Assembly (NCBI GenBank): GCA_036796575.1
Contig: DAIRCR010000002.1
Location: forward strand, 155,393-219,392
Direction: 5' to 3'
Source: Candidatus Nanopelagicales bacterium
GTDB taxonomy: Bacteria; Actinomycetota; Actinomycetes; S36-B12; UBA5976
DNA length: 64,000 nt
In this document: positions 1-64,000 of the stretch, piece after piece
Layout of the letters: every line of letters starts with the position of its first letter
How positions within the stretch are numbered: the first letter of the stretch is position 1
The notes under the pieces: generated by a model
Database searches by the model: none
Told to the model about the DNA's origin: nothing
What the model saw: the letters and a program-made list of their open reading frames with translations, nothing else
Made by a program: the position numbers and the translations under genes

Positions 1-243
1 ATCATCCTGGCGGTGATTTTTCCTGGAACATTAACTTCAATTGCAAACACGGTTGGAATTGGTCGCGGCGCTGACTTAGTAATCTACCTCGTTGCAATTG
101 GGCTGCTGTTCTTTTCCGTCAGCACTTATTTAAAGTTTGGTGACATGGATCGTCGGATTACATTGCTCTCTCGTCATATCGCTCTTCTCGAGAGTAAGGG
201 CGACATCGGTCGCGTCGATCCTGACGAGTTACCAAAACCCTAA
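1..243 (+). CDS. DUF2304-family small membrane protein (5' partial)
   Basis: Frame open from base 1; ANTVGIGRGADLVIY...ITLLSRHIAL matches the DUF2304 pattern. Confidence 0.7.
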   Translation: MILAVIFPGTLTSIANTVGIGRGADLVIYLVAIGLLFFSVSTYLKFGDMDRRITLLSRHIALLESKGDIGRVDPDELPKP

Positions 244-276
244 AGGTCTTACGCCTCGTTGCCGTAAGATAAGCGC

Positions 277-1485
277 ATGACTTTTGATGTTGCGCGCGTT
301 CGTTCGGCTTTTCCTTCACTTGAATCTGGTGTGGCCCACTTCGATGGTCCAGGCGGAACCCAAACACCTCTATCCGTAGGCCAAGCAATTTGTAAGACCA
401 TGACTGGACCATTAGCCAACCAATACAGGATTACTGAGGCTGAGCGCAATGCCGAAGCAGCCGTTGATAACGCACGCAGTGCGATGGCTGACTTGTTAGG
501 GTCAACTCCGGAAGGCATTTTCTTTGGCCGCAGCATGACTCAAATAACTTTCGATATTGCTCGCACCTTGGCTCAGAATTGGGGTCCTGGCGATGAAATC
601 GTTGCATCCCGTTTAGATCACGATGCAAACGTTCGTCCTTGGGTTCGCTATGCACAACAATCCGGCGCAACCCTGCGCTGGATAGATTTTGATCCGACAA
701 CTGGCTACTTAGATGTTTCCGATGTTGAAGCCGTACTTACTGATCGCACCAAATTAGTTGCAATCACTGCTGCGTCGAATCTAATTGGCGCGCGTCCTGA
801 CATTCCAGCGATCGCTAAGGCTGTTCATGCAGTTGGTGGACTGCTTTACGTTGATGGCGTTCACAATACGCCGCACGCAGTTGTCGACTTCAAGGCTATG
901 GGAGCTGATTTCTACGGTTGCTCACCTTACAAATTCTTTGGACCTCATCTAGGTGTTATGACTGCCTCACCTGCACTTTTAGAAACTTTGCACCCAGATA
1001 AATTGTTACCTTCAACTGAACAGATTCCAGAAAGATTTGAACTTGGAACTTTGCCATACGAAATGTTGGCTGGTGTAACCGCAGCCGTTGATTTCATCGC
1101 AGACATGGTTCCAGGGTCTGGATCTCGCCGGGAGCGAATCGTGGTTTCGCAGTCTGCAGCCGACGATCATGAGCACGCGCTAAACCATCGTCTGCGTGAA
1201 GGTTTGCAAGCAATGCAGAACGTGACTCTCTATAGCAATGCTCGCTTAAAGACTCCAACGGAATTGTTTAGCTTGGCTGGAATCAATTCCGAACGCATCT
1301 ATGAATTCCTAGCGGAGCGAAAAGTAAACGCCCCATCTGGAAACTTTTACGCGATTGAGTGCTCACGCCATCTCGGTTTAGGTGATGATGGGGCAATTCG
1401 CGCGGGTCTGGCGCCTTACAACACAGTGGAAGAAATCGATCGCCTACTTGAAGGTTTGGCAGAAGCCAGCATTAAACTGAAGTAG
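277..1485 (+). CDS. Cysteine desulfurase-like class V PLP aminotransferase (Rv3778c/VC1184-type)
   Basis: FDGPGGTQ, SRLDHDANVRPW, VDGVH, SPYKFFGPH (PLP Lys), ELGTLPYE. Confidence 0.85.
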   Translation: MTFDVARVRSAFPSLESGVAHFDGPGGTQTPLSVGQAICKTMTGPLANQYRITEAERNAEAAVDNARSAMADLLGSTPEGIFFGRSMTQITFDIARTLAQNWGPGDEIVASRLDHDANVRPWVRYAQQSGATLRWIDFDPTTGYLDVSDVEAVLTDRTKLVAITAASNLIGARPDIPAIAKAVHAVGGLLYVDGVHNTPHAVVDFKAMGADFYGCSPYKFFGPHLGVMTASPALLETLHPDKLLPSTEQIPERFELGTLPYEMLAGVTAAVDFIADMVPGSGSRRERIVVSQSAADDHEHALNHRLREGLQAMQNVTLYSNARLKTPTELFSLAGINSERIYEFLAERKVNAPSGNFYAIECSRHLGLGDDGAIRAGLAPYNTVEEIDRLLEGLAEASIKLK

Positions 1486-1488
1486 TAA

Positions 1489-1953
1489 TTAAGCTACGGA
1501 AATTTGGTCGCCTTCAACGGTTAAAGCAATCTTTGCAAGCGGAGTAGCTGTCAGGCTCTTTGAAGTTGCTTCATCTGGCGCACCCGTTGCAAGGTCATAT
1601 TTGGCTCCATGACAGGCACACTTAAATGCATTTGCATCAGGGAAGGCGTCTACAACGCAACCTTGGTGGGTGCACTTTGAGCTGTAGGCAATAAAGGTTC
1701 CAGCAGCTGGTTGCAACAAGTAGGCAGGCATTCCTGAGTTTGGATCAGTGAAATTAAAGACACCACCAACTGGTACATCCGTTGTAGTCGCAATTACCTT
1801 GGTAGCTGGACCGCTTGATGGAGTTGAGCTTGCCAGCTCTTCTTCAGTTGGGCCAGATGCGCTAGTGGAATTTGAGCAGGCGGACAAGCCTGCAATTGCG
1901 ACTCCCGCAGCCCCAGCCGTGAGAACTTGTCTACGTGCGAATAGTTTTGCCAT
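1489..1953 (-). CDS. Rieske [2Fe-2S] protein, probable Tat-exported lipoprotein
   Basis: CTHQGC and CACHG Rieske motifs; N-terminal ARRQVL twin-Arg motif and LSAC lipobox. Confidence 0.85.
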   Translation of the reverse strand: MAKLFARRQVLTAGAAGVAIAGLSACSNSTSASGPTEEELASSTPSSGPATKVIATTTDVPVGGVFNFTDPNSGMPAYLLQPAAGTFIAYSSKCTHQGCVVDAFPDANAFKCACHGAKYDLATGAPDEATSKSLTATPLAKIALTVEGDQISVA

Positions 1954-2002
1954 ACCTAAATAGTGCCATTAAGTATGGAAGTTCGCCTGTCAGTCCCTCG
2001 GG

Positions 2003-2008
2003 TACAAT
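2003..2008 (+). promoter_or_regulatory. Possible -10 element (TACAAT) for ssrA
   Basis: TACAAT 58 nt upstream of the mature tmRNA 5' end; no convincing -35. Confidence 0.3.
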
Positions 2009-2065
2009 GGGAACATAACTAAATAGTGGTGGTTACCTATCCAGTAATCCCCTGATGAAAATCTT

Positions 2066-2431
2066 GGGGGTGAACGGTTTCGACTTTGGTAGTCGAAATG
2101 GGAGAAGCGAGCCGAGAATGTTGGTCATCTCGTAAACGTCCAGCAAAAACAATAAGTGCCAAATCAAACCGCACTGATTTCGCCCTAGCTGCATAAGCTA
2201 GCCTCGAAATCCGCGAGACCAGGGGCGTTCCCGCTCTGGATCCTCGTGTCATTTAGGGAACTTACCAACGGAACCGGTCGCGGGTTCTGACGGAAAATCT
2301 AACAGTGACTGTGCCTGTCGACATCTTGTTTGCGTGAACGTCGGGGCAGAGAAAAGCTAATGCAAACTGCGCTCGGAGAATAACCAAATCTTCACCTAAG
2401 GACCCGGGTTCGATTCCCGGCACCTCCACCA
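2066..2431 (+). ncRNA. ssrA: tmRNA
   Basis: 5' GGGGGTGAACGGTTTCGAC and 3' T-arm GACCCGGGTTCGATTCCCGG + CACCTCCACCA; 7-bp acceptor stem with G3-U wobble; internal tag ORF. Confidence 0.97.
2158..2196 (+). other. tmRNA proteolysis tag reading frame AKSNRTDFALAA*
   Basis: GCC AAA TCA AAC CGC ACT GAT TTC GCC CTA GCT GCA TAA, preceded by ATAAGT; ends in ALAA. Confidence 0.9.
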
Positions 2432-2432
2432 C

Positions 2433-2468
2433 AAAAAATGATCCGGCCGGTGCGCCGGATCTTTTTTT
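2433..2468. terminator. Intrinsic terminator after ssrA, probably bidirectional
   Basis: GATCCGGC(2440-47)/GCCGGATC(2454-61) stem, T7 downstream, A6 upstream. Confidence 0.85.
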
Positions 2469-2518
2469 GTTCGGGGGAAGTGCAACGGGAATCGGGAGGA
2501 GCAGCATCGCTGCGACGG

Positions 2519-2690
2519 CTCCCGGCACCGTGGCGAAAGTTACTGCACAGTTTTCGAAAAGGTATCGGTAGTGAAGCGAACGCAGTTCGCGAACACCTCC
2601 CGGCACCGTGGCGAAAGTTACTGCACAGTTTTCGAAAAGGTATCGGTAGTGAAGCGAACGCAGTTCGCGAACACCTCCCGGCACCGAGGC
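2519..2690. repeat. Tandem repeat, 78-bp unit x2.2
   Basis: CTCCCGGCACCG begins at 2519, 2597 and 2675; two identical 78-bp units with internal dyads. Confidence 0.95.
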
Positions 2691-3442
2691 TAGACCTTTC
2701 GCACAACCTTGTGCTGCGCCGCTTGCGCTAACGGACGAATCACCATCAAGTCAATGTTGAAGTGATGGGGCAACATAACGCTCCACCGCACAGCCTCTGC
2801 AACATCTTCCGCAGTCAATGGCTCAGCAACGCCTTCATAAATCTTGGCAGCCCGATCCTTGTCTCCCCCGAATCGCTTAATCGCAAACTCATCTGTTTTA
2901 ACCATGCCTGGAGCTAACTCAACAACGCGCACTGGCTCACCAGCAAGCTCTAATCGCAAAGTTTCAGCCAGCGCAGCAACAGCATGTTTGGCTGCGGTGT
3001 AACTACCACCATTTTCATAAACGATGCGGCCAGCGGTTGATCCCATCAAAACAATGGTTCCTTCGCCCGACTTAATCAAGGCTGGAATCATCGCCTTAAT
3101 AGAACGTAATGCGCCAATCACATTCACGTCATAAGCCTTGATCCAGCTTTCAACATCAGCGTCTGCAACCGTAGTGCCATCAAAAGCTCCACCAGCATTT
3201 GCAACCAATACGTTTACGGTTTTGTCGGCAAGGTGTGCGGCCAAGGCATCAACACTTACTTGATCAGTAACGTCGAGTTCCCAAGCGGTAATCAAGTCAT
3301 TCTCTGTTGCCAAATCAGCCAGCATGTCAACTCGCCTAGCGGCGGCAATCACCTGAAAACCTTCTTTGGCCAATGCCCTGGCACTTGCTGCGCCAATTCC
3401 GCTGCTGGCTCCGGTTACTACTGCATATCCACGATCACTCAT
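2690..3442 (-). CDS. SDR oxidoreductase, YdfG-like 3-hydroxy acid dehydrogenase
   Basis: TGASSGIG, ANAG, YTAAK; start moved to the ATG of MSDRGY. Confidence 0.8.
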   Translation of the reverse strand: MSDRGYAVVTGASSGIGAASARALAKEGFQVIAAARRVDMLADLATENDLITAWELDVTDQVSVDALAAHLADKTVNVLVANAGGAFDGTTVADADVESWIKAYDVNVIGALRSIKAMIPALIKSGEGTIVLMGSTAGRIVYENGGSYTAAKHAVAALAETLRLELAGEPVRVVELAPGMVKTDEFAIKRFGGDKDRAAKIYEGVAEPLTAEDVAEAVRWSVMLPHHFNIDLMVIRPLAQAAQHKVVRKV

Positions 3443-3526
3443 AGTCGAATTCTCTCGTATCAAGTCCGATACGTCACGCACTCCTGCCCAATAAACTGAC
3501 AAAACCAACTGATGCAAGGAGTGGCC

Positions 3527-4465
3527 ATGGCCCGCAAGAGTATTGGAACCATGATGGGTTCCCAGATAACTTCCACCTTTATCGGAATCCCGGAAGGAAC
3601 GCTAAATGACGTATCTGGTGGATCCGTAGTCTTTGGAGCTCCATGTGCCACGCCATACCCTTCAGTTGGCGCTTACTGCAAGGACGCTCCAGCAGCCATC
3701 CGTGACGCGATCAGCAGTTACCAAGCCAACATTCATCACATGGATTTTGATTTGGGCGGACCTATATTTCCTAACGGAGTAAACGCAATTGACCTAGGCG
3801 ACTTGGATTTCGATGAATCCGATGCAGCTGGAAACCGGGAACGTATTCGCTCGACAGTTTCACAAATCGTGGCTAAGGGTGGTGTACCCGTTGTTATCGG
3901 CGGTGACGATTCAATTCCAATTCCGATGATCGAAGGCTTTGCCGAACACGGTGATTACTTTGTCGTCCAAATTGATGCCCACATCGATTACCGTGACGAA
4001 GTTGGCGGCGAGAAGCTTGGCCTTTCATCCACGATGCGTCGTGCTTTTGAAATGGATCACGTTACTGGACTGGTTCAAGTTGGACAGCGCGGTATTGGAT
4101 CGGCCAGACCTCAAGACTTTGAGGATGCTAAGTCCCACGGTGTTAAGTTCGTGTCTGCACGTGAAATAGCTTCCAGTGGCATTCAACAAGTCATTGAATT
4201 GATTCCAGTTGGTGCAAAAGTAATTGTTGATTTGGACTGTGATGCCTTAGATCCTTCGATTGTTCCTGGTGTAATAGGTCGCTCCCCTGGTGGTCTGACT
4301 TACTGGAATGTCGTTGAGCTGTTGCATGGCATTGCCGGCAAGGCAAAATTATCTGGCTTCAACTTGGTTGAGTTCATGCCCGATAGCGACGTGGATGATA
4401 TTGGCGCTCTTAACAATGCGCGAATCATCTGCAACGTCCTTGGACTAGTTGCGCGACAGAGTTAG
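3527..4465 (+). CDS. Ureohydrolase (arginase/agmatinase family)
   Basis: GGDDS, DAHID, DCDALDP, GGLT motifs; AAGGAG RBS before ATG 3527. Confidence 0.85.
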   Translation: MARKSIGTMMGSQITSTFIGIPEGTLNDVSGGSVVFGAPCATPYPSVGAYCKDAPAAIRDAISSYQANIHHMDFDLGGPIFPNGVNAIDLGDLDFDESDAAGNRERIRSTVSQIVAKGGVPVVIGGDDSIPIPMIEGFAEHGDYFVVQIDAHIDYRDEVGGEKLGLSSTMRRAFEMDHVTGLVQVGQRGIGSARPQDFEDAKSHGVKFVSAREIASSGIQQVIELIPVGAKVIVDLDCDALDPSIVPGVIGRSPGGLTYWNVVELLHGIAGKAKLSGFNLVEFMPDSDVDDIGALNNARIICNVLGLVARQS

Positions 4466-4480
4466 GCTTAAACTTAAATC

Positions 4481-5188
4481 ATGAATCAGCCAGTAATCGG
4501 ACTTACTTCATACCTTGAACCCGCAAAATGGGGTGCTTGGGATCAACCTGCCGCGCTAATTCCGTGGAATTACGTGAACAAGTTACAGGCGGCCGGTGCT
4601 TCTGTTGTACTTCTGCCGCCAGATGCCGATAACCACGACGCTATTGCTCGCTTAGACGGGCTAGTTATGGCAGGTGGCGCCGACATCGAGCCAGCTCGTT
4701 ACGGGGCAGATCATCAAGAAGGTACTGACAAGCCACGCGTTGAAAGAGATGCCAGCGAACTTGGGTTGTATCGAGCGGCCCGTGAAGCCAATCTTCCAGT
4801 GTTAGGAATTTGTCGAGGCTTGCAGATCATGGCGGTTGCTCACGGCGGCTCGCTTCACCAACACTTGCCTGACTTAGTGGGAAACACAATGCACCGTAGT
4901 GCGCCAGGAACCTTTAACAACCACGGGGCCACATTTACCCCTGGCAGCTTGATTGCTGATCTAGTCGGCTCAACTGAAGTGACAGTTAATTCAAGTCATC
5001 ACCAAGCAGTTAACTCCCCTGGTGATTTAACTGTCACTGGTTACGCCGAAGACGGAACGGTCGAGGTCTGTGAAGATCCTTCTGCTGAATTTGTTCTTGG
5101 TGTGCAGTGGCATCCGGAAGCCAGCAGCGATGAACGAATCTCTGAGAATTTGCTTACAGCCTTTGTTAAGGCCTGCGCTAATCGTTAG
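4481..5188 (+). CDS. Gamma-glutamyl amide hydrolase (peptidase C26, PuuD-like)
   Basis: GICRG nucleophile, SSHHQ, QWHPE. Confidence 0.88.
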   Translation: MNQPVIGLTSYLEPAKWGAWDQPAALIPWNYVNKLQAAGASVVLLPPDADNHDAIARLDGLVMAGGADIEPARYGADHQEGTDKPRVERDASELGLYRAAREANLPVLGICRGLQIMAVAHGGSLHQHLPDLVGNTMHRSAPGTFNNHGATFTPGSLIADLVGSTEVTVNSSHHQAVNSPGDLTVTGYAEDGTVEVCEDPSAEFVLGVQWHPEASSDERISENLLTAFVKACANR

Positions 5189-6222
5189 TTAGCAAGTTCG
5201 CTTTTCACTGCTGCAACGAAATTATTTACGTCAGCTTGCGTTGTGTCCCAGGAACACATCCAACGAACTTGATTGATCATGTGATCCCACACGTAAAACT
5301 TTGCAACGCTTTGTAATGGCTCAATACTCGCCGCTGGCAAGATTGGGAACAGTGCATTTGCTTGCGGTGATTGAACCGTCACGCCCGCAATGTCCTTGAT
5401 TCCCTTATGCAGTTCTTGAGCCATGGCATTTGAATGCTGGGCATTCTTTAACCACAAGTCACCTTCAAACATTGCAACCAGCTGAATTGAGATGAAGCGC
5501 ATCTTGCTGGCTAATTGCATCGCAGATTTGCGGACGTACTTCATTGCTGGAATCAATTCCGGGTTTAGGATCACAGCCGCCTCGGCACCCATGGCACCAT
5601 TCTTGGTGCCACCAAGTGAGACTGCATCTACGCCTACATCGGTTGTGAACGCACGCATCGAAGTTCCCAATGAAGCCGCAGCATTAGAAATTCGGGCGCC
5701 GTCAAGATGAATGTACATTCCAAGTGAATGAGCATGATCTGCCAAAGCCTTGACCTCGGCAACTGAGTAAACAGTTCCATACTCAGTTGAATTCGTTATC
5801 GAAACAACCTTTGGCTGGGCGCGGTGTTCGTTTCCAAATCCCCAAGCTTGCTTGTCCACTAACTCAGGAGTCAGTTTGCCGTCCGGAGTTTCAACCTGCA
5901 AAAGCTTTAGGCCAGCAACTTTTTCCGGAGCTCCACCTTCGTCAACATTGATGTGAGCGCTCGTTGCGCAAACTACTGCTTCCCAAGGTTTGCACATTGC
6001 CTGCAAAGTTATGACATTTGCTCCAGTGCCATTGAAGACTGGAAAGGCTTCAGCACTATCGCCGAACTGCTTCTTTAATACTGCAGAAAGTTGCTCGGTA
6101 TAGATGTCGTCACCATATGCAACTTGATGACCTGCATTTGCATCAGACATCGCTTTAAGGATTTCAGGGTGAATTCCGGCATAGTTGTCACTTGCAAAAC
6201 CGCGCCAGATACCGTCACTCAT
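5185..6222 (-). CDS. ltaE: Low-specificity L-threonine aldolase
   Basis: FASDNYAG, NGTGAN, HLDGAR, GGTKNG, QLASKMRF. Confidence 0.85.
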   Translation of the reverse strand: MSDGIWRGFASDNYAGIHPEILKAMSDANAGHQVAYGDDIYTEQLSAVLKKQFGDSAEAFPVFNGTGANVITLQAMCKPWEAVVCATSAHINVDEGGAPEKVAGLKLLQVETPDGKLTPELVDKQAWGFGNEHRAQPKVVSITNSTEYGTVYSVAEVKALADHAHSLGMYIHLDGARISNAAASLGTSMRAFTTDVGVDAVSLGGTKNGAMGAEAAVILNPELIPAMKYVRKSAMQLASKMRFISIQLVAMFEGDLWLKNAQHSNAMAQELHKGIKDIAGVTVQSPQANALFPILPAASIEPLQSVAKFYVWDHMINQVRWMCSWDTTQADVNNFVAAVKSELAN

Positions 6223-6260
6223 ATAAATCCTTAACTTGAACTGTCTCTAAGTCTAATGAT

Positions 6261-7025
6261 TTATAGCGGTGTTACGTAAGCGCCGCTAATGCCACCATCA
6301 ACTAAGAAGTTTGATGCTGTCATAAACGAAGAATCATCGCTAACTAGGAATGCAACTGCAGCTGCCATTTCCTCTGGTTCACCAAAGCGGCCCATTGGAA
6401 TGTGAACAAGTCGGCGAGCTGCACGTTCTACGTCCTTGGCAAACAGTTCCTGCAATAGTGGAGTGTTAACAGGGCCAGGCGATAACGCATTAACCCGAAT
6501 ACCCTCGCGCGCAAACTGCACACCAAGTTCGCGGGTCATAGCAAGAACGCCACCCTTGGAAGCTGTGTATGAAATCTGTGAAGTTGCTGCAGCCATAGTT
6601 GCTACGAACGAAGCAGTGTTCACGATTGCGCCCTTACCCTGACGTTGCATGTAAGGAATAACCTCTTTGCAGCACAGGTAAACCGAAGTTAGGTTCACTT
6701 CTTGAACTCGACGCCAAGCATCAATTCCGGTAGTCAAAATTGAATCGTCATCCGGTGGTGAAATACCTGCGTTGTTGAAAGCAATGTCTACTGAGCCGTA
6801 AGTGTCGAATGCAACTTTGTACATGTTCGCAACATCATCTGCATTTGTGACATCGGCCTTCACGAAGATGCCACCAACTTGGGCGGCTACCTTTTCGCCT
6901 GAAACTGGATCAAGGTCAGCGATAACGACCTTGGCGCCTTCTTCGGCTAGTCGAATTGCTGTTGCTTTACCAATGCCACTTGAGCCGCCAGTGATTACTG
7001 CTACACGGTCCTGTAAACGCTTCAC
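6261..7025 (-). CDS. SDR dehydrogenase of the family linked to GlnA4 clusters
   Basis: TGGSSGIG, NNAG, YTASK, C-terminal VDGGISGAYVTPL. Confidence 0.85.
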   Translation of the reverse strand: MKRLQDRVAVITGGSSGIGKATAIRLAEEGAKVVIADLDPVSGEKVAAQVGGIFVKADVTNADDVANMYKVAFDTYGSVDIAFNNAGISPPDDDSILTTGIDAWRRVQEVNLTSVYLCCKEVIPYMQRQGKGAIVNTASFVATMAAATSQISYTASKGGVLAMTRELGVQFAREGIRVNALSPGPVNTPLLQELFAKDVERAARRLVHIPMGRFGEPEEMAAAVAFLVSDDSSFMTASNFLVDGGISGAYVTPL

Positions 7026-7073
7026 TTTCTTCCTGCTTTCGGTTGCTGCCTGGCTTTATCAGGCAATTTGATT

Positions 7074-8441
7074 TTAGTCTTCAGTGCTAATGAATACGTT
7101 CTTAGTTTCGGTAAATGACTCTAGAGCGTGAGGTCCAAGCTCTCTGCCAATACCTGACTTCTTGAATCCACCAAACGGTGTCCAATAACGAACTGCAGAA
7201 TGTGAGTTGATAGAGATGGCACCAGATTCAACGCCGCGAGCCATTCTCAGTGCTCGGCCAACATCACTTGTCCAAATTGAGGCAGCTAAACCATATTCGG
7301 TGCTATTAGCCATTCGAATTGCATCCGCCTCATCATCGAACGGGATTACAACTGCAACTGGGCCAAAAATCTCCTGAGTGTACTGAATGTCTGATTCAGC
7401 AATCGGGGCAAGGATTGTTGGTGGGAACCAAAAACCCTTTCCAGTTGGAGCATCTCCTTGAAACAGAATCGGAGCACCCTCTGGCACGAATGACTTAACA
7501 CGATCTCGTTGTAGCGCACTAATCAGCGGGCCCATGTCTACTGACTCATCTGCTGGATCGCCTGTGTACATACCCTTAACAACTGGTTCCATGTATGCAA
7601 GCACTTCGTCATACACGCTTCGCTGCACCAAAATTCTGGAGCGGGCACAGCAGTCCTGACCGGAGTTATCAAACACAGCTCCTGGAGCAGACTTTGCAGC
7701 TTTCTCGATATCAGCGTCTGCGAAAATAATGGTTGGGCTCTTACCGCCTAGTTCAAGAGTCACTCGCTTTAAGTTCGTAGCACTTGCTTGCATGATGCTG
7801 GTACCTACAGCCGTTGAACCTGTGAAACAAATCTTGTGGATTGCTGGATGATCAACGATTCGCTGACCAGCAACTTTTCCATAACCAGGTACGACATTGA
7901 AAACGTTTTCTGGAATTCCAGCTTCAAGCGCTAACTCTGCCAAGCGCAATGCGGTCAGTGGCGTAGTTTCGGCTGGCTTCAGAACAACTGTGTTGCCAGC
8001 TGCTAAGGCAGGGGCAAATCCCCATGCCGCAGTTGGCATTGGGAAATTCCAAGGAACGATAATTCCAACGACGCCGATAGCTTCGTGAAAAGTAATGTCA
8101 ACGCCGCCCGCAACTGGTATCTGATGCCCAAGAAGGCGTTCCACACCGCCTGCCATGTAATTCAATACATTCGCGACATTTTGAGCTTCCCAGCGTGAGT
8201 TGCCGATTGTGTGCCCTGCTTCAAGCACTTCAAGTCGGGCTAACTCTTCATTGTTCTCCAAAACCAGCTGTGCAAACTTTCGTAACACATCTGCTCGAGA
8301 ACCCGGAGCAAGATCTCGCCAAGCTGGCCACGCGATCTGTGCTTTCGATACGACTGCGTCAATTTCATCAGCCGATGCCATGTGAACTTTTCTAATAATG
8401 TCCTCTGTTGCAGGATTTAAAACATCAAATGTATCGCTCAT
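7074..8441 (-). CDS. Aldehyde dehydrogenase
   Basis: PWNFP, KPAE, FTGS, LELGGK, GQDCCA, EIFGP, FGGFKKSG. Confidence 0.92.
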   Translation of the reverse strand: MSDTFDVLNPATEDIIRKVHMASADEIDAVVSKAQIAWPAWRDLAPGSRADVLRKFAQLVLENNEELARLEVLEAGHTIGNSRWEAQNVANVLNYMAGGVERLLGHQIPVAGGVDITFHEAIGVVGIIVPWNFPMPTAAWGFAPALAAGNTVVLKPAETTPLTALRLAELALEAGIPENVFNVVPGYGKVAGQRIVDHPAIHKICFTGSTAVGTSIMQASATNLKRVTLELGGKSPTIIFADADIEKAAKSAPGAVFDNSGQDCCARSRILVQRSVYDEVLAYMEPVVKGMYTGDPADESVDMGPLISALQRDRVKSFVPEGAPILFQGDAPTGKGFWFPPTILAPIAESDIQYTQEIFGPVAVVIPFDDEADAIRMANSTEYGLAASIWTSDVGRALRMARGVESGAISINSHSAVRYWTPFGGFKKSGIGRELGPHALESFTETKNVFISTED

Positions 8442-8666
8442 GGTTCCTCAAAAATAAGTGATTAGGGTCTATGAAATGAGCGTAGTGGACATAGAAATAG
8501 CAATCAGACCTAGATGTTAAAAAATTTGGACATTGTCACCAGCGACCGCCTGAGCGAGGGTAAACAATTGACCAAATCGCAAGATTCAGGGGCGGTTTAC
8601 GAGTAAGTTCGTAGGCATAACTAGCCTGACAAATCGGCGATATTTGTCTTATAAAGGAGCCCAGAA

Positions 8667-10034
8667 ATGACCTCGGTAAGTTTTCCACTTTCAATCGATG
8701 CCTTAACCAAGGACATCAAGGAAGGCCGAATCGATACCGTCATTGTGGCCATAACGGACATGCAGGGTCGCCTGCAAGGTAAGCGTTTACACGGCGACTA
8801 CTTCCTCAGTGATGTACTGAACCACGGAACTGAAGGTTGCAACTATCTAGTTGCAGTCGATATCGACATGAACACTGTTCAGGGATACGACATTTCATCA
8901 TGGGATACCGGATACGGCGACATGGTGATGAAGATTGATCCAAAAACTATGCGTTACGTTGATTGGCACGAAGGTACTGCTCTAGTACTTGCTGATTTAG
9001 TTGACCACCATGACAATCCAATTCCAGAATCTCCGCGCCAGATTCTTCAAAAGCAACTTAAGCGACTTGAAGAAATGGGAATGGTTGCCATGGTCGGCAC
9101 CGAACTTGAATTCATTATGTTTGAAGATACTTATGAAGAAGCCCGGAACAAGCGCTATCACGATTTGATTCCAGTGAATCAATACAACGTCGACTACAGC
9201 ATCATCGGAACTTCCCGCGTAGAACCAATTCTTCGTCGGATTCGTCTATCTATGGTTAATGCAGGAATGACTGTTGAATCCGTAAAGGGCGAATGCAACT
9301 TAGGGCAGCATGAAATTGCATTCAAGTACACCGATGCGCTTGCTACCTGCGATCACCACGTGGTCTACAAAACTGGAGCCAAAGAGATTGCAGCCCAAGA
9401 TGGCTATGCCTTAACTTTTATGGCTAAGTTCAATGAACGCGAAGGTAACTCTTGCCACATCCACTTATCTTTCCGTGGCATAGACGGCTCCATGGTGCTT
9501 GCCGATCACAATGACCCAGATGGGCTAAGCGACATTGGTAAGCAATACATTGCTGGTCAGCTAGCGCACATGCGTGAGCTAAGCATTATGTATGCTCCTA
9601 CCGTTAACAGCTACAAGAGATTTGCGCCAGGAAGTTTCGCCCCGACTGCGATCAAGTGGGGTCGAGATAACCGAACTTGCTCTTATCGCCTAGTTGGACA
9701 TGGTCAAAGTTTGCGTGTTGAGAACCGCGTACCTGGTGGCGACGTAAATCCTTACCTTGCAGTTGCAGGAATGATTGCTGCTGGAATCGATGGCATCGAA
9801 AAGAAAATGACTTTGGAGCCGCGCTTCGATGGAAACGCCTACGCCCTAGAAACTGATCGGGTTCCTAACACCTTGCAAATGGCCCGAGACTTATGGGTAA
9901 ACAGCGCTTGGGCCAAGGAAGCTTTTGGCGAGCGGGTTCATAAGCATTACACACACATGGTTGACACTGACTTGGCACAGTTCAATAAAGCAGTTACTGA
10001 CTTTGAACTTATCCGTGGATTTGAGCGCTACTAA
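8667..10034 (+). CDS. Glutamine synthetase-like gamma-glutamylamide ligase (GlnA4/PuuA-type)
   Basis: DMQGRLQGKR, TEGCNY, GTELEF, GQHEIAF, GNSCHIH, ENRVPGGD; AAGGAG RBS. Confidence 0.88.
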   Translation: MTSVSFPLSIDALTKDIKEGRIDTVIVAITDMQGRLQGKRLHGDYFLSDVLNHGTEGCNYLVAVDIDMNTVQGYDISSWDTGYGDMVMKIDPKTMRYVDWHEGTALVLADLVDHHDNPIPESPRQILQKQLKRLEEMGMVAMVGTELEFIMFEDTYEEARNKRYHDLIPVNQYNVDYSIIGTSRVEPILRRIRLSMVNAGMTVESVKGECNLGQHEIAFKYTDALATCDHHVVYKTGAKEIAAQDGYALTFMAKFNEREGNSCHIHLSFRGIDGSMVLADHNDPDGLSDIGKQYIAGQLAHMRELSIMYAPTVNSYKRFAPGSFAPTAIKWGRDNRTCSYRLVGHGQSLRVENRVPGGDVNPYLAVAGMIAAGIDGIEKKMTLEPRFDGNAYALETDRVPNTLQMARDLWVNSAWAKEAFGERVHKHYTHMVDTDLAQFNKAVTDFELIRGFERY

Positions 10035-10050
10035 ATCGATTCGAAATAAA

Positions 10051-10479
10051 CTAAGCGACGTTAAATCCGGCCCAGATGCGTTTGCCGTTTTCGGTTAGCT
10101 CGTAACCCCACAGGTCTGCAAACTCATCAACGATGTGCATTCCTCGACCCGAGTCCACTGCAACATCAAGTGAGCGCATCACAGGCAGATGTTCGTCAAA
10201 ATCTTCAACAACGACCTTGACCATGTATTGCCACCGTTCCAATACAACTTGAAGTTCTGTCGCGGCATGGACTACAGAATTAGCCACCAACTCACTCGTC
10301 ACGGCTATTGCATGCTCGAGATCGATTGAGCCTTCATTACTCAAGAATGTAGTAACTTGTTGCCGGGCAACCAGAACTGAGTCAGCCATAGCTGGCATGG
10401 TGAAGGCAGCAATAGTGGAGAGAAAGTCTCCAAAATAGATGGCCAAATCCGAGGAACCGGATTCATTGAAGGCGCTCAT
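10051..10479 (-). CDS. Stand-alone HATPase_c (RsbW/anti-sigma-like) ATP-binding protein
   Basis: SELVANSVVH N-box, VED, SGRGMHIV, WG...GKRIW. Confidence 0.75.
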   Translation of the reverse strand: MSAFNESGSSDLAIYFGDFLSTIAAFTMPAMADSVLVARQQVTTFLSNEGSIDLEHAIAVTSELVANSVVHAATELQVVLERWQYMVKVVVEDFDEHLPVMRSLDVAVDSGRGMHIVDEFADLWGYELTENGKRIWAGFNVA

Positions 10480-10527
10480 GAGTTTCAGTATGCCCGTTAC
10501 TCGTTGAATAAAACCCAGTTATTGGGC

Positions 10528-11004
10528 TTATTCCATGCCTTTATCACGACGACCAGTTGCCCGCTGGGTCTCTCGTTTGGCATCTTTCTCGGCAATGGCT
10601 TGACGCTTGTCATAGTTCTTGCGGCCGCGAGCAATGGCTATTTCAACCTTGGCTTTGCCGTCGTTGAAATACAGACTCAGTGGGATCAGCGTCAGTCCAC
10701 TTTCCTTAAGCTTGTTTTCGATTTTGCTAATCTCTTGTCGATTAAGCAGCAGTTTTCGAGCTCGAGTTGGAGCATGATTAGTCCAAGAGCCTTCGTTGTA
10801 TACCGGAATGTTGACGCCACGAAGCCAAATCTCGCCATTTTCGAATAAGGCGTAGCCGTCAACCAAGCTGGCTCGTCCCGCCCGAAGGGATTTAACTTCA
10901 GTTCCTACTAGAACCATGCCCGCTTCATAAACGTCCTCGATAGTGAAGTCGTGGCGAGCCTTACGGTTCTGGGCGATGACCTTACGACCGCGCTCTTTTG
11001 CCAC
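10528..11004 (-). CDS. smpB: SsrA-binding protein
   Basis: [25 protein letters not shown]. Confidence 0.97.
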
Positions 11005-11013
11005 TTAACTCAA

Positions 11014-12261
11014 CTACTTCCAACAAGGAACGACAGTTTTCGCCGCGCCAAACCAACCCATTGGATTGTATGGCACACCATTTAAGTGAACTTCAAAGTG
11101 CAAATGGTTTCCAGTTGACCAACCAGTAGTTCCCACATAACCAATAACTTCTTGATTCGAAACTACTTGCCCAGGTACAACTCCATAGGCAGATTGGTGT
11201 GCATACATGGTTACAACACCTTCGCCATGGTTAATCAAAGTCATTTTTCCGTAGGCGCCACCCCATCTAGTTGCAAGAACTACACCTGCAGCTGCGGATC
11301 GAATTGGAGTACCACCTTTTGCCGATACATCAACTCCGGTGTGACAGGAAGACCGTTTATGAACTGGGTGCACTCGAGCACCTACTCCGCCACCAGCTGC
11401 CCGACCTGGAAGTGGCCAAGAAAGTGGACCAGTTGCCTGCGGATCAACTGGACCTTGGGTTCCAGCACCTTTTGAAATTCCTGAAATTCGAATCTGTTCA
11501 GCTCGGAGTTCATCATATTGGCGTTGGACGTCTGCTTTGTCGTCTTCTGCAGCCTTCAATGCTTTGGCTTCTTGTTTTACCAACTTATCTAGTGCAGCTT
11601 TTTGAACTTCGGCCTTGTCAGCAGCATTTTGTGCATCTATGAGAGCTTGAGAAGCAATGTCTGCGATTCGCTGCATATCAAGACGAACCGCTTCAGCTGC
11701 TGCTGCGTCTAACGCAAGTTGCTCTTTAGCTGCTAGTAATTCGTCGAGACTTTTTGCTGTCGATAACGAAACTGCTTTTATGTTTTGCAGTCTGACAGTT
11801 AGGTCGGATGGAGATGTTGATTCAAGAACGATTTCCCATTGCGAAGTTGGACCCTGCTGGTAAACCGAACGCGCAAACTGATCTACCTTTTTTTGAAGCT
11901 GGCTAATCTCTGCTTCTTTACTCGTTACCTTTGAGGCTGCGGCTGCGTATGCGGCTTTCGATACGGCGAGATCTGTTGCAGCTGCGTTATAGACACTCCT
12001 TGCTTGCGCTTCAACTGCGCTAGCTTGTTCCATCGCTTCACGCGCAGCCGGAATTTTTGCCTGAGCATCCTTGAGCGATTCAAGGGCTTCGATCAATGCA
12101 ACCGATGCTTCAGTTAGTGCCTCAGATGCTTCCGCAACTTGTTTATCAATATCAGTATTGTTTGCAATCGCCGGAGTCATCAGCAGCGAGAGCAATAAGG
12201 GAACAGCAAGTAATCCTCGGGTAAACCGCGAGGAGTTCAGACGCGTGAGGAAGGCGCGCAT
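11014..12261 (-). CDS. Coiled-coil + M23 peptidoglycan metallopeptidase (EnvC-like architecture)
   Basis: Signal peptide, Ala-rich coiled coil, HTGVD and HLHFE; start moved to ATG 12261 behind GGAG. Confidence 0.85.
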   Translation of the reverse strand: MRAFLTRLNSSRFTRGLLAVPLLLSLLMTPAIANNTDIDKQVAEASEALTEASVALIEALESLKDAQAKIPAAREAMEQASAVEAQARSVYNAAATDLAVSKAAYAAAASKVTSKEAEISQLQKKVDQFARSVYQQGPTSQWEIVLESTSPSDLTVRLQNIKAVSLSTAKSLDELLAAKEQLALDAAAAEAVRLDMQRIADIASQALIDAQNAADKAEVQKAALDKLVKQEAKALKAAEDDKADVQRQYDELRAEQIRISGISKGAGTQGPVDPQATGPLSWPLPGRAAGGGVGARVHPVHKRSSCHTGVDVSAKGGTPIRSAAAGVVLATRWGGAYGKMTLINHGEGVVTMYAHQSAYGVVPGQVVSNQEVIGYVGTTGWSTGNHLHFEVHLNGVPYNPMGWFGAAKTVVPCWK

Positions 12262-12365
12262 ATTGCTCCGTTCAAGGGGAAGTTCTTTAAGCGTAACGGA
12301 AGTGCCTAGAGTTACTGATGTGACTAAGGCCGTGTCGGGGCAATATTTGCCCAAATTACAGGGAA

Positions 12366-13268
12366 TTAACCCCTTAGATAGCGCCGCAAAGTGATTGAGG
12401 CAGCCAAAACTGTAGTTCCCACACCCACCAGGTAAAGCATTGGAACTATAACTAAGACCTCATTCCAAGTCACAAACGGAATAAACGTAAGGTTTGGTGC
12501 GAGCTTGGCATCAATTAGCCAGTATTTTGAGGCCAATAATCCAGCCGTTGCCAACGTAGATCCAATAATTGCAGCTATTGCCGCTTCCAAAATAAACGGC
12601 AATCGGATAGACATGTTGCTGGCACCAACTGATCGCATAATCGAAGTTTCCCGACGTCTGGCGAAAGCGGCTACGCGGACTGTATTCATAACTAGTAATA
12701 CCGTTACAAAAAGCATCGCTAGTGCGATTGCTAATGCAAAGGACTGCAAGCCCTTAAGAATTTGGAAGAAGCGATCTAGTAACTGCCGCTGATCTTGAAT
12801 TGACTCAACACCTTGAACTGATTGCAATGCTCCCGCAACCTTCTGAAAATTCTCCGGGTTATCGAGCTTGACTCGGAAAGATTCCGGCAACGCATCAGGG
12901 CTTATGTTTGCCAAAATCGCTGAGCCAGCAAACTGTTCCTTAAATTGAGCATAGGCATCTTCTGATGATTCATAAAAAACTTCTTGAACCGATTCCAACG
13001 TGCCAAGAACAGTTTTAATGTTTGTGCGCTGCTCATCAGTAACTGCACCGGTACAGGTAAAGGCGACTGAAGTTTTTCCACACAAGAAAATGGAAACTTC
13101 AATTTTGTCGTACCAATAACCTTTCATTCGATCTACTTGTGCGCTCATTAACAAAGCTGCACCGACCAAAGAAAGTGACACAGCAACCGAAACAATCAAT
13201 GCAACAGTCATTGTGAAGTTGCGGCGTAAACCATTGCCAACTTCTTTGCTTACGAATGAAAATCTCAT
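12366..13268 (-). CDS. ftsX: Cell division permease FtsX
   Basis: LRRNFTMT, ARRRETSIMRSVGAS; downstream of ftsE. Confidence 0.93.
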   Translation of the reverse strand: MRFSFVSKEVGNGLRRNFTMTVALIVSVAVSLSLVGAALLMSAQVDRMKGYWYDKIEVSIFLCGKTSVAFTCTGAVTDEQRTNIKTVLGTLESVQEVFYESSEDAYAQFKEQFAGSAILANISPDALPESFRVKLDNPENFQKVAGALQSVQGVESIQDQRQLLDRFFQILKGLQSFALAIALAMLFVTVLLVMNTVRVAAFARRRETSIMRSVGASNMSIRLPFILEAAIAAIIGSTLATAGLLASKYWLIDAKLAPNLTFIPFVTWNEVLVIVPMLYLVGVGTTVLAASITLRRYLRG

Positions 13269-13270
13269 GC

Positions 13271-13963
13271 CTACTGCCCTGTATGCCCATACATGCCGCG
13301 TTCTTGATCGCGAACTATCTTGCCATTTTCCATTTGCACAATACGTTTGCGCATCTGATCAACAATGGCAACATCATGAGTTGCCATAACAACGGTGGTA
13401 CCCGTGCGATTGATTCGATCGAGTAACTTCATGATGCCAACACTGGTTGATGGATCTAGGTTTCCAGTTGGCTCATCAGCCAAAAGAAGTTTTGGTTGAT
13501 TAACGAATGCTCTGGCTAGCGCAACACGTTGCTGTTCACCGCCGGATAATTCAGAAGGTAAGCGATGAGCTTTTTCTTCAAGACCGACCAAATCAAGTAA
13601 TGCAGGAATTCTCTGTTGAATCTCTTTTTTTGATTTGCCAATTACTTCCATGCCGAATGCAACATTGTCGAACACAGTTTTTCCCGGAAGTAAACGGAAG
13701 TCTTGAAACACAATTCCCATAGTTCGGCGAAAAGCAGGGACCTTACGGTTAGGCAATTTAGCAACATTGATTCCGTCGACGGTTACGGTTCCTGAAGTTG
13801 GCTTTTCTTCCTTCAATAGCAATCGCAATAGGGATGACTTGCCAGAACCAGATTGACCAACCAGGAAAACAAAATCTCCCTGTTCTATGTTTAGATTTAT
13901 GTCATCGAGAGCTGGTGTATTTGAATTTCTGTATTGTTTGGAGACGTTATCAAAGTTGATCAC
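13271..13963 (-). CDS. ftsE: Cell division ATP-binding protein FtsE
   Basis: [35 protein letters not shown]. Confidence 0.95.
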
Positions 13964-14085
13964 AGTGAATTCTCCTTAAATGGGCACGCAAAGAATTTCG
14001 AAAAATTGTATGTCTTCAGCCTAAATTGTGCGCAGGCTATGCAGGTGCAGGGCGCGCCGAGTCTTGAATTATGAGGGACGGATCA

Positions 14086-15192
14086 CTAATTGGATTGTTC
14101 GCGACGCCAACGAATACCAGCTTCTACAAACTGGTCGATATCCCCATCGAGTACTGCTGAAGTGTTGCCGGTTTCGACTTCAGTTCTAATGTCCTTAACC
14201 ATTTGGTAAGGATGTAAAACGTAGGAACGCATTTGATTTCCCCACGAGCCACTAGTGTCACCCTTGAGCGCATTTATTTTGGCTTGCTCTTCTTGGCGAG
14301 TGCGTTCCAAAATTTTTGCTTGCAGAACCGCCATTGCGGTTGCCTTGTTTTGTAATTGCGAGCGTTCGTTTTGACAGGACACAACAATTCCAGTTGGGAT
14401 GTGAGTGAGGCGAACGGCCGAGTCAGTTGTGTTTACTCCTTGACCACCAGGACCAGAGGAGCGATAAACATCGATTCTCAAATCATCATCGGGGATTTCT
14501 ACTGAATCAGTTTGTTCCACCACCGGAATAACTTCTACTTCCGCAAATGAAGTTTGGCGTCGGCTTTGATTATCAAACGGCGAGATCCGCACTAGTCGGT
14601 GAGTACCTTGTTCAACCGACAAGGTTCCATATGCAAAGGGAGCTTTCACTGCGAAGGTTGTTGATTTGATTCCTGCTTCTTCAGCATAAGAAGTTTCGTA
14701 TACATCAGTAGCCCAGCCATGACGTTCGCAGTATCGCAAATACATGCGCTGTAACATTTCTGCCCAGTCAGCAGCATCAACTCCACCAGCGCCAGAACGA
14801 ATCGAAACCAGCGCTTCGCGGTGATCGTACTCACCCGAAAGTAGGGTCCGAACTTCAAGTTCACCAATTGATTTCTCAAGTGCAGTTAGTTCCGCACCTG
14901 CTTCATCCAGAATTCCTTGCTCACCTTCGGCCTCGCCCATTTCCCACAGAACTTGAACATCATCAACACGGGAACGCAGATTCTTAATTCGGCCAATGTC
15001 GGCTTGAAGTACCGAAAGCTTGCCAGTTACTCGTTGGGCATTTGCTTGGTCATCCCAGAGATCTGGCGCAGAGGCAAGGATCTCAAGCTCTGCTACTTGA
15101 GCTTGCATTTCATCAATTCGGAGGACTTTTTCGATGCTGGAAAGCGTGGAGTTGATAGTTGCTAAATCAACAGCAAAGTCTCCGGTAGCCAT
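14086..15192 (-). CDS. prfB: Peptide chain release factor 2
   Basis: SPF anticodon-mimic and GGQ motifs; single uninterrupted ORF. Confidence 0.97.
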
Positions 15193-15214
15193 AGTTCATA
15201 AGGTTACCTTGAAG

Positions 15215-15658
15215 TTACCTAACTTTATTGATTGCCTTGGCTGCACTGACTACTACTGGAGTAGAGATTGGCATTAAGTAGCCGAATGCAGTGTTTGGGC
15301 TAGCCTGAACGGTCACCGTTACGGCGGTACCTGAAACAACTACCGATCTTACGGAAAGCTGTTTTACCTGTGAGCGCACATTTGCAGCATCTACGTATTG
15401 GCTCACTTTGGTTCGTGCGAGATTCTCATTAAGGCGCAGATTTGCTCCTAATCCATCACGATAAATTGCGTCAGTGTTTACAGCCTGAGCCGCTGAAAGT
15501 GCTGCGCCATCTGCAATGCCGTCTAGCACGTTCTTGGTTACCCATAGCGAAGCCACATTGATAGAAACTGTCGCAATCATTAAGCCTGCTATTGATAGTC
15601 CAATTCCGAACAAAAGAATTGAACCTTCTTCTCGCACCATTAATTTTCGTAGATTCAC
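15215..15658 (-). CDS. TadG-like pilus assembly protein
   Basis: EEGSILL prepilin-like leader, TM helix, ADGAALSAAQA. Confidence 0.75.
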   Translation of the reverse strand: MNLRKLMVREEGSILLFGIGLSIAGLMIATVSINVASLWVTKNVLDGIADGAALSAAQAVNTDAIYRDGLGANLRLNENLARTKVSQYVDAANVRSQVKQLSVRSVVVSGTAVTVTVQASPNTAFGYLMPISTPVVVSAAKAINKVR

Positions 15659-16077
15659 GGTGATCGCAATTCATCAACAACCGAAGTGTGTTGTGACGTA
15701 ACTATTACGCTTCGTGATCCTAGAGCCCTAGGTAAGTTAAGCGTTACTTCTTTACTTACCCTTACGGTCACATACCCACCGGGTGATAAGCATGGCTTTT
15801 TACTGCATAGAATCTTTGTTTTTATCGGACCATTAAGTGCATCAAGGTCTTGCGCAGCTAGACCAGCAGATGTGTTTGCCGCTCGATTCCCACCTGCCTC
15901 GCTACTCGAGACTACGAATGCTCGTGCAGCAGTTCGTGCTGATATTTCCGTTGAGAGAAAAGCATTAGCTACCTGAATACTCGAGTTTGCAATTATTGAG
16001 AGTGGTACTAATAGCGCCACAGTTATCCCAATAAACTCCACAATCACATTTCCAGTGTCACTTTTGATTTGCGTCAT
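15655..16077 (-). CDS. TadE/F-like pseudopilin
   Basis: SDTG|NVIVEF leader with E+5, ARTAARA, CSKKPC. Confidence 0.75.
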   Translation of the reverse strand: MTQIKSDTGNVIVEFIGITVALLVPLSIIANSSIQVANAFLSTEISARTAARAFVVSSSEAGGNRAANTSAGLAAQDLDALNGPIKTKILCSKKPCLSPGGYVTVRVSKEVTLNLPRALGSRSVIVTSQHTSVVDELRSP

Positions 16078-16481
16078 AGGGAAGCCTCGTCGATGGAACG
16101 TGCCGTACTAGTCATCATGATTTTGCTCCCTAGAAAAGGGATTTCAATTTTTCGAGTAACTGATACTGAAATATAAGTTAGACCTTGATTTCGAACCTGA
16201 GCTACGACAATTGCTTCCGGCTTAAACCCGACACCACGGCTGGCTAGTACTTCTAATGCTGCAATCCTTCCATCTGAATTTGTCGCATCTGCCGCACTTG
16301 CCGCCCGTGCACCGATAACGGCAGCCGAGTTTAAGACGCTTTTGTCTGCGACCAACATAGCTATCTGTCCGATTGCGATGAAGATTGTCACTACTAGTGG
16401 CGCAACCAAAACAAATCCAACAATGCCAGATCCAGTATCGGAGGCTAATGCGTTATGGTCGCGAAACACTTCGAAGTGCAC
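16074..16481 (-). CDS. TadE-like pseudopilin
   Basis: SDTG|SGIVGFVLV leader, AAVIGARAAS. Confidence 0.7.
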   Translation of the reverse strand: MHFEVFRDHNALASDTGSGIVGFVLVAPLVVTIFIAIGQIAMLVADKSVLNSAAVIGARAASAADATNSDGRIAALEVLASRGVGFKPEAIVVAQVRNQGLTYISVSVTRKIEIPFLGSKIMMTSTARSIDEASL

Positions 16482-16671
16482 TTGTTAGAACTGCCTTGAG
16501 TTGCCCATCGGCTACAGACCAAACTGCGACAACCAGTCCGGCCGTCATGACTGTGACAAGCACCCATCCTGGAACATCGCCACGCTCATCACGAGACTTT
16601 TCAACTGCTCTTTCAGCAGCAACTTGCAGGGCGGCTGAAATTTTTGGACCTATATCATTCGATATCTTCAT
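16453..16671 (-). CDS. Flp-like pilin (atypical)
   Basis: 72 aa; DERG|DVPGWVL followed by a hydrophobic helix; lies between tadC and tadE. Confidence 0.7.
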   Translation of the reverse strand: MKISNDIGPKISAALQVAAERAVEKSRDERGDVPGWVLVTVMTAGLVVAVWSVADGQLKAVLTSALRSVSRP

Positions 16672-16712
16672 GTGTATTTCCTTTTCTGATTGTGAGCTTT
16701 TGCTCTGGGGAG

Positions 16713-17600
16713 TTAGAGAACTTGAAGTGCGATCATTCCTGGATAAAGAGCAACGGCCACGATCATTGGCAAAATCAGGAACACAACTGGAAGCATCATT
16801 GATGTTTCTTTATGTCCAGCCAACACCAAGAGCATTCGAACTTGATGTGCTCGTGCATCAGCAGCCTGAGCTCGAAGCACCTGGACTAAAGGCGTTCCCC
16901 GCTCAAGAGCTAACTCCAAGGAATGCATAGCTCTTGTTAGTGGTTGCGATTCGATCTGGCTACTCACTTGGTTAAGTGCCAGCACCAAGGCATCACCTGA
17001 ATTGACGGAGTTAACAACTTTTCCTAATTCACTAACAAGTGGACCAGTGCAGGATTTTGAGATTCTTTGGAGGGCTAGAAGTACAGGCTCTCCTGCCGAA
17101 ACAGCAAATGCCAACAAATCAAGGACTGCTGGCAGCTGTTCTTCGATGCTTAGGCGACGTTTGTTTGCTTGGTTTGCCAAACTCCACTTGGCATACCAAC
17201 CACCAGCAATGAATGCACAAAAGACTAAAGCAAGGACAAACATTGGAGATAAACCTTTTCCAGAACTAAGTCGAAGCAAAGCCCATGTGACTGCCAACAG
17301 AATTGAATATCCCGCAAAAGTGATCTGCTTTCGGCGAAAGCCAGTTAACGTATATTCGCTCGCGGATTGCCCTAGCCATTTTGATATTTCATCATTACTG
17401 CTCCAAGGTGACCAACTACGCGATGTTAGTAATTCATTTAATGCCGATGCGGCCTGCTGTGTGAAGTTCTGTGACTTAGTTGATCCCATTCCAATAAAAG
17501 GTGATATCTGATCGCTCATGGTCAGTCTTGGTCGTCTAACTACATTTGCACACAAAACTACTCCGGTTGCAAAAAGTAGACCTATTAGAATTCCGCTCAT
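16713..17600 (-). CDS. tadC: TadC-like T2SS-F family membrane protein
   Basis: QLPAVLDLLAFAVSAG, ERGTPL, PVVFLILP. Confidence 0.85.
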   Translation of the reverse strand: MSGILIGLLFATGVVLCANVVRRPRLTMSDQISPFIGMGSTKSQNFTQQAASALNELLTSRSWSPWSSNDEISKWLGQSASEYTLTGFRRKQITFAGYSILLAVTWALLRLSSGKGLSPMFVLALVFCAFIAGGWYAKWSLANQANKRRLSIEEQLPAVLDLLAFAVSAGEPVLLALQRISKSCTGPLVSELGKVVNSVNSGDALVLALNQVSSQIESQPLTRAMHSLELALERGTPLVQVLRAQAADARAHQVRMLLVLAGHKETSMMLPVVFLILPMIVAVALYPGMIALQVL

Positions 17601-18274
17601 GCCAATAGTCGCTTTTCGGCAGGAAGTTCAGCAATCTTCATCATTGCTACATACGCCAGCACAGAAATCATGGCGCAGATCCCTAGCATGCGAATTCCAC
17701 TTGCTGACATGTAGACATTTGCTGCGGTATCACGCGTTGACAAAACTAGTGCAGTAACCCATGGCGCAGCGACTGCAAGTTTGGCTCCGTTCACTGTCCA
17801 ACTTTGCCTAGCAACTATTTCGCCACGTAGAACTAGTTCTTCTCGCATTACTTCTGACAATGTACGTAGTAGTACACCAAGGTCGGCACCTCCAACCTCA
17901 TGGGCAATCTGTAAAGACGCAACAAATTTGTCAGCCTGTGGAGCTTCTAGATTTTGGGCAACTAGATTCAGGCCTGCGTTGAAATCTCCCGTTGCTTGAT
18001 ACTGATCACGGCAAAGTTGAAATACCGGCCGAAGTTGCTCGGGACCTGAATTGCAAAGCTCGATAACTGCTTGTGGTAGCGAAAGACCAGCCCGTATTGC
18101 CGATGCTAGATCATCTACAACATCCGGCCAGAGATCAGCCGGTACTTTCTTGCGATTATTCAGAAGCTTCAGGTTTCTATTCATCTTGAATTTCCGAAAC
18201 CTCATTGGCTCTTGAATAGCGCTCCAAGCCAGAATGATTCCAATTGCACCGAGGAGGCCAACGATTAAACCCAT
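17597..18274 (-). CDS. tadB: TadB-like T2SS-F family membrane protein
   Basis: WPDVVDDLASAIRAGLSL, EVGGADL, ARQSW. Confidence 0.85.
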   Translation of the reverse strand: MGLIVGLLGAIGIILAWSAIQEPMRFRKFKMNRNLKLLNNRKKVPADLWPDVVDDLASAIRAGLSLPQAVIELCNSGPEQLRPVFQLCRDQYQATGDFNAGLNLVAQNLEAPQADKFVASLQIAHEVGGADLGVLLRTLSEVMREELVLRGEIVARQSWTVNGAKLAVAAPWVTALVLSTRDTAANVYMSASGIRMLGICAMISVLAYVAMMKIAELPAEKRLLA

Positions 18275-19497
18275 TGTGATGCACCAACCAAGCTAGTTAA
18301 GTCGATGTTATTAGCTTGAAAACGTTCTAGTCTTCCTGGAAATATTCCTTGTGGCTCCAAACGTTCATTTTGAAAACGAAATACATCTCCGGTTTCGATG
18401 CTGTTGCCTTCCACGCGCCCGGTCACGGAAGTGATCTGTTGAACTCTGCGAGTACCGTCAGATCGCAAAGCCGTGTGGACCACTATGTCTACAACTGAGG
18501 CAACAGTTGGAACCACAAACTCTGCAGAGACATTGCTGCCTGCCAACATAGGCAGTAAGCACAGTTTTGAGATTGCTTCACGTGAGCCATTGGCATGAAG
18601 TGAGCACATACTTGGCATTCCGGCATTCATTGCCACCAAAAGATCTAGTGCTTCCTCTTGTCGAACCTCTCCTACAACCAATCGAGATGGACGCATCCGC
18701 AGCGCTTCTTTAATTAACCGGCGTAAGGGAATCTCGCCGGTTCCTTCAAGGCTTGCTTGGCGGGTTTGCAATGCCACCCAATCCGGACTTGTTAACTGCA
18801 ATTCGAAAACTTCTTCACAGGTAATTACTCGCTCACTAGACGGTGCACTGTTTAAAAGAGCATTCATCAAAGTGGTCTTGCCAGCTTGGGTAGCTCCAGC
18901 AACCACAACATTCAGGCCTGAAACAACACATGCCTGTAAAAATGCTGCAGCTTGATCAGTTATCGTTCCAACCGATACCAAGCCTTCTAGGGACTTAGAA
19001 CCCATGATGAATTTTCGAATGTTAACTGACCAATGCCTGCGGGTGATATCAGGAATTGCTACATGCAGCCTTGAACCATCCGGCAAAGTGGCATCCACAA
19101 ATGGATTGGAAAGATCTACCCGGCGACCCGAAGAAGCCAGCATTCGTTCTACTAAGCCACGAACTTCAACATCACTAAGAATCACACTAGTAAGTTCGCT
19201 TTTGCCATTTCGGGCAACAAAAATTCGTCCGGGCTCGTTTATCCAAATTTCTTCGACACTTGGATCATCTAGAAGTGGTTGAAGTAGGCCAAATCCAGAA
19301 ATCTGGTTTGCAATCTGTTCAATAATTATTTGTGGGGACTCATTATCAGATGCAGCACTTGTTGATTGAGCCAAAATGTCCTCAACCATGTGACGTAACT
19401 CGATAACTTCTTCATGCGGGCTGATCCCCCCAGTCCGAACCCGCGTCCGAACTTCTTGAATCACTTCACCTACTGCACCTGACATGAGCTCCCCCAT
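18265..19497 (-). CDS. cpaF: TadA/CpaF pilus assembly ATPase
   Basis: GATQAGKTT, TCEEVFEL, LRMRPSRLVVGEVR, SLHAN. Confidence 0.92.
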   Translation of the reverse strand: MGELMSGAVGEVIQEVRTRVRTGGISPHEEVIELRHMVEDILAQSTSAASDNESPQIIIEQIANQISGFGLLQPLLDDPSVEEIWINEPGRIFVARNGKSELTSVILSDVEVRGLVERMLASSGRRVDLSNPFVDATLPDGSRLHVAIPDITRRHWSVNIRKFIMGSKSLEGLVSVGTITDQAAAFLQACVVSGLNVVVAGATQAGKTTLMNALLNSAPSSERVITCEEVFELQLTSPDWVALQTRQASLEGTGEIPLRRLIKEALRMRPSRLVVGEVRQEEALDLLVAMNAGMPSMCSLHANGSREAISKLCLLPMLAGSNVSAEFVVPTVASVVDIVVHTALRSDGTRRVQQITSVTGRVEGNSIETGDVFRFQNERLEPQGIFPGRLERFQANNIDLTSLVGASQWV

Positions 19498-19600
19498 TGC
19501 TATGACTTGGTGTAAATCAAGTCGTTGCCTTTACTCGGGCCAAGCCGAGTCATTGAAGAGTATGCCGATTCAGATGAAGCTGAAATACAAAATTGGATTC

Positions 19601-19669
19601 TGTGGATAACGCAAGAATGCGCATGACTTTAAACGAAAACTGCGACAAAACCGAAGGAGATTATCCACA
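19601..19669. promoter_or_regulatory. Two consensus DnaA boxes in inverted orientation
   Basis: TGTGGATAA at 19601-19609 and TTATCCACA at 19661-19669, in the dedA-cpaF intergenic region. Confidence 0.65.
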
Positions 19670-19706
19670 AATGTTTTTTTGGTATTGCGATCTATCAAAT
19701 AGCTAG

Positions 19707-20345
19707 CTATACAACCTTGCGGTTATGCATCCAGTTGCGAATACCAGCAACAATGGACCCAATAATGAAGAATGCAGCGATTGCATACGAACCGGTTTTA
19801 ACGGCAGGGATAGTTGCTGCGTAGTAACCAGCGAGCGTAAGACCGATACCCCAAGCAATAGCACCCACAAAATTAGCGCTGAGGAATTTGTAGTAATTCA
19901 TGCGCGAGATACCAGCAATTGCTGGGATTAGTACCCGAGCCCAAGGCATGAATCGGGCTACGACAACTGCCCACCAGCCAAGTTGTTCATAAAACTTTTC
20001 AGACTTAATGATCGCTGCTCTAAGTTTTGGTCCCTGATGTTTATCCAAATATGGGCGCCCAAAGTGACGACCTAGAACAAACCCAGTTTGGTCACCAACA
20101 AAAGCTGCCAGACCAATTCCAATTGTTAAGACCCAGATGTTTATGGAGTCACTCGTTGCAGCAAGTACTCCAGATGCAAATATCAATGAGTCACCAGTAA
20201 TAAACGGTATGAATGCACCGATCAATAGTCCGGTGCCAGCAAATACCAGTCCCCAGACAATTAAGTAGAACAGGATCGCACCATAACTATCAAGCCATTC
20301 TGTCACCTGCGACGTCAAAGCGGCAGACAGAAGAACGGTTTCCAT
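19707..20345 (-). CDS. dedA: DedA family membrane protein
   Basis: TGDSLIF, GDQTGFVLG, ARFMPWAR. Confidence 0.9.
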   Translation of the reverse strand: METVLLSAALTSQVTEWLDSYGAILFYLIVWGLVFAGTGLLIGAFIPFITGDSLIFASGVLAATSDSINIWVLTIGIGLAAFVGDQTGFVLGRHFGRPYLDKHQGPKLRAAIIKSEKFYEQLGWWAVVVARFMPWARVLIPAIAGISRMNYYKFLSANFVGAIAWGIGLTLAGYYAATIPAVKTGSYAIAAFFIIGSIVAGIRNWMHNRKVV

Positions 20346-20396
20346 GCTTAAACCTTACTTTGGCTATTTATTGCGCACGAACGCAGGAAGAGTGAT

Positions 20397-23300
20397 TTAA
20401 CTCGCACCTTGTCCAGCGAGAGTGCGAATTGCCCGCAATGCTACTGAAAGCGTTGCTAAGTCATTTTGCTCACTGTGAGCAATCTCATTAAGCGTTGCCC
20501 TGGTGCGAGCAACACCTTCGGCAAACTTGGCTTCCCACTGACTGATTCGGGAATCTATTGAATCTGATTCTTTAGTTGCCTGCACCACTCGAGATGTTAA
20601 AGCCGCCAATGCTACGTAAAGATCGCTGCGAAGGGCGGAGCGAGCATAAGCAGTCCAGCGATCATCACGCGCCAAAGCTGAGATGTGGAACAACATCCGA
20701 TCTATGTCGTATCGCTCGCTTAATGCAAAGTAAAGTTCGGCCACAACTTCTGGACTGGACTTTTCCCGATTCGCAATTTCAATTACATCAAGGAGTGAGA
20801 ACTCGTCCAGGAAACTTCCAGTGCGAATTGCCAAGTCTGTTGGAACGCCCTGTGCCTGATACTTCTTCGCAATGCCCTCTGCTCGTTCGCGCTCAATGCC
20901 ACGTAAGAGGCCAGGAATTGAATTTGTTAACTTCGAAACGATTGGTGCAAACTTGGCAATTTCTTCTTCCACATTTAGGCGACCACCACGTGATTGCAAG
21001 AACCAGCGGGTTGCGCGATCTAGTAACCGTCGGGACTCTAGGAATAACTCAGTTTGGCAATCCGTTGAAACTTTTCCATCTAGGTTTTCTAGCGCAGTCC
21101 AAAGTTCATTTAGCCCAAAAACGTCTCGAGAAACTACAAATGCTCGCAAGATTTCAGAAGTTCCCGCGCCACTTTCTTCGGCTGCGCGCCAAGCATATGT
21201 AATTCCACCACGATTGACCATGTCATTAATCATCACGGTTGAAATGATTTCCTTGCGCAATGGATGTGAGGCCATCAGGTCTGCGTACTTAATGCGCAAG
21301 TCGGACGGGAAGTACTTGTTTAGAATTTCTTGGCACCAAGGCTCGTTGACAATTTCATCACTGGCGCGATCACGAGTGAGATCAATCTTTACATAAGCCA
21401 TAAGTACTGAAAGCTCAGGTGAAGTTAATCCTTGGCCTTGTGCATGCAATGCGTCTAAGTGAGAATCTGTGGGCAAGTATTCGATTGCTCGGTTTAAATG
21501 ACCATTTGATTCCAGGGACTGCATCAATCGCTTGTGAACTCGAAGCATCACAGGTGCCTGGAACCTGGCTTGTTCCAAAATTAGATTCTGTTCGTAATTG
21601 TCACGCAGAACTAAATCGCCAACCTCGTCAGTCATCACTGCTAGTTGCTTATTGCGATCTTCAACGCTTAAACTTCCAGCAGAAACAGCCTGGTCGAGCA
21701 AAATCTTGATGTTTACTTCATGGTCAGAAGTATCAACACCAGCAGAGTTATCAATCGCATCAGTGTTTAGCTTTACGCCGGCAAGAGCAGCTTCAATTCG
21801 ACCAAGTTGAGTAGCACCTAAGTTGCCGCCTTCACCAACTACTCGAGCTCTGATGTCGCTTCCGTTAATTCGGATTGCATCATTTGCCTTGTCGCCAACT
21901 TGAGCGTGGGTTTCAGACGAAGCCTTGATGTAGGTACCAATTCCACCGTTCCACAGCAGGTCTACCGGAGCCAAAAGAATCATCGTAAGAAGTTCATTAG
22001 GTGTAACGCTGGTAACTTCAGGATCGATGCCAAGAGCGGACTTCGCCTCAGCAGTTAAATCAATTGACTTGACGCTGCGAGGGTATATGCCACCACCCTT
22101 GCTGATTAGCTTTACGTTGTAATCCTCCCAAGATGATCTCGGTAGGTTAAACATTCGCTGGCGCTCGACAAAAGACTTTGCTGCTTCTGGATTGGGATCA
22201 ATAAAGATATGGCGATGATCGAAAGCTGCAATCAACCTAATGTGCTCGGATAGCAGCATGCCGTTTCCAAACACGTCACCACTCATGTCACCAACACCAA
22301 CTGCGGTGAAGTCCTGAGTCTGGGTATTGACGCCAAGCTCAAGGAAGTGACGCTTAACAGATTCCCAAGCACCCTTGGCGGTGATGCCCATAGCTTTATG
22401 GTCGTATCCAACTGATCCACCGGAAGCAAACGCATCGCCCATCCAGAAACCGCGATCCACTGAGATCTGATTTGCGATGTCAGAAAAAGTCGCAGTGCCT
22501 TTGTCGGCAGCAACTACTAAGTAAGGGTCATCAACGTCATGGCGAACCACGCGCTGTGGCGGCACGACCTTTGAATTAACTAAGTTGTCTGTGACATCGA
22601 GCAATGCGCCAATAAACATTTGATAGCAAGCAATACCTTCGGCTAACCAAGCATCGCGATCACTTGGTTCAGGCCCACGCTTTAGAACGAATCCACCCTT
22701 AGCTCCACTTGGCACAATCACCGTGTTCTTTACCATTTGAGCTTTTACTAAGCCAAGGATTTCAGTGCGGAAATCTTCCTGACGATCCGACCAGCGAAGT
22801 CCACCACGAGCAACAGAGGCAAATCGCAAGTGCACGCCTTCAACCCGAGGTGAGAACACCCAGATTTCAAATTTAGGAAGTGGTAATGGCAAGTCGGGAA
22901 CCATACTTGGATCTAACTTGAATGCCATAACCTGCGGATACTCACCAGCTGCATCCAACTGGTAAACATTTGTGCGCAAAGTCGCTGAAACTAATGAGAT
23001 ACTCGCTCGCATAATTCGGTCATGATCCAAACTGGCAACTGCGTCAAGCGCATCATCGATCTTGCTCACTAATTGCTTTTGCTTGGCGTCCCGATCTTGA
23101 TCAAGTTCAGGATCAAATCGCACGGCAAACAATTGAACGAGTAACTGAACAATGTTTATGTTCGATAGCAAAACTTGCTGCAAATAGCCTTGGCTAAATG
23201 GCGTGCCAGCTTGGCGCAGGTAAGCCGCGTAAGCGCGAATGATTCCAACGTTGCGCGCTGAAAGACCGGCTTGAATCACTAAGGCATTAAACGGATCGCT

Positions 23301-25229
23301 ATCAACTTCACCATGCCAAGTAGCCATGAACGTATTGCAGAATCTTTCCGATAAAGAATCTAGTTCAGGGGCCTTCGAGTCATCAAAGCGCAGACCAAAG
23401 TCGTAAACCCAAGCAACTGGCTGGCCTTTTCGGCGAAGGTCGTAAGCACGTTCATCAATTACCTCAACACCAAGATCGTGCAGCATCGGAAGTACTGCCG
23501 AAAGCGTTATCGCACTATCTACTCGATAAATTGTGAAGCGCCTGGTGCCATCGTCTGGGGATTCCGGCGTATACATCGAAACCTTGATTGCTCCAGGTTC
23601 TTGGGACTCAAGGGATTCAATGATCTTTAAGTGTGAAACTGCATTATCTGCTGGTACGTCTTCTTTGAAGGACTCTGGAAACGAATCAATCCAGGTACGA
23701 AGCAGTCTTGCAGAATCTTCTTCCCCAACTTGCTCGACTAAAGTTTCGGCGAAATCGTCTTCCCAGAATCGGGTGGCATCAGCAAGATCAACTTCGAGTT
23801 GCTCTAAGTCAATTTCAGGAATGTCTTTGCCAAGTGGCTTTCGAATCACAAAATGGAGGCGAGCCAAGACGGATTCCGAAACTCGGGCGGTGTGATCGAT
23901 TGATGATGCACCGTAAGCAGCCAGCAAAATTGCTTCCATGCGAAGCCGAACTTCGGTGGTGTAGCGATCACGCGGGAAGTAAACCAAGGCAGAAACGTAG
24001 CGGCCAAAAACTTCGGTCCGAGTAAACACTCGCACTTGGCGACGCTCTTGAAGTTGCAGAACTCGACGGGCTACATCTTCCAATTCTTCTGGTGAGATTT
24101 GGAACATTTCGTCACGAGGGTAGGTCTCTAAGAACTGCATTAAGTCTTTACCGCTGTGGGAATCGCGGCCTAAAGCCATCGATGCAGTCACATCTGCAAC
24201 CTTGCTGGAAAGAACTGGGATGTTATTCACTGACTGGTTGTAAGCAGCTGATGAGAACAAGCCAAGGAATCTGTGCTCCCCGATTTGTTTGCCCGAGGCA
24301 TCAACCTGACGAATGCCTACGTAATCCAAATAAACCGGACGATGAACAGTTGAGCGCATCTTGGCTTTTGTAACAATCATCAGCGATGACATCGAGGAGT
24401 GATCTTGATCGTCTTCACTTAGGTAGCTGCCACTTGTTGCATCCCGCAGCGTGCCAAGACCTGCCCCACTCACACTTGCCAAAGCGTTTTTAGTAAGTGC
24501 GTACTTGGAATAGCCAACAAATGTGAAGTGATTATCAGTTAGCCAACTCAGGAATTCAATTGCTTCTCGACGTTCACGTTCACTAACTCCAGCTGTAGCT
24601 TCAATTTCGGAGATTACTTCATCTAGCTTGGCTTGCATTGCTGGCCAGTCTTCAACTGTTGCTCGCACATCAGAAAGAACTTGATGAATTCTGGATTCAA
24701 TTGTTGCTAAGTCTGCCGAATCAGATTCGCGATCAATTTCTACGCTGATCCAAGATTCTTGTATTGCTCCATCTGGTGCAACTTCGCCTGGCAAAACATC
24801 GCGATCTAGAATTTCAATTAGTTCACCTTGCGCATCGCGCTTAACCCAAAAACGTGGATGGATTACAACTCGAATTGAACGTCCTTGCTGAGAAATTTCA
24901 GCAGAAACAGAATCAACCAAGAACGGCATGTCATCAGTTACAACCTGAACAACACTGTGGAGTGACTGCCAGCCTTGCGCATCCAAACTTGGCGAAACGG
25001 CCTGAACTTTTGAGATACCTGGGGTTCTACTTTTTCCTAAGGCAACATGGGACTTTATTAGACCTTCAAGATCTCGAACTTCAATACCTACAAGGTCTTC
25101 AGGAGCTACCAAATCAAAATAGCGAGAGACTACAGAAGTTAAATCTTTGGAAATGGACTTTTCTACCCGTGAGATTAACTCGTCACGCGCCTCTTCTAAA
25201 CGGCGCGAACCACGCGAGGTTACCGACAC
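20397..25229 (-). CDS. gdh: Large NAD-specific glutamate dehydrogenase
   Basis: About 1610 aa; ARGGLRWSDR, GLVKAQMVKN, VAADKGTATFSD, NTDAIDNSAGVDTSDHEVNIK; GTG start behind AGGAGG. Confidence 0.95.
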   Translation of the reverse strand: MSVTSRGSRRLEEARDELISRVEKSISKDLTSVVSRYFDLVAPEDLVGIEVRDLEGLIKSHVALGKSRTPGISKVQAVSPSLDAQGWQSLHSVVQVVTDDMPFLVDSVSAEISQQGRSIRVVIHPRFWVKRDAQGELIEILDRDVLPGEVAPDGAIQESWISVEIDRESDSADLATIESRIHQVLSDVRATVEDWPAMQAKLDEVISEIEATAGVSERERREAIEFLSWLTDNHFTFVGYSKYALTKNALASVSGAGLGTLRDATSGSYLSEDDQDHSSMSSLMIVTKAKMRSTVHRPVYLDYVGIRQVDASGKQIGEHRFLGLFSSAAYNQSVNNIPVLSSKVADVTASMALGRDSHSGKDLMQFLETYPRDEMFQISPEELEDVARRVLQLQERRQVRVFTRTEVFGRYVSALVYFPRDRYTTEVRLRMEAILLAAYGASSIDHTARVSESVLARLHFVIRKPLGKDIPEIDLEQLEVDLADATRFWEDDFAETLVEQVGEEDSARLLRTWIDSFPESFKEDVPADNAVSHLKIIESLESQEPGAIKVSMYTPESPDDGTRRFTIYRVDSAITLSAVLPMLHDLGVEVIDERAYDLRRKGQPVAWVYDFGLRFDDSKAPELDSLSERFCNTFMATWHGEVDSDPFNALVIQAGLSARNVGIIRAYAAYLRQAGTPFSQGYLQQVLLSNINIVQLLVQLFAVRFDPELDQDRDAKQKQLVSKIDDALDAVASLDHDRIMRASISLVSATLRTNVYQLDAAGEYPQVMAFKLDPSMVPDLPLPLPKFEIWVFSPRVEGVHLRFASVARGGLRWSDRQEDFRTEILGLVKAQMVKNTVIVPSGAKGGFVLKRGPEPSDRDAWLAEGIACYQMFIGALLDVTDNLVNSKVVPPQRVVRHDVDDPYLVVAADKGTATFSDIANQISVDRGFWMGDAFASGGSVGYDHKAMGITAKGAWESVKRHFLELGVNTQTQDFTAVGVGDMSGDVFGNGMLLSEHIRLIAAFDHRHIFIDPNPEAAKSFVERQRMFNLPRSSWEDYNVKLISKGGGIYPRSVKSIDLTAEAKSALGIDPEVTSVTPNELLTMILLAPVDLLWNGGIGTYIKASSETHAQVGDKANDAIRINGSDIRARVVGEGGNLGATQLGRIEAALAGVKLNTDAIDNSAGVDTSDHEVNIKILLDQAVSAGSLSVEDRNKQLAVMTDEVGDLVLRDNYEQNLILEQARFQAPVMLRVHKRLMQSLESNGHLNRAIEYLPTDSHLDALHAQGQGLTSPELSVLMAYVKIDLTRDRASDEIVNEPWCQEILNKYFPSDLRIKYADLMASHPLRKEIISTVMINDMVNRGGITYAWRAAEESGAGTSEILRAFVVSRDVFGLNELWTALENLDGKVSTDCQTELFLESRRLLDRATRWFLQSRGGRLNVEEEIAKFAPIVSKLTNSIPGLLRGIERERAEGIAKKYQAQGVPTDLAIRTGSFLDEFSLLDVIEIANREKSSPEVVAELYFALSERYDIDRMLFHISALARDDRWTAYARSALRSDLYVALAALTSRVVQATKESDSIDSRISQWEAKFAEGVARTRATLNEIAHSEQNDLATLSVALRAIRTLAGQGAS

Positions 25230-25310
25230 TTTAAAAAGCCTCCTGGGGTCACACTCGGCGCGTGAACACCTCATAACCCTACCAATTCAAGGGCTGCTCT
25301 AGATTGGGGT

Positions 25311-26528
25311 GTGAGCATTTCTTGGCTTCAAAGCCCCGATGGACAGGCAGTAATGCGCTCTGCCAAGGGCTACTCCGATCCCCTGCTTGCAATTCCAGCC
25401 CTGCGAAAGCAGTTTCCTGATTTTGCACCAGAACTGATTTCCTTAGCCTTCAGCCAAGCCCAGATGCAGCATCGGTTAGAAGCGCGCTGGGGGCAATCTG
25501 CTGCCGAGTTATTGCTGACCGAGGATGGAATCAGTCAAGCTACTAGACCTGTAGTTGCTCAGTACCGCGCCGAATTCATCGCAAATAAATTTGGTGCTAA
25601 TGCCCACGTCTTGGATCTGTCTTGTGGCTTGGGTTTTGATGCTCGAGAGTTTGCTCGTGCCGGATTGCAAGTTACTGGTGTTGAGATTGATTCAGAAATA
25701 GCAGAGTATGCCCGGCATAATCTCAAGGAGTTTGGCGTTACCGTTCATTGCGCTGATGCAAACGCGTTTGTAATTCCAAGTGACGTGGATGTTGTCTTCG
25801 TTGATCCCGCTCGTCGTGATCTAAGTGCTGCAAAAGATGCAATGGGAAACACCAAGCGAATTTTTGATCCCTCACAATGGTCTCCCAGCTGGGAAAAGAT
25901 TAATGAGATTGCAACTGCTCACCCAGTGATCGCCAAAGTCGCGCCTGGAATAGACAAAGCTGAGCTCTCTAATTGGGATGCGCGTTGGATCAGTTCTGAT
26001 GGTGACTTGGTTGAATGTTTTCTAAGTAGCGCCGGGTCTGGCATTCGGGCTGCAGTTTTGATTGATTCTGTAAGTGATTCAAATGTCGAAATTTTGGGAG
26101 ACGAGACAACTAAGACCCAGGCACTGGGTAGCTTCTTGGTCGTTCCAGATCCAGCATTGATTCGTGCCAGTGCACTAGATGCAGTCGCCTTGCTATGTAA
26201 CGGTGGCTTAGTAAATGAACACATAGCTTGGTTAACCTCAGATGACTCCAGTGCAGTTTCCAATCTGGCTAACCAGTCACCGAGTCTTGCTAGTGTTTTG
26301 AAAATCGAATCACATTTCAAGTTTTCTGAAAAGCAACTAGTTGTAAATCTCAAAGATGTTTCAGCCTCTGGTGTCACTGTAATGACCCGAGGTATGCAAC
26401 TAGATGTAGAAGCGATTAGAAAACTGGCAGTGAAAGCAACTACAACTGGTGGCCAAGAATTGATTATTGCGATCTATCGAGATGACGCAGGGCCACAAGC
26501 GTTTGTCTGTCGGCGCTATCTAAGTTGA
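25311..26528 (+). CDS. Class I SAM-dependent methyltransferase with THUMP-like C-terminus
   Basis: QATRPVVAQYRA, DLSCGLGFD, FVDPARR, KVAPG. Confidence 0.82.
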   Translation: MSISWLQSPDGQAVMRSAKGYSDPLLAIPALRKQFPDFAPELISLAFSQAQMQHRLEARWGQSAAELLLTEDGISQATRPVVAQYRAEFIANKFGANAHVLDLSCGLGFDAREFARAGLQVTGVEIDSEIAEYARHNLKEFGVTVHCADANAFVIPSDVDVVFVDPARRDLSAAKDAMGNTKRIFDPSQWSPSWEKINEIATAHPVIAKVAPGIDKAELSNWDARWISSDGDLVECFLSSAGSGIRAAVLIDSVSDSNVEILGDETTKTQALGSFLVVPDPALIRASALDAVALLCNGGLVNEHIAWLTSDDSSAVSNLANQSPSLASVLKIESHFKFSEKQLVVNLKDVSASGVTVMTRGMQLDVEAIRKLAVKATTTGGQELIIAIYRDDAGPQAFVCRRYLS

Positions 26529-27427
26529 GCTAAGTCGTTATCCAACTGAGTAATTGCATCTGGACCAAGTCCGCAGCACCCACCGATTAAAGTTGCTCCT
26601 GCAGAAACCCATTCAGTAACAATCTTTGATGGCAGCGTGGTGTGTCCTTCGCCAATCCAGCACATATTTTCGCCATCCCAAACCCGACCGGCATTGGGAT
26701 ACACAACTAATGGCAGTGAGGTTTTCGCAGAAAGTTTGTAAAGCAGTGAAGTTATATGCTCGGGCATGGTGCAGTTAACGCCAATAGCAACGATTGATTG
26801 ACAGTCCTTAACAATTTCAGCAAGATGACCAATCCCTTGACCAGCACAAGTTGAGGCACCATCTTGAGCGCTCATTGTGATCCAAGCTGGAATGTGTGGG
26901 TAGTCGGCTAGGACTTCAACTAAGGCCCGAACTTCATCTAAATCTGGAACGGTTTCACATGCAAAAACATCTGGATTTGCACTGGCTAGCACTTCGATCC
27001 GTTCCCGATGAAACTTAACTAAGTCTTCGTGAGCAACGCCGTAGTTGCCCACGTATTCTTGGCCACCACCTAGCACTGCTCCATATGGTCCAACACTGGC
27101 AGCTACCCATACTTTTTCTGGCGCCGTTGCCGCAACTTCTTTAGCGAGTGTTATGGAAAGCCGCATTAAGTCATCGGCTTGAGCTTCAGTCATGCCGGTT
27201 GCAACAAAACCAGTTCGGCTTGCTTGATAGGAAGCAGTAATAATTACTCGCCCACCAGCATCAACATAATCTTGGTGAACTTGCGCGATGGCTTCTGGGG
27301 CATCTCGCAGTAATCGGGCTGACCAAAGCTTGTCAGCTAAGTTATGTCCACGCTTTTCAAGTTCGCCAGATAGCCCGCCATCAATTGGCCACGGACCCTT
27401 CGCTAACCAACTTGCAAAACTAGTCAC
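26516..27427 (-). CDS. mmuM: Homocysteine S-methyltransferase
   Basis: DGGLSGELE, LWSARLL, TASYQ, GPYGA, GVNC, YPNAG, GGCC zinc motif. Confidence 0.92.
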   Translation of the reverse strand: MTSFASWLAKGPWPIDGGLSGELEKRGHNLADKLWSARLLRDAPEAIAQVHQDYVDAGGRVIITASYQASRTGFVATGMTEAQADDLMRLSITLAKEVAATAPEKVWVAASVGPYGAVLGGGQEYVGNYGVAHEDLVKFHRERIEVLASANPDVFACETVPDLDEVRALVEVLADYPHIPAWITMSAQDGASTCAGQGIGHLAEIVKDCQSIVAIGVNCTMPEHITSLLYKLSAKTSLPLVVYPNAGRVWDGENMCWIGEGHTTLPSKIVTEWVSAGATLIGGCCGLGPDAITQLDNDLAQLR

Positions 27428-28470
27428 TATGCCACCACGTTTGTTATGTTCATCGAAGAATCTGTTGCGAAACTCAATTGTGAAGCATCGCGGCCTCGTT
27501 TGACTAATTCCGAGCCGAGGGCTGCAACCATTGCCCCGTTGTCAGTACAAAGTCCTGGTCGAGGAATTCGCAGAGCGATGTTGTGTTCGTGGCATCGCTG
27601 TGCTGCTTCCGTGCGCAACCTGCTATTTGCAGCCACGCCACCGCCAATCACCAAAGTTCCAACATCATTACTTAGGCAGGCATCAATTGCCTTACGAAGT
27701 AACACATCAACTATTGCTTCTTGAAATGAAGCGGCAACATCATTAACCATGATTGCGTTGCCAGCCCGTTGCTCAGTTTCAATCCAACGAGCTACGGCAG
27801 TCTTAAGTCCAGAGAACGAAACATCAAACCTATGCTTAGCCATATCTTTAGGTGTCGTTAGTCCACGCGGAAACTCAATGGCATTTGGATTTCCAGTCTG
27901 GGCCGCTTGATCGATGTATGGTCCGCCTGGGAATGGAAAACCTAAAACTCGAGCAATCTTGTCGAATGCTTCACCTGCAGCATCATCAATTGTTTGACCG
28001 AGTTGAATTACGTCTTGAGTAATGTCAGGCACCAACAACAATGACGAATGACCGCCCGAAACCAGCATTGCAATACTTGGTTCATCCAATGGTCCATGTT
28101 CAAGTTGGTCAACGCACACGTGGGCAGCTAAATGATTAACGCCATAAATTGGCTTGCCCAAAGCAACTGCCAAAGACTTTGCGGCAGCAACGCCAACAAG
28201 TAGAGCTCCGGCTAAGCCTGGACCGGATGTAACTGCAATTGCATCAACGTCTGCAAGTTTGATGTTTGCCGTTTTACAGGCGCGTTCAATCGTCGGCACC
28301 ATTGCTTCTAGGTGCGCGCGACTTGCAATTTCCGGCACTACCCCACCGAATCGAGCATGTTCATCAACGCTCGATGCAACTTCATCGGCTAATAAAGTCG
28401 TGCCGCGGACAATTCCAATACCAGTTTCATCACAAGAAGTTTCAATTCCTAAAATCAATGGCTCAGACAT
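27427..28470 (-). CDS. tsaD: t6A tRNA N6-threonylcarbamoyltransferase
   Basis: [38 protein letters not shown]. Confidence 0.96.
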
Positions 28471-28915
28471 TAGCGACTCGCTTTCGCATAATGTTTGCGT
28501 CAATTGTGTTTCCGTAATAATTGCGCCGGATGTCGATTCGTTCATAGCCTCGAGATGCATACATCTTCATAGCCGTCTCATTGTCACTGCGAACTTCAAG
28601 AAAGATTTCTCGAACATTTCGCAGGGCTGCTTGAGATTCAAGCCAATCCATCAATGAAGTTCCGATTCCTTTTCCCTGCTGATCTCTAGAAACTGCAACC
28701 GTGTTTACGTCACCTTGTTTACCTACATATCTAAATGAGGCATAACCAACAATTTGTGAATCCAGAACTGCCACTGAAACATCACGGGAGATTGAAACTT
28801 CAGCAAGTTCGCCAAGGAATAGTTCTTCACTCCAGGTATCAATCGGAAACAAGTCGATTTCGATAGCAAGCACTTGATCCAAGTCAGCATGAGTCATGGG
28901 GCGAATTTCCAACAT
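28463..28915 (-). CDS. rimI: Ribosomal-protein alanine N-acetyltransferase
   Basis: GNAT fold motifs, LEVRSDN, RRNYY; lies between tsaB and tsaD. Confidence 0.9.
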
Positions 28916-29532
28916 TAGAGAACCGACTTTCTAGTTGTCGGTTCTACTGCATCTGGTTTCCGTAAATACATTGGTGAGACATCTACTAGCTGGGCGTTAC
29001 CGGAAACAAAAAGCTTGGCTAAAGATCCAGCTTTCAGATCTAGCAGCTCTCCATTGATCGAGTCAGGGTAAAGGTGAGCGCCAGGACCTACGAACTCAGT
29101 GTTTGGAAACTGAGCTAACAAATCTTCTGGTATTGAAACTTGTGGCTCACCTATGCGCTTATCTTCGTAACGTGCCCAGTACAACTCTTTACGCCGTGCA
29201 TCTGTAACCACTACACAAGGTTTTGCGTAATCAAGAGCAATTGCATCTAGTGAGCAAATCCCATGAATTGGAATGTTTCGGGCATGTGCAAAAACCCGGG
29301 CCGTAACGAGCCCAACTCGCAATCCCGTAAATGGCCCTGGCCCAACACCAACAACTACATCAGTTATGTCACTTATCTCTAACCCTGATTCAGCGACTAC
29401 TTGCGAAATCAACTCTGCAGTTAATTCGCCTTGCATGCCATGATCAACTGCCGGGCTCTGAGTTAGCTCACCATTGCTGCGCAAGATTGCGACACTAACG
29501 CCTGCTGATGTATCAATTGCTAAAACATTCAT
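28915..29532 (-). CDS. tsaB: t6A biosynthesis protein TsaB
   Basis: LAIDTS, GVGPGPFTGLRVG, DARRKELY, PMYLRKPDA. Confidence 0.95.
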   Translation of the reverse strand: MNVLAIDTSAGVSVAILRSNGELTQSPAVDHGMQGELTAELISQVVAESGLEISDITDVVVGVGPGPFTGLRVGLVTARVFAHARNIPIHGICSLDAIALDYAKPCVVVTDARRKELYWARYEDKRIGEPQVSIPEDLLAQFPNTEFVGPGAHLYPDSINGELLDLKAGSLAKLFVSGNAQLVDVSPMYLRKPDAVEPTTRKSVL

Positions 29533-30014
29533 ACGTTGGGCCTTACTAGATCTAAGTCTTTCCAACGATCGCCAACAGCAGTAACCGAAACCGTTCGAAT
29601 CCCGCTTGCCGGATCAGAGTCATCGCTAAGTTCTTGAGCTCTGTCTATATCTATCTCAAGCCAGTTTTCGGTAAATCCAGAAACGAACTCTTTACCCCAC
29701 TCGATTACAAAGACTGCGTTTCTTGTGGCATCCAGATCAAGATCAACTAAGTCACTCTGGCTTGAAAGTCGGTAAGCATCAACATGAACTAACGCCATTC
29801 CAGTTCTTTTAGTTTTATGTACTCGAGAAACTACAAACGTTGGGCTTGTAACAGCGCCTTGCACATCAAGCTCCTCAGCCAAACCCTGAACAAAGGTGGT
29901 TTTTCCTGCACCCAAAGGTCCGCTCAACACAACAACATCACCAGCAGTTAATAGTGCACCGATTTGTTTTCCAAATGCCTGCATTTGTTCAGATGTTGAA
30001 ACAGAAAAAGACAC
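29529..30014 (-). CDS. tsaE: t6A biosynthesis ATPase TsaE
   Basis: GPLGAGKTT, VTSPTF, HVDAYRL, IEWG; GTG start inferred. Confidence 0.93.
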   Translation of the reverse strand: MSFSVSTSEQMQAFGKQIGALLTAGDVVVLSGPLGAGKTTFVQGLAEELDVQGAVTSPTFVVSRVHKTKRTGMALVHVDAYRLSSQSDLVDLDLDATRNAVFVIEWGKEFVSGFTENWLEIDIDRAQELSDDSDPASGIRTVSVTAVGDRWKDLDLVRPNV

Positions 30015-30019
30015 AGCAC

Positions 30020-31153
30020 TTACCAAGAGTTGTTTATGAATTCGCGATGTACGCGAGGACCAATGCGAGTAATGATTTCGTAAGAGATTGTGCCAGCAGC
30101 AATGGCCCATTCCTCAACACTTGGTTCGCCTCGTTCTGGATCGCCGAACAGTACGACTTCATCGCCGAGCTGAACATCCAAGTCTCCAACGTCCAATACG
30201 AACTGATCCATACAGACGCGACCTGCAACCTTGCGAATCTCGCCGCCAACTAAAACTGGTCCATTGTTCGAGGCGCTTCTTGGCACACCATCTGCATAGC
30301 CTGCTGGGATCAAAGCCAAGGTTGTTTCAGCTTTGGTGTGGTACTGATGTGCATAAGAGACGCCAGACCCTGCTGGAACTTTCTTGAGCAACGCAATCGG
30401 AGCGCAAAGGGTCATCACTGGCTTTAAATCAAAATCAGTAGCAGCGCCAACTTCTTCACCGGGCGAAACTCCATAGGCAGCTACACCAGGTCGAACCATG
30501 TTGAAGTAAGTTTCTGGCAAAGCAAGTGTGGCTGCCGAGTTAGCTAGATGCTTAACTTCAAGTTCAAAGTTTGCCGCTTCTAACAAATCAACAGCTGTTT
30601 TGAACTCTGCAATTTGATCAGCAATTGTTGAATTGCTTGGCTCATCAGCGTAAGCAAAGTGAGACATTACGCCAACTACCTTTACGGTGCCTTCAGCTTC
30701 AGCTTTGCGAAGTGCAGAAATCAACTCTGGTAAATCGGCAAGCGTGACACCGTTTCGATTTAGCCCGGTATCAACTTTGACGTGTAGTCGAGCAATTCGA
30801 TCAACTGAATACGCTGCATTACTTATTGCCTTAAGAGTCGCAACCGAGTTAACGCCCAAGTCAATGTCGCGAGCAATACATTCCGCGAATCGATCATTTG
30901 GAGTATTCAACCAAGCAAGAATTGGACCGGGAACGTTTCCTTCGCGCAGTGCAACTGCTTCCTCAAGTAGCGCAACACCTAGATAATCGGCGCCAGCATT
31001 TACTGCAGCCTGTCCGCACTTAACTAAGCCATGTCCATATGCGTCTGCCTTTACAACAACCATCAACTTGCGGCCATCAGTGCGCGCCTTTAGAACTCGA
31101 ACATTGTGTGCCAATGCACCAAGATCAATGCGAGCAGTTACGTGTGCAGACAT
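30020..31153 (-). CDS. alr: Alanine racemase
   Basis: VVKADAYGHG, KVDTGLNR, MSHFA, GYADG, GRVCMDQ. Confidence 0.96.
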   Translation of the reverse strand: MSAHVTARIDLGALAHNVRVLKARTDGRKLMVVVKADAYGHGLVKCGQAAVNAGADYLGVALLEEAVALREGNVPGPILAWLNTPNDRFAECIARDIDLGVNSVATLKAISNAAYSVDRIARLHVKVDTGLNRNGVTLADLPELISALRKAEAEGTVKVVGVMSHFAYADEPSNSTIADQIAEFKTAVDLLEAANFELEVKHLANSAATLALPETYFNMVRPGVAAYGVSPGEEVGAATDFDLKPVMTLCAPIALLKKVPAGSGVSYAHQYHTKAETTLALIPAGYADGVPRSASNNGPVLVGGEIRKVAGRVCMDQFVLDVGDLDVQLGDEVVLFGDPERGEPSVEEWAIAAGTISYEIITRIGPRVHREFINNSW

Positions 31154-31161
31154 TTAAATAC

Positions 31162-31530
31162 CTAAACCTTCTCTGCAATTACATAAGCGATTGCAACCGG
31201 ACCATCATGACTGAGCGAGACATGCCAATTAGTTACGCCTTGGTCGTCAGCAACTTTAGCTACTGAGCCACGAACTGAAATTTGTGGTGCGCCGCCATTG
31301 CTGACCTCGCAGTCATGCCATTCCATACCAACTGGAGCACCTAATGCTTTAGCCACTGCTTCTTTAACGGCAAAGCGGCCAGCTAATGAAATCAATGGCA
31401 ATTGATGACCTTCGGCGCTAGTTTGCTCCGCTTTTGTGAATAGCCGATCGATAATTCCAGGGGTTCGCTCTACGACGCCTGAAAAGCGTGCCAAGTCCAC
31501 GACATCAACACCGATTCCAACTATGGCCAT
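31162..31530 (-). CDS. acpS: Holo-ACP synthase
   Basis: GIGVDVV, AGRFAVKEA, SLSHD. Confidence 0.94.
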   Translation of the reverse strand: MAIVGIGVDVVDLARFSGVVERTPGIIDRLFTKAEQTSAEGHQLPLISLAGRFAVKEAVAKALGAPVGMEWHDCEVSNGGAPQISVRGSVAKVADDQGVTNWHVSLSHDGPVAIAYVIAEKV

Positions 31531-31718
31531 GTCTTAACTTTGCCGTGAATACTGGATTTTTCAAACTTGGCCCAATAGATCCCAGCAATACCAAGGCAGG
31601 TAGTTATGTCATTTTTGTAACACAGGTAACTCTGGCTACAGTGGAGGTATCGGTGCTGTTGAGCGGAAGCAACAGCAACGAGTACAAGTTCGAATAAGCC
31701 ATCAGGTACTTTTTATCT

Positions 31719-32096
31719 ATGGCTACAAATATCGGCGCATACTTTGAAATCCCGGTTACTGACCTCGATCGAGCAATCAATTTCTATCAATCGCTCCTAG
31801 GTATTGAACTAGAGCGCGGCTCAATTCACGGCTACGAGATGGCGTTTTTCCCATTTGAAGATAATGGTGCCGGCATTAGCGGCGCCCTTTGTAAAGGTGA
31901 TGTTTACAAGCCTTCTATCGAAGGCTGCTTTATCTATCTATTCACTAGCGACATTGACGGAATATTGAGTAAAGCTGTTGCGCTTGGCTCAGAAATTCTT
32001 TTCGAGAAAACTGATGCGGGCGACTGTTTCGTTGCCGAAGTCAAAGATTCAGAAGGAAATCGGATTTGCTTTACGACAAGGCACCAAGCCGAGTAA
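31719..32096 (+). CDS. VOC (glyoxalase/bleomycin resistance) family protein
   Basis: YFEIPVTDLDRAINFY ... DSEGNRI. Confidence 0.85.
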   Translation: MATNIGAYFEIPVTDLDRAINFYQSLLGIELERGSIHGYEMAFFPFEDNGAGISGALCKGDVYKPSIEGCFIYLFTSDIDGILSKAVALGSEILFEKTDAGDCFVAEVKDSEGNRICFTTRHQAE

Positions 32097-32113
32097 CGAA
32101 CTACCAGTTTCTA

Positions 32114-32295
32114 TTGGTCGAATAACTTCTTTCAGAAGTAAGCGCAGGATTTTCTTGAAAAATCCTGCGCAAATAAACACTGCCGACTTGGTCGAGTAAT
32201 TGCCTCTGGCAATAAACGTAGGATTTTCTTGAAAAATCCTACGCAAATAAACACTGCTGACTTGGTTGAATAACTTCTTTCAGAAGTTATTCAAC
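32114..32295. repeat. Diverged 74-bp tandem repeat x2.4 made of hairpins; last hairpin overlaps the glmS stop
   Basis: TTGGTYGARTAA at 32114, 32188 and 32262; stems described in findings. Confidence 0.92.
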
Positions 32296-34128
32296 TGTGA
32301 CGCTCTTGGCCAAGTTTCTTGGCTGATCAACGTCGTAACCCTTAACCGTTGCCATCTCACACGAGAAAATCTGCAATGGAACTGTGGCAACTAATGGCTG
32401 CATTAAAGCTGGGACCTTTGGTAGACGAATTATGTGGTCGGAGAATTCATTAATTGATTCATCGCCCTCTTCAGCAAGCACGATAGTCAGTGCGCCGCGA
32501 GCTCGGACTTCCTGAATATTCGAAACGATCTTGTCGTGCAACTCATCATCCTGAGGTGGCACAACCACAAACACTGGGATGCCATCTTCAATCAATGCAA
32601 TCGGACCGTGCTTTAGTTCCCCGGCAGCAAAGCCTTCCGCGTGCATGTAAGCCAATTCCTTGAGCTTCAATGCACCTTCAAGTGCAACTGGGAACCCAAC
32701 ACTTCGCCCCAAGAAAAGCACGGATTGCTTGTTAATCAATTCTTTGGCAATTGCCTTAACGCCTTCAGTTGTATCCAGAACTAAGTCGATCATGCTTGGC
32801 ATGTCACTGAGCTCAAGTGCGACTGTGGCTGCATCTTTGCCGTAACCCGTTCCTCGAGTTTGGGCTAAGTACATTGCGAATAAGTAGCACGCAACAATCT
32901 GAGTTAAGAACGCCTTGGTCGAAGCCACAGCAATTTCAGGTCCAGCGTGCGTGTAAATAACGGCATCGCTTTCGCGTGGAATTGTTGAACCGTTGCTGTT
33001 ACAGATAGCCAAAACTTTGGCGCCTTGTTCGCGGGCGTAACGCATTGCCATCAAAGTGTCCATGGTTTCACCGGATTGGCTTATCGCAACGACCAAAGTT
33101 GTTGGCGTCAAAATCGGATCGCGGTATCTAAATTCGCTGGCCAACTCAACTTCACAAGGAATCCGAGTCCAGTGTTCGATTGCATACTTGGCAATCAAAC
33201 CGGAGTGATACGCCGTGCCACACGCAGTGATGATGATTTTGTCGATGGTCTTAAGGAAGGCATCGTCAAGACCTAAATCTGCAAGCGTTACTTTTCCAGA
33301 CTTATCAATGCGACCAAGCAAAGTGTCAGCAACTGCCTTTGGCTGCTCTGCAATTTCCTTAAGCATGAATAAATCAAAGCCACCCTTTTCGGCAGCAGCT
33401 GCATCCCAAGTGACTTCGTATTCGGTGTATTCAGCTGGCTTGCCATAAAAGTCAGTTACGTCAATTGAGTTAGGTGTGATCTCAACGATTTGATCCTGGC
33501 CAAGTTCAATTGCATTTCGAGTGTGGGCAATAAATGCCGCCACATCGGAAGCTAGGAAGTTTTCACCATCTCCACGTCCAACAACAAGAGGTGAATTTCG
33601 GCGCGCTGCAACGACAACATCAGGTGTATCAGCATGAACAACGACCAATGTGAAAGCACCGGTAAGAACTTGGCAAACTTCCCGAAGTGCATCAGCAAGT
33701 CCAGGTGTGGTTTTCATTTGCTTCGAAAGTAAGTGAGCCACAACTTCAGTATCAGTTTGGCTGCGAAGTGTGACGCCATCGGCAATTAACTTGTCGCGAA
33801 GCATTGCAAAGTTTTCGATAATGCCGTTATGGATAACAGCAATTGAACCATCTTCACTTACGTGCGGATGAGCATTGACATCGTTTGGAGCGCCATGCGT
33901 TGCCCAACGAGTGTGACCAATTCCAGTGTGTGATGGTGAGATTGGGCTGTCTACTAACTCAGCTTCTAGGTTGGCTAGCTTGCCAGCCTTCTTGCGAGTT
34001 TGGATTGCCTGTTCGGAAACTATTGCGATACCTGCGGAGTCATAGCCCCGGTATTCCAATCGGCGCAGGCCTTCAATGACTACATTTTGGGCTTGTTGCG
34101 GGCCGACATATCCAACGATTCCGCACAT
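32287..34128 (-). CDS. glmS: Glutamine--fructose-6-phosphate aminotransferase
   Basis: MCGIVG, EYRGYDSAG, HTRWATHG, SQSGET, PRNLAKSVTVE. Confidence 0.98.
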   Translation of the reverse strand: MCGIVGYVGPQQAQNVVIEGLRRLEYRGYDSAGIAIVSEQAIQTRKKAGKLANLEAELVDSPISPSHTGIGHTRWATHGAPNDVNAHPHVSEDGSIAVIHNGIIENFAMLRDKLIADGVTLRSQTDTEVVAHLLSKQMKTTPGLADALREVCQVLTGAFTLVVVHADTPDVVVAARRNSPLVVGRGDGENFLASDVAAFIAHTRNAIELGQDQIVEITPNSIDVTDFYGKPAEYTEYEVTWDAAAAEKGGFDLFMLKEIAEQPKAVADTLLGRIDKSGKVTLADLGLDDAFLKTIDKIIITACGTAYHSGLIAKYAIEHWTRIPCEVELASEFRYRDPILTPTTLVVAISQSGETMDTLMAMRYAREQGAKVLAICNSNGSTIPRESDAVIYTHAGPEIAVASTKAFLTQIVACYLFAMYLAQTRGTGYGKDAATVALELSDMPSMIDLVLDTTEGVKAIAKELINKQSVLFLGRSVGFPVALEGALKLKELAYMHAEGFAAGELKHGPIALIEDGIPVFVVVPPQDDELHDKIVSNIQEVRARGALTIVLAEEGDESINEFSDHIIRLPKVPALMQPLVATVPLQIFSCEMATVKGYDVDQPRNLAKSVTVE

Positions 34129-34144
34129 GCTTTGAGTCTACCGA

Positions 34145-35503
34145 TTAGCTAAGGGCGCAGTGGGTAGCGACTACTTCAGCAAGTTCTTTAGCAACTTTCT
34201 GCGCTTGATCGGCTGTGGCTGCTTCGACCATTACGCGAATCAAAGGCTCAGTTCCACTTGGGCGCAACAGAATGCGTCCAGTGCTACCAAGTTCTTGCTC
34301 CCATTTTGCAACAACCTCAGAAACTGCTGATTTTGAAACCGAATTCTTATCAACATTTGGAACATTGATCAATACCTGTGGCAAGCGATTCACAATTGCG
34401 GCCAATTCTGCCATTGATTTTCCAGTTGCTTTCATTTCCGACATCAAATGAAGCGCGGTAAGCACGCCATCACCGGTGGTCGCAAATTCGCTGAGTACTA
34501 CGTGGCCACTTTGTTCGCCACCGATAGTGAATCCACCAGTGCGCATTTCTTCAAGTACATAACGATCGCCAACTGCTGCTGTAATTACTTCGATCTCAAG
34601 CTCATTCATCGCAATGTTGAAACCCAAGTTAGACATCACAGTTGCTACAACAGTGTTTCCAACTAGAGCGCCACGAGTCTTACGGCCAGCTGCCAAGATT
34701 GCCAAGATTTGGTCACCATCAACAAAGTTGCCGTCAGCATCTACAGCCAAGCAGCGATCTGCATCACCGTCATGAGCAATACCAAGGTCTGCTCCATGCT
34801 TTACAACTGCTGCAAACAAATCATCCATGTGAGTTGAGCCGCAGTTTTCATTAATGTTCAAGCCATTAGGTTCACAGTGAATTGAGATTACTTGGGCACC
34901 CGCACGACGTAAGGCCTCTGGCCCAACTAGCGATGCTGATCCATTCGCGCCATCAACAACTACGGTTAGGCCTTCCAAAGAATTAGAAATGCTGGAGTTC
35001 AAGTGGTGCAGGTATTTTTCAACTAGGTAGTGTTCACTGCGGATTCTGCCAACACCTGCGCCGGTTGGAAGTTCGCTAACAACATCAAGGTGCGCTTCGA
35101 TGGCATCCTCGATGGCGTCGTCTAACTTGACGCCACCGCGAGCAAAGAATTTAATGCCGTTATCTGGCATTGCATTATGTGAAGCCGAAAGCATCACGCC
35201 AAGGTCAGCCCCAGTTAAGTCCGTTAAGTATGCAACGGCTGGAGTTGGCAGGATTCCTACGTCGATTACATCAACGCCAGCACTAGCCAATCCAGCACTG
35301 ATTGCAGATTGCAGGAAATCACCACTGGCACGTGGATCGCGGCCAACAATTGCAAATGGTCGATCTGATTTGTGAGAAGAGAATTCGCCACGCTCGCCTA
35401 AAACCTGCGCAGCAGCAACACCAAGATTGGTAGCTAGTTCAGCAGTTAACAGACCGTTCGCTAAACCACGAACGCCATCGGTGCCAAATAGTCGGCCCGA
35501 CAT
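34145..35503 (-). CDS. glmM: Phosphoglucosamine mutase
   Basis: FGTDGVRG, SASHN, DGDADR, GGEQSGH, RPSGTEP. Confidence 0.97.
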   Translation of the reverse strand: MSGRLFGTDGVRGLANGLLTAELATNLGVAAAQVLGERGEFSSHKSDRPFAIVGRDPRASGDFLQSAISAGLASAGVDVIDVGILPTPAVAYLTDLTGADLGVMLSASHNAMPDNGIKFFARGGVKLDDAIEDAIEAHLDVVSELPTGAGVGRIRSEHYLVEKYLHHLNSSISNSLEGLTVVVDGANGSASLVGPEALRRAGAQVISIHCEPNGLNINENCGSTHMDDLFAAVVKHGADLGIAHDGDADRCLAVDADGNFVDGDQILAILAAGRKTRGALVGNTVVATVMSNLGFNIAMNELEIEVITAAVGDRYVLEEMRTGGFTIGGEQSGHVVLSEFATTGDGVLTALHLMSEMKATGKSMAELAAIVNRLPQVLINVPNVDKNSVSKSAVSEVVAKWEQELGSTGRILLRPSGTEPLIRVMVEAATADQAQKVAKELAEVVATHCALS

Positions 35504-35506
35504 GTT

Positions 35507-36016
35507 TTAACGCTTGGAGTATTGCGGAGCCTTACGAGCCTTCTTCAGACCGTACTTCTTACGTTCCTTGATTCGTGCATCACGAGTTAGGAAGCCGGCC
35601 TTCTTAAGGTCACCGCGGTTACCTTCAACATCGATTGCGTTCAAGCAACGAGCCACGCCAAGACGCAATGCGCCAGCCTGACCGGAGATTCCGCCACCAT
35701 CGATGCGGGCGATTACGTCGTAAGCGCCTTCGAAGTTAAGAGTCTTGAATGGATCGTTAACAAGTTGCTGGTGCACCTTGTTTGGGAAGTAGTCCTCAAG
35801 GGTGCGACCGTTGATTACCCAACGACCGGTGCCTGGAACGATGCGAACGCGAGCAATAGCTTCCTTGCGACGACCGGTTGCAGCGCCAGGTGTGTCTGGT
35901 GCCTTACGTGGTTCGCGAACAGCAGCAGCTGGAGTTTCGGAAGTGTATTCCGACAACTCAACTTCAACCTCTTCGCCAAGGATGGCGTCTGTTACGTCTA
36001 CTTCGTTCTCTGACAT
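35507..36016 (-). CDS. rpsI: 30S ribosomal protein S9
   Basis: [22 protein letters not shown]. Confidence 0.98.
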
Positions 36017-36055
36017 GTTATTTCCCTTCGTAAAAATCTATGAATCCGCGAGCGC

Positions 36056-36499
36056 TTACTGCGCTACCTGAGAGATCTCGTATGGCTTTGGGTTTTGGGC
36101 TGCGTGTGGATGAACATCGCCTGCGTAAACCTTTAGTTTTGTGATTTGAGCATCGCTGAGCTTGTTATGCGGAAGCATTCCCTTAACGGCTTTTTCAATT
36201 GCACGACGTGGGTTTGTTGCTAGCAATTCAACATAGTTAGTCGCACGCAAACCACCTGGGAAACCAGAGTGACGGTAATCCATCTTCTGCTCAAGCTTCT
36301 GGCCAGTTAGTGCGATTTTTTCTGCATTGATAACAATGACGAAGTCGCCAGTGTCAACGTGTGGTGCAAAGATTGGCTTGTGCTTGCCGCGCAACAGCAC
36401 AGCAACTTGTGACGCTAGACGTCCTAAAACAACGTCAGTTGCATCGATTACATGCCATTCGCGATTCACATCGCCTGGCTTTGGTGAGTACGTGCGCAC
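36056..36499 (-). CDS. rplM: 50S ribosomal protein L13
   Basis: [21 protein letters not shown]. Confidence 0.98.
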
Positions 36500-36575
36500 A
36501 GTGAGCCTTCTTTGTCTAAATAAATGGGGTTTAAATTGCTAGTTTTCCTTATGCCTAAAGGCACAACGAATCCTT

Positions 36576-36611
36576 AGATTACCTGTATTTCTGGGCGTGG
36601 GTCAAAACGAG
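36576..36611 (-). promoter_or_regulatory. SigA-type promoter of rplM
   Basis: Minus strand TTGACC-N18-TAATCT; upstream 12-mer identical to the rpsL promoter. Confidence 0.65.
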
Positions 36612-36713
36612 GTTGAACCTCTGGGGTAGGCTGGGAGTTAAGAAATCCGCCAAAACAAGGCATTTTGCCCAAATCTGCCTGGCGGCGACCAAAAAGGGAT
36701 GTGCTAAAGCCGC

Positions 36714-37937
36714 ATGAAAGTCAGCCGGCGCCCCCTTTACCTGCTCGAGGGAGCAAACGCCCTGTCCGGGCTCAGTAACGCGATTGCCATCATCACGGTT
36801 CCGTGGCTCATCTTTGAGCGCACCGGATCAGCTACCCAAGCGGGCATTGTGGTCGCGGCATCTGCGATTCCAGGAATCATCATTTCGCCGTTTGTTGGCG
36901 CATTAATCGATCACTACGGTCGCAAGCGAGTTTCTATTGGTTCCGACTTGCTGTCAGCACTGTCAGTAATGCTGTTTCCAATTTGGGATTCACTTTTTGG
37001 TTTAACGTTCGCATCGATCGCAACATTTGCAGTGCTTGGCGCAGCATTTGATCCAGCTGGTTACACCGCCCGTAAGTCTTTGATTCCCGATGTAGCAAAA
37101 GCCAGCAACACTTCCATGGACAAACTTAACTCTTGGCATGAAGCAGTGTTTTCTGGTGGCTGGGTGTTGGGACCTGCAATAGGTGCGATAGCTATCTCAC
37201 TTTTTGGTGCCGCGAACTCAATGTGGATTGTTTTTGTTGCATTTATTCTGGCCATAATTTTGATCTCAATGTTGCATGTAGGTGATCTTGGCCTGGAACA
37301 TCGCGAGGAGATTGGCGACCAAGAAAAGTTTTGGACGAGTACGTTACGAGGCTTACAGGTTTTGAAATCTGATAAGGCAATGTACTACTTAACTCTGTCA
37401 ATTGTTTTCTTGGCCATGGTTTACCTGCCTACCGAGTCAGTTGTTTTACCCAAGTACTTTTCAGATATTGATGATCCGCGAGGCTATGGTTACGTGTTGT
37501 CATCAATGGCAGCCGGAGGCATCGTAACGACCCTCGCTTATCCAAAGTTAGTGAAGCATTTTAAGAAACGAACTATCGTCATCGGAGCGCTAGCTGCAAC
37601 TTCGGTTGCCATGATTCCGATGACTTTCTTTCCGCCAATTGGATTGTTCGTACTCGCTGGATTCTTACTTGGGCTTGGTTGGGGTCCAATGAATCCGCTC
37701 ATGAATTCCGTGGTTCAACAACGAGTTGCGCCGCACATTCAAGGCCGAGTATTTGGCGTGCAAACTTCCCTGTTCTATGCCAGCGGACCGATCGGAATGT
37801 TTGTAACTGGTGTGAGTGTTGATGCATTTGGTGTACGTCCGGTCTATATTGCAGCAGTTTCAATCCTGATTGTCTTCCAGCTATTCATAATGTTGTTACC
37901 AGATCTCCGCGATTTAGATCGTGAAGCGCAATACTAA
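36714..37937 (+). CDS. MFS transporter (Tap/MefA-like H+ antiporter type)
   Basis: About 12 hydrophobic segments, GALIDHYGRKR motif A, QGRVFG. Confidence 0.85.
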   Translation: MKVSRRPLYLLEGANALSGLSNAIAIITVPWLIFERTGSATQAGIVVAASAIPGIIISPFVGALIDHYGRKRVSIGSDLLSALSVMLFPIWDSLFGLTFASIATFAVLGAAFDPAGYTARKSLIPDVAKASNTSMDKLNSWHEAVFSGGWVLGPAIGAIAISLFGAANSMWIVFVAFILAIILISMLHVGDLGLEHREEIGDQEKFWTSTLRGLQVLKSDKAMYYLTLSIVFLAMVYLPTESVVLPKYFSDIDDPRGYGYVLSSMAAGGIVTTLAYPKLVKHFKKRTIVIGALAATSVAMIPMTFFPPIGLFVLAGFLLGLGWGPMNPLMNSVVQQRVAPHIQGRVFGVQTSLFYASGPIGMFVTGVSVDAFGVRPVYIAAVSILIVFQLFIMLLPDLRDLDREAQY

Positions 37938-37941
37938 ATAC

Positions 37942-39066
37942 ATGAGTCGACCTACTCTCGATAACTGGATGCTGCCCGGCAATACTTTTTGGTCATTTCG
38001 ACATGTTCGGGAATTGATTCCTACTGCGCAGGTTGATTGCGCCAACTCACCTCGAGAGCTCAACAAGAAAATCAATTCCGCACTTGGTGATGTTTCAGTA
38101 GAAACTCACATTGGCACAAAGACAATTTCCGAGTACCTGCCAAGTTCCAGCACTGACTCGTTCACTGTGGCTAAAGGTGAAGATTTGGTTTTCGAATGGC
38201 TAGCTCCAGGAGTTAGCGATGTTGAACCACATTTGATTTTTAGCGTTACCAAATCATTCACTGGAATGCTCGTGGGTTCTTTGGTGCAAGAAGGCTTAAT
38301 CGATGTTGATGCCTTAGTTACCAAATATGTCCCGGAGATTTCTGACAGCGGCTTTGGCGATGCAACAGTTCGTAACTTGCTAGACATGGCTGCCAGCTAT
38401 CAATTCGAAGAGGACTACACCCCCGGTCCAGACATCATTGCTTATCGCCATTCTGTTGGTTGGTATCCAGCGCCACTAGGTTCACCAAACTTGCATGACT
38501 TCATCGCTTCCCGAAAGAAAGAAGGCGAACACGGGCAGAAGTTCCGTTACATGTCACCAACAACTGATTTGGTTGGTTGGGTAATTGAAGCAGCCAGTGG
38601 CATGCCATATGCCGAAGCGCTATCTAAATTTATTTGGAGCAAGATTGGGTCAGAGGCTCCAGGTCACATCACTGTCGATCGCCAAGGCTCTCCCCGAGCT
38701 GCTGGCGGACTGTCGGTAATCCCCCGAGACTTAGTTCGCTTTGGCATGATGATGCGCGATGGTGGCATGGGAACTGTTGATCCAACCTTCCTCGAAGATG
38801 CCTTCCAGGGTGGCAGCGACGAGCAATGGGCAACTGGCGACTTCAAGGATTTCTTTGTTGGTGGGCGCTACCGATCCTTCTGTTACAAACCAGGGGTAGA
38901 TCCAGATGTGATCATGGGTATCGGAATTCACGGTCAGATGCTTTATGTTGATCGCCCGCGCGGAGTTGTTGTTGCCAAGCAGTCGTCTTGGCCAAACCCA
39001 GACTCAGAAGAAATGCACCTCGATGCATTTCACGCCTGCCGGGCAATCGCCCACGCTCTTGGCTAG
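37942..39066 (+). CDS. Serine hydrolase, NylB (6-aminohexanoate-dimer hydrolase)-like, beta-lactamase class C fold
   Basis: PTLDNW, SVTK, EDY, FRYMSPTTD, GIGIHGQ, KQSSWP. Confidence 0.85.
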   Translation: MSRPTLDNWMLPGNTFWSFRHVRELIPTAQVDCANSPRELNKKINSALGDVSVETHIGTKTISEYLPSSSTDSFTVAKGEDLVFEWLAPGVSDVEPHLIFSVTKSFTGMLVGSLVQEGLIDVDALVTKYVPEISDSGFGDATVRNLLDMAASYQFEEDYTPGPDIIAYRHSVGWYPAPLGSPNLHDFIASRKKEGEHGQKFRYMSPTTDLVGWVIEAASGMPYAEALSKFIWSKIGSEAPGHITVDRQGSPRAAGGLSVIPRDLVRFGMMMRDGGMGTVDPTFLEDAFQGGSDEQWATGDFKDFFVGGRYRSFCYKPGVDPDVIMGIGIHGQMLYVDRPRGVVVAKQSSWPNPDSEEMHLDAFHACRAIAHALG

Positions 39067-39069
39067 CTT

Positions 39070-39167
39070 CAGGTAATTACGCCTGTAATTCCCAGTGCCT
39101 ACTGCAGGTAATTACGCGTGTAATTCCCAGTGCCTACTGCAGGTAATTACGCGTGTAATTCCCAGTG
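39070..39167. repeat. Tandem repeat, 35-bp unit x2.8, overlapping the 3' end of the ABM gene
   Basis: CAGGTAATTACGCSTGTAATTCCCAGTGCCTACTG at 39070, 39105 and 39140 (partial). Confidence 0.95.
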
Positions 39168-39437
39168 GGTAACCTCTGGCGGGTTTGCAAAAAATGGTCC
39201 GATTAATCCACGCCATTGGGTAAACAATTCTGATTCTCGGAATCCAACCATGTGGTCCTCGACAGTGTCCCAGCCAATTGCGATCAAATAAGTTGACGAC
39301 TTTTCAACGCCGCGGTGCACATGAATAACTTGAAACCCCTTGGCTTGTGAAACAACTGCTTTGGCTTGTTCCATTGCCGCTTCAAATTCAAGTTCTTTAC
39401 CTGGCACGATCTCCATGAATGCAGTTTCCATAATCAT
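39147..39437 (-). CDS. Antibiotic biosynthesis monooxygenase (ABM) family protein
   Basis: MIMETAFMEIVPGKELEFEAA, WDTVEDHMVGFRES. Confidence 0.85.
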   Translation of the reverse strand: MIMETAFMEIVPGKELEFEAAMEQAKAVVSQAKGFQVIHVHRGVEKSSTYLIAIGWDTVEDHMVGFRESELFTQWRGLIGPFFANPPEVTHWELHA

Positions 39438-39447
39438 GGTTGCCAGA

Positions 39448-41121
39448 TTACCTTTTGGCTCGCTTCTCATCCCACACAGGCTCGTCAGATTCTCGAACTG
39501 TCGAATCTCCGCCAAAAACTACGAACCGATCCATAGTCCGTGAGAACCAGCGATCATGAGTAACTGCAAGCACAGTTCCTTCGAAGGCATCCAGTGCTCG
39601 TTCTAACGCTTCTGCCGATTCCAAGTCAAGGTTGTCGGTCGGCTCATCAAGCAACAGCAAAGTTGCGCCAGACAATTCAAGCAAGAGAATTTGGAATCTT
39701 GCCTGCTGTCCGCCAGACAGCGATTCAAACTTCTGCTCACTTGCTCCAGCTAAGCCATAGCGATCCAAAGCTCGAGCCGATTGTTCTTGTTGCATGCCGC
39801 TTCGGTGTTCATCGCCACGGTGCAAAATCTCAATCAATGATTTACCAATTAGTTCTGGATGATGATGTGTCTGGGCGAACCAACCTGGTCTAATTCGAGC
39901 CCCAAGTTTTGCACTGCCAGTGTGGGCAACTGGATCAATCGTGACATCACTAATCGGTAAATGCTCTAACTCTGGATCCGATCCACCGGCTGCAAGTAAA
40001 CGTAGGAAGTGACTCTTGCCAGATCCGTTGGCGCCAAGGATTCCAACTCGTTCGCCGAACCAAATTTCTAGATCAAATGGTTCAACTAATCCAGTTAAGG
40101 AAAGTTCTTCGCAGACAACAGCTCGTTTACCAGTACGGCCACCTTTGAGGCGCATCTTTACATTTTGCTCAATTGGGATTTCTTGCGGTGGCCCAATTTC
40201 TTCAAACTTCTTTAATCGAGTTTGCGCGGCCTGATATCGCGAAGCCAGTCCGTCATTGAATTTGGCTTTGACTTTAAGCATCTGAACTAGATCTTTAATC
40301 TTTTGGTGCTCTTCATCCCAACGACGTCTTAGTTCCTCCAGGCGGGCAAAGCGATCTTTACGAGCTTGGCCATGAGAGGCAAATCCCCCACCATGAATCC
40401 AGACCGAGTTTCCGGCATGCCCTAACTCAAGAGTCACAATTTGCTTTGCAGTGTTGGCTAACAACTCACGATCGTGACTCACATATAGAACTGTTTTCTT
40501 GGTTTCATTCAACTGATCTTCTAGCCACTTCTTGCCAGGAACATCAAGGTAGTTATCTGGTTCATCAAGTAACAGAACTTCTTCTGGGCCACGTAACAAA
40601 GCTTCTAAAACTAATCGCTTTTGCTCACCACCGGAAAGACTGCCAGCCGATCGATATTGCGCTTGATCAAATGGCAATTGGATTGCAGCCATAGTGCAGA
40701 CGTCCCAAAGGACTTCGATGTCATATCCGCCAACATCAGCCCAGTCAGCAATTGCTTGGGCGTAAGCCATCTGATTCTTTTCGCTGTCATCTTCCATCAT
40801 GGCTAGTTCGGTGGCATCTATTCGTGCGGCCATTTGGGCAATAGCTGGTGGCGCAACCGTCAGCAATAAGTCTCGAACTGTGCCATCGGTCATGTGTCCG
40901 ACGAACTGACGCATCACGCCCAGTCCACCGGTGCGAGCAATGCTTCCTTCATGCGGTTGTTCATCGCCGGCAATCATTCGCATCAGCGTTGATTTGCCAG
41001 CACCGTTTGCGCCAATCAGTGCGGTAATTGCACCTTCGCCTACGCGGAAGGAAACATCAAGTAACAGAATTCGACCATCAGGAAGTGAATAAGTTACATG
41101 CTGGACATCAAGATGCCCCAT
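39448..41121 (-). CDS. ABC-F family ribosome-associated ATPase
   Basis: Two NBDs (GANGAGKS/LSGGE/LLLDEP and GANGSGKS/LSGGQ/LLLDEP), no TM domain. Confidence 0.92.
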   Translation of the reverse strand: MGHLDVQHVTYSLPDGRILLLDVSFRVGEGAITALIGANGAGKSTLMRMIAGDEQPHEGSIARTGGLGVMRQFVGHMTDGTVRDLLLTVAPPAIAQMAARIDATELAMMEDDSEKNQMAYAQAIADWADVGGYDIEVLWDVCTMAAIQLPFDQAQYRSAGSLSGGEQKRLVLEALLRGPEEVLLLDEPDNYLDVPGKKWLEDQLNETKKTVLYVSHDRELLANTAKQIVTLELGHAGNSVWIHGGGFASHGQARKDRFARLEELRRRWDEEHQKIKDLVQMLKVKAKFNDGLASRYQAAQTRLKKFEEIGPPQEIPIEQNVKMRLKGGRTGKRAVVCEELSLTGLVEPFDLEIWFGERVGILGANGSGKSHFLRLLAAGGSDPELEHLPISDVTIDPVAHTGSAKLGARIRPGWFAQTHHHPELIGKSLIEILHRGDEHRSGMQQEQSARALDRYGLAGASEQKFESLSGGQQARFQILLLELSGATLLLLDEPTDNLDLESAEALERALDAFEGTVLAVTHDRWFSRTMDRFVVFGGDSTVRESDEPVWDEKRAKR

Positions 41122-41962
41122 CAGAATCCCTTACTTGCAATGTCTCCGCGATCCGCTTGGCATACTCACTGGCATCGGGATACTTAACGTCGACCAAAGT
41201 AAGACCTAATGCTGGAGCTGCAAATACATGAGCTTCACGTTCTCGGCCTGCCAAGTAGTTTTCCAGCCAGGCCTTATCGAACTTGCCTTCGCCAATAGCT
41301 AGAACTGCGCCAATTAATCCGCGCACCATTGAATAGCAAAATGCATCTGCTTCTAATTCAACTTTGATTAATCCATCGGCGGTTTCTGTCCAGTCAAACT
41401 TCATCAAAGTTCGAATGGTTGTGGCACCTTCACGCTTTTTGCAGAATGCCGAAAAGTCATGCAGCCCAATTAAAGCTTGGCTGGCTTCATTCATTGCAGG
41501 AACATCTAGTGGCAGGTAACTGCGGTGTGCTCGATCGCGAAGCAATGGATTGCGCTGTCCCTGGTAAATCAAATACTCATACCGACGCGATAAGGCTGCA
41601 AACCGAGCATCAAAGTCTGGGGTTGTGACTTCGAGTTCCTGGATTGAAATGTCTTCCGGAAGAATCGCATTGATTCTGTATGTCAGATCCTTCATATCCA
41701 TGGCATCTGTTTCGGAAATGTCGAAATGAATTACCTGGGCAGTTGCATGAACTCCGGCATCGGTTCGTCCTGCGCACTGCACAATAACTCGATCGACTCG
41801 AAGAAACGTTGAAATGGCATTTTCAAGTTCGCCCTGCACTGTTCGTCGGTCTGGTTGCATTCCCCAGCCTGAGAAATCTTTACCGTCGTAGGAAATTTTG
41901 CCGCGAATGCGAATGAGCCCCTGCGCTGCGTTAGCAACGAGGGGCTCATTCGATAGAACCAT
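41108..41962 (-). CDS. truA: tRNA pseudouridine(38-40) synthase
   Basis: YDGKDFSGW, AGRTDAGVHA, FCYSMVR. Confidence 0.96.
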   Translation of the reverse strand: MVLSNEPLVANAAQGLIRIRGKISYDGKDFSGWGMQPDRRTVQGELENAISTFLRVDRVIVQCAGRTDAGVHATAQVIHFDISETDAMDMKDLTYRINAILPEDISIQELEVTTPDFDARFAALSRRYEYLIYQGQRNPLLRDRAHRSYLPLDVPAMNEASQALIGLHDFSAFCKKREGATTIRTLMKFDWTETADGLIKVELEADAFCYSMVRGLIGAVLAIGEGKFDKAWLENYLAGREREAHVFAAPALGLTLVDVKYPDASEYAKRIAETLQVRDSDGAS

Positions 41963-41966
41963 TTAT

Positions 41967-42653
41967 TTACGCTTCGTCAGTTTTTTCTTCAGAATCAGCT
42001 TCAGCGCTTTCTTCAGATGAAGCAGAAACTTCTTCTTCAATAACTGCTACTTCTTCAGCTGCCGCAACTTCTTCGACTGAGTCCACTACCTCGTCGACTA
42101 CGGTTTCAGATGGAACATCAATTTCGCCTTCCGATGCAATGACATCGACTGCGATGTCAGCATCGGCTTCGACGGCTGGCGCCGCTTCCGCCGCTGCGGC
42201 TGCTTCCTTGGCTGCTGCAGCGTCTTTTGCTGCCTTAGCCATTTCGGCTTCCTTAGCTGCCCGGCGTGCAACACCTTCAGCAGCGCGAGCTGCATCAAGA
42301 GCTTCAACAAGTTCGATCACTGCCATAGGAGCGTTATCGCCCTTACGTGGACCAATCTTGACGATGCGGGTGTAGCCACCTTCGCGATTTTCGTAGCGTG
42401 GACCAATCTCAGCGAAAAGTGTGTGCACTACATCCTTGTTACGGATGACTGTCAAAACTCGACGACGGGCATGTAGATCGCCCTTCTTTGAGATTGTGAT
42501 CAATCGCTCTGCAACCGGACGCAGACGACGTGCGCGTGCTTCAGTCGTTGTGATGCGACCATGCTCGAACAACGCAGTTGCGAGGTTAGCCAAGATTAGG
42601 CGCTCGTGTGATGGGCTTCCGCCCATTCGCTTGCCCTTGGATGGCTGTGGCAT
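41967..42653 (-). CDS. rplQ: 50S ribosomal protein L17 with acidic Ala/Glu tail
   Basis: [25 protein letters not shown]. Confidence 0.97.
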
Positions 42654-42693
42654 GTTTCTCTCCTGTCAATTCGTTACTGGAAACGAGAACTCG

Positions 42694-43815
42694 TTAGAGC
42701 TGCTCGTCCTCAGCGAAACTTTGGTCGTCATCGGCTGTTGCATCATCAGCTGATACTTCAACTGGTGCTGCTTCCGACTGGAAAGTTGCATATGAACCAG
42801 CTGGTGCAAATGCTTCTTCTTCGTCTTCGTTGTAATCATCGTCGAATGCCGATGCGTACTGGCTTGGGTCAAATCCTGGAGGTGAATCCTTCAGTGCAAT
42901 TCCCATGGAAGCTAACTTGTCCTTGACTTCGTCAATTGACTTAGCGCCAAAGTTACGAATGTCCATCAAGTCTGCTTCGGAACGTGTGATTAGTTCTCCA
43001 ACAGTGTGGATACCTTCACGCTTTAGGCAGTTGTATGAACGAACGGTTAGGTCAAGTGCTTCAACCGGCATGCTTAGCTGTTCGGCTGCAAACTGATCAG
43101 TTACTGATGGACCAATTTCGATACCTTCAGCGTCAACGTTAAGTTCACGAGCTAGGCCGAATAGTTCAACAAGTGTTGCTCCAGCAGATGCAATTGCATC
43201 GCGAGGTGCAATTGATCCCTTGGTCTCAACATCGATTACTAGTGAGTCGAAGTCAGTGCGCTGTTCAACACGTGTTGCTTCAACCTTGTAAGTGACCTTA
43301 AGAACTGGTGAGTAAATTGAGTCGATTGGAATTCGCCCAATTTCGCCACCGGATGCCTTGTTGTTAGCTGCCGAGATGTAACCGCGACCCTGTTCAACAA
43401 CGATTTCCATGTCTAGCTTGCCCTTGTCATTCAGGGTAGCTAGGAACAATTCTGGGTTAAAGATTTCAACTCCAGCTGGTGGCGCAATGTCAGCAGCTGT
43501 AACTGGGCCTGGGCCCTGCTTCTTTAAGTACATAGTTACTGGCTCGTCGAACTGTGAAGACACAACCAAGTTCTTTAGGTTCAGGATGACTTCAGTGATG
43601 TCTTCCTTAACACCTTCGATGGTGGTGAATTCATGTAGAACGCCGTCAAGCTTGATGCTTGTGATTGCTGCACCTGGAATAGATGAGAGCAAAGTACGGC
43701 GTAGTGAGTTACCAAGTGTGTAACCAAAACCTGGTTCTAGCGGTGCAAGCACAAAGCGGGAACGAGTTTCGGATAGTACTTCTTCTTTTAGTTCTGGGCG
43801 GACTGAGATCAGCAC
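42694..43815 (-). CDS. rpoA: RNA polymerase alpha subunit
   Basis: [33 protein letters not shown]. Confidence 0.99.
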
Positions 43816-43873
43816 AGTTATTTCCTTCCGGCGACGACCACTATTTGAAGTCGCTGTTTGATGGGGATGTTAA

Positions 43874-44500
43874 TTACTTGGAGTAAAGTTCAACGATCAA
43901 CTGTTCCTGAACCTGAGTGTCAATGACCTCACGTGCAGGAAGGGAGTGGACCAGGATGCGCATGCCAGCTGGAATAACTTCCAACCAAGCAGGAACGGTG
44001 CGTTCGCCAATTTCTGCGTAAGCAACTTGGAATGGTGTCATTTCAAGTGATGACTTACGAACTTCAATAACGTCGTTAGGGCTAACGCGGAAAGACGGGA
44101 TGTCTACCTTTTTGCCATTAACAACGATATGTCCGTGACGAACAATCTGACGTGCCATGTCGCGGCTCTTTGCAAAGCCAGCGCGGAAAATGACATTGTC
44201 CAGACGTGATTCAAGAATGCGAAGTAGGTTTTCACCAGTCTTGCCGTGCTTACGGCTAGCTTCTTCGTAGTATCCGCGGAACTGCTTTTCAAGCACACCG
44301 TAAATACGTGCAGTCTTCTGCTTTTCACGCATCTGTAATAAGTACTCGGATTCCTTAGCGCGTCCACGACCATGCTGGCCTGGAGGGTAAGGACGGGATT
44401 CCATTGGGCACTTTGGTGAATCACACTTAGAGCCCTTGAGGAATAACTTTGTTTTTTCGCGACGGCAGCGCTTGCAATCGGGACCGGTATAACGAGCCAT
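43874..44500 (-). CDS. rpsD: 30S ribosomal protein S4
   Basis: [29 protein letters not shown]. Confidence 0.98.
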
Positions 44501-44526
44501 TAGTTTTGTCTCCTAAATTCTTCGTA

Positions 44527-44934
44527 TCAGACGCGGCGACGCTTGGGCGGGCGGCATCCGTTATGAGGGACAGGGGTCATGTCTTGGATCGTTCCGACCT
44601 CAAGACCAGAGGCCTGCAGGGAACGGATCGCAGTTTCGCGACCTGAGCCTGGGCCCTTTACAAAGACATCAACTTTCTTCATGCCGTGTTCCATCGCACG
44701 CTTTGCAGCAGCTTCGGCAGCCATCTGAGCAGCGAACGGCGTGCTCTTACGACTTCCCTTGAAACCAACCTGGCCAGCAGATGACCAAGAGATAACAGCA
44801 CCAGATGGATCGGTGATTGAAACGATTGTGTTGTTGAATGTTGACTTGATGTAGGCCTGACCTACAGCAACATTCTTCTTTTCTTTGCGACGGATCTTCT
44901 TAGCACCGGCCGCAGTAGCTTTCTTTGGAGGCAT
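44527..44934 (-). CDS. rpsK: 30S ribosomal protein S11
   Basis: [30 protein letters not shown]. Confidence 0.99.
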
Positions 44935-44969
44935 TGGATTCCTTTTTCTCGATTGGGAAGAGGCAGTAG

Positions 44970-45347
44970 CTACTTAGCTACTTTCTTCTTTCCAGCCACG
45001 GTCTTCTTCGGACCTTTACGGGTACGGGCGTTGGTGTGGGTGCGCTGTCCACGGACAGGCATTCCACGACGATGACGGATTCCTTGGTACGAACCGATTT
45101 CAATCTTGCGACGAATATCTGCTTGTACCTCGCGACGAAGGTCACCTTCAATTTTGAAGTTGGCTTCGATGTATTCGCGTAACGGAATCAATTGCTCATC
45201 CGTTAAATCCTTAACGCGAAGATCTGGGCTAATGCCGGTAGCCGCGAGGATTTCATCCGCGCGGGTACGGCCAATGCCGAAGATATATGTGAGGGCGATC
45301 TCTAGACGCTTTTCGCGCGGGAGGTCGACACCAACAAGGCGTGCCAT
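44970..45347 (-). CDS. rpsM: 30S ribosomal protein S13
   Basis: [20 protein letters not shown]. Confidence 0.99.
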
Positions 45348-45501
45348 CAGGCGTATCTCATTTCTTTTCGTGGTAAAGGTCTCGCACGTTCACCATTCCT
45401 TGCCGCCTGACAAGGTTCTCAGCCTTTACACACCTGAGAGTGTCGTTCCGAATTCACGCACGCGTTCATTCGGGATCGGGTGATCGTCTTTTATTGTTGT
45501 C

Positions 45502-45615
45502 TTATCCCTGACGCTGTTTGTGGCGCGGGTTTTCGCAAATAACCATGACTACACCATGACGACGAATGACTTTGCACTTGTCGCACATTGGCTTAACTGA
45601 GGGATTAACCTTCAC
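45502..45615 (-). CDS. rpmJ: 50S ribosomal protein L36 (absent from the ORF track, 37 aa)
   Basis: Manual translation from GTG: [37 protein letters not shown]. Confidence 0.97.
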
Positions 45616-45629
45616 TTTTTAGATCCTGA

Positions 45630-45851
45630 TCACTTGTAGCGGTAGACAATTCTTCCGCGGGTTAGATCGTATGGAGATAGCTCCACAACAACCTTGTCAT
45701 CAGGCAGGATACGGATGTAGTGCATACGCATCTTGCCGGAAATGTGTGCAAGTACTTTGTGACCGTTTTCGAGTTCTACCCGGAACATAGCGTTCGGCAG
45801 AGCCTCGGTGATAGTGCCCTCGATTTCGATGGCGCCGTCTTTTTTGGCCAT
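45630..45851 (-). CDS. infA: Translation initiation factor IF-1
   Basis: [27 protein letters not shown]. Confidence 0.99.
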
Positions 45852-46028
45852 AAAGGTCTTGTACTCCCTCAGAAGCGGCTCTCTTACGGAATTGCAAGAG
45901 GACCGACGTCCGATGTTACGGCAATACCCTGCAAAACATGAAATCCTGGGATTGACCCCCCATTGAAATAAGGGTTTTTCAATTTCTAGTCTGACCCAAT
46001 TGGCGAGATTCTTGGGTCAATTACTCAC

Positions 46029-46859
46029 TCAAACTGCGTATTTTGCAGCTGGACTAGGGATTCCATGGGCCTGGAAGTAAGCGGCTCCCCCGTCGCGGGC
46101 GGTTAGCACCCACGGGCCCTCTTCGGTGATTGCAACGGTGTGCTCCCAGTGCGCAGCGCGGGAACCATCAGTAGTTACGACAGTCCAATCATCTTCCAGA
46201 GTTAGCACGTGACGACTGCCTAAAGTTGCCATCGGTTCAATGGCAAGTGCCATACCTACGACTAACTCTGGTCCATGTCCCGGTTCACCGTAGTTAGGTA
46301 CAAGTGGATCCATGTGCATTTTGGTTCCAATTCCATGACCGCCGTACTCTTCTAAAATTCCGTACGGACCTGCAGCCCGAATTGATTTTTCAACTGCATG
46401 GCTGATATCAGAAAGTCGATTGCCTGAAACCGCTTTAGATAGTCCAGCCCACATCGAAAGTTCTGTTGCTTTACTCAGTGCAGTTTGTTTTTCAATTGCA
46501 GTTCCAATTTCTATTGTTACCGCAGCATCGCCGTTCCAGCCCTCGATGATCGCACCAAAGTCAACCGAAAGAATATCGCCATCTTGCAAAGTTCGTGGAT
46601 TTGGAATTGCATGAACGACTTCTTCATTAACCGATGCACAAATAACAGATGGATAGCCGAAGTAACCAAGGAAAGATGATTCAGCTCCAGCAGCCTTTAA
46701 CATTTCGCGTGCGATGCGATCAAGCTGTTCAGTTGTCACGCCAGGAACTGCTTCAACTTGCATGCGAGCAAGTACATCGGCAACAACAAGTCCAGCTTTG
46801 CGCATCAAAAGAAATTGATCGGGTGTTTTGATTTCAAATTTACTTTTACGACCAAACAT
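46029..46859 (-). CDS. map: Type I methionyl aminopeptidase
   Basis: SVNEEVVH, DFGA, GHGIG, AIEPM, AHWEHT. Confidence 0.96.
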   Translation of the reverse strand: MFGRKSKFEIKTPDQFLLMRKAGLVVADVLARMQVEAVPGVTTEQLDRIAREMLKAAGAESSFLGYFGYPSVICASVNEEVVHAIPNPRTLQDGDILSVDFGAIIEGWNGDAAVTIEIGTAIEKQTALSKATELSMWAGLSKAVSGNRLSDISHAVEKSIRAAGPYGILEEYGGHGIGTKMHMDPLVPNYGEPGHGPELVVGMALAIEPMATLGSRHVLTLEDDWTVVTTDGSRAAHWEHTVAITEEGPWVLTARDGGAAYFQAHGIPSPAAKYAV

Positions 46860-46868
46860 TTGGTCCTA

Positions 46869-47426
46869 CTAACTATTTAACGCAGCAGAAATTCGCGCAG
46901 TTACGTCTTCTACAGATCCAAGTCCATCAACTTGCACCAGCAGTCCGCGCGATTTGTAAAGAGCAGTTAGTGGTGCTGTTTGCTCTTCATAAACTTCAAG
47001 TCGGCGACGAATCACTTCTTCAGTGTCGTCTGCGCGACCTTGCTCGATTGCTCGACCAAGTAGACGCTTAACAACTACGTCAGTATCTGCTGTTAGTTCA
47101 ATGACTCGGTCTAGTGGCTTGGCACTGAGCATGCCATCAAGCTCTGCAACTTGGGCAACAGTGCGTGGGTAGCCATCAAGGAGGAATCCAACTTGAGTGT
47201 CAGCATCCTTAAGGCGTTCGCGAACCATGCCGTTAGTAACTGAGTCGGGAACGTACTCGCCAGCATCCATGTACTTCTTAGCTTCTTGACCTAGTGCAGT
47301 TCCCTGAGTCAGGTTCAAACGAAATAGATCACCAGTTGATACGTGTGGAATTCCAAACTCTTCGCAGATCATGGCTGCTTGAGTACCTTTGCCAGCTCCT
47401 GGTGGCCCCATGATGAGCAGGCGCAT
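46869..47426 (-). CDS. adk: Adenylate kinase (short LID)
   Basis: GPPGAGKGTQA, STGDLFR, DGYPR, GRADD. Confidence 0.98.
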   Translation of the reverse strand: MRLLIMGPPGAGKGTQAAMICEEFGIPHVSTGDLFRLNLTQGTALGQEAKKYMDAGEYVPDSVTNGMVRERLKDADTQVGFLLDGYPRTVAQVAELDGMLSAKPLDRVIELTADTDVVVKRLLGRAIEQGRADDTEEVIRRRLEVYEEQTAPLTALYKSRGLLVQVDGLGSVEDVTARISAALNS

Positions 47427-48718
47427 TACTTCAGAAAGCCTTCGTAATTGCGCTGTTGCAACTGGCTTTCAATTTGCTTCACGGTATCTAGAGCTACACC
47501 GACGATGATCAAGATACTTGTGCCACCGAAAGCAAAACGTGAGCCAACTCCAAGCGCCTCAAACGCTAAATAAGGCAGGGTTGCGATTGTTGCAAGGTAC
47601 AAAGCACCTGGCAGAGTGATGCGGTTCAAAACATAGGCAAGGTAGTCAGCGGTTGGCTTTCCAGCACGGATGCCAGGAATGAATCCGCCGTACTGCTTCA
47701 TGTTGTCAGCAGTTTCTTCTGGGTTGAAAGTGATCGAAACATAGAAGTATGCAAAGAAAAGAATCAATAGGAAGTTAAGTGTTAGGTATCCGGCTCGGCC
47801 TGGATCCATGTTGGTAGCAACCCATTGCGCCCAATCTGCTTCCGAACCAGTCAGCTGAACAATCAACGATGGAATATAAAGCAAGGAGGAAGCGAAGATA
47901 ACCGGGATGATGCCAGCCTGGTTGACCTTGATTGGCAAGTAAGTAGAAGTGCCGCCGTAAGACTTGCGACCAACTTGACGCTTTGCATACTGCACTGGAA
48001 TTCGTCGCTGAGCTTGCTCAACGAAAACAATGGCGACGATTGTTAAACCAATTACCAGCATTACGGATAGGAACTTTAGCGAACCATCGATTGTAAAGAT
48101 AGAAACCAGTTGACCTGGGAAGGAAGAAATAATGGATGCGAAAATCAAAATCGACATACCGTTACCAACGCCACGGTCAGTAATCAATTCGCCGAACCAC
48201 ATGATCAGAGCAGTTCCTGCAGTCATAACTACAACAAGGGTTAGCAACATTTGAATCGACTGGTTAGGCAAAAGTTGTTCGTTACATCCCTGGAACAAAC
48301 GTCCTGGGGTACGAGCCAAAGTGATGATGGTTGTGGACTGAAGTATCGCAAGACCAATCGTTAAGTAACGGGTGTATTGCGTAATCTTGGCTTGTCCGGA
48401 TGAGCCTTCTTTTTTCAAAGTTTCTAGGCGAGGAATAACAACCGTAAGCAACTGAATGATAATGCTTGCTGTGATGTAAGGCATGATGCCGAGTGCAAAC
48501 ACAGATAGCTGCAACAGTGCGCCACCGCTGAATAGGTTAATCAGGCCGTAGATCGAATTATCTTGAACTGAATCAACACAAGTTTGAACTGCGGTGTAAC
48601 TAACACCAGGAGCTGGAACTACTGAACCAAGGCGGAAGACACCAATGATGCCCAAAGTAAACAACAGTTTGCGACGCAAATCCGGAGTTCGGAATGCGGC
48701 TGCGAATGCACTAAGCAC
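47426..48718 (-). CDS. secY: Preprotein translocase SecY
   Basis: FALGIMPYITASII, RRIPVQY, IPGIRAG, GGTSILI. Confidence 0.99.
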   Translation of the reverse strand: MLSAFAAAFRTPDLRRKLLFTLGIIGVFRLGSVVPAPGVSYTAVQTCVDSVQDNSIYGLINLFSGGALLQLSVFALGIMPYITASIIIQLLTVVIPRLETLKKEGSSGQAKITQYTRYLTIGLAILQSTTIITLARTPGRLFQGCNEQLLPNQSIQMLLTLVVVMTAGTALIMWFGELITDRGVGNGMSILIFASIISSFPGQLVSIFTIDGSLKFLSVMLVIGLTIVAIVFVEQAQRRIPVQYAKRQVGRKSYGGTSTYLPIKVNQAGIIPVIFASSLLYIPSLIVQLTGSEADWAQWVATNMDPGRAGYLTLNFLLILFFAYFYVSITFNPEETADNMKQYGGFIPGIRAGKPTADYLAYVLNRITLPGALYLATIATLPYLAFEALGVGSRFAFGGTSILIIVGVALDTVKQIESQLQQRNYEGFLK

Positions 48719-48746
48719 TGTTGCCTCCTTTTAATTAACTGATAAG

Positions 48747-48794
48747 AAAAACATTTGACTTCGACAGCCTCATACTTGCTGTCGAAGTCAAATG
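48747..48794 (-). terminator. Perfect 17-bp hairpin + U5 between rplO and secY
   Basis: CATTTGACTTCGACAGC(48752-68)/GCTGTCGAAGTCAAATG(48778-94); A5 at 48747-51 reads as U5 on the minus strand. Confidence 0.7.
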
Positions 48795-48796
48795 CA

Positions 48797-49237
48797 TCAG
48801 ATCTGGGTTACGGAACCACCAGCGGCAGCAATTTTTGCCTTAGCTGATTCTGAGAAAGCATTAGCAGTTACCTTTACAGAAACTGTGATGTCACCCTGGC
48901 CAAGCACCTTAACTAGTTCGCCCTTGCGGACAGCTCCAGCCTTAACAAGGTCAGCAATTGTTACGTCGCCGCCCTTTGGAAATAGTGCGTTGATTTGAGC
49001 AACGTTAACGACCTGGTACTCAGTGCCAAATGGATTCTTGAAACCCTTCAACTTTGGAGTACGCATGTGAAGTGGCATTTGGCCACCCTCGAAGCGAGCT
49101 GGAACTTGATAGCGAGCCTTTGTACCCTTGGTACCGCGACCAGCTGTCTTACCCTTGCTACCTTCACCACGGCCTACGCGTGTCTTGGCAGTCTTGCTAC
49201 CCGGAGCCGGGCGAAGATGATGAACCTTAAGTGTCAT
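48797..49237 (-). CDS. rplO: 50S ribosomal protein L15
   Basis: [16 protein letters not shown]. Confidence 0.98.
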
Positions 49238-49239
49238 GG

Positions 49240-49422
49240 TTACTTAACCTCCTCAACACTGACCAAGTGACGAACGGTGTTAACCATGCCACGAATTTCT
49301 GGACGATCTTCTTTAACAACGGTGTCGCCAATTCGCTTCAAGCCAAGTGAGCGCAAGGTGTCGCGCTGATTCTGCTTGCCGCCAATTTCAGACTTCAACT
49401 GAGTTACTTTAAGTTGTGCCAT
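49240..49422 (-). CDS. rpmD: 50S ribosomal protein L30
   Basis: [20 protein letters not shown]. Confidence 0.96.
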
Positions 49423-50036
49423 TACGCACCGACCTTTTCTGCATTCGCACGAAGTAAGGCAGCCGGAGCAACCTGATCAAGCGGCAGACCACGGCGAGCA
49501 GCAACCTGCTCTGGGCGTTCTAGCATTTTCAGTGCAGCAACTGTTGCATGAACAATGTTGATTGCGTTGTCAGATCCAAGTGACTTAGAAAGAACGTCAT
49601 GGATGCCAGCGCACTCAAGTACTGCGCGAACTGGTCCACCAGCAATAACACCAGTACCTGGAGCTGCTGGACGAAGCATTACAACTCCAGCTGCAGCCTC
49701 ACCCTTAACTGGATGCGGGATTGTTGCTTGGATGCGAGGAACAGAGAAGAAATTCTTCTTTGCTTCTTCAACGCCCTTAGCGATTGCGGCAGGAACTTCT
49801 TTAGCCTTGCCGTAGCCCACGCCTACACGACCGTCGCCGTCACCGACAACAACTAGAGCGGTGAAGCTAAAGCGACGACCACCCTTTACAACTTTGGATA
49901 CACGGTTGATAGCAACTACGCGTTCTACGAATGCGCTCTTCTCGGCAGGTGCCGAAGAGCGATCATTACGATCACGACGTTCGCGACGATCGGTACCGCC
50001 TTCGCGAGTTTCACCACCACGTTGGTTAGCAGCCAT
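49422..50036 (-). CDS. rpsE: 30S ribosomal protein S5
   Basis: [19 protein letters not shown]. Confidence 0.99.
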
Positions 50037-50063
50037 AATAACTTTTCCTACTTCCTTCGTGAC

Positions 50064-50444
50064 TTAGAAATCGAGGCCGCCCTCGCGGGCGCCATCAGCT
50101 AGGGCCGCAATACGACCGTGGTACTTGTTACCACCGCGGTCGAATACGACTGTTGAAATACCGGCTTGCTTTGCACGTTCTGCAACAAGTTTGCCGACCT
50201 CGCGGGCCTTAGCGCTCTTGTCATCTGACTTGCTCTTCAAGGTCTTTTCCATTGTTGATGCGTAAGCAAGTGTGTGACCTGCAACATCGTCAACGACCTG
50301 GACCGAGATGTGACGAGCAGAACGGTTAACAACCATGCGTGGACGCGCAGTTGTTCCCGAAAGCTTTTTACGAACTCGAGTGTGGCGACGCTTACGCGCT
50401 ACCGCCTTCTTGTTACCTGAACCTAATTTGGCTACGACAGACAT
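50064..50444 (-). CDS. rplR: 50S ribosomal protein L18
   Basis: [23 protein letters not shown]. Confidence 0.98.
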
Positions 50445-50446
50445 GA

Positions 50447-50989
50447 TTACTTCTTGCCAGCCTTTCCAGCCTTGCGACGAATAACTTCGTCTGAATAACG
50501 GATACCTTTTGCCTTGTATGGATCTGGCTTACGAAGTTTGCGAAGGTTTGCGGATACTTCGCCAACCTGCTGCTTGTCGATACCTGATACATGCAATTTT
50601 GTTGGAGTCTCAACTGTGAATGTGATGCCTTCTGGGGCAGTCACTTTCACTGGGTGTGAGAAACCAAGTGCAAATTCAAGAGTGTTTCCCTGAGCTGCAA
50701 CACGGTAACCAGTTCCGGAAATCTCCAAAGTCTTTGAATAACCTTCGGTAACTCCAGTGATCATGTTTGCAACCAATGTGCGAGTTAGACCGTGACGAGC
50801 ACGACTTTCGCGCTCATCGTTTGGACGGACAACTGAAAGCTGACCATCTTCTTCGCGAGAAACTGAGATTGGCTCAACAACAACATGTGAAAGCTGACCC
50901 TTAGGTCCCTTTACTGTGATGTTTGAACCATCAATAGTTACGTCTACCCCACTTGGGATAGTGATTGGCATACGACCGATACGTGACAT
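50447..50989 (-). CDS. rplF: 50S ribosomal protein L6
   Basis: [17 protein letters not shown]; start moved to ATG 50989. Confidence 0.98.
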
Positions 50990-51000
50990 GGCAGGCTCCC

Positions 51001-51399
51001 TTACCAGACGTAGGCGAGAACTTCTCCACCTACGCCCTTCTGTGCACACTGCTTGTCAGTTAAAAGACCTGTTGATGTTGAAATGATTGCCACACCAAGT
51101 CCGCCAAGTACGCGAGGAAGAGCGGTGCTCTTTGCGTACACGCGAAGACCTGGCTTGGAAACACGACGGACACCGGCGATTGAACGCTCGCGGTTTGGTC
51201 CGTACTTCAAGCTGATGTTAAGAGTCTTGCCAACTGGCGCATCTGCAATGTCAAAGCTTCCGATGTAACCCTCACGCTTAAGGATTTCAGCGATGTGCTC
51301 TTTCATTTTGGAATGCGGCATTGACACGGACTCGTGGTGAGCCGAGTTTGCATTGCGAACACGCGTTAGCATGTCTGCAATTGGGTCGGTCATAGTCAT
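51001..51399 (-). CDS. rpsH: 30S ribosomal protein S8
   Basis: [29 protein letters not shown]. Confidence 0.99.
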
Positions 51400-51454
51400 T
51401 GGCTTATCGCCCTTCTCGTCGCGGTATCCCTAAGGACCTACGTCGTTGTTGTTG

Positions 51455-51640
51455 TTACCAGGAGCTCTTAGTGATACCTGGAAGTTCGCCAGCATGTGCC
51501 ATCTCACGGAAGCAAATACGGCATAGGCCGAACTTGCGGTAAACCGAATGAGGACGACCGCAGCGCTGGCAGCGGGTGTAACCACGAACTTTGAACTTCG
51601 GGGTTTCGTTGGATTTGTTCCTAAGACCGGTTTTCGCCAT
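51455..51640 (-). CDS. rpsN: 30S ribosomal protein S14, zinc-binding type Z
   Basis: 61 aa; CQRCGR and CRIC. Confidence 0.98.
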
Positions 51641-51643
51641 GAC

Positions 51644-52207
51644 TTAAGCCTCCTTGAATGGGAAGCCCAGGTGCTTAAGTAGCGCCCGACCTTCAGCATC
51701 GTTTGCAGCAGTTGTAACCAAGGTGATGTCCATACCACGCTGGCGATCTACTGAGTCTGGATTGATTTCGTGAAACATAACCTGCTCGGTTAGCCCGAAG
51801 GTGTAGTTGCCATTGCCATCAAATTGCTTTGGAGATAGACCACGGAAGTCACGGATACGTGGCAGAGCCAGTGTCAGTAGACGATCTAGGAATTCCCACA
51901 TACGGTCACCGCGAAGCGTTACGTGTGCACCAATTGGCATACCTTCACGAAGCTTGAACTGTGCAATTGAAAGACGTGCCTTAGTTACCTGAGGCTTTTG
52001 TCCGGTGATTGAAGTTAGATCGCGGATTGCGCCTTCGATCAACTTTGAGTCACGAGCAGCTTCGCCAACACCCATGTTCACAACGATCTTGGTAAGACCT
52101 GGAACCTGCATTGCGTTTGCAAATTGGAACTCAGTTGTAAGCGCAGGAACGATTTCCTCGCGGTACTGAGCCTTTAGGCGTGGAGTTACTTTGACATCAG
52201 TAGACAT
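51644..52207 (-). CDS. rplE: 50S ribosomal protein L5
   Basis: [23 protein letters not shown]. Confidence 0.99.
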
Positions 52208-52554
52208 TAGATGTCCTTTCCGGTGCTACGAGCAACACGAACGCCACGGGAGCCTTCGTAAGTTGTGCCGTCAGTACGATTCTTAGTTACTGTGTCGCGA
52301 CGAGCGCCAACCTTAGTTGGCTTGCCATCAACAAGTAGCTGAACGTTTGAAACGTGAATTGGTGCTTCGATTGTTTCGATGCCACCGACTACAACACCTT
52401 TAGTTGTCTGTTCTTTACGAACGTGACGCTTCATACGGTTTACGCCTTCAACGATTACCTTGTTACGGTCTTCGAATACTGCAAGTACGGTGCCCTTAGA
52501 GCCCTTGTCCTTGCCAGCGATTACCAATACTTCATCACCAGTTTTGATTTTCAT
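52207..52554 (-). CDS. rplX: 50S ribosomal protein L24
   Basis: [22 protein letters not shown]. Confidence 0.97.
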
Positions 52555-52922
52555 TACAAAACCTCCGGTGCTAGCGAGATGATCTTCATGAACTTCTTAT
52601 CGCGAAGTTCACGACCAACTGGGCCAAAGATACGGGTGCCACGAGGCTCGCCGTCAGCCTTAAGAATGACTGCTGCGTTTTCGTCGAAGCGGATGTAGGA
52701 ACCATCTGGACGTCGGCGTTCCTTCTTGGTACGCACGATAACGGCCTTGATGACATCGCCCTTTTTGACGTTGCCACCAGGGATCGCGTCCTTGACTGTA
52801 CCGACGACAACATCGCCGATACCTGCATAGCGACGGCCGGAACCACCGAGAACACGGATAACCAAGATTTCCTTGGCACCTGTGTTGTCAGCGACTCTTA
52901 GTCGCGACTCTTGCTGAATCAC
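52554..52922 (-). CDS. rplN: 50S ribosomal protein L14
   Basis: [23 protein letters not shown]. Confidence 0.99.
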
Positions 52923-52937
52923 TTTTGATCCCTACCC

Positions 52938-53201
52938 TTACTTAGCCTTCTCGAGGATCTCAACCATGCGCCAGCGCTTGGTAGCACTGAGTGGTCGAGT
53001 TTCCATCAACAGAACACGATCGCCAATGCCAGCGGCATTAGCTTCGTCATGTGCTTTTAGCTTGTTTGTGCGACGCACAACCTTGCCATAAAGCGGATGC
53101 TTAAATCGGTCTTCAACTGCAACGACGATGGTCTTATCCATCTTGTCGCTAACAACTAAACCTTCGCGAACCTTGCGGTCGCCGCGCTCGTCTACGCTCA
53201 T
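52938..53201 (-). CDS. rpsQ: 30S ribosomal protein S17
   Basis: [20 protein letters not shown]. Confidence 0.98.
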
Positions 53202-53431
53202 GCTGCACCCTCATTGCTTTCAACCGGCGTGATACCCAATTCGCGTTCGCGCATCACGGTGTACAGACGGGCAATTTCCTTGCGGACTGCACGTAGACGG
53301 CCATGGCTTTCAAGCTGACCGGTGGCAGCCTGGAATCGTAGGTTAAATAGTTCTTCTTTGGCTTCGCGCAACTTTGAAACTAGTTCATCGTTAGCTAGAC
53401 CGCGTAAGTCAACTGTGCTTGTTGTAGGCAT
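53198..53431 (-). CDS. rpmC: 50S ribosomal protein L29
   Basis: [14 protein letters not shown]. Confidence 0.97.
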
Positions 53432-53844
53432 TAGATCTCCTCACGTGCAACGATGCGGCACTTCATCGGCAATTTGTGCATTGCGCGAGTAAGGGCTTCG
53501 TGCGCGACTTTCTCGTTAGGGAAAGCAATCTCAAACATCACGCGACCTGGCTTAACGTTTGCTACCCACCATTCAGGAGAACCCTTACCGGAACCCATTC
53601 GAGTTTCAGCAGGCTTCTTTGTAAGTGGGCGGTCTGGATAAATGTTGATCCAAACTTTTCCACCACGACGAATGTGACGGGTCATTGCGATACGAGCGGA
53701 CTCGATTTGACGGTTAGTAACGTATGCCGGCTCCATTGCCTGCAGACCCCACTGACCGAAAGTTACAGCGTTGCCACCCTTTGATGCGCCGTGGCGATCT
53801 GGGTGATGCTGCTTACGGTGCTTAACGCGACGTGGAATTAACAT
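53431..53844 (-). CDS. rplP: 50S ribosomal protein L16
   Basis: RQIESAR, RMGSGKG. Confidence 0.99.
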
Positions 53845-53846
53845 GC

Positions 53847-54671
53847 TTATGCACCTTCCGTTACTGGAGCAGCTTCGACAACTGGAGCAGCCGCACCGCT
53901 TGGTGCGGCGTCAACTGCTGGTGTTGCGGCAGCTGAACTTGCACCTGTTGAAGCGCTACGTGGAGCACGAGGTGCTCGAGTTGCTGGCCGCGCACGTGCA
54001 GCTGCTGCTGCCTGCTCACGTTCGGTGCGGGTTCCAAGAGCATCGCCCTTGTAGATCCATACCTTTACGCCGATGCGACCAAAAGTTGTACGTGCTTCAT
54101 AGAAGCCGTAATCGATGTCTGCGCGAAGTGTGTGCAATGGCACGCGACCTTCACGGTAGAACTCACGACGTGACATTTCAGCACCACCAAGACGGCCGGA
54201 AACCTGGATACGAATACCCTTTGCTCCACCCTTAAGTGCGGACTGCATTGCCTTCTTCATCGCGCGACGGAATGAAACGCGGCTGGAAAGCTGTTCTGCA
54301 ACACCCTGCGCAACAAGTTGTGCTTCGATTTCTGGGTTCTTAACTTCCAGAACGTTTAGCTGTACTTGCTTGCCAGTTAGCTTTTCTAGCTTTCCGCGAA
54401 TGATGTCTGCTTCTTGACCACGGCGACCGATAACGATGCCTGGACGTGCGGTGTGAATGTCAACGCGAACTCGGTCACGAGTACGTTCGATTTCCACACG
54501 AGCAATACCGGCACGTTCCATGCCTTCAGTCATAAGTTTGCGGATCTTTACATCTTCAGCAACGTAGTCGCGGTAGCGCTCGCCAACCTTTGATGAATCT
54601 GCAAACCACTTTGAGCGGTAATCAGTTGTGATGCCGAGGCGGAAGCCATACGGATTAATTTTCTGACCCAT
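53847..54671 (-). CDS. rpsC: 30S ribosomal protein S3
   Basis: [32 protein letters not shown]. Confidence 0.99.
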
Positions 54672-54676
54672 GGTGA

Positions 54677-55045
54677 CTATCCCTTCTTCTGGGAGTCAAC
54701 GGACTCGACGACGATTGTGATGTGGCTAGTGCGCTTCAAGATCTGGCTTGCGCGACCCTGGGCACGTGGACGGAAACGCTTCATTGTTGGACCCTCATCG
54801 ACAAATGCCTGAGTGATAACAAGTGTGCGTGCATCCAAGTTGTAGTTGTTAGTTGCGTTAGCAATTGCGCTACCGACAACCTTGCCAATTGGCTCACTTG
54901 CAGCTTGTGGCGCAAAGCGAAGAAGTGTCTGTGCTTCTTGCGCGTTCATTCCACGGATCATGTCGATTACTCGACGTGCCTTTTGTGGTGTGACGCGAAC
55001 GAAACGTGCCTGCGCACGAGCCGAGTTTGTTGTTAAAGCTTCCAT
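54677..55045 (-). CDS. rplV: 50S ribosomal protein L22
   Basis: [24 protein letters not shown]. Confidence 0.98.
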
Positions 55046-55053
55046 CACTGTCC

Positions 55054-55335
55054 CTACTTACGCTTTGCTTTGCGATCGTCCTTCACGTGACCCTTGAAGG
55101 TACGTGTTGGTGCGAATTCACCGAGCTTGTGGCCAACCATGTCTTCAGTTACGAAAACTGGAACATGCTTGCGTCCGTCATGAACAGCCAGAGTGTGGCC
55201 GAGCATGGCAGGAGAAATTACTGAGCGGCGTGACCAGGTCTTGATCACGTTCTTGGTTCCCTTTTCATTTTGATCGTCGACCTTCTTTAGAAGGTGTCCG
55301 TCAATGAATGGACCTTTTTTCAGGCTACGTGGCAT
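55054..55335 (-). CDS. rpsS: 30S ribosomal protein S19
   Basis: [17 protein letters not shown]. Confidence 0.99.
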
Positions 55336-55346
55336 CTCAATAACTC

Positions 55347-56183
55347 CTAGCGCTTCTTGCCGGTCTTGCGGCGACGGACGATCATCTTGTCGCTGGCCTT
55401 ATTGGCTGCACGAGTACGACCTTCTGCTTTACCGTTTGGATTCACTGGGTGACGTCCACCGGAAGTCTTACCTTCACCACCACCATGTGGGTGATCGACA
55501 GGGTTCATTGCAACACCGCGGACGGTTGGGCGCTTGCCCTTCCAACGCATACGGCCAGCTTTACCCCAGTTGATGTTTGACTGTTCTGCGTTACCAACTT
55601 CACCGATGGTTGCGCGGCAGCGAGCATCTACGTTGCGGATTTCGCCAGATGGCATACGCAGTTGTGCGTAAGGTCCATCTTTTGCAACTAGCTGAACAGA
55701 AGTTCCTGCGCTACGAGCAATCTTTGCTCCGCCACCTGGACGAAGTTCGATCGCGTGAATCACAGTACCTACTGGGATGTTGCGAAGTGGCAAGTTGTTG
55801 CCAGGCTTGATGTCAGCAGCTGGACCGGTTTCGATGCGGTCGCCTTGCTTTAGCTTGTTAGGCGCAATGATGTAACGCTTCTCGCCATCTGCGTAATGCA
55901 AGAGTGCAATACGAGCAGTACGGTTTGGATCGTATTCGATGTGTGCAACCTTTGCTGGTACACCATCTTTGTCATTGCGACGGAAGTCGATTAGACGATA
56001 AGCGCGCTTGTGACCGCCACCTTGGTGACGAGCTGTTACACGACCGGCGTTGTTACGGCCACCCTTGCTGTGAAGCGGGCGTACCAATGACTTTTCTGGC
56101 GTTGAACGCGTGATTTCGACGAAGTCGGCAACACTTGAGCCACGACGGCCCGGAGTAGTCGGCTTGTACTTACGGATTCCCAT
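55347..56183 (-). CDS. rplB: 50S ribosomal protein L2
   Basis: [23 protein letters not shown]. Confidence 0.99.
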
Positions 56184-56212
56184 TTGAGTTTCCCTGTCCT
56201 ATTCTCGTCCGG

Positions 56213-56515
56213 TTACGAAACCGGACCACCAAAGATGTCGATACGGTCGCCAGCTGCAACAGTTACGATTGCACGCTTGGTGTCGGCACGCTTGCCAAAA
56301 CCTGTACGTGTACGCATTGTCTTGCCGCGGCGATTGATTATGTTTACGCCAGTCACCTTTACGTTGAATACTTCTGCAACCGCAATCTTGATTTGGGTCT
56401 TGTTAGCATCCGGACGAACGATGAATGTGTACTTGTTCTCATCCAGTAGTGCGTAGCTCTTTTCAGAGATAACTGGCGAGATAAGAATGTCGCGTGGATC
56501 GTAGATAGTTGTCAT
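56213..56515 (-). CDS. rplW: 50S ribosomal protein L23
   Basis: PVISEKS, ANKTQIK, KRAIVT. Confidence 0.97.
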
Positions 56516-56518
56516 GAC

Positions 56519-57193
56519 TTACGCCTCTACTTCGTTGGATCCAGCAACAGCCTTTGCGGACTTACCGCGAGCTGGACCTGCAACCAGGGCTTCAAGTGCT
56601 GCCTTTGTGAAGACAACATCATCGGACTTAAGTACGTCGTAAGTATTTAGTTGATCAACAGCAAGCAAGTGGATTGCATCTACGTTGCGTAGGCTCTTCC
56701 AACTTACGAAGTCTGTGCGATCCACAACTACCAAGATGTTCTTTGCAGTTGATACTGCATTGATTGCAGCAAGTGCCTGCTTAGTTGATGGAGCGTCACC
56801 TTCGACGACTGAAGAAAGCACATGAATGTTGCCATTGCGTGCGCGATCTGAAAGTGCGCCACGAAGTGCTGCAGCCTTCATTTTCTTAGGAGTGCGCTGA
56901 TCGTAATCGCGTGGGTGTGGTCCGTGCGTGATACCACCACCGCGGTACTGAGGTGCACGAATCGAACCCTGACGGGCGCGACCGGTTCCCTTTTGCTTGA
57001 AAGGCTTCTTACCTGAACCGGAAACTTCGCCACGACGCTTTGTGTCGTGAGTTCCCTGGCGAGCAGCTGCAAGCTGTGCAACGACAACTTGGTGAAGCAA
57101 TGGAATGTTTGTCTGCACATCAAAGATGTCTGCAGGTAGTTCCACTGTTCCGGCGGCTTTGCCAGCTGGTGTCTTAACGTCTACTGATGCCAT
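56519..57193 (-). CDS. rplD: 50S ribosomal protein L4
   Basis: [22 protein letters not shown]. Confidence 0.98.
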
Positions 57194-57197
57194 GACG

Positions 57198-57842
57198 TTA
57201 TGCTCCCTTCGCTGCGGAACGAAGTAGAACTACTGAGCCTGCAGGTCCAGGAATTGCACCCTTAACCAAGATCAGACCCTTTTCGGTATCTACTGCGTGA
57301 ACCTTTAGGTTCTGTGTTGTCTGAGTGATGCCACCCATACGACCTGACATTCGAACGCCCTTGAAAACACGTCCCGGTGTTGCACAAGCTCCAATGGAGC
57401 CTGGCTTGCGGTGGTTTTTGTGAGCACCGTGGGATGCGCTTACGCCAGAGAAGCCGTGACGCTTCATAGTTCCTGCGAAACCTTTACCCTTGGTGACGCC
57501 AGTTACGTCGATGTTGCTGCCAGCTTCAAAAGTGTCAGCGCCAAGTTCCTGGCCAAGTGCGTAATCTGATGCATCGTCGAAACGAAGTTCAAGTAGGTGA
57601 CGACGTGGAGTAACGCCAGCCTTGGCAAAGTGTCCAAGCATTGGCTGAGTTACCTTACGTGGGTCAATCTGACCGAAAGCAATTTGGACGCCTGAGTAAC
57701 CGTCGTTTTCTGGCGTGCGAACTTGTGTGACAACACAAGGTCCTGCCTTAACTACGGTTACGGGAACAACGCGGTTGTTCTCGTCCCATACCTGGGTCAT
57801 GCCAAGCTTTTCGCCCAGGATGCCCTTCTTATTGATAGCCAT
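57198..57842 (-). CDS. rplC: 50S ribosomal protein L3
   Basis: KLGMTQ, KGKGFAG, RKPGSIG. Confidence 0.99.
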
Positions 57843-57856
57843 AATGTTCTATGTCC

Positions 57857-58165
57857 CTACAGCTTGATCTCAATATCAACACCGGCAGGCAAGTCAAGAC
57901 GCATAAGCGAATCCACTGTCTTAGGTGTTGGATCGATGATGTCGATAAGTCTCTTGTGTGTGCGCATCTCGAAGTGCTCGCGTGAGTCTTTGTACTTGTG
58001 CGGAGAACGGATGACACAGTAAATGTTCTTCTCAGTTGGCAGCGGCACGGGACCGGCGACTTTCGCGCCAGTAGGAGTGACGACCTCAACGATTTTGCGC
58101 GCTGAAGAGTCAATGACCTCGTGATCGTAGGCCTTGAGCCTGATGCGGATCTTTTGTCCAGCCAT
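57857..58165 (-). CDS. rpsJ: 30S ribosomal protein S10
   Basis: [24 protein letters not shown]; start moved to ATG 58165. Confidence 0.99.
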
Positions 58166-58283
58166 GTGGCTTGACCATCCTTTACTTCTAGTTTCTTCTG
58201 CCAATAAGGGGTCTTGCATTGTTTGGAATTTGGTTACCCGCTAGGGATGCCAAACTTTCAAACACTTTCAGTTTTGCTTGGTA

Positions 58284-58309
58284 GTTGGTGGCCCTTTCGG
58301 GCCACCAAC
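58284..58309 (-). terminator. GAAA-tetraloop hairpin downstream of tuf (no U-tract)
   Basis: Minus strand GTTGGTGGCCC-GAAA-GGGCCACCAAC, perfect 11-bp stem. Confidence 0.5.
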
Positions 58310-58346
58310 CAACTCAAACGGTTGTCTTGCTTAGATCAGTAAGTAA

Positions 58347-59540
58347 TTACTTGATGATCTTGGTTACGCGACCGGCGCCAACAGTGCGGCCACCTTCGCG
58401 GATTGCGAAACGCAGACCTTCGTCCATAGCGATTGACTGAATCAACGCAACGGTCATTTCAGTGTTGTCGCCAGGCATAACCATTTCGGTTCCGCTTGGA
58501 AGCGTTACTACACCAGTTACGTCCGTGGTACGGAAGTAGAACTGTGGACGGTAGTTGTCGAAGAATGGTGTGTGACGGCCGCCTTCATCCTTGGAAAGGA
58601 TGTAAACGTTCGCTTCGAAGTCAGTGTGAGGATTAACTGAGCCTGGGTGGCAAACAACCTGGCCACGCTCAATGTCTTCACGCTTGGTTCCACGAAGAAG
58701 TAGACCTACGTTTTCGCCAGCGCGACCTTCATCAAGAAGTTTGCGGAACATTTCGACACCGGTAACGGTTGTCTTCTGAATGTCTGGACGAATACCTACG
58801 ATTTCAACTTCTTCGTTGACCTTGACGATGCCCTGTTCGATACGACCAGTAACAACGGTTCCACGACCTGTGATGGTGAAAACGTCTTCAACTGGCATAA
58901 GGAATGGCTTATCAACTTCACGAGCTGGAGTTGGGATGTAAGTGTCAACAGCAGTCATTAGATCAAGAATTGACTGACCCCACTTTGCATCACCCTGAAG
59001 TGCTGGGAATGCAGCTACGCGAACAACAGGAATGTCGTCGCCTGGGAATTCGTAGGCACTTAGAAGTTCACGAACTTCCATTTCTACAAGTTCAATCAGT
59101 TCTTCGTCGTCAACCATGTCGCACTTGTTTAGCGCAACAACGATTGCAGGAACGCCAACCTGACGAGCAAGTAGAACGTGTTCCTTGGTCTGAGGCATTG
59201 GGCCGTCAGTCGCTGCAACTACAAGAATTGCACCGTCCATCTGTGCCGCGCCGGTGATCATGTTCTTGATGTAGTCCGCGTGACCTGGGCAGTCAACGTG
59301 CGCATAGTGACGCACTTCTGTCTGGTACTCAACGTGGGCGATCGAAATCGTGATACCGCGCTGACGCTCTTCAGGTGCCTTATCGATCATGTCGAAAGGT
59401 GTGAATGGGTTTACATCTGGGTATGCATCGTGCAGCACCTTAGTGATGGCAGCAGTCAGCGTTGTCTTGCCGTGGTCGATGTGACCGATGGTGCCGATGT
59501 TTACGTGCGGTTTTGTCCGCTCAAACTTCGCCTTTGCCAC
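58347..59540 (-). CDS. tuf: Elongation factor Tu
   Basis: [18 protein letters not shown]. Confidence 0.99.
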
Positions 59541-59624
59541 GGTGGGTCCTCCTGGATCCTTGTGCTGTCTGTCAGAGTGACCTTCACTCCGGCAGGTTTT
59601 TTATTTCTTTTGGCCTGTGGGCCG

Positions 59625-61745
59625 TTACTCGCCCCGGGCCTTCGAGACAATTTCTGTCTGAACGCTGGCGGGAACTTGGGCGTACTGCGCGAACTCCATG
59701 GAGTAGCTAGCACGTCCCTGAGTACGACTACGAAGATCTCCCACATAGCCGAACATTTCTGACAACGGAACTAGAGCCTTGACTACGCGAGAGCCGAAGC
59801 GCTCGTCCATAGCCTGAATCTGTCCGCGTCGAGAGTTAAGGTCGCCGATGACATCACCCATGAAGTCTTCAGGGGTGGTTACTTCGACGCTCATAAGTGG
59901 TTCAAGAATTACTGGACCAGCGCTGCGAACGCCTTCCTTGAATGCTTGAGTACCAGCAAGTTTGAATGCAAGTTCAGAAGAGTCAACGTCGTGGTAAGCA
60001 CCGTCAAGAAGTGTTACCTGAACATCAACCATTGGGTAACCAGCTAGAACGCCGTTTTCCATTGCATCTTGGCAACCAGCATCAACTGATGGAATGTATT
60101 CGCGAGGAATGCGTCCACCAGTGATCTTGTTGATGAATTCGTATCCGCCCTTTGCGGTTTCGTCGCCATCGATTGGCTTGTTTGGAGCAATCGCAATTTG
60201 AACCTTTGCGAACTGTCCGGATCCACCTGTTTGCTTCTTGTGGGTGTAATCGATGCGATCAACGTTCTTAGTGATGGTTTCGCGGTAAGCAACCTGTGGC
60301 TTACCAACGTTTGCTTCCACGTTGAATTCACGCTTCATGCGGTCAACCAAAATTTCCAAGTGAAGTTCGCCCATTCCAGCAATGATGGTCTGGCCGGTTT
60401 CTTCGTCGGTGTGCACGCGGAATGTTGGATCTTCATCCGACAGACGCTGAATAGCAACACCAAGTTTGTCTTGGTCGCTCTTTGTCTTTGGTTCAATCGC
60501 AACTTCGATAACCGGAGCTGGGAAAGTCATTGACTCAAGAATGATTGGATTCGCTGGATCGCAAAGTGTTTCGCCAGTTGTGGTGTCCTTAAGACCCATT
60601 ACTGCAACGATGTCGCCTGCGCCTACAGCTGAAATTTCTTCACGCTTGTTCGCATGCATTCGGTAAATCTTTCCGATGCGCTCCTTGCGTTCCTTAACTG
60701 AGTTAAGAACCTGGGAGCCAGCTTCTAGACGTCCGGAGTAAACGCGAACGTAAGTTAGCTTGCCAAGGTGTGGATCAGTTGCAATCTTGAATGCAAGTGC
60801 AGCAAGTGGTTCGCTGTCACTTGGAGTGCGAAGCATTTCTTCTTCTGGCTTGTTTGGCTTGTGGCCAGTTACACCTTCAACGTCTAGTGGTGATGGCAGG
60901 TAACGGATGACCGCATCAAGCATTGGCTGAACGCCCTTGTTCTTGAAAGCAGTTCCGGTAACGATTGGAACTGCGCCACCTGAAAGTGTTACGCGACGGA
61001 TTGCATCATGGATGTCATCCTCGGTAAGAGAGTCTGCGTCTTCGAAGAACTTCTCCATGAAAACTTCGTCATTCTCTGCAATGGTTTCAAGCATGGTCTG
61101 ACGGAATTCATCAGCCTGGGCTTGTAGGTCAGCAGGAATTGGTTCAAGAACATAATCTTCGCCGATTGCAGTTTCGCCGCGCCAAACCATGGCCTGCATG
61201 CGAATCAAATCAACTAGACCAATGAAGTCACCTTCAGCACCGATTGGAAGCTGAAGGATAAGTGGGTTAGCACCTAGACGATCCTTGATCATGCCTACGC
61301 ACATGAAGAAGTCTGCACCTGTGCGGTCAAGCTTGTTTACGAAACAAATACGCGGAACGCTGTACTTGTTTGCCTGACGCCAAACGGTTTCGGATTGTGG
61401 TTCAACACCAGCAACGCCATCGAATACTGCAACTGCGCCGTCAAGAACGCGAAGTGAGCGCTCTACTTCAACAGTGAAGTCAACGTGACCTGGTGTGTCA
61501 ATGATGTTGATCGTGTGATCTTTCCAAGTACATGTGGTGGCAGCTGAGGTGATTGTGATGCCACGCTCTTGCTCTTGTTCCATCCAGTCCATGGTTGCTG
61601 CACCTTCGTGCACTTCACCGATCTTGTAGTTGATTCCGGTGTAGAACAAGATGCGCTCGGTCGTCGTGGTTTTGCCCGCGTCGATGTGCGCCATGATCCC
61701 GATGTTGCGGGTCTTGGCGAGGTCAAGCGATGTTTCGGTAGCCAC
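59625..61745 (-). CDS. fusA: Elongation factor G
   Basis: [25 protein letters not shown]. Confidence 0.99.
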
Positions 61746-61795
61746 TTACTCTCTCGTCTCTTTGTCTTGTTCTGTCGGTTCGGAAAATTCTTGGA

Positions 61796-62266
61796 TTACC
61801 AGCGGTAATGTGCGAAGGCCTTGTTGCTTTCAGCCATCTTGTGTGTGTCTTCACGCTTCTTAACTGCAGCACCTAGACCATTTGATGCGTCAAGGATTTC
61901 GTTCATTAAGCGTTCGGTCATTGTCTTCTCGCGACGAGCGCGGGAGTAACCAACTAACCAACGAAGTGCAAGTGTGTTTGCACGTCCTGGCTTAACTTCG
62001 ATTGGAACCTGGTAAGTTGCGCCACCAACGCGACGGCTACGGACTTCTAAAGTTGGGCGAACGTTGTCTAGTGCGCGACGAAGTGTCTGCACTGGATCTG
62101 TTCCAGTCTTTTCGGCGCAGCCTGAAAGCGCGCCGTAAACGATTGATTCTGCAGTGGACTTTTTGCCGTGCAACAAAATCTTGTTAACAAGCTGAGTAAC
62201 TACTGGTGACTGGTAAACCGGATCGACAATAATTGGTCGCTTCGGAGCTGGACCCTTACGTGGCAT
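61796..62266 (-). CDS. rpsG: 30S ribosomal protein S7
   Basis: [19 protein letters not shown]. Confidence 0.99.
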
Positions 62267-62267
62267 A

Positions 62268-62642
62268 TCAGCTCTTCTCCTTCTTTGCGCCGTAGCGGCT
62301 ACGCGCCTGCTTACGGTTCTTTACGCCCTGAGTATCAAGAGCGCCACGGATGATTTTGTAACGAACGCCGGGAAGATCCTTAACACGACCACCACGAACC
62401 AGCACGATTGAGTGCTCCTGGAGGTTGTGACCTTCACCTGGGATGTAGGCAGTTACTTCAGCACCACTAGTCAGACGTACACGAGCTACCTTGCGAAGCG
62501 CAGAGTTCGGCTTCTTAGGTGTTGTTGTGTACACACGCGTGCAGACGCCACGGCGCTGCGGGCTGCCCTTAAGAGCAGGCGTGGTGTTCTTCGTGACCTT
62601 GTCCTGTCGGCCCTTGCGGACCAACTGCTGGATCGTTGGCAC
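62268..62642 (-). CDS. rpsL: 30S ribosomal protein S12
   Basis: [27 protein letters not shown]; GTG start at 62642. Confidence 0.99.
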
Positions 62643-62869
62643 TCGTACTCCTTCATCCAAGTCGCGCGACTTCTCGCGAAACTTTCAAACGTTTATTGTG
62701 ATGGCGGCACCGCCACTAGCTCCGACCCACGCGGTCGGGTGTGTTGCCCGATTTAGCGCGAGTTACAAGACATTTCCTTTAGATAAGGAGCCTGTCTTGC
62801 GAACCCTGCGCCGACGGGGAAGCCCTAGGCATAGATGCGAAACCTAACTTTCGTTAGGCACAAGGTGAA

Positions 62870-62905
62870 ACATTACCCACACTTGTGGTTAAAGGTCAAA
62901 ACGAG
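62870..62905 (-). promoter_or_regulatory. SigA-type promoter of the str operon
   Basis: Minus strand TTGACC-N18-TAATGT. Confidence 0.65.
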
Positions 62906-63126
62906 ATCGCCCCCCACCCACGCGGACGGCGTGTCGCACCCCAAAATCGGACATTTTGGTCAAAAACCAGGCTTTCGGGTAGCGGCTTTCCCCTTCGAAA
63001 AGCTCCCTTGCTCAAAAGAGTTGCTTCGCAAATTTTTCGCTCGGGCCTTTTCTTCGGGCTCAAGCCGAGTTAGTGCGCTAAGCCCCTTATCTCTGGGCAG
63101 AAATTCAGCTTTTCGGCAGGTAGCCC

Positions 63127-63166
63127 AAAACAAACAGGACCAAGCATTTCTGCCTGGCCCTGTTTG
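63127..63166 (-). terminator. Intrinsic terminator of rpoC
   Basis: Minus strand CAAACAGGGCCAGGCA-GAAA-TGCTTGGTCCTGTTTG-TTTT; 16-bp stem with two G-U pairs. Confidence 0.85.
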
Positions 63167-63177
63167 AGTATTGCTAG

Positions 63178-63999
63178 TTATGAACGATACTGACCCATGT
63201 CGTAATCTTCCAAGCGAACTGCTTCGCCGGAAGCCTGACCGAAGTCGCCGTAGTCGTAGTCGTCGTAGACGCTCATTGCGGCGTAGACGGCTGCCTTGGC
63301 CTCTTCGGTTGGTTCGACCTTGACATTGCGGTAACGCGGAAGACCGGTACCTGCTGGGATCAACTTTCCGATGATTACGTTTTCCTTTAGACCAAGCAAT
63401 GGATCGCGCTTGCCGTTGATTGCAGCATCGGTCAGGACACGAGTTGTCTCCTGGAACGATGCAGCCGACAACCAAGATTCAGTTGCAAGTGATGCCTTGG
63501 TGATACCCATTAGCTCTGGACGAGCTGATGCTGGCTTGCCACCTTCAGCAACTAGACGACGGTTGTCGTTTTCGTATGCTGTGCGCTCAACAAGTTCACC
63601 CGTTAGGAATGTGGACTCAGCCTGTTCAACGATGATTACTCGCTTCAACATCTGGCGCACGATTACTTCGATGTGCTTATCGTGAATCGATACACCCTGT
63701 GAGCGGTAGACCTCTTGAACTTCATCAGTTAAGTGAATCTGAACCTGACGTGGACCACGGATACGAAGAACTTCCTTCGGATCAGGCTTACCAACAAGGA
63801 TCAAATCACCAGCTGTGACAGTCTGACCATCTTCAACTACTAACTTGGCACGCTTAGAAACTGGGTATTCCAGTTCTTCGGAACCATCATCAGGAATAAC
63901 GATGACCTTCTTGGCCTTATCTGATTCATCAATGCGTACGCGGCCAGTAGCTGCGGAGATTGGTGAAACACCCTTTGGAGTACGAGCTTCGAAAAGTTC
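63178..63999 (-). CDS. rpoC: RNA polymerase beta' subunit (3' part; gene continues beyond the window)
   Basis: [49 protein letters not shown]. Confidence 0.99.
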
Positions 64000-64000
64000 G

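Follow-up and report, generated by a model that had tools for sequence, protein, structure and literature searches.

REP/BIME elements of Proteobacteria stabilise the mRNA upstream of them, occur as tens to hundreds of dispersed copies and are linked to RAYT genes. Intrinsic terminators place a stem-loop after the stop codon on the sense strand, and for actinobacteria stem-loop 3' ends that lack a U tract have been reported (PMC8269248). Perfect stems may also have a mutational origin, as template switching creates or repairs them and can introduce multi-base compensatory changes in one step (PMC8794818). A fourth point of comparison is given by attTn7 and the islands found at tRNA and tmRNA genes. 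The 74-nt repeat described here lies downstream of glmS in a 64-kb window (the window being the whole stretch of 64,000 nucleotides that was analysed), and it is a real, locally conserved structured element combined with a copy-number-variable module. Most likely it represents a terminator or 3'-end RNA module of local extent that has undergone copying or recombination, and not a genome-wide mobile repeat.

The minus-strand gene order in the window, rplM-rpsI-glmM-glmS followed by acpS-alr-tsaE-tsaB, is typical of actinobacteria. The repeat occupies the 190-nt gap between the stop codons of two convergent genes:

32287-34128, minus strand: glmS, glutamine--fructose-6-phosphate transaminase, from the ORF list (NCBIfam TIGR01135 and NF001484, E = 4e-262)
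31719-32096, plus strand: VOC/glyoxalase-fold gene of 125 aa, convergent with glmS (Pfam PF00903, E = 4e-9)

Among the matches listed, the GlmS proteins nearest to that of the window were found in uncultured freshwater metagenomes and in MAGs that carry the labels Nanopelagicales, Actinomycetales or Actinobacteria. The feature is the glmS 3' untranslated region of an uncultured freshwater actinobacterium related to Nanopelagicales.

An earlier note on this DNA had described a direct repeat with a period of 74 nt, and the repeat is present as described, with units at 32114-32187 (unit 1) and 32188-32261 (unit 2) that are about 81-82% identical and a third, partial copy of 26 nt at 32262-32287 that shares 96% identity with unit 1. 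TRF at score 30 missed it, while a second repeat search detected it. A period of 74 nt is not divisible by 3, and a coding repeat was rejected for that reason. On the glmS strand, a unit has the consensus order A tip, 3' arm TTAYTCRAC, CAA, linker GTCRGCAGTGTTTATTKG, hairpin B and YTT, and the array resolves into the following parts:

32265-32295, minus strand: hairpin A at the stop codon (A3), the conserved core, a 31-nt perfect palindrome of 14 bp, -15.6 kcal/mol
32214-32287, minus strand: proximal 74-nt unit, with a CTTCT-type A tip, 3' arm TTATTCAAC, CAA, linker, hairpin B2 and TTT
32140-32213, minus strand: distal 74-nt unit, with a TTGCC-type A tip, orphan 3' arm TTACTCGAC, CAA, linker, hairpin B1 and CTT
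32114-32139, minus strand: trailing partial unit, with a CTTCT-type A tip, orphan 3' arm TTATTCGAC and CAA, and then TAGAAACTGG
32245-32266, minus strand: linker copy 2, sense CCAAGTCAGCAGTGTTTATTTG
32171-32192, minus strand: linker copy 1, sense CCAAGTCGGCAGTGTTTATTTG, strongly conserved between species
32217-32243, minus strand: hairpin B2, 11-13 bp, -15.0 kcal/mol, followed by UUUAUU on the glmS-sense strand
32142-32170, minus strand: hairpin B1, 12-13 bp, -19.5 kcal/mol, flagged by a terminator scan of the minus strand
32199-32213, no strand assigned: displaced hairpin A2, ATTGCC-tct-GGCAAT, 6 bp, -5.4 kcal/mol, z = -2.6
32125-32139, no strand assigned: displaced hairpin A1, ACTTCT-ttc-AGAAGT, 6 bp, -3.8 kcal/mol, z = -1.0

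The stop-codon hairpin, GTTGAATAACTTCT-gaa-AGAAGTTATTCAAC, holds the last two codons of glmS and the stop (GTT GAA TAA) within its 5' arm. The perfect 14-bp stem that the earlier note had assigned to unit 3 is real, as are both 6-bp A hairpins, which have the sequences it gave. Its two B hairpins were likewise recovered, the stem being 12 bp long in unit 1 and one pair shorter (11 bp) in unit 2, together with the C-G to T-A double change that distinguishes B2 from B1 (32145/32167 vs 32219/32241). A CGAC-ttg-GTCG mini-hairpin said to span the unit junction exists at the junction of units 1 and 2 but neither at that of units 2 and 3 nor in the related lineage L011. Linker copy 1 does not pair in a simple hairpin model. 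The sequence that follows the trailing unit, TAGAAACTGG, is also found directly 3' of hairpin A in lineage L016, which itself has no 74-nt unit.

The two full units differ at 13 positions, which include four compensated Watson-Crick stem pairs and one pair that is broken. Were 13 substitutions placed at random, four or more compensated pairs would arise with P of about 1e-5. The region 32090-32310 folds with z = -7.6 as minus-strand RNA, -7.8 as plus-strand RNA and -9.1 as DNA (0 of 200 shuffles as stable), so that both strands fold equally well and folding gives no strand discrimination. Only four perfect hairpins of at least 9 bp occur in the 64-kb window, three of them in the repeat region. 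The whole intergenic sequence is identical in nine independent metagenome contigs from different samples and assemblers, and an assembly artefact, already dismissed in the earlier note, is therefore not at issue.

Which of these parts is kept between species? Orthologous glmS 3' ends were taken from relatives whose GlmS proteins are 94-99% identical. At fourfold-degenerate glmS sites the relatives differ from the window by 0.14 to 0.6, and they are therefore separate species-level lineages. In ten lineages the glmS stop codon lies within a stem-loop that is exactly 31 nt long; the fourfold-site difference of these lineages from the window is 0.32-0.6 (L215, where glmS is truncated, being excluded). 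In the alignment of hairpin A, 95.7% of 140 cells are paired and seven of the 14 pairs have changed on both sides (24 cells). None of 500 shuffles equalled this, and shifting the partner by 1-3 columns lowered the paired fraction to 14-46%. The idea of a structure that is kept while its sequence changes holds most clearly for the stop hairpin at these ten loci. The displaced 6-bp A hairpins are weak when taken alone.

Two of the covarying pairs of hairpin A use synonymous glmS codons (GTT/GTC with AAC/GAC, and GAA/GAG with TTC/CTC). The tips of the hairpin fall into several types: CTTCT in the window and L221, TTGCC in L011, L215 and L225, ATCT in L017 and L222, CTGAC in L016, TCGA in L012 and CCAAC in L219. 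Orthologous covariation beyond controls, as expected of a structured cis-acting RNA, is seen for hairpin A only; hairpin B offers one double change among five copies. Stop-spanning stems of more than 5 bp are absent from about 200 other glmS 3' ends, taken from other actinobacteria and diverse metagenomes. Among the close relatives, hairpin A is degenerate in L217 and L223, partly mismatched in L219, and reduced in L216 to 9 bp that pair with the VOC stop region. Since it is degenerate or lost in some close relatives, hairpin A is dispensable. A stop-codon readthrough signal was also rejected, since a hairpin that holds the stop within its 5' arm would probably be unwound by the time the ribosome arrives.

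The gap holds further palindromic sequences in some relatives. Inverted paralogues of hairpin A (A') occur in L011, L017 and L222, where A' and hairpin A form a larger palindrome; a third is found in L017, and compensated pairs are seen again. At the glmS end of the relative with 94% GlmS identity (L219/L220, 2700-2790), the last 18 nt including the stop (ACAGTTGAATAACCAACG) are duplicated, the copy lying in direct orientation 42 nt downstream.

Watson-Crick pairs fill 153 of 169 stem cells, and G.U pairs number five of the sense against one of the antisense type, a difference that is not significant. As the stems are almost all Watson-Crick, pairing could be kept at the level of DNA, not RNA. 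The main rival to an RNA-level reading, though an unlikely one, is that the hairpins are DNA-level palindromes without an RNA function, made and kept perfect by template switching during replication in the form of quasi-palindrome correction; such hairpins would stimulate slippage and so yield direct and inverted duplications, the region would be a mutational hot spot, and the covariation would be a mutational signature. Many stems are indeed perfect over 13-14 bp, and the B stems of the window (12 bp), L221 (10 bp) and L225 (10 bp) differ from each other symmetrically in both arms. The inverted copies A', the direct copy of 18 nt at the end of glmS in L219 and the loss of the hairpin from some close relatives all agree with this reading, and the process itself is documented (PMC8794818). 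However, a neutral palindrome in a compact genome should decay or be deleted, whereas here a length of exactly 31 nt and about 96% pairing are kept while neutral sites are near saturation. The unpaired linker is conserved as well, which template switching does not explain. Moreover, template switching is compatible with selection and is no substitute for it. We prefer to read the hairpins as stem-loops of the glmS 3' UTR, in which selection would keep hairpin A paired across species, probably aided by template-switch mutation since almost all pairs are Watson-Crick.

The 74-nt unit behaves differently from hairpin A, being a head-to-tail tandem repeat of variable number among relatives. L016, L215, L216 and L012 have no copy, L221 has one, L011 has 1.16, L225 has 1.35 and the window has 2.35. 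The distal unit of the window shares 92% identity with the unit of L011 and 89% with that of L225, vs 81% with its own neighbour; for the proximal unit, the values are 88% with the unit of L221 and 86% with that of L011. The same holds for the A tips, as CTTCT/AGAAG sits at the glmS stop in L221 and TTGCC/GGCAA in L011, L215 and L225. In L225, glmS ends in GTC GAG TAA and its stop hairpin, GTCGAGTAATTGCC-aga-GGCAATTACTCGAC, equals the unit 2 hairpin plus flank exactly. The orphan flank of unit 2, TTACTCGAC, has no partner in the window and is the exact partner of the L225 glmS ending GTCGAGTAA; in other words, A2 together with the flank at 32191-32199 (GTCGAGTAA, plus strand) makes up the whole stop hairpin of L225. 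Similarly, the unit 1 flank TTATTCGAC, next to A1 at 32117-32125 (GTCGAATAA on the plus strand), fits the glmS alleles of L016, L221 and L215, which have the ending GTC GAA TAA. Units 1 and 2 are therefore displaced stop hairpins of other alleles. The compensated pairs that the earlier note saw between these units are real, but they are not compensation in place after duplication, since the tip types exist as alleles elsewhere; judged from these matches, the covariation between units is that of pre-existing stop-codon hairpin alleles set side by side.

A mosaic structure is also apparent beyond the array. Identity between window and L016 is 79-91% over glmS but reaches 97-99% over the VOC gene and acpS leader, and the switch occurs at the hairpin array. 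In terms of coordinates, 31650-32103 matches the Lake Mendota MAG from which L016 derives (JBIIMD010000070.1) at 97-99%, against only 79-91% for the adjacent glmS. The comparison points to a VOC segment that was recently exchanged between lineages. What follows glmS is itself variable: the VOC gene in some lineages, nothing in others and a different gene (230 aa) in L013.

How could such an array arise? The most likely cause is slipped or unequal recombination, acting on diverged alleles at a junction prone to exchange between lineages. In some lineages the linker and hairpin B form a module 3' of hairpin A, and each new proximal unit would have displaced the older stop hairpin downstream. Having lost its 5' partner, the displaced hairpin would persist as a weak 6-bp hairpin with an orphan 3' arm. 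The X-Y-X order of the tips speaks against the simplest version of this path, as one simple unequal crossover does not give it. The number of unit copies is itself probably not important.

Alternatively, the units may be what site-specific insertion into the stop hairpin of glmS has left behind, following the logic of attTn7 or of tRNA and tmRNA islands, with the VOC gene as cargo: an incoming element would bring its own target hairpin and displace the old one, leaving the 74-nt unit as a remnant. The orphan 3' arms of units 1 and 2, which match the terminal-codon alleles of glmS in other lineages, are what such insertions would leave, and the variable gene content after glmS and the recent exchange of the VOC segment with its breakpoint at the array fit equally. 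In L011, a 62-nt insert lies between 12-nt direct repeats, TTATTCAACCAA, and a parallel exists in the 78-nt repeats next to the tmRNA gene, in each of which the first 10 nt copy the 3' end of tmRNA. We nevertheless regard this origin as improbable. No integrase or transposase was seen in the 39 scanned window proteins or among the Pfam labels of the relatives' loci, the units lack terminal inverted repeats, and the order of R'' and R' is the reverse of that in an integron attC. Homologous or unequal recombination of diverged alleles, the origin favoured here, gives the same pattern.

Two other tandem repeats occur in the window. At 2519-2690, in the interval that separates the 3' end of the tmRNA gene (2066-2431) from the stop codon of a convergent gene for a short-chain dehydrogenase, a 78-nt unit is present in 2.2 copies that are 98% identical. 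The first nucleotides of each unit, TCCCGGCACC, repeat tmRNA positions 2415-2424 exactly (four matches vs 0.07 expected). These repeats look like att-type footprints of elements that integrate at ssrA; no integrase was found near them among the scanned window proteins. The tmRNA gene itself is followed by a terminator with a canonical T run, at about 2440-2470. At 39070-39167, directly after the stop of a beta-lactamase-fold gene (37921-39066), a 35-nt unit is present in 2.8 copies that are 98% identical, each holding an AATTAC-gcgt-GTAATT palindrome. This brings to three the intergenic tandem repeats that carry small hairpins and lie 3' of a gene in these 64 kb.

The linker and hairpin B suggest a further alternative, in which a small RNA is released from the glmS 3' UTR. 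In such an RNA the linker would serve as the single-stranded seed and hairpin B as the terminator, hairpin A would mark a processing site or a boundary, and the window would encode two copies. Between species that differ at 32-48% of fourfold sites, the linker differs at 1-3 of 22 positions, and its core, CAGTGTTTATTTGC, is also found in L017 before a different hairpin. Hairpin B with its U-rich tail, in L011 and at B2, completes a classic layout of seed plus terminator. The candidate is quite unlikely all the same: at least seven of the 11 related lineages sampled, including the closest, L216, lack the module, the conservation could reflect recent exchange as for the VOC segment, and neither a promoter-like site in 31500-32600 nor a match to an Rfam family was found. 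Taken jointly, the two ways in which the 74-nt unit would be a functional module (a small RNA, or the footprint of a site-specific system at the glmS stop hairpin) are unlikely. The second of them, covered by the same joint judgement, would amount to an actinobacterial counterpart of attTn7 with the VOC gene as cargo.

The preferred reading, for which we see an even chance, is that of terminator or stabiliser stem-loops in the glmS 3' UTR, expanded by duplication or unequal recombination. Three stem-loops follow or enclose the stop on the sense strand (A3 at -15.6, B2 at -15.0 and B1 at -19.5 kcal/mol). Hairpin B is terminator-like on the glmS strand, and the sequences 3' of the B stems are UUUAUU for B2, UUUUAUCU for the L011 copy and CUUACUUCU for B1. 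Hairpin A is AT-rich and is followed by CAAGUC or CAAUAG, without a U tract. The stems of A3, B2 and B1 may end the glmS transcript, shield it from 3' exonucleases or both, and stems of this strength could insulate glmS from the convergent VOC gene. Against a terminator reading stands the linker, whose conservation exceeds what a plain spacer between terminators would require. The earlier note had offered a modular 3'-UTR RNA as one of three options, and it is the best fit among them, with a putative role in termination or stabilisation to judge by the anatomy.

A stem-loop without a U tail occurs at another gene end in the window. The perfect 11-bp, GC-rich hairpin GTTGGTGGCCC-gaaa-GGGCCACCAAC at 58284-58309 (-24 kcal/mol) follows the stop codon of a 397-aa gene (58347-59540) at a distance of 38 nt, and that gene is probably tuf by its length and position.

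The other two options in the earlier note were a REP/BIME-like element and an ssDNA substrate for a HUH/RAYT-type nuclease. A REP/BIME-like dispersed palindrome mobilised by a RAYT (HUH/Y1) transposase would account for clustered palindromes in both orientations, in a 3' extragenic region and in numbers that vary among relatives, and the 31-nt palindromes fall within the size range of REP/BIME palindromes (20-40 nt, imperfect). To search for dispersed copies, a covariance model was built from 12 hairpins and run with filters off on the 64-kb window and on 84 kb of relatives. The stop-codon hairpin scores 41.7 bits (E = 2e-8); no other family member was found in the window, the best other match (E = 1.3) being unit 2 itself, and none outside the glmS-acpS gap in the 84 kb of relatives. 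Exact and 3-mismatch searches of the window for hairpin B and for the linker returned nothing beyond the two copies, and a search for linker plus B in IMG/VR viral contigs gave no match. For this genome, the search thus covered about 64 kb.

Protein searches lead in the same direction. No transposase, integrase or HUH/Y1 domain was identified by NCBIfam and Pfam in 39 of the 71 listed window ORFs (the 32 others lie mostly in the right-hand third of the window), nor was an integrase or transposase present among the Pfam labels of the genes called at the relatives' loci. Apart from the repeat region, the only long perfect hairpin in the window is that downstream of the presumed tuf. The palindrome, moreover, is anchored on coding sequence and covaries with it. 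Neither the dispersed element nor the HUH/RAYT substrate is supported by the DNA and proteins searched, and we consider a REP/RAYT origin highly improbable.

Known families were considered as well. In Rfam, only the tmRNA of the window passes its gathering threshold, and within 31450-32400 the best E-value is 1.3 and every match falls far below gathering. A MITE was rejected: L011 has a 12-nt direct repeat, but there are no terminal inverted repeats and no other copies. An integron attC was suggested by the fit of GTTGAAT/ATTCAAC to GTTRRRY/RYYYAAC, and was rejected because both strands read 5'-GTTGAAT...ATTCAAC-3', with R'' and R' in reversed order; the scanned window proteins included no integrase. 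The arms of a dif site are spaced 6-8 nt apart, and a dif/Xer site was rejected because the hairpin arms here are 13 nt apart.

The acpS side of the gap holds a conserved block of its own. At about 31540-31690 on the minus strand, upstream of acpS, about 155 nt are conserved, and the first 80 nt or so are almost invariant in eight species with a fourfold glmS difference of up to about 0.6. The block contains a 10-bp hairpin, GTGCTGTTG/CAACAGCAC with the loop CTTCCGCT, which shows no covariation because the sequence is invariant. It has no Rfam match at an E-value of 5 or below, and a small ORF was rejected, there being no in-frame start and frame-breaking indels in relatives. The block is a candidate leader, promoter or unknown RNA element.

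If the preferred reading of glmS 3'-UTR stem-loops is true, a stem-loop that encloses a stop codon covaries with the synonymous codons of an essential gene. The 'compensatory' differences between tandem units would then stem from juxtaposed alleles, which calls for caution in making covariation calls on repeats, and a hairpin-rich junction would mark a recombination breakpoint in freshwater actinobacteria. The weight of the locus would grow if linker plus B turned out to be a regulatory RNA of glmS, or the site a dedicated insertion target.

How does the locus compare with the systems described so far? With REP/BIME elements it shares clusters of 30-40-nt palindromes in alternating orientation, an extragenic 3' position and a variable copy number. 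It differs in that all copies lie in one intergenic gap, the palindrome sits on the glmS stop and no RAYT gene was found. With attTn7 and the tRNA and tmRNA islands it has in common the variable genes after glmS and the displaced copies of the target gene end, whereas the displaced pieces here are the complementary hairpin arm and not direct copies of the gene end; unlike attTn7, the site shows no Tn7-like genes, no integrase among the scanned proteins and no transposon ends. Template-switch hot spots likewise combine perfect inverted repeats, multi-base 'compensatory' changes and nearby inverted or direct duplications (PMC8794818), but they represent a mutational mechanism that alone cannot explain the persistence of the 31-nt length and of the linker. 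Intrinsic terminators and 3' stem-loops resemble the locus in their stable stem-loops after the stop, convergent genes and covarying stems, as well as in the U-rich tail at B2 and at the L011 copy of B. The U-tract-less 'I-shaped' type of Actinobacteria also has its likeness in the hairpin without a U tail at the presumed tuf (PMC8269248). In contrast to such terminators, hairpin A starts in coding sequence, encloses the stop, is AT-rich and has no U tract, and the modules are repeated with a sequence-conserved, unpaired linker of 22 nt. The repeat is of a kind already known, a structured 3' UTR or terminator with tandem expansion, and not a new class of element.
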